Source: a virus
Taxonomy: Duplodnaviria > Caudoviricetes
Direction: 5' to 3' (one strand)
IMG/VR virus record: IMGVR_UViG_3300043467_000990
Coordinates: 1-31,938 of that record
DNA length: 31,938 bases
Both the position numbers and the translations under genes were made by a program. The notes beneath the pieces were generated by a model that made no database searches, was not told the origin of the DNA, and saw only the letters and a list, made by a program, of their open reading frames with translations. Below, in pieces: positions 1-31,938 of this stretch (its first letter is position 1; the number at the start of each line of letters is the position of its first letter).

Positions 1-133
1 ATTCACAAAGCCAAAGACAAAGTCTTGCAATCTTTGACGACGACCGTATGTCATAGAGTAGGCGTACTTTGTGTACCAATTGTGATTTGAGGCGTTCTCT
101 TCATTTGCTAGTTGGTCATTACAGCCATTCATC
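1..133. repeat. Terminal direct repeat, left copy (circular overlap with 31806-31938)
   Basis: 1-133 equals 31806-31938 except position 7 (A) vs 31812 (T). An ORF reads through the junction. Confidence 0.97.
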
Positions 134-300
134 ATTAAGATCGTGCGATAGACCGCGCAGTCTTGAATCTCGTTAGGGAACCTAGTTCTGAAGTCGTTGT
201 ACACGTTCAAGATCTGAGCGATTCTTTCTACTTCTTTTTGAACAAGGATTTCGATTTGCTCGTTGTAAGATTCTCTGATTGTTGCGATTGCGTTTTTCAT
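1..300 (-). CDS. 5' part of a junction-spanning hypothetical (probably early) protein, 184 aa in total, continuing in 31551-31938
   Basis: ATG at 300 (MKNAIATIRESYNEQIEILVQKE...) is in frame with the ATG at 132/31937 of the 128-aa ORF, with no stop between. A host-type promoter lies 21 nt upstream. Confidence 0.85.
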   Translation of the reverse strand, partial: MKNAIATIRESYNEQIEILVQKEVERIAQILNVYNDFRTRFPNEIQDCAVYRTILMMNGCNDQLANEENASNHNWYTKYAYSMTYGRRQRLQDFVFGFVN

Positions 301-321
301 AGTTCGTTTGATTTGATATGT

Positions 322-352
322 CAAAACTACAACTATTCTTGATATACGCAAT
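322..352 (-). promoter_or_regulatory. Bacteroidota housekeeping-sigma promoter (-33/-7)
   Basis: Minus strand ATTG-N19-TAGTTTTG matches the TTTG...TAnnTTTG consensus. Confidence 0.8.
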
Positions 353-360
353 ACACTTTG

Positions 361-624
361 AAACTTTTTTTTCTAAATCTTTTGTTTTCTTACAATTCTA
401 TGACAATTCACTTGTCACTCTTATTCGTAGAAATGTGACTTATATGTATCTAAAAGCATATAAAATGTACGATTTATGACACGTTATATGTCAAAACGTA
501 CACTATTGTAGCAAAAAGACGACATAAGAATTGTCAAAATCTAAGCACTAGTGAAAACTACAAATCGACACTATTCTCAAAAAGTGTCAATTTTTAGTAA
601 CAAATTTCTACTCGTATTTGTTAC
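361..624. other. Largest non-coding region, AT-rich, with inverted repeats and TGTCA/TGACA-like motifs
   Basis: TGACAA-N5-TTGTCA (401-417), GACACT-N10-AGTGTC (567-588), GTAACAAAT-N10-ATTTGTTAC (597-624). 487-507 nearly duplicates 317-337. Confidence 0.6.
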
Positions 625-917
625 AACATCTCATTGAGAACAGCGATCACGTAAGGTTGAAAACCCTTGTTCGCGCTTTGCTCTAGTCGTTTGTTGCGTT
701 CTTGCGTTTGTGCTTTGTGATATGCGATTGCGTTGAAGAACTCTATCAAAGGCATATCTAGAAAGAACTCCCATTTTGTTCGATCACGATTCGCCATCTT
801 GTCGACGAGTTCTAGCCACGCGAAAGGACTTACCTCTACTTTGTCAAGTTGCTCATCTCCTGCTTCAAATAATCGAGGGTAGCGGTCAACAACTGCGGAT
901 AGAGTGCCAAGAAAAAA
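621..917 (-). CDS. -1 frame extension (gpT-like part) of the tail assembly chaperone; fused product about 254 aa
   Basis: Overlaps 836-1384 in the -1 frame and is entered at the slippery heptamer T TTT TTC (917-911). Reads FFLGTLSAVVDRYPRLF...AWLELVDKMA...MPLIEFFNAIAY. Confidence 0.7.
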   Translation of the reverse strand, partial: FFLGTLSAVVDRYPRLFEAGDEQLDKVEVSPFAWLELVDKMANRDRTKWEFFLDMPLIEFFNAIAYHKAQTQERNKRLEQSANKGFQPYVIAVLNEML

Positions 918-1384
918 GACGCGTACGAATAAGCAAACGAGCAACTCAAAGTCTTGAAGTCTTCGCATCGCTCTTCAAAGTTTTGTGCGACTTGACCTTT
1001 TGAGATTTTAACGCGATAGCCAAAGATGTCTACTTCATAAGAGAGCATCGCTAGAATCTTGTGTAAGTTCTCAATGATGTCGTCTGCTTTGATTTGTTGT
1101 AACGCGATGAAGTGTTGAGCGTGCATCTCTTGAGCGTTTGTGATAAGACGATAGCGTTTCTTCATATGCTTGAAAGCGAACATTGGTTTCTCTTGTGGTA
1201 ACTCGTTCAAGAAATTCAACTTCTCTACTTCTTTCAATATCTTCTCAAGCGACATCTCTTCGACTTCGTCGATCTCTAAGCGATTGACGATAGCGATTTG
1301 ATGTACGCGTCGCTCGACTCCTTCAAAGTGATTGATTGAAGAGAGTTCTTGTAGTTGTTCGATTGTTATATTTTTCCAATTCAT
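836..1384 (-). CDS. Putative tail assembly chaperone (gpG-like)
   Basis: 182-aa ORF directly after TerL, with an X XXY YYZ slippery site near its 3' end and an overlapping -1 ORF, as in lambda G/GT. Confidence 0.65.
   Translation of the reverse strand: MNWKNITIEQLQELSSINHFEGVERRVHQIAIVNRLEIDEVEEMSLEKILKEVEKLNFLNELPQEKPMFAFKHMKKRYRLITNAQEMHAQHFIALQQIKADDIIENLHKILAMLSYEVDIFGYRVKISKGQVAQNFEERCEDFKTLSCSFAYSYASFFLALYPQLLTATLDYLKQEMSNLTK
911..917 (-). promoter_or_regulatory. Programmed -1 ribosomal frameshift heptamer U UUU UUC
   Basis: Zero frame gcg tct ttt ttc ttg; -1 frame gtc ttt ttt ctt ggc, open for 96 further codons. Confidence 0.75.
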
Positions 1385-2572
1385 TTATGCAAAGTAAAAT
1401 AATCCCGGTCTATTCTTTGACTTGCAATCTAAAGCAAGCGCAAGAGAGCAAACGCAATCGTCGTGCAAGCCACTAGGTGCGCTATATCGTACACCTGTTC
1501 GCGTGTACTCATACTCGAAAGACTCCATCTCGTAGCCAATAGGGTCTTCGGGAAAACGTATTTCTGTGCGTTGTACTGCAAGAACTAGACCCTCGATGAG
1601 TTGTTGCTTAGATTGAGATGTAAACTTAAAACCTTGAGCGCGAGAACACGCTCTTTGTATTTGCTCGACGATAGGGTCGCCTACACCTGTTGAGTCGATG
1701 AAAGCGGGTGTGTTTTGTACGAGTTGAATGATTCGTTGTTGTGTTTGATTCCAGTCGCTTTGAAAGCGTGCGCAATACGATACGCAATTATTCGCATCGA
1801 TACCAATGATGACCGTATAATCTGTGTACTTTGCAAGGTCGATGCCATACGCTACGACTTGAGAGTTTGTCGTAGGTTGATAGCAAGCGCGAATCGAATC
1901 AATACCAAACGGGTTTGACTTGTCGTCAGCAGGCTCAGCAAGATACAACTCATCGAACACGTGCTTTGGTAAGTCTCTCTTTGCTTGCTCTACTTCGTCT
2001 AGTTGAAGTATGCCTTCGTTGACTGCGTCGTACGCTGTAATCTTGAAATACTCATATTCTTTCTCGCCTTGCTTTGCTCGTTCGCCTAGTTTGTAGAACC
2101 AATTCTTTTTGCCTTTGACGTTACCTATCAACTTGCATTTGCCTTGCGTTGCTGTCAGAGTAGAACGAAGAGCGAACCACGACTCTTCTCGCGCTCGTGA
2201 TGCTTCGTCAAAGACACAAGCGTACACGTCGTCGCCGTATAAATTGTCGGGCTTCTCTGCGCTCTTGAACTCGATTCTCGCACCTGTGGGAAGCGTCAAT
2301 AACAACTTCGATTCGTTTGTCGTGAAGAAGTCTTTTTGTGTGACTTGCGTCTTCATACGACGATAAGCGATTTCTGCTTGTTGGTATACAGGTGCAACCC
2401 ACCACACACTTTGACCATCGCGCAACTTTAGTGCTTGCTCGAATAGCCAAATGATGTGTGATGCTGTCTTACCTGTTTTAGTACTCGCCGCTGTGATTGT
2501 GTATCTCGCTTTTGAGTCGAGAATGTTCTTTTGATAAGAAGTCAATCGAGGGCGAACGTACTCTATTTGCAT
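1385..2572 (-). CDS. terL: Terminase large subunit
   Basis: Walker A-like ASTKTGKT, WWVAPVYQQA, Walker B CVFDEA, nuclease motifs YGIDLAK, IDSTGVGD and HDDCV. Start taken as the ATG at 2572 (MQIEYVRP) overlapping the upstream stop. Confidence 0.93.
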   Translation of the reverse strand: MQIEYVRPRLTSYQKNILDSKARYTITAASTKTGKTASHIIWLFEQALKLRDGQSVWWVAPVYQQAEIAYRRMKTQVTQKDFFTTNESKLLLTLPTGARIEFKSAEKPDNLYGDDVYACVFDEASRAREESWFALRSTLTATQGKCKLIGNVKGKKNWFYKLGERAKQGEKEYEYFKITAYDAVNEGILQLDEVEQAKRDLPKHVFDELYLAEPADDKSNPFGIDSIRACYQPTTNSQVVAYGIDLAKYTDYTVIIGIDANNCVSYCARFQSDWNQTQQRIIQLVQNTPAFIDSTGVGDPIVEQIQRACSRAQGFKFTSQSKQQLIEGLVLAVQRTEIRFPEDPIGYEMESFEYEYTRTGVRYSAPSGLHDDCVCSLALALDCKSKNRPGLFYFA

Positions 2573-3558
2573 ACGCTTTCGTAGAATTTCATTCGTGATA
2601 TATTCCACAACTTGATGTCGTGAAACTTGCGAGAGTAGTACGCGTTTGAAGAGCCTAGTTCAGAAGCGTTTGTCATCGCTTGCTTGATCGCTTCGTACCA
2701 CTCGTCATTCTTTGCGAAGATCACACCTCCGTTGTCGACGTGATTCAAGTAAGGCTCACAAGCACTCACAACGATAGGCAACTCGTACGCGCTCGCTTCG
2801 AGAATCTTCAACTCACTCTTACACGAATTGAACTTTGTCGTCTGTAGAGGTGCGATTGCTAGATCAAAGTGTTTGTAGACTTCACCATATGCGTTTGCGC
2901 TAGTGCCACGAACGACGTGAAACCAATCGCCTTTGAACATCGAGCAGATTGAGTCCCATATGTCGCTAGGTGTGTAGCCACAAAGATAGAAGTCGATGAG
3001 ACCTTCTTCACCTAGACGAGTGATTGCGTCTACTACGAGTTTCAAATCTTCGTGATGTGTGATGCCACCAACCCAACCTACTTTGAATTTCTCGTTCGCT
3101 AGTCGTGAGTGTCGCCATTGCTCGTGTTCGTAGTCGATGCAATTAGGTAGAACGATTGAGTTCTTGTTGTATTGCTTCACTTGATCGAGTAGTTGACGCG
3201 TTGTGCAAGTGACACCATCTGCGTAGTGAAGAGCGTCTTTGATTGCGTTCTTGATTCCGTTGCGATACGCCCAATATGCGGGATTGAATTTAGGCAACAC
3301 CCAATAGTCGTCAACGTCTACGATGTACGGAGTCTTCGCTTGAGCAATCTTCTTTAAGATATCGTAGTGATGCTTTCCTAGCCAACGATTGAAGACTACG
3401 AGGTCGTAGTTCTTGAAGTCAACTAGATTCATCATTGTATCGCTATCTTGAGCGATGTCTACCGTTGCGTATGCGTCGAGTTGTAGACGCATCAATGGCG
3501 TGTATATCCTGTGATACACAACGCCATTCATTCCGTCTGCTAGTGCAAGTATTCTCAT
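2563..3558 (-). CDS. GT-B fold (GT4-like) glycosyltransferase
   Basis: GVVYHRIYTP, VDVDDYW, VGWVGGITHHEDL, DLAIAPL...FNSCKSELKILEA (E-x7-type nucleotide-sugar binding region). Confidence 0.8.
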   Translation of the reverse strand: MRILALADGMNGVVYHRIYTPLMRLQLDAYATVDIAQDSDTMMNLVDFKNYDLVVFNRWLGKHHYDILKKIAQAKTPYIVDVDDYWVLPKFNPAYWAYRNGIKNAIKDALHYADGVTCTTRQLLDQVKQYNKNSIVLPNCIDYEHEQWRHSRLANEKFKVGWVGGITHHEDLKLVVDAITRLGEEGLIDFYLCGYTPSDIWDSICSMFKGDWFHVVRGTSANAYGEVYKHFDLAIAPLQTTKFNSCKSELKILEASAYELPIVVSACEPYLNHVDNGGVIFAKNDEWYEAIKQAMTNASELGSSNAYYSRKFHDIKLWNISRMKFYESVCK

Positions 3559-3764
3559 AGTTGTTCAATTTCTTGTTTTACATTTTTCCAATATGTATAC
3601 ACCGACATTGGAACATTTGATTGAAAATCAAATTCGTTACATTGAATTTCTTTGACTATCTCATCAACTGCAATCAACGCACAAGCGACGCCTTCATTTC
3701 GTTGTTGCAAACCTACGATACTAAACTTGTCGACTAGTTCTTTCGCTTTCTCTTGTGGTGTCAT
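3555..3764 (-). CDS. Small hypothetical phage protein (MTPQEKAKEL family)
   Basis: 69-aa ORF coupled by ATGA overlaps; paralog of 3761-3940. Confidence 0.75.
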   Translation of the reverse strand: MTPQEKAKELVDKFSIVGLQQRNEGVACALIAVDEIVKEIQCNEFDFQSNVPMSVYTYWKNVKQEIEQL

Positions 3765-3940
3765 AGTTCTAAAAGTATTTGTTTGACTTCTTGATAGAAC
3801 ATCAACTCATTGCGATTCTGCCACGAGTTATGAGACAACGCTTCAATAATTTGATTGACTGCTACAAGTGAGCAATCTTTTACCGTCAAAGAGTTGTTAT
3901 ATGACTCCTTGATTTCTTGTGCTTTGTCTTGTGATGTCAT
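3761..3940 (-). CDS. Small hypothetical protein, 59 aa, missing from the ORF track
   Basis: MTSQDKAQEIKESYNNSLTVKDCSLVAVNQIIEALSHNSWQNRNELMFYQEVKQILLEL; ATGA overlaps at both ends. Confidence 0.75.
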   Translation of the reverse strand: MTSQDKAQEIKESYNNSLTVKDCSLVAVNQIIEALSHNSWQNRNELMFYQEVKQILLEL

Positions 3941-4122
3941 TCGTTTGGTGCGATTGGGATGGGCATCCAGTACTCAACTTGAATAAGTCGATTCGTGTGT
4001 TCGTCGACCCACATCTCGTCGAGGTATCTAGCAAGAGCGATGTCGCCTTGATAAGTCTTAACGAGTTTAAGTTCGTCATCAATCGGTGGTAGTACGTCGC
4101 TACCTCTCCACGTCTTCTTCAT
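3937..4122 (-). CDS. DUF551-like small protein
   Basis: W...LPP at the N-terminus and VEYWMPIPIAP at the C-terminus. Confidence 0.6.
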   Translation of the reverse strand: MKKTWRGSDVLPPIDDELKLVKTYQGDIALARYLDEMWVDEHTNRLIQVEYWMPIPIAPNE

Positions 4123-4328
4123 TAGAATTTTGGTTTTGGCAAAGATAGTGAATGTGTCGCTTTTGATTTCTCGTTGACTTCTTTCATTCGATTGCAGTTC
4201 ACACGTACGTCACCGTATTGATTGACGATGAGTTCACCGCTTTCGATAGCGTCATTGAGTTTCTTGATGTTGATTGATAGGTTGAGTCCGTACTCGTTCT
4301 CCCATCCGTTTCCGATGTAGGTTGTCAT
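4122..4328 (-). CDS. Hypothetical protein (possible small ssDNA-binding-like fold)
   Basis: 68-aa ORF coupled by TAATG overlaps; function is a guess. Confidence 0.6.
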   Translation of the reverse strand: MTTYIGNGWENEYGLNLSINIKKLNDAIESGELIVNQYGDVRVNCNRMKEVNEKSKATHSLSLPKPKF

Positions 4329-4693
4329 TAGTCTAATTTAAGTGTGATTTTGATTGGTTCTTCTGTTCGTATTGTTGTCTCTACTTCTTCTTTGGGTTTG
4401 CCGTGTACTCTAGTCAACAAAGTCTCAAGCGAGAAAAGAGAGTTCTTGTCGTGTGATTTGAGTAGCGCACCTGCGACGATGCGTTCTAAGATAGTGTACT
4501 CGTTGCCCTTGTCGATCTCTGTGAGTTCTTCTCTTGACATTGCGACTAGATTCATCAATGTTTGATTGATGTCGTCTTTTGTATAGCCTAGCCCTTTGAG
4601 TTGAGTGACTAGTTTCTTTGGTCTTCCGTTCGGGTTTGCTTTGTTTCCCGGCTCGAATTTCTTTAGGTTCTTGAGTGAGTTTTCGTGTGCCAT
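4328..4693 (-). CDS. terS: Putative terminase small subunit
   Basis: NLKKFEPGNKANPNGRPKK (DUF5681-like N-terminus) and LLTRVHGKPKE; between HNH and TerL. Confidence 0.7.
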   Translation of the reverse strand: MAHENSLKNLKKFEPGNKANPNGRPKKLVTQLKGLGYTKDDINQTLMNLVAMSREELTEIDKGNEYTILERIVAGALLKSHDKNSLFSLETLLTRVHGKPKEEVETTIRTEEPIKITLKLD

Positions 4694-4713
4694 TTTATCT
4701 CGTTTGTATCTCG

Positions 4714-4971
4714 TTATTGACGCTTACTCAAAGCGATTCGATGCTTCTCTTTGAGAAAGTCTTTGTACTGCTTTTGATCACCAAATTTCGTGTGACATTC
4801 TCTACACAACGCTTGAAGATTTGTGATGACATCTCTTGTGTTTGAGCCACCCATACCACGTGCTTCGATGTGATGAATGTCTACCGCAGTTCTCTCACAC
4901 ACTTCGCAAGGTATGAAGTCGCTTATGTCGTAGCCAAAGTGATTGAAGTATGTCATAACGTGCTTCTTCAT
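4714..4971 (-). CDS. HNH endonuclease (packaging-associated type)
   Basis: CEVC...DIHHI...NLQALCRECH; adjacent to TerS. Confidence 0.85.
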   Translation of the reverse strand: MKKHVMTYFNHFGYDISDFIPCEVCERTAVDIHHIEARGMGGSNTRDVITNLQALCRECHTKFGDQKQYKDFLKEKHRIALSKRQ

Positions 4972-5189
4972 ATTTCAAGATTGTAAAGATTTAAGAGTTC
5001 GTGAAGTTTATCTCGTGTCTCTTGTAGTGCTTTATGAGTGTCTTCGCTTTGTGTGTCGGGTGCGTACTTGATCAAACTTCTCAAGTGTTGGTCTAGATGA
5101 AATGCAACCATAGAGAACTTATGACCATTGAGTGCGAGTTCAAATTTCTCTCTTTCATCTATTAAGTCAAACTCAAGTATCGCTTTCAT
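4968..5189 (-). CDS. Hypothetical phage protein
   Basis: 73-aa ORF in a tightly packed operon (MKAILEFDL...). Confidence 0.7.
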   Translation of the reverse strand: MKAILEFDLIDEREKFELALNGHKFSMVAFHLDQHLRSLIKYAPDTQSEDTHKALQETRDKLHELLNLYNLEI

Positions 5190-5192
5190 CTT

Positions 5193-5378
5193 TTACTCTT
5201 TAGTATTATACTCATTAGTCTCATAGATTTCTTTTGCTTTAGAGAATCCTGCGTTGTATGCCATTTGTTGTTCTAGTTTCTCTAACATCGTGAAGTTGTA
5301 GATGAGACTCTCTGACATTTGCAAATCTGGCACTTGTTGACGCACGTGTTCTATTAGTCTTTCCATTGGTGTTTTCAT
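5193..5378 (-). CDS. Hypothetical protein (paralog family with 5375-5581 and 6273-6521)
   Basis: MKTPMERL...EKLEQQMAYNAG. Confidence 0.65.
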   Translation of the reverse strand: MKTPMERLIEHVRQQVPDLQMSESLIYNFTMLEKLEQQMAYNAGFSKAKEIYETNEYNTKE

Positions 5379-5581
5379 TGCTCTCCGTATTTCTGTTCGT
5401 AGTATTGTTTTGGTGTGATTTTCAAATCGAGTAAGCCACTGATAGCGCCTTCACAATGAGCGTGCTTCATTTGCCACTCTTCAATACGAATCAACTCTTT
5501 GCATTTGATTATCAATTCAAGCGGTATCGTGTACTCGTGTTTCATCAACTCGTCGTACATCGTTTGCATTGCTGTTCTCAT
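5375..5581 (-). CDS. Hypothetical protein (same paralog family)
   Basis: MRTAMQTM...EEWQMKHAHCEG...KQYYEQKYG. Confidence 0.65.
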   Translation of the reverse strand: MRTAMQTMYDELMKHEYTIPLELIIKCKELIRIEEWQMKHAHCEGAISGLLDLKITPKQYYEQKYGEQ

Positions 5582-5711
5582 TGTTTGCTATTGATTGAAA
5601 TTCATTTATGATGTGAGTGATAATTCGCATCACATCAAATTTGTCTTTTGTGACTGACGATGTGAACTCCATTTCTATTTCACTCTCTCGTTGCTTGAGA
5701 CGTATCTTCAT
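5517..5711 (-). CDS. Hypothetical protein
   Basis: 64-aa ORF with an ATGA overlap at its start; its tail overlaps the next gene. Confidence 0.5.
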   Translation of the reverse strand: MKIRLKQRESEIEMEFTSSVTKDKFDVMRIITHIINEFQSIANNENSNANDVRRVDETRVHDTA

Positions 5712-6019
5712 ATTTTCTTTCTTCTGCGCTTTGTTTGCTCATCGTCTGCGATAGTCGCTCTCTCGATTGCTTGTTGCTTCTCGCGCCATTCTGCTTGCTC
5801 TTTGATTGAGTTAAGTTTTTGATTGCAGAAAATTAAGAGTGAGAAATACGCCTCAACAAAACAAGATGAGCAAGATGGCATTGAACGACCATACAATGAT
5901 TGATAAACGCTTCTCAAACGATGCGCTTCTTCTGGATTCAATGACAACACTTGTGTCTTTTTGTACTCGTTGTATTTCGGTTCTAGACTTACAACGAACT
6001 CGATGTCTTCAAAATTCAT
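5708..6019 (-). CDS. Hypothetical protein with CxxC
   Basis: VYQSLYGRSMPSCSSC, basic C-terminus, coupled ORF. Confidence 0.7.
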   Translation of the reverse strand: MNFEDIEFVVSLEPKYNEYKKTQVLSLNPEEAHRLRSVYQSLYGRSMPSCSSCFVEAYFSLLIFCNQKLNSIKEQAEWREKQQAIERATIADDEQTKRRRKKI

Positions 6020-6276
6020 ATTTTAGTTTCTAATAGTGCAACAATGATAGTAGAGATAGACGCGTAGAGAATGCCTACGAGACCGTATTGATACGTGAAG
6101 TAGCCTAAGCCAATCCAAAACGACATACAAAATGCGCAATCAAAAGGCTTCATTCGTTGCCAATTGAAAGGGTTACTTCCGTAGATGTAAGACTTGATGT
6201 AGTCTGCAGGTTTGCCAAAGTTTACGAGTATGATGCTAAAGGAAGCAATACCCAAGATTTCTAGATGTGTCATCAA
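6016..6276 (-). CDS. Small membrane protein with CxxC (DUF1360-like)
   Basis: KPFDCAFCMSFWIGL plus hydrophobic helices. Confidence 0.7.
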   Translation of the reverse strand: MMTHLEILGIASFSIILVNFGKPADYIKSYIYGSNPFNWQRMKPFDCAFCMSFWIGLGYFTYQYGLVGILYASISTIIVALLETKI

Positions 6277-6521
6277 TAGTGATTTTTGTAGTATAGTTGT
6301 GCAAGAATTTGCGCTTTGTTTGAATGCGCGTTTAAGTCTGTTTCGTAGCCGTCGACGAATGCTTTCTTCAATAGTGCTTCTTCTTCTTCGACGAGTCCGT
6401 CAAATTGCTTGTGAAGTCTTCTCACTTCTTCTGCTTTCAAAGTGTCACCACATTCTTCATGGATGCTTGCAAGATTCGTCAAAAATCTATCGACGAACTT
6501 CATTGGGGTTTGTTTTCTCAT
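6273..6521 (-). CDS. Hypothetical protein (same paralog family)
   Basis: MRKQTPM...EEALLKKAFVDG...AQLYYKNHY. Confidence 0.65.
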   Translation of the reverse strand: MRKQTPMKFVDRFLTNLASIHEECGDTLKAEEVRRLHKQFDGLVEEEEALLKKAFVDGYETDLNAHSNKAQILAQLYYKNHY

Positions 6522-7029
6522 ATTGTTCTTGTACTAGTTGTTTCATTAGTTTTACTACGCGTAAGATTTCTCGTACGCTTATTCCTGTTTTGCGATGTAG
6601 AGATCGTGCGCTATTGCCTTCGAGCCACATCTTGAAGAGTTCACGCTCGTACCAATGAGAAGACTCAATGATAAAGTCGTACGCTCGTATTTTGCTTCTC
6701 TCTTGCTCATAGTCTTCTATTTGTACTAGATGGTCTTTGTCATCACTTTGTAAGTTACACTCATACACATCAACGCTGTCGTAGATACGATTTTGTTGAA
6801 ATGGGTGACGATTGCCATTGATCGCGGTGTGAAGTACTTTGATAGCCCACCATTGTAAGTAACCGTCGTTGTGTAACTTCTCAACATATGCGTCATCTTT
6901 TTCGAGTAGTAGTAGAAAAAAGTATTGATATAGTTCTCTTGCTAGTTCTTTGTTCTTTGAGATGCGAAGACACGTATCGAATACCCACTTTTGAGTTGTT
7001 AGATTTTCGATGATTTGCGACTTCTTCAA
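6487..7029 (-). CDS. ECF-type sigma-70-like factor (candidate late sigma)
   Basis: 180 aa; region-2-like KNKELARELYQYFFLLLLE...YLQWWAIKV and region-4 HTH ERELFKMWLEGNSARSLHRKTGISVREI; TTG start with its own promoter. Confidence 0.7.
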   Translation of the reverse strand: MKKSQIIENLTTQKWVFDTCLRISKNKELARELYQYFFLLLLEKDDAYVEKLHNDGYLQWWAIKVLHTAINGNRHPFQQNRIYDSVDVYECNLQSDDKDHLVQIEDYEQERSKIRAYDFIIESSHWYERELFKMWLEGNSARSLHRKTGISVREILRVVKLMKQLVQEQYEKTNPNEVRR

Positions 7030-7034
7030 CGATG

Positions 7035-7065
7035 CAAATATAGAAAAAGTTTTTGTATTTACAAA
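7035..7065 (-). promoter_or_regulatory. Bacteroidota housekeeping-sigma promoter
   Basis: TTTG-N19-TATATTTG, 5 nt before the TTG start of the sigma-like gene. Confidence 0.85.
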
Positions 7066-7102
7066 CTATTTTTTCTCAATGCTTACAAAATACCCGTCTT
7101 TT

Positions 7103-7612
7103 TCATATCTCTTCTTCGTACGCAATACATCGCTCTCTTCTTTCAAGATGTGAATTGATGACGATAGATTCTTCGTTGCTGTAAGAATCCAATAGTTCAA
7201 GAGTTTGTTGATAGGTTTTGGCGAAGTTTCTGTCATAGTCTATGAGATCTTGTGTTTGTCTGACGCTGTGAATGATTGTCGAGTGATCGCGATTTATGAT
7301 ACGACCTATCGAGTCAAGTGACATACCTAGAGTCTTTCTACAAACATAGTTGAAAGTGTGTCTAGCGTACAAGATGTGTTGTTTGCGTATACGAGAGTAG
7401 ATGTCGTCGGGAGTGATTTGATACACTTGACAAACGACGCGCATCGCATCTGTCCATTTTGCTTTTGTGTTTCTCACGTCAATCTTTGGTCTCAAAATCT
7501 CTCTCTTCAAATCTTGAATCAATCTCTCGTAGTGATTCTTTTGTTCGTTGATTACAAGTCGAAGACGACGATTCTCTTGCTTTGCGTTGTGTAAGTCTTG
7601 ATAGTGATTCAT
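7103..7612 (-). CDS. Coiled-coil plus DnaA domain-IV-like HTH protein
   Basis: RKQHILYARHTFNYVCRKTLGMSLDSIGRIINRDHSTIIHS matches the DnaA C-terminal signature; no AAA+ domain. Confidence 0.8.
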   Translation of the reverse strand: MNHYQDLHNAKQENRRLRLVINEQKNHYERLIQDLKREILRPKIDVRNTKAKWTDAMRVVCQVYQITPDDIYSRIRKQHILYARHTFNYVCRKTLGMSLDSIGRIINRDHSTIIHSVRQTQDLIDYDRNFAKTYQQTLELLDSYSNEESIVINSHLERRERCIAYEEEI

Positions 7613-8466
7613 ATTTTTTTGTGTTTAGGGTCTAGAATCATTGGCGTTGTATACACCCATTTGACTCTATGATGAAGACGATTTGTTGTGAAACCCATCA
7701 TTGATACTTGAATAGAAGACGGATGATACAAGACGCTATGAAACGACTTGACATATGTACCACTGCCTAAATATGCGTCAGTCATACCGCCCTTTTGGCT
7801 CTGAGTCGCCGCTTGTTCTAAGCCAATGAATGGCAAAGTAAGAAACAAATGACCTCGACTGCCTAGAGTTGTATATGTATTTACGTCTTCATTGATTGAG
7901 CCAAAGAATTGAAAATGTCTATCTACGGAACAGATAAAACTATTCATACATTTTCTCGCGTTGTGTTTGTAATTGCTGATCATACCACAGCCCTCACCAC
8001 CGATGAAGTCACCGCCTTGAGCAAATGCTACGCTTGTGCAATTTGTAGTTTTGAAAAACTCAAGATACATCTCAAAGTACTTGTTGAGATTCTTTGCGTA
8101 GCCACTTGTCATATACTTGCCATCAATAAATCGATAACGGAATGAAGTATAATCGTCATCAAGTTGTATGAAGTATTTGATACCTATTTGTTTTGCGATA
8201 TTAAAACAAGCGTTTCTAGCGTGAATGATGACTTTGCGATTGTCAAAATTGTTTCCCTCGTCTATTGAATCAGCCATCGCTTTCTTATCAAATACTTTTA
8301 TCATATTCTCGCCGTACTTGCGTAAGTAAGTATCAAGTGTTTTGTCTTCGTTGTCAACGATTAGATAAGTTGCGCCTGTATAGCCACACTTTTTGAGTGT
8401 CTGTAATGTCTTGACGTTGTCAGGTCTACCGTGAGTCAAAATGAATACCGCAAAATTATTGTCCAT
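7609..8466 (-). CDS. GT-A glycosyltransferase, TET-associated (TAGT)/GREB1-like family
   Basis: FAVFILTHGRP, ARNACF, FIQLDDD, MNSFIC, GSINED, QSQKGG; start taken as the ATG at 8466. Confidence 0.7.
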   Translation of the reverse strand: MDNNFAVFILTHGRPDNVKTLQTLKKCGYTGATYLIVDNEDKTLDTYLRKYGENMIKVFDKKAMADSIDEGNNFDNRKVIIHARNACFNIAKQIGIKYFIQLDDDYTSFRYRFIDGKYMTSGYAKNLNKYFEMYLEFFKTTNCTSVAFAQGGDFIGGEGCGMISNYKHNARKCMNSFICSVDRHFQFFGSINEDVNTYTTLGSRGHLFLTLPFIGLEQAATQSQKGGMTDAYLGSGTYVKSFHSVLYHPSSIQVSMMGFTTNRLHHRVKWVYTTPMILDPKHKKI

Positions 8467-8854
8467 ATTCTTCAAGGTATTGAGTTTTGATATCGTCACA
8501 TAGTTTGATGTAGCCGTATTGAATTGCTTTCTCAAAATCTATGATCACAAGAGCAGAGCGTTCCATCAAGTGTTGCATTTCTTTACTAGCGTGCGCGTAG
8601 TAGTCAGCGATTTTCTCGTAGTTGAAAACAAGATGTCTCATAGTAGCGTCAATCAAAAACGACTTCTCTTCTTCGCTCAGCGATGACGTTTGAATCTCTT
8701 TGATGAGACGTTGACTTTTTGACTTGTCACAGAGTTCAAGAATGTGAGGCTTTCTGTTCTTAGGTTCGTAGATAGGCGCTTCAATCTTGCTTGTGTACTT
8801 TTGTTCTTCTTGATTCGGTGCGTAGTCTGCACCAAACAAATTGATTTGTTTCAT
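8456..8854 (-). CDS. Hypothetical protein translationally coupled to the TAGT-like gene
   Basis: YTSKIEAPIYEP...RHLVFNYEKIADYYAHASKEMQHLMERSALVIIDFEKAIQYGY; overlaps both dnaB and the GT. Confidence 0.75.
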   Translation of the reverse strand: MKQINLFGADYAPNQEEQKYTSKIEAPIYEPKNRKPHILELCDKSKSQRLIKEIQTSSLSEEEKSFLIDATMRHLVFNYEKIADYYAHASKEMQHLMERSALVIIDFEKAIQYGYIKLCDDIKTQYLEEYGQ

Positions 8855-10083
8855 ATGCGTTCTTTGTATTCTGTTAGTTTGCCTTCAAAAGTTGTAGGTA
8901 TTGTGCAACATTCACCGTTGCGATTCTTTGCGATAATGAGTTCGGCTTCTTCGACGTCTGGCTTCTCTGTGTCATAGTACGCAGGTCTAAAAGGGAACAT
9001 CACAATATCTGCGTCTTGTTCTATCGCACCACTCTCTCTCAAGTCACTCAACATAGGTCTCTTGTCTTGTCTCTCTTCGCTCTTACGAGATAATTGAGCA
9101 AGAACGATGACCGTGATTTTCAACTCTTTAGCAAGTAGTTTCAAACCTCGTGAGATTTCTGCTATCTCTTGCTCGCGATTTGCTTTCGTACCTTTGATCA
9201 ATTGTATGTAGTCGATGACAAGCAAGTCTAGACCTTTGCGAGACTTGTGTAGTTTCGCTTTTGCTTTGATCTGCGCGATAGAAGTATCAACGTCATCGTC
9301 AATGTAGAACTCTATCGATTGATGGTTCGCTACGTGTATCACTTTGTCTATCTCGTTTTGTTCTAGACGACCATTGCGAATCTTCCAATTCTCGATGTTG
9401 CCTATTAATGACAAGTATCGTTTTGCGAGTTGTTCGTTGCTCATCTCAAGCGACAAGAAGAGTGCTTTGTGATTGTACTTCGCAAAGTCTTTTGTCAGCG
9501 TCAGAGCGATTGCTGTCTTTCCCATACCGGGTCGACCTGCTACTACAATCAAATCTCCTGCGTTGTAACCACCGATGTACTTGTCTAGATATCGCCATCC
9601 TGTTTGTTTGCCTGTAAGCGCGCCACCATTCATACTATTCTCGACAATTTGATCGACGACTTTGTTCGTCACTTTGACTATCGAGTCTGGTTCTTTGTGT
9701 GTCGAGAATGTACTCTCTTCAAGAATCGATTGAATGTCTTTGACAATATCGCCCAAATCTTTTGTCAAGTTCAAACGAGTCACTTTGTCGACAAGAGTTG
9801 TCTTGATGTACTCGTGTTCAAGAGTCTTCAAGTGTACGTTGATATTTGTGAGACCGCTTGCTTCTTGCTGTATTTGAATAATTTGTAGCAACTCTTTGCC
9901 TTTGAAGTTCTTTGATAGAGTCATCATATCAACAGGCTCGTTGTTGTAGTACAAGTCAGTCATCGCACCTACGACGCGACGATACAAGTCTTGTGTGAAC
10001 CAATTCTTGTTGATGCGTGGTAAGAAATGCCTTGCGTCATCATAGAATAGCAAGTTCGATAGTATCATTTGTTCAAGATTCAT
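8851..10083 (-). CDS. dnaB: Replicative DNA helicase, DnaB family
   Basis: AGRPGMGKT, FLSLEMS, VIDYIQL, LAQLSR, DLRESGAIEQDAD, IIAKNRNG. Confidence 0.97.
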   Translation of the reverse strand: MNLEQMILSNLLFYDDARHFLPRINKNWFTQDLYRRVVGAMTDLYYNNEPVDMMTLSKNFKGKELLQIIQIQQEASGLTNINVHLKTLEHEYIKTTLVDKVTRLNLTKDLGDIVKDIQSILEESTFSTHKEPDSIVKVTNKVVDQIVENSMNGGALTGKQTGWRYLDKYIGGYNAGDLIVVAGRPGMGKTAIALTLTKDFAKYNHKALFLSLEMSNEQLAKRYLSLIGNIENWKIRNGRLEQNEIDKVIHVANHQSIEFYIDDDVDTSIAQIKAKAKLHKSRKGLDLLVIDYIQLIKGTKANREQEIAEISRGLKLLAKELKITVIVLAQLSRKSEERQDKRPMLSDLRESGAIEQDADIVMFPFRPAYYDTEKPDVEEAELIIAKNRNGECCTIPTTFEGKLTEYKERI

Positions 10084-10661
10084 AGTGTTGCAAGTTTATG
10101 TGTATTTGTTGAGACTTTCAAGTTGTTAGGTTTCCAAGTGCGAACTGCTGACTTCCAATCTTTCATTTTGTTTTTACCTATCATCCATCCCTTAGACTCG
10201 TAAAAGTCAAAGAACTTGTTTGAGACGTCATTCATATTGATTGAATCCATATATTCACTCAACTCTTCAATCGTTGGTTTTGTGAAACGCGTACTCTTTT
10301 TATTATTTATATCTTCATTTTCATTTTCATTTTCCATATGTTCTTCATATGATTTTGATATGTTATTCATATCTTCTTTCTTCTTGCGATTGTTTGATCT
10401 TGATTCGCTGTATTTCTTTCTCTTCTCAAACTCTTCTCTCATACGCAAATTGTAGAATCCTTCTTCGCATTTCTCGAACTTGTCAAAGATGTCTTCATCA
10501 TATGAATCACATATCTTCAACATATCTTTCTCACTCAATATACCTTTTTGATGTTGTATACAAAGTAGACGAATGTACTTGCCTACTTGTTCGTTTGACA
10601 TCAACGTCGTGCCTGTTAAGAAGTCACTCGTATAAAATAACACTGCCGGGTCTTTGCTCAT
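10080..10661 (-). CDS. Phage replication initiator (DUF1376/YdaU-like N-terminus)
   Basis: KDPAVLFYTSDFLTGT...GKYIRLLC, low-complexity linker, C-terminal FTKPTIEE...FFDFYESKGW...MKDWKSAVRTW; directly upstream of dnaB. Confidence 0.8.
   Translation of the reverse strand: MSKDPAVLFYTSDFLTGTTLMSNEQVGKYIRLLCIQHQKGILSEKDMLKICDSYDEDIFDKFEKCEEGFYNLRMREEFEKRKKYSESRSNNRKKKEDMNNISKSYEEHMENENENEDINNKKSTRFTKPTIEELSEYMDSINMNDVSNKFFDFYESKGWMIGKNKMKDWKSAVRTWKPNNLKVSTNTHKLATL
10335..10373. repeat. Iteron-like array A: 4 hexamers at exact 11-bp period
   Basis: CATATG 10335, CATATG 10346, GATATG 10357, CATATC 10368; next to an AT-rich tract at 10296-10334. Confidence 0.7.
10488..10526. repeat. Iteron-like array B: 4 hexamers at exact 11-bp period
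   Basis: GATGTC 10488, CATATG 10499, CATATC 10510, CATATC 10521. Confidence 0.65.
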
Positions 10662-10673
10662 TTTTTTGTAATT

Positions 10674-10762
10674 AAAAAGCCCTCACACAAATACCGAAGT
10701 GCGAGTTCGATACTTGCTGAGGGCAAATGTCTTTTGTAGTTGTCTCGCACACAACTCTAATA
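10674..10762 (-). ncRNA. Structured leader/small RNA of about 90 nt: two hairpins with complementary loops and an intrinsic terminator
   Basis: Hairpin 1 AGUUGU-[GUGCGAG]-ACAACU. Hairpin 2 GCCCUCA-GCAAGUAUCGAA-[CUCGCAC]-UUCGGUAUUUGU-G-UGAGGGC-UUUUU. Three G-U pairs form only on the minus strand. Confidence 0.75.
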
Positions 10763-10767
10763 CTTTA

Positions 10768-10798
10768 CAAAAATAGTGTTTTGTAACTAAATTGCAAA
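10768..10798 (-). promoter_or_regulatory. Bacteroidota housekeeping-sigma promoter for the leader RNA and replication operon
   Basis: TTTG-N19-TATTTTTG. Confidence 0.8.
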
Positions 10799-10999
10799 TT
10801 AATCTTTTGTTTGTAGTGAATATCTACCGAAACCTTCTGTCTTGTCGCACACGATATCTAGACCTTCTTGATGTCTGAGAGTGTGTATTCGTGACGCTAG
10901 TCTAAATGTACCGTACAAATTCAATGCTTCGATAGGTGTGATTGACTTGCCATTTAACAAATGAGCCTTCACTTTGTTGAGTTGAGATTCTTTTTTCAT
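10799..10999 (-). CDS. Small winged-helix DNA-binding protein
   Basis: SQLNKVKAHLLNGKSITPIEALNLYGTFRLASRIHTLR. Confidence 0.8.
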   Translation of the reverse strand: MKKESQLNKVKAHLLNGKSITPIEALNLYGTFRLASRIHTLRHQEGLDIVCDKTEGFGRYSLQTKD

Positions 11000-11388
11000 A
11001 GTTGTCTATAATTAATTTTTAGTTTGTCTAGTCCTTGGGTATCGCGATACAGAGTTTCAAATACTACGTTGCGTATACCACTTTGTTTGATAATTTTAGA
11101 GCATTGAATACACGGAGACATAGTCACGTACATCGTTGCGCCTTGTGTGTTTGTACCTGCTTTCAAGATTGCATTCATTTCCGCGTGAATCACTTCATCT
11201 TTCGTCACGTCGTTCTCTTCACATTCGTTGCAAAAGCCTGCAGGTGTTCCGTTGTAACCATAAGCGACGATATTTCTATCTTTGACGATGATCGCGCCTA
11301 CTTTTGCACGATTGCACCTAGATAGTTTAGAGACGATATGAGCGATGTCCATATACATAACGTCGAATTGTTCAGTCCTGTTCGTCAT
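10996..11388 (-). CDS. dCMP deaminase
   Basis: KVGAII, GYNGTP, HAEMNA, SPCIQC zinc motifs. Confidence 0.93.
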   Translation of the reverse strand: MTNRTEQFDVMYMDIAHIVSKLSRCNRAKVGAIIVKDRNIVAYGYNGTPAGFCNECEENDVTKDEVIHAEMNAILKAGTNTQGATMYVTMSPCIQCSKIIKQSGIRNVVFETLYRDTQGLDKLKINYRQL

Positions 11389-11464
11389 ACTTGCCTACGT
11401 AAAAGCCTAGAGTGAATGACATTGCAATAAATCCAAGCCATACTACGAGTTGATAGTTTGTCAT
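11372..11464 (-). CDS. 30-aa single-pass membrane peptide, missing from the ORF track
   Basis: MTNYQLVVWLGFIAMSFTLGFYVGKYDEQD; ATGA overlap with the upstream stop; fills the gap. Confidence 0.55.
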   Translation of the reverse strand: MTNYQLVVWLGFIAMSFTLGFYVGKYDEQD

Positions 11465-11802
11465 AGTAATCTAGTTTTAACTATTTCGACGATCTCTGAG
11501 AAGTTGTCACCGTGTACTTCGTAGTGATTACTCAAAGTCATTGGAAGCATTGCGTGAACTTGCAAGTCCATCGAGTAACTCTCTTCGAGTTGATGCTTTA
11601 TCTCTTCGATTGTAGGTTCGCTGTCAAAGACACACAAGATATCTTTGTCTTCATTGACTAGAATATATCCAATGCCATTCAATCTGTTTGCAAATTGCTG
11701 AGCGTAGACGTTCTTCTCAAAACGACCTATGATTGATTGATTGTAGTAGACGCGATATTCGCTCACGCCATTCACTTTTGCTTCTATTATTCTTGTATTC
11801 AT
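11461..11802 (-). CDS. Hypothetical protein
   Basis: 113-aa coupled ORF. Confidence 0.7.
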   Translation of the reverse strand: MNTRIIEAKVNGVSEYRVYYNQSIIGRFEKNVYAQQFANRLNGIGYILVNEDKDILCVFDSEPTIEEIKHQLEESYSMDLQVHAMLPMTLSNHYEVHGDNFSEIVEIVKTRLL

Positions 11803-12011
11803 CTTGCTTTGCCTTTATACATTTTGTAGAGTTGTTGACGTTGATGTTGAATTGCTTCGTTGAAGCCTTCAATAAATGTGTCTTTTTCGAATTGATAAGG
11901 AGTCGCTTCTTTGATTTCTTTCTTCGACTTCTTTGTCAATACGTGACTCGCGTACATTACTACAAACGTAGCAGGTGCGAGAATGATTGGGTATATGATG
12001 TCTAGTGCCAT
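11799..12011 (-). CDS. Hypothetical protein with N-terminal transmembrane helix
   Basis: MALDIIYPIILAPATFVVMYA followed by a basic stretch. Confidence 0.7.
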   Translation of the reverse strand: MALDIIYPIILAPATFVVMYASHVLTKKSKKEIKEATPYQFEKDTFIEGFNEAIQHQRQQLYKMYKGKAR

Positions 12012-12025
12012 AGTCTTGTAAATAG

Positions 12026-12052
12026 TGGGGGCTTTTACACCCCCATTTTTTT
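12026..12052. terminator. GC hairpin, terminator-like or processing site
   Basis: TGGGGG-CTTTTACA-CCCCCA followed by a T-run on plus; only a weak U-tail on the coding (minus) strand. Confidence 0.5.
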
Positions 12053-12255
12053 TAGATAGAAAATTTAATTCCGTTAGTTGAACATATACAATACCATTGC
12101 TCTAATGAAATTGTATTAAATCCTTTTAATTCTGCAAAGTGCTTAATAGTGTTTGCTACTATGTTAGCGCTGTTTTTAGCATTTTGAGATAAAGATGCTT
12201 TTACTACTTCTACGAATAATGATTTCAAGTTTTCCATATTTTGTGTCGTTTTCAT
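12052..12255 (-). CDS. AT-rich hypothetical protein with its own promoter
   Basis: 67 aa; promoter 4 nt upstream of the ATG and a hairpin directly after the stop. Confidence 0.7.
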   Translation of the reverse strand: MKTTQNMENLKSLFVEVVKASLSQNAKNSANIVANTIKHFAELKGFNTISLEQWYCICSTNGIKFSI

Positions 12256-12259
12256 ATAG

Positions 12260-12290
12260 CAAAGATAATATCACGAAACATATATGCAAG
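12260..12290 (-). promoter_or_regulatory. Bacteroidota housekeeping-sigma promoter
   Basis: CTTG-N19-TATCTTTG; upstream tract similar to that of the promoter at 322-352. Confidence 0.8.
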
Positions 12291-12323
12291 TACTTTGAAA
12301 ACTTTTTTTGCAATTATTTTCTT

Positions 12324-12974
12324 TTATGACAAATCTATGACACTCTTTAGCATATGACCTGCGTAGTACAACTTCTCATCAATCAAGTCTTTAACGTCGT
12401 CAAGCGTGATATTCACTACGTGCTTCTTGTGTGAGTCGGGCATTCTAGGGTCATACGAAACAAAGAACGCATTCTCACAAGCACTAGCGATCATACCCAT
12501 TTGAACTTGCCAATAGTACTCGATATGCTGAGACTTCAAGTCTTCGTTCGTTTTGATTGAGAAGTTGCGTAGATGAATACCGCTATTGAAAGGACATTTG
12601 ATCTCAACGATGAAGTCATCACCTAGCGAATCGGGCGAATAGCCACCAAATTCACCGTACTCTATGAAGACGAACGTCTCGCCTCCGTAGTAAGTAGCGA
12701 GCGAGTTAAAAGGATCAAACGCTTCGTACGCTTCTTTCTCGTGTTGTTTGCCCCAATCTAGAGCGCGACCGTAGATTTCTGCGCGTTGATTTGTGAGTAT
12801 CTCTGCGCCTTTCTCATAGATGAAAGTCTTCGCTGTCTCGCTCAAGTACTCCGATTTGTTTCTCGGAGTACCCATCAATTTGTAAATCTGTGACGCTGTG
12901 AATCGTTTCTTTCGAAGTTCTTGCCAATTGTCTTCGCTCAAAGAATTGTAAATAGTTGACGAGATATCTTTCAT
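12324..12974 (-). CDS. YqaJ/lambda-exonuclease family nuclease
   Basis: WQELRKKRFTASQI, WGKQHE, GYSPDS, VEIKCP, YYWQVQ, FVSYDPR. Confidence 0.92.
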   Translation of the reverse strand: MKDISSTIYNSLSEDNWQELRKKRFTASQIYKLMGTPRNKSEYLSETAKTFIYEKGAEILTNQRAEIYGRALDWGKQHEKEAYEAFDPFNSLATYYGGETFVFIEYGEFGGYSPDSLGDDFIVEIKCPFNSGIHLRNFSIKTNEDLKSQHIEYYWQVQMGMIASACENAFFVSYDPRMPDSHKKHVVNITLDDVKDLIDEKLYYAGHMLKSVIDLS

Positions 12975-13510
12975 TTCTCGCCTATTAAGAGTTTTTGATT
13001 GACTGCGCTGACTTCGTATTTGTTTGTGATGTCAGTCATCAAACCACCTGTCTTGAGATGTTCTACTGCGCGTTGCCAATTGACGTGTTTAGGCGTCAGT
13101 TCGTCACGCTTTGCTACTGATTGACGACCCATTGCTTTCTCTGCGTCATCATCGTCGTCGATGTTGAGACCTAAGATTGCACCTAGAGCGTACCGGCGTG
13201 CGTAGGTGATTGCAGAACCCATCGCTTGCGGATCGTTTTGTTTTGCGACAGGCATTTTGTATGATGCTTGAAGCCACTCACCGCTCTCGCTGTGAATTAA
13301 GATCGTAGTCAAAGCGTCATCGTCAGGCAGTTGAGCGAACGCAAGACCGCACTCACTCAAAGGCTTTTGAATAGTATCTAAGATATTCGCTAGTGATGCG
13401 TACTTAGATTTGAAAAATGGGTTGTTTGCTTCTTTCGACACTTTGCCGATTGTCGCTTGGAACTTGCACAACGCAAGACCAATGTTCTTGATAGATTCAC
13501 TTTTGTTCAT
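12971..13510 (-). CDS. erf: ERF family single-strand annealing protein
   Basis: NPFFKSKYASL, HSESGEW, DPQAMGSAITYARRYAL, DDDDAE; start taken as the ATG at 13510. Confidence 0.92.
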   Translation of the reverse strand: MNKSESIKNIGLALCKFQATIGKVSKEANNPFFKSKYASLANILDTIQKPLSECGLAFAQLPDDDALTTILIHSESGEWLQASYKMPVAKQNDPQAMGSAITYARRYALGAILGLNIDDDDDAEKAMGRQSVAKRDELTPKHVNWQRAVEHLKTGGLMTDITNKYEVSAVNQKLLIGEK

Positions 13511-13511
13511 A

Positions 13512-13703
13512 TTAGTTTTCGATTTGTTCAATGATTTCTTTTGCTGTCTTGAATACTTTGACAGCCGTTGGGTGATACACGTCACCTTTCAAATACTTAC
13601 GAATAGTAGGGAGAGAAAGACCTGTTCTCTCGTGAATTGTCTTTTGAAGACCGTGATAGTGTTTGTGTTTTAACTCTTCTTGAATTTGCTCTATGTTTGT
13701 CAT
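13512..13703 (-). CDS. Cro-like HTH regulator
   Basis: IHERTGLSLPTIRKYLKG HTH; first gene after a host-type promoter. Confidence 0.7.
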   Translation of the reverse strand: MTNIEQIQEELKHKHYHGLQKTIHERTGLSLPTIRKYLKGDVYHPTAVKVFKTAKEIIEQIEN

Positions 13704-13709
13704 ACGTCA

Positions 13710-13740
13710 CAAAAGTACAACAAATCTTTCACTATGCAAA
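13710..13740 (-). promoter_or_regulatory. Bacteroidota housekeeping-sigma promoter
   Basis: TTTG-N19-TACTTTTG, 6 nt before the ATG. Confidence 0.85.
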
Positions 13741-13752
13741 CTAAATAGAAAA

Positions 13753-14301
13753 TTATTTTATATCTATTGAGAAGATTCTGTCTCCTAGTTTTGTAGCAAG
13801 TTCAGTAGAAATGCCGTCTAGAAGTTGTTGATTCCACACGTTGCGTATGAATTTTGTAGGCTTGATGCCACGACGACCTATCGCGTTTGCGATTGCTTGT
13901 GCTTTGTTGCGTCTAGCCGTATCTAGATCTTCGTTCTTTGACGCTCGCACTTGTATACCTTTGTCGATGAGCCATTGCTCTATCGCTTGCACAGGTGGGC
14001 GTTTGCCTCGACGACGACCACCGTCGACATACTCAGCGTAGTCTTCCATACCTAGACGCATTGTCAACGACGTAGGCGTTCTTGTAGTCTCAAGAGGTTT
14101 GATAGATTGTCTCAACTTACCACTCGCGTTCGAGTCGTATGTGAACTTCCCTCTTCGCTTTTTCTTGTCTAGTTGCTCTTGTAGTTGCTCAGTTACTTTG
14201 TTCCAAAAAGTAGCAATGATTTGATTCAACTCACTATCGCCTTTCGTGACGAAAGAATCTGCGCGATCACCTAAGCCATTCAAAAACTCATCAAATGTCA
14301 T
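13753..14301 (-). CDS. Putative neck/tail-completion protein (HK97 gp10-like)
   Basis: ASGKLRQSI, YAEYVDGG, PPVQAIEQW, IGRRGIKPTKF. Confidence 0.65.
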   Translation of the reverse strand: MTFDEFLNGLGDRADSFVTKGDSELNQIIATFWNKVTEQLQEQLDKKKRRGKFTYDSNASGKLRQSIKPLETTRTPTSLTMRLGMEDYAEYVDGGRRRGKRPPVQAIEQWLIDKGIQVRASKNEDLDTARRNKAQAIANAIGRRGIKPTKFIRNVWNQQLLDGISTELATKLGDRIFSIDIK

Positions 14302-14905
14302 TGAGCATCTCTATAAGTTGTGGGTGTGGGTACACATCTATCTTGTCTTTGCGTACTGAGTTGTGAGTGAAGACTCCATTCTTGCCACTCAACGCTCTCT
14401 TCGTCACTTGCCAGATATCTTCGTGATAAGTCAAGTCGATTGCGTATTTGTCACGCCATAACAAGAGCAACTCTCTCACGCTTTCGATTTGTTTTGTTGT
14501 GTAGTTCTCAAAGTATTGATAGCCTTTGTAAGGTGTATCTAGTTTGCACACGTCTTTGACCTCTTTACCGACATAGTTATAGAACTTCGTGCCTTTTTGA
14601 ACCAAGTACCCCCAATTACAAATTTCAATACCAATAGACGACTTGTCTAGATTTGTATAAGGCAAGCCTAAGAAATGCGAAGACTTAAGCCCTAAGTGAT
14701 ACGCCCAAAACTTAGAGTCAAAGCCTTGAATGATTTGACCATCGCGAGAGATAGCGACACAAGTTGCTATGTTGGTAGCATCTGCTTCCCAAAACTTAAA
14801 AGTCGACGTAGCATCTGCACCACCTGCCGTGTGATGCAAGTAGATTTGTTTCTTCGTTGTCTCTTGTGCGTTAAAGCCCTTGAACGCTATTTGCTTGATA
14901 TTCAT
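14291..14905 (-). CDS. N-acetylmuramoyl-L-alanine amidase (Amidase_2) endolysin
   Basis: IYLHHTAG, WAYHLG, SIGIEI, GVFTHNSV, KIDVYP. Confidence 0.88.
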   Translation of the reverse strand: MNIKQIAFKGFNAQETTKKQIYLHHTAGGADATSTFKFWEADATNIATCVAISRDGQIIQGFDSKFWAYHLGLKSSHFLGLPYTNLDKSSIGIEICNWGYLVQKGTKFYNYVGKEVKDVCKLDTPYKGYQYFENYTTKQIESVRELLLLWRDKYAIDLTYHEDIWQVTKRALSGKNGVFTHNSVRKDKIDVYPHPQLIEMLNDI

Positions 14906-15104
14906 TTGTGAGTCGTGTTAAGTACCAATTTGCTTTTTTTAAATCTTCAAGACGATTCTTCTTCTCAAATCTCCACACATATTTCAAGACATTCCCTTTG
15001 AGATATCCGTAAAACGCTTCTTGAGTCATAGACGCTTTGATTGCTTCTATTGCTTCGACATCTCCTGTCTTGTAGTGGTTCGGGTTTATCGCATCTTTTT
15101 CCAT
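14871..15104 (-). CDS. DUF3310 family protein
   Basis: INPNHYK...EAIEAI...GYLKGNVLKYVWR...EDLKKANWYL. Confidence 0.88.
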   Translation of the reverse strand: MEKDAINPNHYKTGDVEAIEAIKASMTQEAFYGYLKGNVLKYVWRFEKKNRLEDLKKANWYLTRLTNEYQANSVQGL

Positions 15105-15319
15105 CGTGACGCAAAAGTATAAAAGTCTTCGTCAATAATCAACGAGTGACCGCCAGTTAAAAAGAGTTGAGTGTGTTCGTGATACGCGCTTATTGCTACG
15201 ACTTGACGCAAGTCGACGAGACCTTCTTCGAGATACTCTATGATTTCAGGGTCTACGCCCATCTCTAGAAACGCGTTGTCGTTTCTTTCTTCGTGAACTA
15301 TTAAGACATCAACTATCAT
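15086..15319 (-). CDS. Hypothetical protein
   Basis: 77-aa coupled ORF. Confidence 0.7.
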   Translation of the reverse strand: MIVDVLIVHEERNDNAFLEMGVDPEIIEYLEEGLVDLRQVVAISAYHEHTQLFLTGGHSLIIDEDFYTFASRWKKMR

Positions 15320-16155
15320 AGCGTTTTGTGAGTATAAGCGTGAATTTGTCGTGTTTCGTTTTTACCTCGATAGGGTTTTAATATCAACCAACGACCTCCG
15401 ATAGGCTTTGGTGATGCGCCTCGCTCGATATGCCAACCTTTTGAGCCGTCACCATACTCTTCTTTGTACGCGCTTGTGCGAATCATTAAGATATCACGTT
15501 GTAGTACCGTATCTTGATTCGAGAGAAACTCGACGGTGTATGTCATCTCGTAGTCTTCGTGAACGTGGCCCATCCAAATTGCGTCAGCGCCCTCGACATT
15601 GACACTCATTCTGTTATGTTGAATTGTACCTCGTGTCACAGCGCCACCGCCACCGAAGCCGTGCATATACTTGATATTGAATGACTTACTATTCACCGCA
15701 TCTGCAAAGTGTATGCGAACCCAACCACCATAACCACCGACTTGCACATTCGATTGACATTTGTAGTTCAAAAGAGTGACAAAGCGTTCTATGATGTCTG
15801 TCTCTTGACGCTTCAAGATCGCGGTTTCGTGGTTCCCGTACCCTATAAACTTGATCAAATGTGCGTAAGGTGCAAACCAATCAACAGCCGTGTTGATAAT
15901 AGCGTCGAAGTAGTTCGAGACGTTGTGTTCTTCACGAATATCGCTCTTTGATTTGCGCGGATCGTAGGCGCCTTGCATCAAACAAAACAAATCGCCGTTG
16001 ATGAGAACGTCGTGATTTCCTTTGAGTGCTTCGTCAAGATGCTTCTTGAGTAAGTCTCTGTCACATTTTGGATTGTCCCAATGTAAGTCAGAGATGAGAA
16101 GTACTTTCGTTTCTTCCCAATTTTTTTCAATACGTACGACGTTATTTTTTTTCAT
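15316..16155 (-). CDS. Calcineurin-like metallophosphoesterase
   Basis: SDLH, NGD, GNHE, MHG, MGHVH motifs. Confidence 0.9.
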   Translation of the reverse strand: MKKNNVVRIEKNWEETKVLLISDLHWDNPKCDRDLLKKHLDEALKGNHDVLINGDLFCLMQGAYDPRKSKSDIREEHNVSNYFDAIINTAVDWFAPYAHLIKFIGYGNHETAILKRQETDIIERFVTLLNYKCQSNVQVGGYGGWVRIHFADAVNSKSFNIKYMHGFGGGGAVTRGTIQHNRMSVNVEGADAIWMGHVHEDYEMTYTVEFLSNQDTVLQRDILMIRTSAYKEEYGDGSKGWHIERGASPKPIGGRWLILKPYRGKNETRQIHAYTHKTL

Positions 16156-16478
16156 AAGATTAGACCAATCACAAAAGCAACAAGAGAGAAGAGTGCGATT
16201 TGCGATTTAAGCGTCTTCTCGTGCGATCTAAGCGAGTTTATTTCGCTTTGCTTAGTTTGTATAGTTCGTGATTGAATTGTGCGAATAGAGTCGAGTTGTG
16301 CGATTTCGATAGAATCTAGTAGAATCAACTTTTTGTAGTCGATCACTTTGCGTCTCGCTTTTGCGCCTTCAACGAGATAGTAGTTCGCTTGTGATAGAGT
16401 CGATGTGTCGATGCAAATTGATTGCGCGTTTGAGTCCGTCGCTAGTACGAGAAAAAGTATCAACATACATCGTGTCAT
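16152..16478 (-). CDS. Secreted/membrane coiled-coil protein, spanin-like
   Basis: Signal-like N-terminus (MTRCMLILFLVLATDSNAQ), coiled coil, C-terminal hydrophobic helix; overlaps the upstream membrane gene; start uncertain (16478 or 16466). Confidence 0.5.
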   Translation of the reverse strand: MTRCMLILFLVLATDSNAQSICIDTSTLSQANYYLVEGAKARRKVIDYKKLILLDSIEIAQLDSIRTIQSRTIQTKQSEINSLRSHEKTLKSQIALFSLVAFVIGLIL

Positions 16479-16674
16479 ACATATAAATAGAATCGCGTAG
16501 AAGTTGTTTCTTGAATCGCACTTTTTCAATAGTGTCTTCATAGTACGAAGTAGTCTCAATGTATAAAGGTTCTCTCTCAATTGGCTCGAAAGTGAAGAAC
16601 GCATACACGACACTAGACAGGTACAACGCAAGCGTCAGCCAAGTAAGGAGTAGAAATTTGGAATTGGATGCCAT
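16369..16674 (-). CDS. N-terminally anchored membrane protein, i-spanin-like
   Basis: MASNSKFLLLTWLTLALYLSSVVYAFF transmembrane helix followed by a periplasmic stretch; start uncertain. Confidence 0.5.
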   Translation of the reverse strand: MASNSKFLLLTWLTLALYLSSVVYAFFTFEPIEREPLYIETTSYYEDTIEKVRFKKQLLRDSIYMYDTMYVDTFSRTSDGLKRAINLHRHIDSITSELLSR

Positions 16675-17056
16675 AACCTGCGACGATGTCGGTTTTTGCG
16701 TCATAAAAAGGCTCTGCCGTGCTACTTACAATCAACTGAAAGTCTTCTAAGTTGTTGTAGTTGTAGTCGATTAGAGACATTACGTCAATGATAATTTGAG
16801 CCGTGTCACTCAACACTTCGATTGTGTTTGACTCGCTCTCAAATACTCTATCAAATACTAAAAGAGCGAAGCGATAGTTGACGTACCTACCATCACGAGT
16901 TGCTAAGTCAAAGCCGTCGGGAACGAGCCACACGAGAGGGTAGAATTTGACCTCGTCGACTGCTAGGTTGTACTCTGCACCTACAGAGAACTTGCCTACC
17001 ATTTTATGACTTTCGACTTGAGTCCTTATTTTTGCTATGATTTGATTTAGGGTCAT
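16613..17056 (-). CDS. Putative tail terminator/head-tail joining protein
   Basis: 147 aa, YPLVWLVP...EVLSDT...EPF...VAG; position after the portal and adaptor. Confidence 0.6.
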   Translation of the reverse strand: MTLNQIIAKIRTQVESHKMVGKFSVGAEYNLAVDEVKFYPLVWLVPDGFDLATRDGRYVNYRFALLVFDRVFESESNTIEVLSDTAQIIIDVMSLIDYNYNNLEDFQLIVSSTAEPFYDAKTDIVAGYGIQFQISTPYLADACVVPV

Positions 17057-17103
17057 TCTTTAAGAATTTGATGAGTTTGGCTTCGTTGTTTTTTTGCCAC
17101 TTG

Positions 17104-17667
17104 TTATCTCTCGTCGGGCGGGAAGTCATAGTTCCAAAAGCATTCGTCATAGTTTGTCGGTAAAAAAATGCCTCCTACAAATGTAGTGCTAGATGGTCGA
17201 ATAGTATCAAACGTAGAACCGGGATTTAAGAACAACGGATACTCGTTCGTGTACTCTCTCAAGTAATCTCTCAAGCGATTCGCGTAGTACTCTGCTTTGT
17301 CGCGATATCTATTCTCTAACAACGTCAACTCGTCTACGCTAATTGCACGAGCGTTGTCACTCTCTCTGCTTGCTACGCTCTTATTCATCAATTTGAACGT
17401 CATTGGAAGCATTGCTTCGCACAAAGTATAGTACTTCAAGCAAGGCGCAATATATGAGTCTAGAAGCGTTGTATTGAGTTGCGTCAAATTGCCTGCAAAC
17501 GCTTGAGTTTGTAGTTCGTTATAGATGCCACTGCCAATGATGTCGCGAATGTATATCTCTTGACTCTCTTTTATTGCTGTTTTTAAGAGTTTGTCGTCGA
17601 CATTCTCGTTGATCGGCGTATTGTCTTTCAAATACGTTGTCGAAACGAAGTATACAAAGTTTGTCAT
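17104..17667 (-). CDS. Putative head-tail adaptor
   Basis: 187 aa, mostly helical, directly downstream of the portal with an ATGA overlap. Confidence 0.6.
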   Translation of the reverse strand: MTNFVYFVSTTYLKDNTPINENVDDKLLKTAIKESQEIYIRDIIGSGIYNELQTQAFAGNLTQLNTTLLDSYIAPCLKYYTLCEAMLPMTFKLMNKSVASRESDNARAISVDELTLLENRYRDKAEYYANRLRDYLREYTNEYPLFLNPGSTFDTIRPSSTTFVGGIFLPTNYDECFWNYDFPPDER

Positions 17668-19550
17668 TTTCTTCTTCTTACTACTTTAGATGCCCAAATG
17701 TGACGACAAGATGGGCGATGTACTGCTGGTGATGAATCTGGTATTGTATACCACCCACCGCGACGCTTCCATACGTCATATCCTAGAAGCGCACTCATAG
17801 CGTTGATGTCTTCGCGAGAGTATACTCTGTCAACGCGCACAACGCTACGGCAAAACTCACGAGATGTATCGATAATGATACCACCTTTTGTGTTTGGTGC
17901 TTTCTCGTATTTGTAGCGTACTAGTAACTCAGTTTGAATGTCAGCAATTTCTCTCAAGCCGTTATCTGTGATTGTCAAGCCACCTTCTGCAGGTTGAATC
18001 AATCCCGTTTTGTTCAAGTTGTCTATCGCTTTAGACACTTTCAACAAGTCAGCGTCTATGATGTTGACAACTTCACCGATTGTGATACCTGTGTTTTCTT
18101 TGATCGTGTTCAAGATTGCTTTCTCGATGTCACTAGCGAACGTCATTTTGACTTCTTCAAAGAGAGTAGCATCTTCACCGAACTGAGCAAATACTTTCAA
18201 GTCGCGCTCGTCATCCCATCCGAAAGGGTTTGCTTTTGACATTGCGACTGCTTCTGCGCCTGCGATGTTGTCGCCGTTTGCGATTGGTGGCAAGCCTGCA
18301 AGTTGACGCTTCTCGTTGATCGTCATATTTGACAAGACGTTGTTTGCAACAAGAGGACTCAAAGAGTTGATTGCGTCGTTCAAGTTTGATTGAATCTTCA
18401 CGGTAGAAAGTTCTGGTAACCCTAACTCTTTGCGCGCTTCTTCGTTTGATATCAAGTTACGAGTATACAAGTCTAAGTAGTCAAGACCTAGAGGCGGTTT
18501 GTTGATCGTCTCAAGTCTTACAGGCGAGATGAAAGAGAACAAGTACGAGAGTTGCTCATCCATTTTGCCTTGACGAGGCTCGACGTACGCTTGTTGAAAC
18601 ATCTCATACGCTTCTATCAGTTCACTACGACCACCTAGTTGACCTTCTACGCGAACGCCAAACAACATAGGAGAGTTGATTTTGTGACCTACAAATATCT
18701 CTTGTTGTACCGTTTTATTTAAGATGTCAAATTGCTTGTCAAAGTCGCTAGGTTGAATGTTAGATACAATCGACTCTCTCTCGTTAGGATCGTTGTACAT
18801 AAGTATCAAACCACCTGCGTTGTCAGTACCTTGATAAGAGTCTTTGAAGCGACGCTTTGCTTTGCGCGCTTCTTCTGGCGTTGGCACGCCTTTGAACATT
18901 TGTATCAAAGTTTGAGCAGAGAAGCCGTTCTTGATAGAGTTCAAATGCCAATTAGAAACTTCAGTATCAATCTCGATGTACTTCAACGCACCTACGTAAT
19001 CGGGCAAGGGGTAAATACCACCTCCGGGACGATACATTTTGTAGTAGAACAACTGCTTTGACTCACGAGTGTTCTCGTTGAATGGGTTGTAGTGTACAAT
19101 CTCTTCGCGACGATTCGCCCAATCTTCGCTATAATAGTAGCAATCGTCAAGACCTACGCGAACATTCTTAAAAGGTATGTGATAGAGTTCAGCGATTGCT
19201 GTTTTTGAGCGATTCCAAATGACTTCAACTGCAAAGCCATTGAACAACTCTAAGTCGTAAGCGATTTTTTGTTTTACTTCTTCGAAAGACTCGTAAGTGT
19301 TAATCGATTTGAGTTTGGCTTCTGCTTTTGCAACGTCTTGAGTGTTTTCGCCTACGATTGCAGTTCCTACGCCTGCGACGTATGATGCTTTTGCGCTGAC
19401 GATTGCGTTGTGCTTAGGCGATTTAGAGAACAAATCAACCAACAAATCTGGGTACAAGTTGTCGTCACCAAAATTGTAGATGTCTTTCGACTTATTCTCT
19501 TTGAATGTCGGTAGTTTATTCTCGTGAAATTGAAGTCTTTCGAAGTTCAT
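17664..19550 (-). CDS. Portal protein with C-terminal wHTH-like and Cys-containing MuF-like extensions
   Basis: FGDDNLYP, SPKHNAIV, YPLPDY, NSIKNGFS, GTDNAG, HKINSPMLFG; C-terminal SREFC...CRHIW. Confidence 0.85.
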   Translation of the reverse strand: MNFERLQFHENKLPTFKENKSKDIYNFGDDNLYPDLLVDLFSKSPKHNAIVSAKASYVAGVGTAIVGENTQDVAKAEAKLKSINTYESFEEVKQKIAYDLELFNGFAVEVIWNRSKTAIAELYHIPFKNVRVGLDDCYYYSEDWANRREEIVHYNPFNENTRESKQLFYYKMYRPGGGIYPLPDYVGALKYIEIDTEVSNWHLNSIKNGFSAQTLIQMFKGVPTPEEARKAKRRFKDSYQGTDNAGGLILMYNDPNERESIVSNIQPSDFDKQFDILNKTVQQEIFVGHKINSPMLFGVRVEGQLGGRSELIEAYEMFQQAYVEPRQGKMDEQLSYLFSFISPVRLETINKPPLGLDYLDLYTRNLISNEEARKELGLPELSTVKIQSNLNDAINSLSPLVANNVLSNMTINEKRQLAGLPPIANGDNIAGAEAVAMSKANPFGWDDERDLKVFAQFGEDATLFEEVKMTFASDIEKAILNTIKENTGITIGEVVNIIDADLLKVSKAIDNLNKTGLIQPAEGGLTITDNGLREIADIQTELLVRYKYEKAPNTKGGIIIDTSREFCRSVVRVDRVYSREDINAMSALLGYDVWKRRGGWYTIPDSSPAVHRPSCRHIWASKVVRRRK

Positions 19551-19557
19551 TACTAGT

Positions 19558-19583
19558 AAATAGCGTTTATTCTTTTTTGTCTT
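19558..19583 (-). promoter_or_regulatory. Candidate late promoter (portal)
   Basis: AAGAC-N16-TATTT-N7-ATG (AAACGCTATTTA). Confidence 0.6.
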
Positions 19584-19731
19584 TGATAAATAGCATCATA
19601 AAGCCACCACCTAGAAAGACGCTCACTTCACTCAACGTCGTCTTCTCAAAGAATACGAGTACGAATGAAGCAATGATGACGCCAATTCCTAGCGCAGTAG
19701 TTTTCCAATTCTTGAAGATTCTATCTATCAT
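19567..19731 (-). CDS. 54-aa two-transmembrane holin-like protein, missing from the ORF track
   Basis: MIDRIFKNWKTTALGIGVIIASFVLVFFEKTTLSEVSVFLGGGFMMLFIKDKKE. Confidence 0.7.
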   Translation of the reverse strand: MIDRIFKNWKTTALGIGVIIASFVLVFFEKTTLSEVSVFLGGGFMMLFIKDKKE

Positions 19732-19844
19732 CCTTGACCTTTGTACGGCTTCGTACTTTTGTGCTTGTTCTTGTGCTTTGTATGACGACGAAGTTTGTTC
19801 TTCGTTTTTGTCTTAAAATTAGAGACAACGCTAGTCTTTGCCAT
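19728..19844 (-). CDS. 38-aa highly basic peptide, missing from the ORF track
   Basis: MAKTSVVSNFKTKTKNKLRRHTKHKNKHKSTKPYKGQG; overlaps both neighbours. Confidence 0.65.
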   Translation of the reverse strand: MAKTSVVSNFKTKTKNKLRRHTKHKNKHKSTKPYKGQG

Positions 19845-20022
19845 CTAGTTTATCGATTTTTTTTGCGTAGTAACGAATCGCAAACAAACCCGAAACGATA
19901 CCAACGATAGCCAAAATAAGCGAAAAAAGAGGTTGCCAAGTTGTCGCAAAATGCAAGACAGCCGACGAGCAAGAAATACCCGTAGCGATGTTGGCGATAG
20001 TATCATTTTCAAAATGTTTCAT
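19831..20022 (-). CDS. Small holin-like membrane protein
   Basis: Hydrophobic helices and a charged C-terminus. Confidence 0.65.
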   Translation of the reverse strand: MKHFENDTIANIATGISCSSAVLHFATTWQPLFSLILAIVGIVSGLFAIRYYAKKIDKLDGKD

Positions 20023-20025
20023 TAT

Positions 20026-20070
20026 TCAGGTAACAGGTAGCGCATTGGGTTTTACTTTCGGTGTTGTCAT
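20026..20070 (-). pseudogene. 14-codon vestigial ORF at the edge of the tail-fibre cassette
   Basis: MTTPKVKPNALPVT-stop; its ATG overlaps the previous stop (ATGA) as for a real coupled gene. Confidence 0.35.
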
Positions 20071-20309
20071 ATCGGAAATGGTGGGGTTACAACTTCAAAT
20101 TGTGTAGGCGTTCCAAGTATTGGCGTGAGTGATTCATCAAAAACAATGTACCAAAATTGTGGATTATTCAATTCTGCAAACTGATAGTCAACCCAATTCT
20201 GTGTAATATCATCAGGTGCAACGGGGATGCCATAGTAAGCATCGCACAACTCACGGGCTGTGATTGCTTCTTGTTCAGTATTGTATTGGTAGCCGTTAAT
20301 AGATGCCAT
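20067..20309 (-). CDS. Small tail-fibre-associated protein
   Basis: 80-aa acidic ORF coupled to the lectin-like gene. Confidence 0.65.
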   Translation of the reverse strand: MASINGYQYNTEQEAITARELCDAYYGIPVAPDDITQNWVDYQFAELNNPQFWYIVFDESLTPILGTPTQFEVVTPPFPI

Positions 20310-21117
20310 AATAAGTATTTATGTTTGTTCGAATTCCAGTGCGGTTAGAGGATTGATTTGATGAGTAAAGCACGATTTCTTGAAGATTACCATTAGAATA
20401 AGTTCCAGACCTTGCTCCTAGCCTATCGGTGGTAATAGAAACAAATGGAGTTCCTGTATACGAACCTAAAGTAGACGCATTTTGAGTTGCTGAAAAATCT
20501 GATAGTGTATCACCATTTTTTATTACACTAAATAAATTTTGGTTAGTATCGTTTGTATATGGAACACTTACAAATGATGTACCGTTGTTTTCATATAAAT
20601 TACCATCAGACCAAGCACCAGTTAATTGACCATTATTTAATCCCGATGGAATCACTATTGTACCTGTTCCTGTTTTTTTCAATACTACAAAGTTGCTGTA
20701 AATTGATGTTGTAATTGTTGAAGACAAAGAAAATTCATCGTTAGTGCCATCAAATTGTAGTGACGGTTTTCCATTTACATTTATCACACTTCCACTACTA
20801 ACTATTTGCGGTTGATTTGCTGCGGTTGATTGGCTTGCATTATTTGCGTTCCCACTTTGGTCATACCAAGTTGTAACAAATCCATTTGTGCCACTACAAA
20901 AAGAAGTTAATGAGGATTCGTCAAGGTTGCCCAATGCGGTAAATCCAATGTTAAGTACATCGTTATCACTTGACCTCCTCACTTGAATTGCACTACCCGT
21001 ATATGCAGCCCTTAATTTACGAACTGAATAAGCAGCCGCAGCGTTTGGGTAAGTATCTAACAAACCCACAAAGGATTGGATTTGTGATGCGATAATTCCG
21101 TGACTTGCTAAAATCAT
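20296..21117 (-). CDS. ConA/arabinofuranosidase-B-like beta-sandwich virion protein, candidate receptor-binding protein
   Basis: AAAAYSVRKLRAAYTGSAIQVRRSSDN...IGF...VTTWYDQSGN; LQFDGTND; start taken as the ATG at 21117. Confidence 0.7.
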   Translation of the reverse strand: MILASHGIIASQIQSFVGLLDTYPNAAAAYSVRKLRAAYTGSAIQVRRSSDNDVLNIGFTALGNLDESSLTSFCSGTNGFVTTWYDQSGNANNASQSTAANQPQIVSSGSVINVNGKPSLQFDGTNDEFSLSSTITTSIYSNFVVLKKTGTGTIVIPSGLNNGQLTGAWSDGNLYENNGTSFVSVPYTNDTNQNLFSVIKNGDTLSDFSATQNASTLGSYTGTPFVSITTDRLGARSGTYSNGNLQEIVLYSSNQSSNRTGIRTNINTYYGIY

Positions 21118-22259
21118 TACGCTATATCTCCAAATAAATACCACTCATTTTCAGCAATCTTCACCAAAGTTGCACCCGAATACTGGGCGTTCAATTTCAA
21201 CTTTGCCCCGTTGCTTCGGATTGTTACGCCACTTGTTGCAACGATGGTAGTTTGACCTGCCCCGTACTGAGCCAAAAGTATCTGAGTACCCGTTGCAAAT
21301 GCTACTGAACTATTCAAAGGCACTGTCAAGTTGTTTGCACTCCCCACATTCATCTCAACCAATTTGTCCGCATCACTCAAAACCAAAGTATATGAAGCGG
21401 TCTGTCTGTTGGTGGTAATCAGTTTGTTCGTCTTTGCATCAAGTGCCGTTTGTGTGGCTGTTGATACGGGTTTGTTTGCATCCGAAGTATTGTCTACATT
21501 GCCCAAACCTACCGCAGCCTTGTTAAGGGTTGCAAATGTTTTGTCTCCTCTGTAGTAATCTGCTGAAGTTGTGGCGGTTATTGTTGGCTCAACTGCGACA
21601 TTACCACTACCCAAAAGAGAAGTGCTGTTGATGGTCTTAATGTTTGTGCCTGATACCAAAGTATCTTGCTTACTCGTTGCCAAACCCGAATACTGCGAAT
21701 TGGTTGCATTGTCACCCGTATTCGTTCCGCTTGTGTTTCCGATTACCGTAGATTGTGCATCGGTTACATAACGCCTATTCGTTGAATCTGCGATGTCTGC
21801 GGTCGTTGCATCTGCCCCGGCAGTTACCAAACCTTTGGCATCGTAAGTGATCTTCGTTTTGGTTGCACCGGTGATTGATGAATTCTCATCAACTTTGCCA
21901 TCAAGCGCAGTTTGCAAATCGGTTTGGTTTGACAAAGTACCAGTAACACCACCCCAAGCAACTGCCGAACTGATAGAAATGTTTCCGCTTCCTAACAAAC
22001 TTGTGTTGTTGACTGTCTTAATATTTGTTCCGCTTACAAGTGTATCTTGTTTGGCGTTTAGTGCGGATTGAGTTGCACTTGAAACAGGCTTGTTTGCATC
22101 ACTTGTGTTGTCAACATTATTCAACGCCAATGCAGTTTTCAACGCTGATGGTGTGATTTTCTTTGTCTCCGCTGCCGATGTATCAACAATAGGAAACAAA
22201 TCGGATGCGTTGTCTACCGTGACAATGGTCGCTAATTGGGATATCTTTTGGTCTGCCAT
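21117..22259 (-). CDS. Tail fibre protein with internal repeats
   Basis: MADQKISQL N-terminus; NVDNTSDANKPVS.ATQ.AL.AK twice; KQDTLVSGTNIKT.N.TSLLGSGN twice; C-terminal YTLVLSD...EWYLFGD domain. Confidence 0.85.
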   Translation of the reverse strand: MADQKISQLATIVTVDNASDLFPIVDTSAAETKKITPSALKTALALNNVDNTSDANKPVSSATQSALNAKQDTLVSGTNIKTVNNTSLLGSGNISISSAVAWGGVTGTLSNQTDLQTALDGKVDENSSITGATKTKITYDAKGLVTAGADATTADIADSTNRRYVTDAQSTVIGNTSGTNTGDNATNSQYSGLATSKQDTLVSGTNIKTINSTSLLGSGNVAVEPTITATTSADYYRGDKTFATLNKAAVGLGNVDNTSDANKPVSTATQTALDAKTNKLITTNRQTASYTLVLSDADKLVEMNVGSANNLTVPLNSSVAFATGTQILLAQYGAGQTTIVATSGVTIRSNGAKLKLNAQYSGATLVKIAENEWYLFGDIA

Positions 22260-22705
22260 TATAGTATGATTTTATCACCACTTTCTTGAAGAAGGAAGTC
22301 GCCATTTTCAAGCAATAAATATAGTATTTGTGTGGGTTGTTCTATCTCGTAGATTTTTTCATTAAGAGTTACCTCGTATGATGTCCTAGTTACATCAAAT
22401 TGCACTTTGAGAATACCACTTTCTACTTCTTCATCTGCAAGAGTAGGTGACAAATTTGTAGATGATACTTGAGCATATACTACGTATTGAAACTCGCCTG
22501 CATCTAATGTGAAAGAAGAACCTTCTACAACTGCAAATTCATTATATCTTTCTGGATGAATAGAAATATCACTTAATATAGCGACGGTTTGTTTGTTTGT
22601 CGTGCGATGTGTAAAAGCAAACAAGAAATATGGATTTGCGATAGTGACTTTTTCACTTAACGTCAAATACCAATTCTTAGATTGTGCTTTATCAATGACT
22701 AACAT
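22259..22705 (-). CDS. Structural protein with a C-terminal fibre-docking-like motif
   Basis: Ends YLLLENGDFLLQESGDKIIL; start at the ATG at 22705, because the longer ORF runs through a terminator and promoter. Confidence 0.65.
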   Translation of the reverse strand: MLVIDKAQSKNWYLTLSEKVTIANPYFLFAFTHRTTNKQTVAILSDISIHPERYNEFAVVEGSSFTLDAGEFQYVVYAQVSSTNLSPTLADEEVESGILKVQFDVTRTSYEVTLNEKIYEIEQPTQILYLLLENGDFLLQESGDKIIL

Positions 22706-22712
22706 CTTAAAT

Positions 22713-22738
22713 AAATAGCGACTAGATAAATATGTAAC
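22713..22738 (-). promoter_or_regulatory. Candidate late promoter
   Basis: GTTAC-N16-TATTT-N7-ATG (GTCGCTATTTA). Confidence 0.65.
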
Positions 22739-22764
22739 AAAAAAGGGAGAGCGTAAGCCCTCCC
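22739..22764 (-). terminator. Intrinsic terminator after the capsid/tail-tube operon
   Basis: GGGAGGGC-UUAC-GCUCUCCC-UUUUUU. Confidence 0.88.
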
Positions 22765-22809
22765 AATTTTTCAAACTAATATGAAATCAAGAACAATTAC
22801 AAATATACG

Positions 22810-23316
22810 TTAAATTCCTAACGCAGTCACTACACTAGATTGTAGTTTGTAAGGTGCTTCTGCTTCAATTGCTGACAAAGTCACTTCGTAACCATTTGAA
22901 TCACCCATAGCCGTTCCGCTATTTGCAACCATTGCAGTCACATCGCATCCGTATTCGTTACCTACTAACCAATACGCGTCGTTGTTGTCACGTACAATAG
23001 TGTAAGTGCGACCTTGAGCGAGAAGTTTCATCTCGTTGCGTTTGCTAGTAGACAAGCGACGCAATTTGAATGCTACGTCACATTGGTTGAAAGTAGTACC
23101 ATTCTCGACGCTCACGTTTGTAGTGTTAGTCAAAGAACCTGTACCCTTTGGCAATTCATAGTCATAAACATCACCACTTGCGACGGTGGTTGCAGTAACT
23201 TCGCCACTCGCAATAGTGAATTTTGAAGCATTCCACGAGATTAAGTGGATGCTCTTAATACCTCCGATTGCATCCTTACAATCTAGAGCGAAACCTTGAG
23301 TGAGAAGACAGGGCAT
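22810..23316 (-). CDS. Putative major tail tube protein
   Basis: 168 aa, beta-rich; CKDAIGGIKSI, ENGTTF, GTAMGDSNGYEVTL; co-transcribed with the capsid gene. Confidence 0.7.
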   Translation of the reverse strand: MPCLLTQGFALDCKDAIGGIKSIHLISWNASKFTIASGEVTATTVASGDVYDYELPKGTGSLTNTTNVSVENGTTFNQCDVAFKLRRLSTSKRNEMKLLAQGRTYTIVRDNNDAYWLVGNEYGCDVTAMVANSGTAMGDSNGYEVTLSAIEAEAPYKLQSSVVTALGI

Positions 23317-23327
23317 TGTTTATCAGA

Positions 23328-24257
23328 TTAGAGGGTGAAAAATACAACTTCGGCAGGGTAAGCAACTTGAACGCCGTAAGCAAAAGTAGTACGGAAACGA
23401 ACCTCGTCGTTATCCTCAGAGTACCACAATTTGTATACTTCTTCTTCGTTAGCCAAGTCAGTACCTACAAAGAAGTTGCTCAAAGAACCTGCAACGATTT
23501 TGTTGGTTCCGTTCAAACCACCTACAGCGATCAACTTCATATTGGTTCCGGGATACACCATTTCCATAGTTTGACTAGCGTCAACAGCGTAATGGAACAA
23601 ATTAGCGTTCTTCAAATTAACCAACATCAATTTGAAAGCGTCAACACCCAAGAAACAAACCAAGTCAGTCTTACTAGCAACACGAGAAGGAATGTTCGCG
23701 TATACTTGATCTAAGATGTCGTCGATGTTTGCAACGGTGATTGAAGTGAAAGCAGTTGGCGCAGAGTTTGCCAAAGTTGGAGAAGACGCGGCGATAATTT
23801 TGTTGAAACCATCGAAGCGATTCAAGTTAGGGTTTCCACTAGTAGTGTCACCTTGCCACATTGCGATCTCGATGTTCTCAGCGATAACGGCTGATTTTTC
23901 AGCACCAACTTGCTCTTCAAAAGGAATCATTGTAGGAGAACCTGCCATAATTTGAGTCTGCATCCACTTTGCTTCCAAAGTCTTAGGACACAAAGTCTCT
24001 TCAACCTTTACGCTACCAACGGTGATAGTACGTTGAGTGAAAGTAGTAGAGCCACTTGGATTGTAGCCACAACCGTCGGCTTGAAAGAAAACGGTAGAGT
24101 TAAGCAAGTTCAAGGTAGCAGATGATTTCACACCTACTTGCACTTGACCTGCAGATTGCAAAGTTGAAGCGGTTTTTGAACCGAACAACGCTTTTACCAA
24201 CAAGTCAGTAGACTGCTCATTGGTGTAGTTTGCGAGAGAAGATACAACGAATGCCAT
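23328..24257 (-). CDS. Major capsid protein
   Basis: 309 aa after protease and scaffold; EETLCPK, IEIAMWQGD, FDGF, GTDL; A-rich ribosome-loading region upstream. Confidence 0.85.
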   Translation of the reverse strand: MAFVVSSLANYTNEQSTDLLVKALFGSKTASTLQSAGQVQVGVKSSATLNLLNSTVFFQADGCGYNPSGSTTFTQRTITVGSVKVEETLCPKTLEAKWMQTQIMAGSPTMIPFEEQVGAEKSAVIAENIEIAMWQGDTTSGNPNLNRFDGFNKIIAASSPTLANSAPTAFTSITVANIDDILDQVYANIPSRVASKTDLVCFLGVDAFKLMLVNLKNANLFHYAVDASQTMEMVYPGTNMKLIAVGGLNGTNKIVAGSLSNFFVGTDLANEEEVYKLWYSEDNDEVRFRTTFAYGVQVAYPAEVVFFTL

Positions 24258-24281
24258 AGTATTTTTTTGTTTTTTGTTTGT

Positions 24282-24833
24282 TTATTTTTTTAATGCGTTT
24301 GCGAATTTCTTCAAGTTCTCAAATTGAGATTCTTGCTTGCTAGGAGTGTGAGGTTTCTTAGTAGGCTGATCGCTAGGCAAGTCAATCATTTTCTCAACCA
24401 ACTCAACTACTTTCGACATAGCCTCTTTGTGAGATACTCTCTCGCTTACAAGAGACTCGATAGAAGCAGTCAATTGAGCGATCTTAGACTCAAGACTTTC
24501 TACTACTTCGTTGAAGTGAGAAACGGTAGCGAACTCTTCTGCTTCAACTGAAATTTCTACTTCGGGAGTTTCCATCTCTGGCTTAACGATTTCAGTCACA
24601 ACGCCATCAAGAGTAGTCACAAGAGTACCATCTTCGATTTCGTGAGTTGCGTCGGGTGCAGGAATATCGCCCTCAGCAGTCTCTACCATTACGATAGTAC
24701 CTACTGACAACTCACCTTCCCATTTTACGATAGTACCATCTTTCAACATTGCTGTCTCGAAAGCGACACTTTTTTCTTCTTCAAATCCCAACAAAGTGCG
24801 GACTTGCTTCAAAGTTTCTTTTGCGTTCATCAT
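24282..24833 (-). CDS. Capsid scaffolding protein
   Basis: Acidic, PAPDATHEIEDG, coiled coil, basic tail; start at 24833 or 24830. Confidence 0.7.
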   Translation of the reverse strand: MMNAKETLKQVRTLLGFEEEKSVAFETAMLKDGTIVKWEGELSVGTIVMVETAEGDIPAPDATHEIEDGTLVTTLDGVVTEIVKPEMETPEVEISVEAEEFATVSHFNEVVESLESKIAQLTASIESLVSERVSHKEAMSKVVELVEKMIDLPSDQPTKKPHTPSKQESQFENLKKFANALKK

Positions 24834-24837
24834 AGTA

Positions 24838-24863
24838 AAATATATTTTGTTGTTTAGTGTTGC
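24838..24863 (-). promoter_or_regulatory. Candidate late promoter (scaffold/capsid)
   Basis: GCAAC-N16-TATTT, 7 nt before the ATG at 24830. Confidence 0.55.
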
Positions 24864-24867
24864 AATT

Positions 24868-25875
24868 TTAGTGACCATTCCATTGAGCAAGAACGCGCTT
24901 CAACTCTTCGATGACTTTCATCTCTTCGTCTACTTCGCTTACAAAGTCAAACACTCCTTCGACAGAGAAACCCTTGAACTCACCTGCTTTTACTTTTGCC
25001 CATACATCGTCATTGTCTATCAAGTAAGACACAAACCACGAGCCGTTCGCTACGTCTTCGTACCCTTTTGGAGGCATCACACCTCTCTCTCGATCAACGA
25101 TAAAAGATTCAAACAAAGACACGCCTTCTTCGATTGGTGTTTTGTGATGAGCGTTGACACTATCGTACTTGTTTGAGCGCGCCCATTTCTTCGCTATCTT
25201 AAAAATAGAATTCTTATCAAATACAACGTAGTATTCACCACGAACAGCATCGCGTCGATAGATAGGCATATCAGCAACCATAGCAACTCCCGAAACAATT
25301 CTTTTTTCTTCATCTTGAATAGAGAACTTGCTTGCGTTTATTTTACGCTCAGTCCAACGAAGCATCTCTTCACCACCCCACAAGAGATACGAGATCGTGC
25401 CACACGCGTTCTCATCATTCTCGTCGTAGTATTCTTTTGCTCTAGAGAGATACGAGTATATACGTTGAATTGTGTCATCGCTAATAGGTTCGCCTTGCGC
25501 TAATTGTTGACCTCTTACTTTGCCGACTTGAGTTGCGCATTTGTTGTCGTTTGCTTCGTTCAAGCGTATACCTCTTTCAGCGTTTGCTTTTGCGCCTTCT
25601 GGATAATCTGTATACGACTCGAACTTCTCTTGATACATTGAGTAGCAAATTGCAACTGCTTGCTCGCTGTCTTTGCCCTCGTTGATGAGAACAGGTATAC
25701 AACGTGCGACAAACTCTTCTTCACTCTCGTTTGCTTGAGGTTCTACAAACGCTTGATTGAATGCTTGAAAATCTCTTTCGACTGCGGGTGCTTCGACAAG
25801 CGATACAAAGTCGATGCCTGTTTCGTCGTCAAACTCATTGATGTCTAGTCGATAGATTGGTAGATTCATACTCAT
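24868..25875 (-). CDS. XkdF-like prohead serine protease with internal insertions
   Basis: VSLVEAPAVE, DEEKRIVSG, IYRRD, NAHH, GSWFVS, KGFSVEG. Confidence 0.82.
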   Translation of the reverse strand: MSMNLPIYRLDINEFDDETGIDFVSLVEAPAVERDFQAFNQAFVEPQANESEEEFVARCIPVLINEGKDSEQAVAICYSMYQEKFESYTDYPEGAKANAERGIRLNEANDNKCATQVGKVRGQQLAQGEPISDDTIQRIYSYLSRAKEYYDENDENACGTISYLLWGGEEMLRWTERKINASKFSIQDEEKRIVSGVAMVADMPIYRRDAVRGEYYVVFDKNSIFKIAKKWARSNKYDSVNAHHKTPIEEGVSLFESFIVDRERGVMPPKGYEDVANGSWFVSYLIDNDDVWAKVKAGEFKGFSVEGVFDFVSEVDEEMKVIEELKRVLAQWNGH

Positions 25876-25902
25876 AAATAGCGTTTATTTGACAATAGAT
25901 AC
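25876..25902 (-). promoter_or_regulatory. Candidate late promoter (protease)
   Basis: GTATC-N17-TATTT-N6-ATG(25869); shares AATAAACGCTATTTA with the portal promoter. Confidence 0.55.
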
Positions 25903-27609
25903 TTTTTTGTTGTTAGATACTCTTTGTTGTGTGCGAGTAATGTCACCTTCTAGAACGTATACTCGTTGCTGTTGAGTGAGTTGCTCGTTGCCTCCTTGTT
26001 GAAGAAGCGAAGAACTTGTTTGAGGTGCGCTCATTTGAGGCATTCCACCACCATTCGCTTGAGATGCTTGTTGAGAATTGAACTTTGTCGCTTTGAGTTT
26101 TGCTACTTGAGCGAGACCAAATGCACCTGCGAGACCTGCTTGTATGTAAGGGTAAGCGGGAATGAAAGCCGTGATAGGTGAATCTTGAGCAGTCTTGTAC
26201 GCGTTTTGTACACCTTCAATAGTTGCCATTATAGTCGACGCAATCTTCATCGCTTTCGAGAAATTGAACGCTCTCTTTTGTGACTCTTCGTCTTGACGTG
26301 CGAATGCGTTTGCAAGTTCTATACTCACATCAAAGAAGTCTTTTGCTAAATCAACCAATTCTTCATTGTACGCTTTTACTGCGATAGCGAATTTCTCTTG
26401 ATTGCTGTATTTCTTGCGATACGTACCTTCGTCAATCTTGACAAGATTTTCGCCTAGATTCTTCTCTTCTTTTTCTTTCGTAGCAATACCTTTGCGAACG
26501 TCTTTCAACTCTTTGTCACGCAACTCTTGACGCTTGTAGTTGTAGATGTTCTCAAGTACTAGAAGTGCTTCTTGATTTTGTGCGTATTGTTGGCGAGCGT
26601 TTGCGTACCATTGTTGAAGTGCTAGTATTTCTTTGTTTGCTTCATCTGCTTGAAGCATTCTCAACTCTTGAGTCAAAGTGCGTATTTCGTTCCTTCTCTC
26701 TTTTGCTCTGTCGCTTGATTCTTTTGCTCTATCTTTATTGTATTTCTTCTCGTCTTCTGTTAGAATAGCGAGAGCGTTCTTTGAATCGTCAATGATTTTG
26801 CCCCATTCTTTCTCTTTGTTCTTGCCGTAGTTTGCGCGTGCTTGAGCAAGTTCGTTCTCAAGTTTCTCACGTTGCTTGATGAATGCACCTACTTCGTCAC
26901 CTCGTGCTTTTAGAAGCGCAATCTCTCTGTCAAGTTGCTCGTTGTTCTTCTCAGTCGCTTTGTTGTACTTCTCAAGAGCGCGTTCACTTGCGCTAGTAAT
27001 GCCTACGAAGTCTGTGAATCGTTGTACTAGACCACCAATAAAAGAAGCAAACGTCTTCAATCCCGGTACGAGCGACATCACAGCATTCTTGATCTTGTCA
27101 AAGTTTGCGATGACGATAGGTAGAATGATCAACAAACCACCAAACGCAAGAGACGTCATTTGACCTAGATTCTTGAACGCTTGTACTACCGTGCCTTTGA
27201 TGTTCTTCGCAATCGCTGTGAATTGTTGTTGTATTTTGCCAAGTCCTTCTAACCCGTCAGCAAGAGCCATCGCGCCTTGAAGTTTGACCATCGTCTTTTG
27301 CAAGTCTTCACTCTCGCTACCGAAGAGAGCCATTGCACCTTGCGCCGCTTGAAAGCCACGAGCGACACCTTGAACGATTGTTTGTACTTGAGCGAACTTG
27401 TCGGGATTGACTGCAGACACACGGTCATTGAAGTCCTCCATTCTATCGCGAAGTTGAGCAAGTCGCTTTTCGGCTTCTACTGCTTCTGGCGAAAACTCAC
27501 CAAAAGCGCGAACCGCTTCTTGTGCTTCTATTGTTGCTTGACGAATTTCGCCTTTGAAGCCTTTGAGGTTCGATTTGACTTCGAGTTCTACCGTTGATTT
27601 AATTGCCAT
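25885..27609 (-). CDS. Tape measure-like protein
   Basis: 574 aa, Ala/Gln-rich helical and coiled-coil, hydrophobic segments, C-terminal RVYVLEGDI. Confidence 0.75.
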   Translation of the reverse strand: MAIKSTVELEVKSNLKGFKGEIRQATIEAQEAVRAFGEFSPEAVEAEKRLAQLRDRMEDFNDRVSAVNPDKFAQVQTIVQGVARGFQAAQGAMALFGSESEDLQKTMVKLQGAMALADGLEGLGKIQQQFTAIAKNIKGTVVQAFKNLGQMTSLAFGGLLIILPIVIANFDKIKNAVMSLVPGLKTFASFIGGLVQRFTDFVGITSASERALEKYNKATEKNNEQLDREIALLKARGDEVGAFIKQREKLENELAQARANYGKNKEKEWGKIIDDSKNALAILTEDEKKYNKDRAKESSDRAKERRNEIRTLTQELRMLQADEANKEILALQQWYANARQQYAQNQEALLVLENIYNYKRQELRDKELKDVRKGIATKEKEEKNLGENLVKIDEGTYRKKYSNQEKFAIAVKAYNEELVDLAKDFFDVSIELANAFARQDEESQKRAFNFSKAMKIASTIMATIEGVQNAYKTAQDSPITAFIPAYPYIQAGLAGAFGLAQVAKLKATKFNSQQASQANGGGMPQMSAPQTSSSLLQQGGNEQLTQQQRVYVLEGDITRTQQRVSNNKKVSIVK

Positions 27610-27611
27610 TT

Positions 27612-30356
27612 TTAGTGTCCTTCTGCTATGATGTAAAATTGTGCGCCATCAGTTGTGATGACATCGTATGAATGATGAGTTGTTTGAGTGTGTGAATCGC
27701 TTCCGTCGATTTGTGCGCTTGTCGCTGTGTTGATTGTAACGCTATGACCGCTTAGAGGTTTTTTGATCACCCAAGTTTTACCGCTTAATGAGGTAGGGTC
27801 GGGCAAAGTAATTGTCAAACTACCTGCGCTTGTATCTGCAAGAATCAACCAATCGTCTTTTGTAGCGTTGTAGTTTGTGCTTACGTTACGAACTGAACCA
27901 CCACTCAAGAAATTAGGGTACATCTCGTAGTTGCCTACGTACATCGTGTCTGGCTTTGTAACTTCAAAGTCATCACAAACGACAGCGATTGAGTTATCTG
28001 CGCCCTCTAGGAACGAAGTATTCACACTAGCGAACGCGCTTGAGTTGTCGTTGTTTGACGATTGTACGATGCCATCACCTACGAATACACCACTACCTCC
28101 GTTTGACGTGCCTACAGATACGCCTTTGATACCTGGTTTGAATGGCACATTCCCGCCAGGATAGATGTCGCCATAAGTCTCGCCTTGTTGCCCTTGTCCT
28201 GTGCCTGCACCTATTGTCTTTTGAGTGATCGTCGCGGGTTGTATAAACTGAGCAAGCAAGAACTCGCACAAGTAGACTGAGTCGCCGTTTGGGTCGTAGT
28301 CTTCGATTTTGTTCAAACGCCAGTACTGACCTTCAAAGAAAAACGCGTCAGCAAAAGACAAGTTCAAGTAGTCTTTCGTAGTGATGCGAAAATACGCTCT
28401 CAAAATCTTCGAGTTCTTTGACGTGATTTCAGTCAAGAAGCGATAGTAGTACGTATTTACAAGATTCGCGTTTGTGTATTTGTAGCCTGCGCCTAGACCT
28501 ATCTCGCGAGGCATACCAAAATTGATGTCGAAAGTAGGGTTCGCAATGTCGTCAAGATGCGTCGTGATAGGTATTGAGAAACGATTCGAGCGATTGACGC
28601 CTACGCCTGCGTATTGTGCGTAGAGCATCCAATTTACACCACTCACTAGACCGCTATAATACATCACGCGTAAGTCACCATCTTGAGAGTTGGGTACATA
28701 CGACAATACGAAGTTCTTTTGATTGTTGTAAGAGCGTATTTGAGTAGGTGAGAAAACGACTTCAATCTTCTTCTCTTCTTTGACGAACTGATTGTCGACT
28801 TGATATGTACGCGAGCCATACGTTGTTTGATACGACTCTTGATACAATACGTTCGCGTCATCTTTGCCCTCTTTGTATTGAAACTTGTAGGGGTTTGCTT
28901 CGAGTTCGCCCATAGGTACAATCTCGACGCTTTGAGAGTAGTCGAGTTTTTTTGTCCAATCTACTTGAGCGCCATTGTAGAACTCGTCGCGAGGTACGAT
29001 TCGCAACTCTTTAGGATTGTCTCTATCTGCTTCGATATACAAATTGAACATCTTTACGAACGAAAGCAAGAGATCGCTTTGTTTGACTTCGCTATTCATA
29101 AAGACTGCGAAATCTACCGTCTCGCCATAGCCGTAAGTGAACGCAGTCAAGTTGTTCTCGATGTAAGAACCTATTCCTAAGTTTAGTTGAAATTCACTAT
29201 TTGTTAGATTGTAAGAATTTGCAGAGTCCCAAACTTGAACGAGTTTGATTTCTACGATATCACCATTGAGCAACGTGCTAGGCGAGAAATACAAATCGAC
29301 GTTAAAAGCGGGTGAGCCAAAATCTACCGTCACCGTCGATGTTGTGCGTTTTACCCCATTCACGTATAACCCAAAGACAAGCCATATGTCTTCTTGAAAG
29401 ACTGGCATATATCCCGTAGATGAGTAGTTGATACCTAGTGAGACATCAAATACGTAATTGCCACCAACAGGCGCAGTGAATTGTCCCGTCGTAGTATTAT
29501 AGTTGCCTCCGTTGTCGTAGTTGCCTGCAGTAGAATCGTTTTGAAAGATAATTGTCGACGCTAGGTCTAGTGATTGAGGCGTTGTAGTTCTAGACGCTTT
29601 GAATCGACGTGATTCTAGCACGTTCGCATCAATAGTCAACGACGATGGAGGTGGTATTACAAGACGCTTGAATCTATCGCTATTGAAGAAAGAGTCGTTC
29701 GTGTAAGTATACGACGCATTTGAGAACATCTTGTCGACGATAGTCTTTGCGTAGAGACAAGGCGTGAACTCGTTAGTCTCCCATAGAGAGATATTGCGAG
29801 GATGACCTTTGTCGATCATTGCGTACATATAGCCCTCGCCATAAGTGAACGCTTGAGTTGACCCGTTCTTGTAGATTTGAGTTGCCCACGAATCGATGAC
29901 GTTGCCACTAGAGAGCGTGTGATTGTACTCGCTGAAATCTAGCGCGTTCAATTTGCGCTCGCTTAATGTCGTGAACAAGTCAGCAGTTTGCCCGTGAAGA
30001 GTGACTTCGTATGCGATGCGAGTAGAGTCATCGACTTTGATTGACAAGAGACGCAAGAAGCCTCTCAACTGCTCGACGCCATCGCTGAACAAGATGACAT
30101 CTGCTTTGAGATTAGGGTTGAAATCTGGCGTGAATTGAACACTTGAAGAAATGACTTGCTCGACTTCGAAGAGTTGCGAGAAGATTATATTGTTCGCTTT
30201 TGTGCCGGGCAAAGTGAACGTCTTAGTCCACTCACTTGAGCGCGATTGTGGCTCTCTTATGTCAGCAATAGAGCGCGTGATCAGAGTGTTGACATCGCCA
30301 AAAGTGTCGAGTCGCCTGTTCGTTAACGTGCCACCACTTACGTATATTTCTATCAT
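27612..30356 (-). CDS. Large tail-tip/baseplate hub protein
   Basis: 914 aa; SIADIREP...WTKTFTLPGT..NN; C-terminal fibre-adaptor-like ADTSAGSLTITLP domain. Confidence 0.75.
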   Translation of the reverse strand: MIEIYVSGGTLTNRRLDTFGDVNTLITRSIADIREPQSRSSEWTKTFTLPGTKANNIIFSQLFEVEQVISSSVQFTPDFNPNLKADVILFSDGVEQLRGFLRLLSIKVDDSTRIAYEVTLHGQTADLFTTLSERKLNALDFSEYNHTLSSGNVIDSWATQIYKNGSTQAFTYGEGYMYAMIDKGHPRNISLWETNEFTPCLYAKTIVDKMFSNASYTYTNDSFFNSDRFKRLVIPPPSSLTIDANVLESRRFKASRTTTPQSLDLASTIIFQNDSTAGNYDNGGNYNTTTGQFTAPVGGNYVFDVSLGINYSSTGYMPVFQEDIWLVFGLYVNGVKRTTSTVTVDFGSPAFNVDLYFSPSTLLNGDIVEIKLVQVWDSANSYNLTNSEFQLNLGIGSYIENNLTAFTYGYGETVDFAVFMNSEVKQSDLLLSFVKMFNLYIEADRDNPKELRIVPRDEFYNGAQVDWTKKLDYSQSVEIVPMGELEANPYKFQYKEGKDDANVLYQESYQTTYGSRTYQVDNQFVKEEKKIEVVFSPTQIRSYNNQKNFVLSYVPNSQDGDLRVMYYSGLVSGVNWMLYAQYAGVGVNRSNRFSIPITTHLDDIANPTFDINFGMPREIGLGAGYKYTNANLVNTYYYRFLTEITSKNSKILRAYFRITTKDYLNLSFADAFFFEGQYWRLNKIEDYDPNGDSVYLCEFLLAQFIQPATITQKTIGAGTGQGQQGETYGDIYPGGNVPFKPGIKGVSVGTSNGGSGVFVGDGIVQSSNNDNSSAFASVNTSFLEGADNSIAVVCDDFEVTKPDTMYVGNYEMYPNFLSGGSVRNVSTNYNATKDDWLILADTSAGSLTITLPDPTSLSGKTWVIKKPLSGHSVTINTATSAQIDGSDSHTQTTHHSYDVITTDGAQFYIIAEGH

Positions 30357-31483
30357 TGTCTTTGTCTCTTGTTCTCAAGCGAAAATACGACATCTATTTC
30401 TAGATTGAAGACTTTGTCTTGTACGTGCTTCTTGACTTCGTAGTTTGACGTCTCGATGTTGACTGCTACTAGAGTAGTGCCATCGTACATATAAACGATA
30501 GGTGAATCAATCAAGTCTTTGAGCCATTCGCTTTGCGCTTCTGTTATCCAATTCGAGAACATTTTAACCCTATGAGTTGAAATTGTGTCGTAATTTCTTG
30601 ACTTAAAAGATGAAGTTTCGTAGCCGTAAGTAGCACCGAGCGTGTAAGGAGTTGCTTGATAAGTCTTGCGTTGAGTGTCGTATGAATCGCGTCTTACTTT
30701 GTTGAAGCGAAACGAGTCAAAGCCACCTAAAGAGTTCAAGAAAAACAAGTCAGTCGTCTCGTACTTTGAACACTCGTCTACTAACGTCACGCGATATGTC
30801 TCGCTCAATGTAGTACCACCATTTTTGAGTACGATGTCGTAGTATGTCGCACCGCTAGGAATTGTCAATTGAGAGCCACTAGGAATGCGTACAATCGTCG
30901 AAGTAGGTAGACTCAGCGTTTGTGTACTTGCGTCGCTATACGTGATGAGAGCGCTTGTAGCGGTGTTTCTAATAGCGTACAAGAAGTCTTTTTGTGTGCG
31001 TTGAATAATCTTCGAGCGAATAGGTGTCAAGAATTTGCCGTCACCATCCATCGTGTATTGACCATTGTAGTTCACTAAGTCAATCGCGTTGAGTGAAGCG
31101 TTCCACACGTTGCCCGTTGCACTCGTCAAGTTTGTGTACTCTACTACGCTACCTGTTGCACTTGCGCTATACTCGTAGCCGAACTCTACTTTGTATGACA
31201 TCGCGCTATTTGCGCAACCACTAGCGAGAGTGTCGTTGATATTGAAGTCGTAAGTGACGTAGTTCTCTAGAATGCGCGAGATATTAAATACGCCTTTGTT
31301 TGTCGAGCCATAGTAGATAGGTGCTTTGAGTTTTGCTAGACTCGTTGTATTCTGCTTGACTTCACAAATGAATTTGAAATTGTCTTTCGTGTAGATTGCA
31401 CCGCTTGACTCTGTGATTACGAAGTTCGTATCATTGTAAGCAGGTGCGTTCGCGTTTGGTTGTTGTGTGATAGAGAGTGCCAC
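30353..31483 (-). CDS. Tail structural protein
   Basis: 376 aa, GTG start; FLNSLGGFDSFRF, WLKDLIDSPIVY; coupled to the hub gene. Confidence 0.72.
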   Translation of the reverse strand: MALSITQQPNANAPAYNDTNFVITESSGAIYTKDNFKFICEVKQNTTSLAKLKAPIYYGSTNKGVFNISRILENYVTYDFNINDTLASGCANSAMSYKVEFGYEYSASATGSVVEYTNLTSATGNVWNASLNAIDLVNYNGQYTMDGDGKFLTPIRSKIIQRTQKDFLYAIRNTATSALITYSDASTQTLSLPTSTIVRIPSGSQLTIPSGATYYDIVLKNGGTTLSETYRVTLVDECSKYETTDLFFLNSLGGFDSFRFNKVRRDSYDTQRKTYQATPYTLGATYGYETSSFKSRNYDTISTHRVKMFSNWITEAQSEWLKDLIDSPIVYMYDGTTLVAVNIETSNYEVKKHVQDKVFNLEIDVVFSLENKRQRQ

Positions 31484-31489
31484 GTATTA

Positions 31490-31515
31490 AAATAGCAACG
31501 CAACACTCTCGTCTC
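31490..31515 (-). promoter_or_regulatory. Candidate late promoter (tail operon)
   Basis: GAGAC-N16-TATTT-N6-GTG (GTTGCTATTTT). Confidence 0.6.
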
Positions 31516-31516
31516 A

Positions 31517-31552
31517 AAATGAAAGAGAGATCTTGTGAGTCTCTCTCTTTTT
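31517..31552 (-). terminator. Intrinsic terminator after the junction-spanning gene
   Basis: AAAGAGAGA...UCUCUCUUU-CAUUUU hairpin directly after the TAA. Confidence 0.65.
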
Positions 31553-31938
31553 ACTTCAACATCTTTGCAATGTATCTCAAGTGATATTCTTGAATGTTGT
31601 AGCCACCTGCACCGATGCAAGTAGTATAGAAGAAGCGACCATCTGCAAGTTTTGTGTTCACTTCAAAACCTTTACCGCCAATGTGAGTCGTCACATATTC
31701 TGCCATATCGTCGGCAGTCAAGAACTTCTCAAGTGCGGTTTCTAGTTTTGCGATACTAATAGCGCGAACTGATTCGATGTGACTTGCGAATGTTCTGTCG
31801 TAGCGATTCACTAAGCCAAAGACAAAGTCTTGCAATCTTTGACGACGACCGTATGTCATAGAGTAGGCGTACTTTGTGTACCAATTGTGATTTGAGGCGT
31901 TCTCTTCATTTGCTAGTTGGTCATTACAGCCATTCATC
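31551..31938 (-). CDS. 3' part of the junction-spanning 184-aa hypothetical protein
   Basis: In frame with the ATG at 300 across the terminal overlap; ends IGAGGYNIQEYHLRYIAKMLK. Confidence 0.85.
   Translation of the reverse strand, partial: MNGCNDQLANEENASNHNWYTKYAYSMTYGRRQRLQDFVFGLVNRYDRTFASHIESVRAISIAKLETALEKFLTADDMAEYVTTHIGGKGFEVNTKLADGRFFYTTCIGAGGYNIQEYHLRYIAKMLK
31806..31938. repeat. Terminal direct repeat, right copy
   Basis: 132 of 133 bases identical to 1-133. Confidence 0.97.

Follow-up and report, generated by a model that had tools for sequence, protein, structure and literature searches.

A conserved family of predicted kissing-loop leader RNAs upstream of replication genes in integrase-less phages of Flavobacteriia

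In Proteobacteria and Firmicutes, temperate phages and plasmids are known to use RNA for immunity and copy control; the C4 RNA of P1 and the CA RNA of N15 are relatives of the CI immunity RNA of P4. In P4, the leader-derived CI RNA terminates transcription of the replication genes (PMC4825925), and in the plasmids ColIb-P9 and IncB, loop pairing in cis turns the initiator on whereas an RNA acting in trans on the same loop turns it off, with the loop setting specificity (PMC4705826). The guanidine-IV riboswitch (mepA motif) and its Gd4v variant have two hairpins joined by a loop-loop pseudoknot, with an intrinsic terminator as the 3′ hairpin (PMC11611296, PMC9788692). As described in PMC11611296, the terminator is hindered when its loop kisses the 5′ hairpin, and elongation of the stem in turn hinders the kiss.

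Here we analyse a leader found in IMGVR_UViG_3300043467_000990, a 31.9-kb virus record with a completeness rating of 100%, the whole of which (31,938 nucleotides) we call the window. The last 100 bases of the window are repeated at 34-133, the prefix and suffix do not form an exact terminal repeat, and the record is probably a circular assembly with a ragged end. It encodes a tailed phage gene set entirely on the minus strand, comprising terminase, portal, Erf, exonuclease, dCMP deaminase, an initiator-like gene, DnaB and a TAGT glycosyltransferase. Promoters in the window match the Bacteroidetes -33/-7 consensus reported in PMC6847099, from which we infer that the host belongs to Bacteroidota.

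The leader and its operon in the window

The original prediction described a promoter, a 6-bp hairpin, a 13-nt linker, a 19-bp hairpin and a U5 tract ending 12 nt before an ATG, and all of these elements are present on the minus strand. Together with the neighbouring genes, they are arranged as follows.

10799..10999, minus strand: winged-HTH ORF upstream of the leader (PF14090)
10795..10798, minus strand: -33 promoter element TTTG (sequence and promoter regex; consensus from PMC6847099)
10768..10775, minus strand: -7 promoter element TAnnTTTG, 19 nt from the -33 element (promoter regex; consensus from PMC6847099)
10738..10756, minus strand: hairpin 1, 6 bp (folding and helix covariation)
10744..10750, minus strand: loop 1, GUGCGAG, the code (sequence)
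10725..10737, minus strand: 13-nt A-rich linker ending in UUU (sequence and folding)
10679..10724, minus strand: hairpin 2, 19 bp with one bulge and three G-U pairs, predicted intrinsic terminator stem (folding)
10699..10705, minus strand: loop 2, CUCGCAC, reverse complement of loop 1 (sequence)
10674..10678, minus strand: U5 tract (sequence)
10662..10673, minus strand: A-rich translation initiation region of rep, 12 nt, with the ATG at 10661 (sequence)
10080..10661, minus strand: replication initiator-like gene (rep), 193 aa (PHROGs primosomal protein, E 7e-6)
8851..10083, minus strand: DnaB helicase (PF03796, E 6.6e-90)
8456..8854, minus strand: ParB-like small ORF (phrog_620, E 1.9e-7)
7609..8535, minus strand: TAGT-family glycosyltransferase (PF20691, E 1.9e-36)

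Transcription of the leader would start near 10762, as placed from the promoter sequence, and an A-rich translation initiation region that lacks a Shine-Dalgarno sequence corresponds to the mode of initiation described in PMC6847099. A sigma-70 promoter scan of the window did not report the leader promoter, and hairpin 2 is absent from the list that one terminator scanner returned for the window. The predicted 89-nt RNA folds at -31.8 kcal/mol, and none of 200 shuffled sequences was equally stable. The z-score of the RNA is -4.70 versus -1.94 for the opposite strand of the same unit. The two 7-nt loops are exact reverse complements, as had been noted, and the leader is the only two-hairpin site in the window with such loops (found once per strand, at the same site); a strict form of this pattern did not occur in any of 40 dinucleotide shuffles of the window. 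The 7-bp Watson-Crick kiss has an energy of -10.5 kcal/mol when computed as a duplex. We also looked for distant trans targets in the window, where further copies of either 7-mer occur at chance level (8 vs 4.0 +/- 2.2).

A terminator scan placed no terminator between the winged-HTH ORF and the leader. Minus-strand Bacteroidetes promoters were also observed at 13717 and 12267, each with a -7 box that ends 4-6 nt before an ATG, which suggests leaderless early transcripts. Since the leader and a site at 22745 were the only strong minus-strand hairpin-U5 sites that a scan of the window detected, the leader would be expected to halt transcripts from these two upstream promoters as well. A 180-aa ORF elsewhere on the minus strand (6487-7029) has a separate promoter at 7042 and matches nothing in Pfam or PHROGs; by eye it has what we take to be a sigma-factor-like look.

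Rep has no Pfam match, and its C-terminal part resembles an annotated replication initiation protein. Iteron-like repeats with 11-bp spacing lie inside rep in two inverted clusters (10325-10386 and 10489-10528) and are also kept in two relatives (L001 and L008). These repeats are likely origin iterons, so readthrough of the leader would transcribe the origin too. The ParB-like ORF and the TAGT glycosyltransferase (7609-8854), which directly follow dnaB, form a probable DNA-modification module under the same leader.

Conservation and covariation of the paired loops

Comparison with related sequences indicates that the leader is a real, conserved RNA family. Our starting set consisted of 80 loci with initiator homologues, and among the upstream regions of the 54 with an intact start we found the same two-hairpin layout with different loop pairs. 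A pattern that fixed only the promoter and loop 1 recovered 79 loci, 48 of which carry the exact complement of loop 1 at 41-44 nt downstream. For a wider pattern, 120 matches were listed of an estimated 860 loci. Both hairpins were present together with perfectly complementary loops in 60 of these listed matches and without them in none; 8 others had perfect loops and failed the hairpin filter, and 52 had neither. When members were defined without using complementarity, 86 of the 87 distinct members paired at seven of seven positions by script, and the remaining one also did so once its register was corrected. The distance from loop 2 to the U tract was 18-20 nt in 86 of 86.

We then evaluated covariation in a hand-thinned alignment of 65 of the 87 distinct members, in which one misaligned row was left unscored. 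All seven kiss pairs were Watson-Crick in each of the 64 scored rows and four of the pairs covary, with a covariation of 0.595 compared with 0.120 in shuffled alignments and at most 0.116 in slid registers. Both stems covary as well, including two-sided changes at all six pairs of hairpin 1, and this alignment shows conservation of 90% or more for the UU that precedes the terminator base.

Because three loop positions had been fixed as G, U and A in our early patterns, we also performed a loop-blind scan that used only the promoter and the terminator; 120 matches were listed of an estimated 390 loci, representing 88 distinct elements. In 78 of these 88, the tip of the terminator matched the 5′ part perfectly over 6-9 nt, versus 213 of 4400 shuffles (~5%) and 551 of 7656 swapped pairs (~7%, same-code pairs included). 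The 78 perfect members of these listed matches use 38 different codes, with no code position invariant. The commonest loop pattern, GU-NNN-A-K, fits only 38 of the 78, and an early reading of both loops as invariant, anticodon-like U-turns was thus rejected as an artefact of the search patterns. Conservation of loop complementarity with compensatory change had been set beforehand as one test of the original prediction, and it was observed both in the alignment (64/64) and in the loop-blind set (78/88).

Several other features were consistent across members. A covariance model built ignoring the kiss matches the window together with 46 of the 80 loci with initiator homologues, and 32 of these matches pair at seven of seven positions in register; of the other 15, four pair at six of seven positions, five have fully paired 6-nt loops and six have one G-U pair. 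Kiss energies range from -6.4 to -14.2 kcal/mol with a median of -9.0, 148 of 156 members fold better on the sense strand than on the other, the promoter-to-terminator unit spans ~81-103 nt, and every member has a U tract after the stem, a feature partly imposed by the search patterns. Eight loci with initiator homologues (L032, L034-L037, L039, L040 and L046) have Shine-Dalgarno-type starts with a single hairpin before rep, and the covariance model has no match in them.

The claim that the leader is not a named family agrees with our searches of Rfam 15. At the gathering score there were no matches in the window or in 20 member loci, a search over the element at E values up to 10 gave only weak, unrelated matches, and a search of 16 member loci gave one match, DUF805b, outside the element; C4, c4-2 and IsrK had no match in the window or in these 20 and 16 loci. 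The DUF805b RNA motif (RF02914) lies at L428:815-849, upstream of the ParB-like gene of phage lillamy9-1. We found no description of the family in the literature, and it may be among the 10,006 candidates of PMC10690425, whose supplements are partly searchable.

To describe how the codes change, we compared 52 disjoint close pairs of members, in which two-sided swaps occurred at 33 of 366 kiss pairs versus 50 of 1220 stem pairs (odds 2.3, by a Fisher test that treats sites as independent and on members that had been chosen for perfect pairing). The kiss swap rate is near the single-site rate of unpaired bases (125/1170), and kiss changes show almost no G-U intermediates. In one group of loci (L179, L260 and L353), three codes occur at 2-3% divergence elsewhere. 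When all pairs are considered, code divergence equals background at short distances (0.07 vs 0.06; 0.17 vs 0.16) and lies above it only at 0.2-0.4. The roughly twofold higher rate at which kissing pairs swap relative to stem pairs suggests that the kiss sequence is a specificity code; the paired loop changes might also arise from template switching between inverted repeats rather than from selection.

Carriers and downstream genes

Cultured carriers include phages of Flavobacterium (lillamy9-1 and tooticki6-1), Olleya (Harreka_1), Croceibacter (P2559S) and Cellulophaga (phi19:3, phi13:2 and phi19:1). Each has its own matched code, and several that score weakly by the model were confirmed by reading the loops. 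Phages of the LMO6 and LMO9 hosts carry the code GUGAGACG, GUGAGAAG or GUGGAACG in otherwise close leaders, and one identical leader is common to 28 records. Chance matches were the only result of a blastn search of the element against cultured phages, and a tblastn search with the capsid gave no match. A pattern scan of GTDB yielded 19 matches, 3 of which are true members, all on MAG contigs of 1.5-3.7 kb; a model search of 151 genomes of the genus Flavobacterium found none, but only 26 candidates were scored per genome, so this result shows little.

For gene content, we picked 27 IMG/VR carrier records for length, 24 of which are at least 90% complete; the covariance model matches 26 of the 27, nearly all of them once. 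Consistent with the earlier view that this is a phage type without an integrase, a tyrosine or serine recombinase (PF00589, PF00239) was detected in none of the 27, and HTH_3 in 2; among the cultured carriers, one of five has a PF00589 match. The element is absent from the temperate phage laban6-1, a single case. Lysogen-like immunity or a carrier state, which had also been proposed, is weakened: PMC7077304 calls the mumin phages exclusively lytic, a judgement made there from gene content, and immunity of the lysogen type finds no support, since the description given for cultured carriers is a lytic one. The carriers may be plasmid-type prophages.

ORFs that follow the leader include initiators of the window type and of the DUF6291, Lin1244_N and HTH_36 types; among cluster representatives, others are HNH or GIY-YIG nucleases, methylases, helicases, primase-like proteins and proteins of unknown function. 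The leader and the initiator are separated by a nuclease or small ORF at several loci. The proposal that the element heads a replication operon (rep-dnaB) is borne out in that all 15 of the 27 carriers with a DnaB-type gene have it 1-2.5 kb downstream on the same strand; counter to this role, some members head nucleases, methylases or unknown ORFs and not initiators. Of the 151 members with an ORF, 115 have the ATG 7-12 nt away from where the U tract begins, and the LMO phages have no ATG until well downstream of the stem. Two genomes have two leaders each, 1-3 kb apart and with differing codes (L436:244-350 and L437:203-308 in G178; L427:1097-1190 and 2132-2241), and in tooticki6-1 the additional leader precedes an HNH endonuclease. 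One distant member (L160, or L438:3900-4404) is located near an apparent provirus edge, opposite to the structural genes, and the ORF after it (131 aa) is unrelated to replication.

Proposed mechanism, alternatives and known systems

We consider the leader likely to be a kissing-loop transcription attenuator of the rep-dnaB operon, and code-specific control in trans by the leader RNA is plausible. An alternative antiterminator helix was not found beyond chance (mean -5.2 vs -5.1 shuffled), and a sequence test showed no excess of antisense, convergent promoters (present in 4 of 151 members and in 3 of 123 control regions), which together leave the kiss as the candidate. In the mechanism we propose, loop 1 would catch loop 2 as it emerges from RNA polymerase and thereby block the terminator; the cis kiss and the complete terminator stem would compete, and a strong 7-bp kiss would make readthrough the default by analogy with guanidine-IV, whose kiss hinders the terminator and from which we take the sign of the switch. 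As a 7-bp kiss should form unaided, some input is needed to block it, and the simplest code-matched input would be the terminated leader itself. The diversity of the codes is our reason for proposing binding in trans, in which terminated RNAs of ~90 nt, with both loops exposed, would pair with the loops of leaders still being transcribed, keep the cis kiss from forming and increase termination. The outcome would be a self-reinforcing OFF state with a logic like that of P4, and in a lytic phage the expression of initiator and helicase would be shut off as genomes accumulate. Terminated RNA would further hamper phages of the same code that arrive later or co-infect the cell, and such interference would select for new codes. 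A hairpin whose stem is near the ATG probably conceals the start region as well. By a crude reach calculation, 54-70 of 130 members could still kiss in cis with finished stems and a fully stretched linker, and a released RNA that kisses itself would be a poor trans regulator; trans pairing is also limited to 6-9 bp and must act within ~40 nt of transcription. Overall, we see an even chance that the cis kiss antiterminates and that accumulated terminated RNA competes in trans to switch the operon off code-specifically. The fuller scheme, in which the leader is at once antiterminator, terminator and trans repressor in a protein-free, address-coded feedback that counts genomes, shuts the operon, jams same-code co-infectors and drives dozens of orthogonal codes in virulent Bacteroidota phages, is a tentative one that we think somewhat more apt to fail than to hold.

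The alternative that survives best, which is possible though unlikely, is a kinetic attenuator acting only in cis, with the balance of kiss and terminator setting a readthrough that is fixed or dependent on physiology (elongation rate, NTP, Mg2+, temperature), the terminated RNA being waste and the codes drifting neutrally with the aid of template switching. It requires nothing beyond the features shown, and it is consistent with code divergence that is not above background in the closest pairs, with kiss energies kept within the range given above and with the lytic description of cultured carriers in PMC7077304. Two-sided kiss swaps at about twice the rate of stems and almost without G-U intermediates argue against it, as do three codes at 2-3% divergence and the different codes in both two-leader genomes, though chance predicts the latter too. 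A guanidine-IV-type switch, its kiss stabilised or blocked by a metabolite or by a protein of the phage or the host, would share the two-hairpin, kiss-on-terminator layout and could account for the initial G-U and near-end A of loop 1 kept in 38 of 78 members and for the conserved UU before the terminator base. A structure-specific protein may gate the kiss, but the genes downstream are for replication and not transporters, and we regard this reading as improbable.

It is also quite improbable that the short RNA is itself the product, whether structural, multimerising or a decoy, with its place before rep incidental, or that the 7-mers serve as a DNA operator or are targeted by an antisense transcript. 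A separate promoter and terminator do delimit the unit, head-to-tail loop pairing could give dimers or rings (as in the pRNA of phi29), and the distant member at the provirus edge precedes an unrelated ORF; however, members with different initiator families and from different phage families all keep the element heading the replication operon, the G-U pairs and strand asymmetry favour a sense-strand RNA, and antisense promoters are not in excess. Lastly, a translational switch like that of ColIb-P9 (PMC4705826), with a pseudoknot that opens hairpin 2 to free the initiator start region and with termination secondary, has in its favour the usual proximity of ATG and U tract and the reduction of Flavobacterium initiation by structure near the start (PMC6847099), but it is very improbable given the U tract after every stem (partly imposed by the search patterns), the distant ATG in LMO phages and the lack of an antisense promoter excess.

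If the fuller scheme is correct, its address codes would resemble plasmid incompatibility groups, but for lytic phages, and under the trans control that we favour a phage could use the short RNA it releases to throttle itself or a rival with the same barcode. The family raises the question of why lytic phages would gate replication by a coded RNA, for which timing, competition during co-infection and an unrecognised carrier state are candidate answers. The question is directly testable, as cultured phages on the same two Flavobacterium hosts (LMO6/LMO9) carry three natural codes, and dozens of natural orthogonal kissing-loop attenuators would constitute a part library for Bacteroidota genetics.

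Among known systems, the leader resembles guanidine-IV, its best structural precedent, in architecture and P4 CI or the Inc RNA of ColIb-P9 in proposed logic, and it lacks features that define each of them. Guanidine-IV/Gd4v shares the two hairpins with their loop-loop pseudoknot and a terminator, predicted here, as the 3′ hairpin. It has highly conserved nucleotides around the kiss, whereas the kiss of the phage leader is free, with 38 codes of 6-9 nt (a comparison with published text); moreover, guanidine-IV/Gd4v controls exporters (MATE), acetyltransferases (GNAT) and transaminases, none of which are among our downstream representatives. P4 CI (seqA/seqC) is a small RNA from a replication-operon leader, and promoter and terminator predict such an RNA for the phage leader. 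CI is processed from a longer leader and has two separate target sites, whereas the phage leader would be one unprocessed ~90-nt unit that combines hairpin, target and terminator and has one complementary pair, and P4 is a temperate proteobacterial phage whereas the carriers are Bacteroidota phages with an integrase in 0 of 27. Cis loop pairing upstream of an initiator gene is shared with ColIb-P9/IncB, which differs in using translational control with a leader peptide and an antisense RNA, while the phage leaders show no convergent promoter excess. IsrK of Gifsy-1 is a short terminated leader that acts in trans on its own readthrough transcript, as proposed here; in contrast to the phage leader, it activates antirepressor translation via long duplexes and has no loop-loop code. 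Judged from these comparisons, the phage leaders are a family new to Rfam and a compact version of such RNA-based systems, carried by integrase-less phages from several Flavobacteriia phage families.
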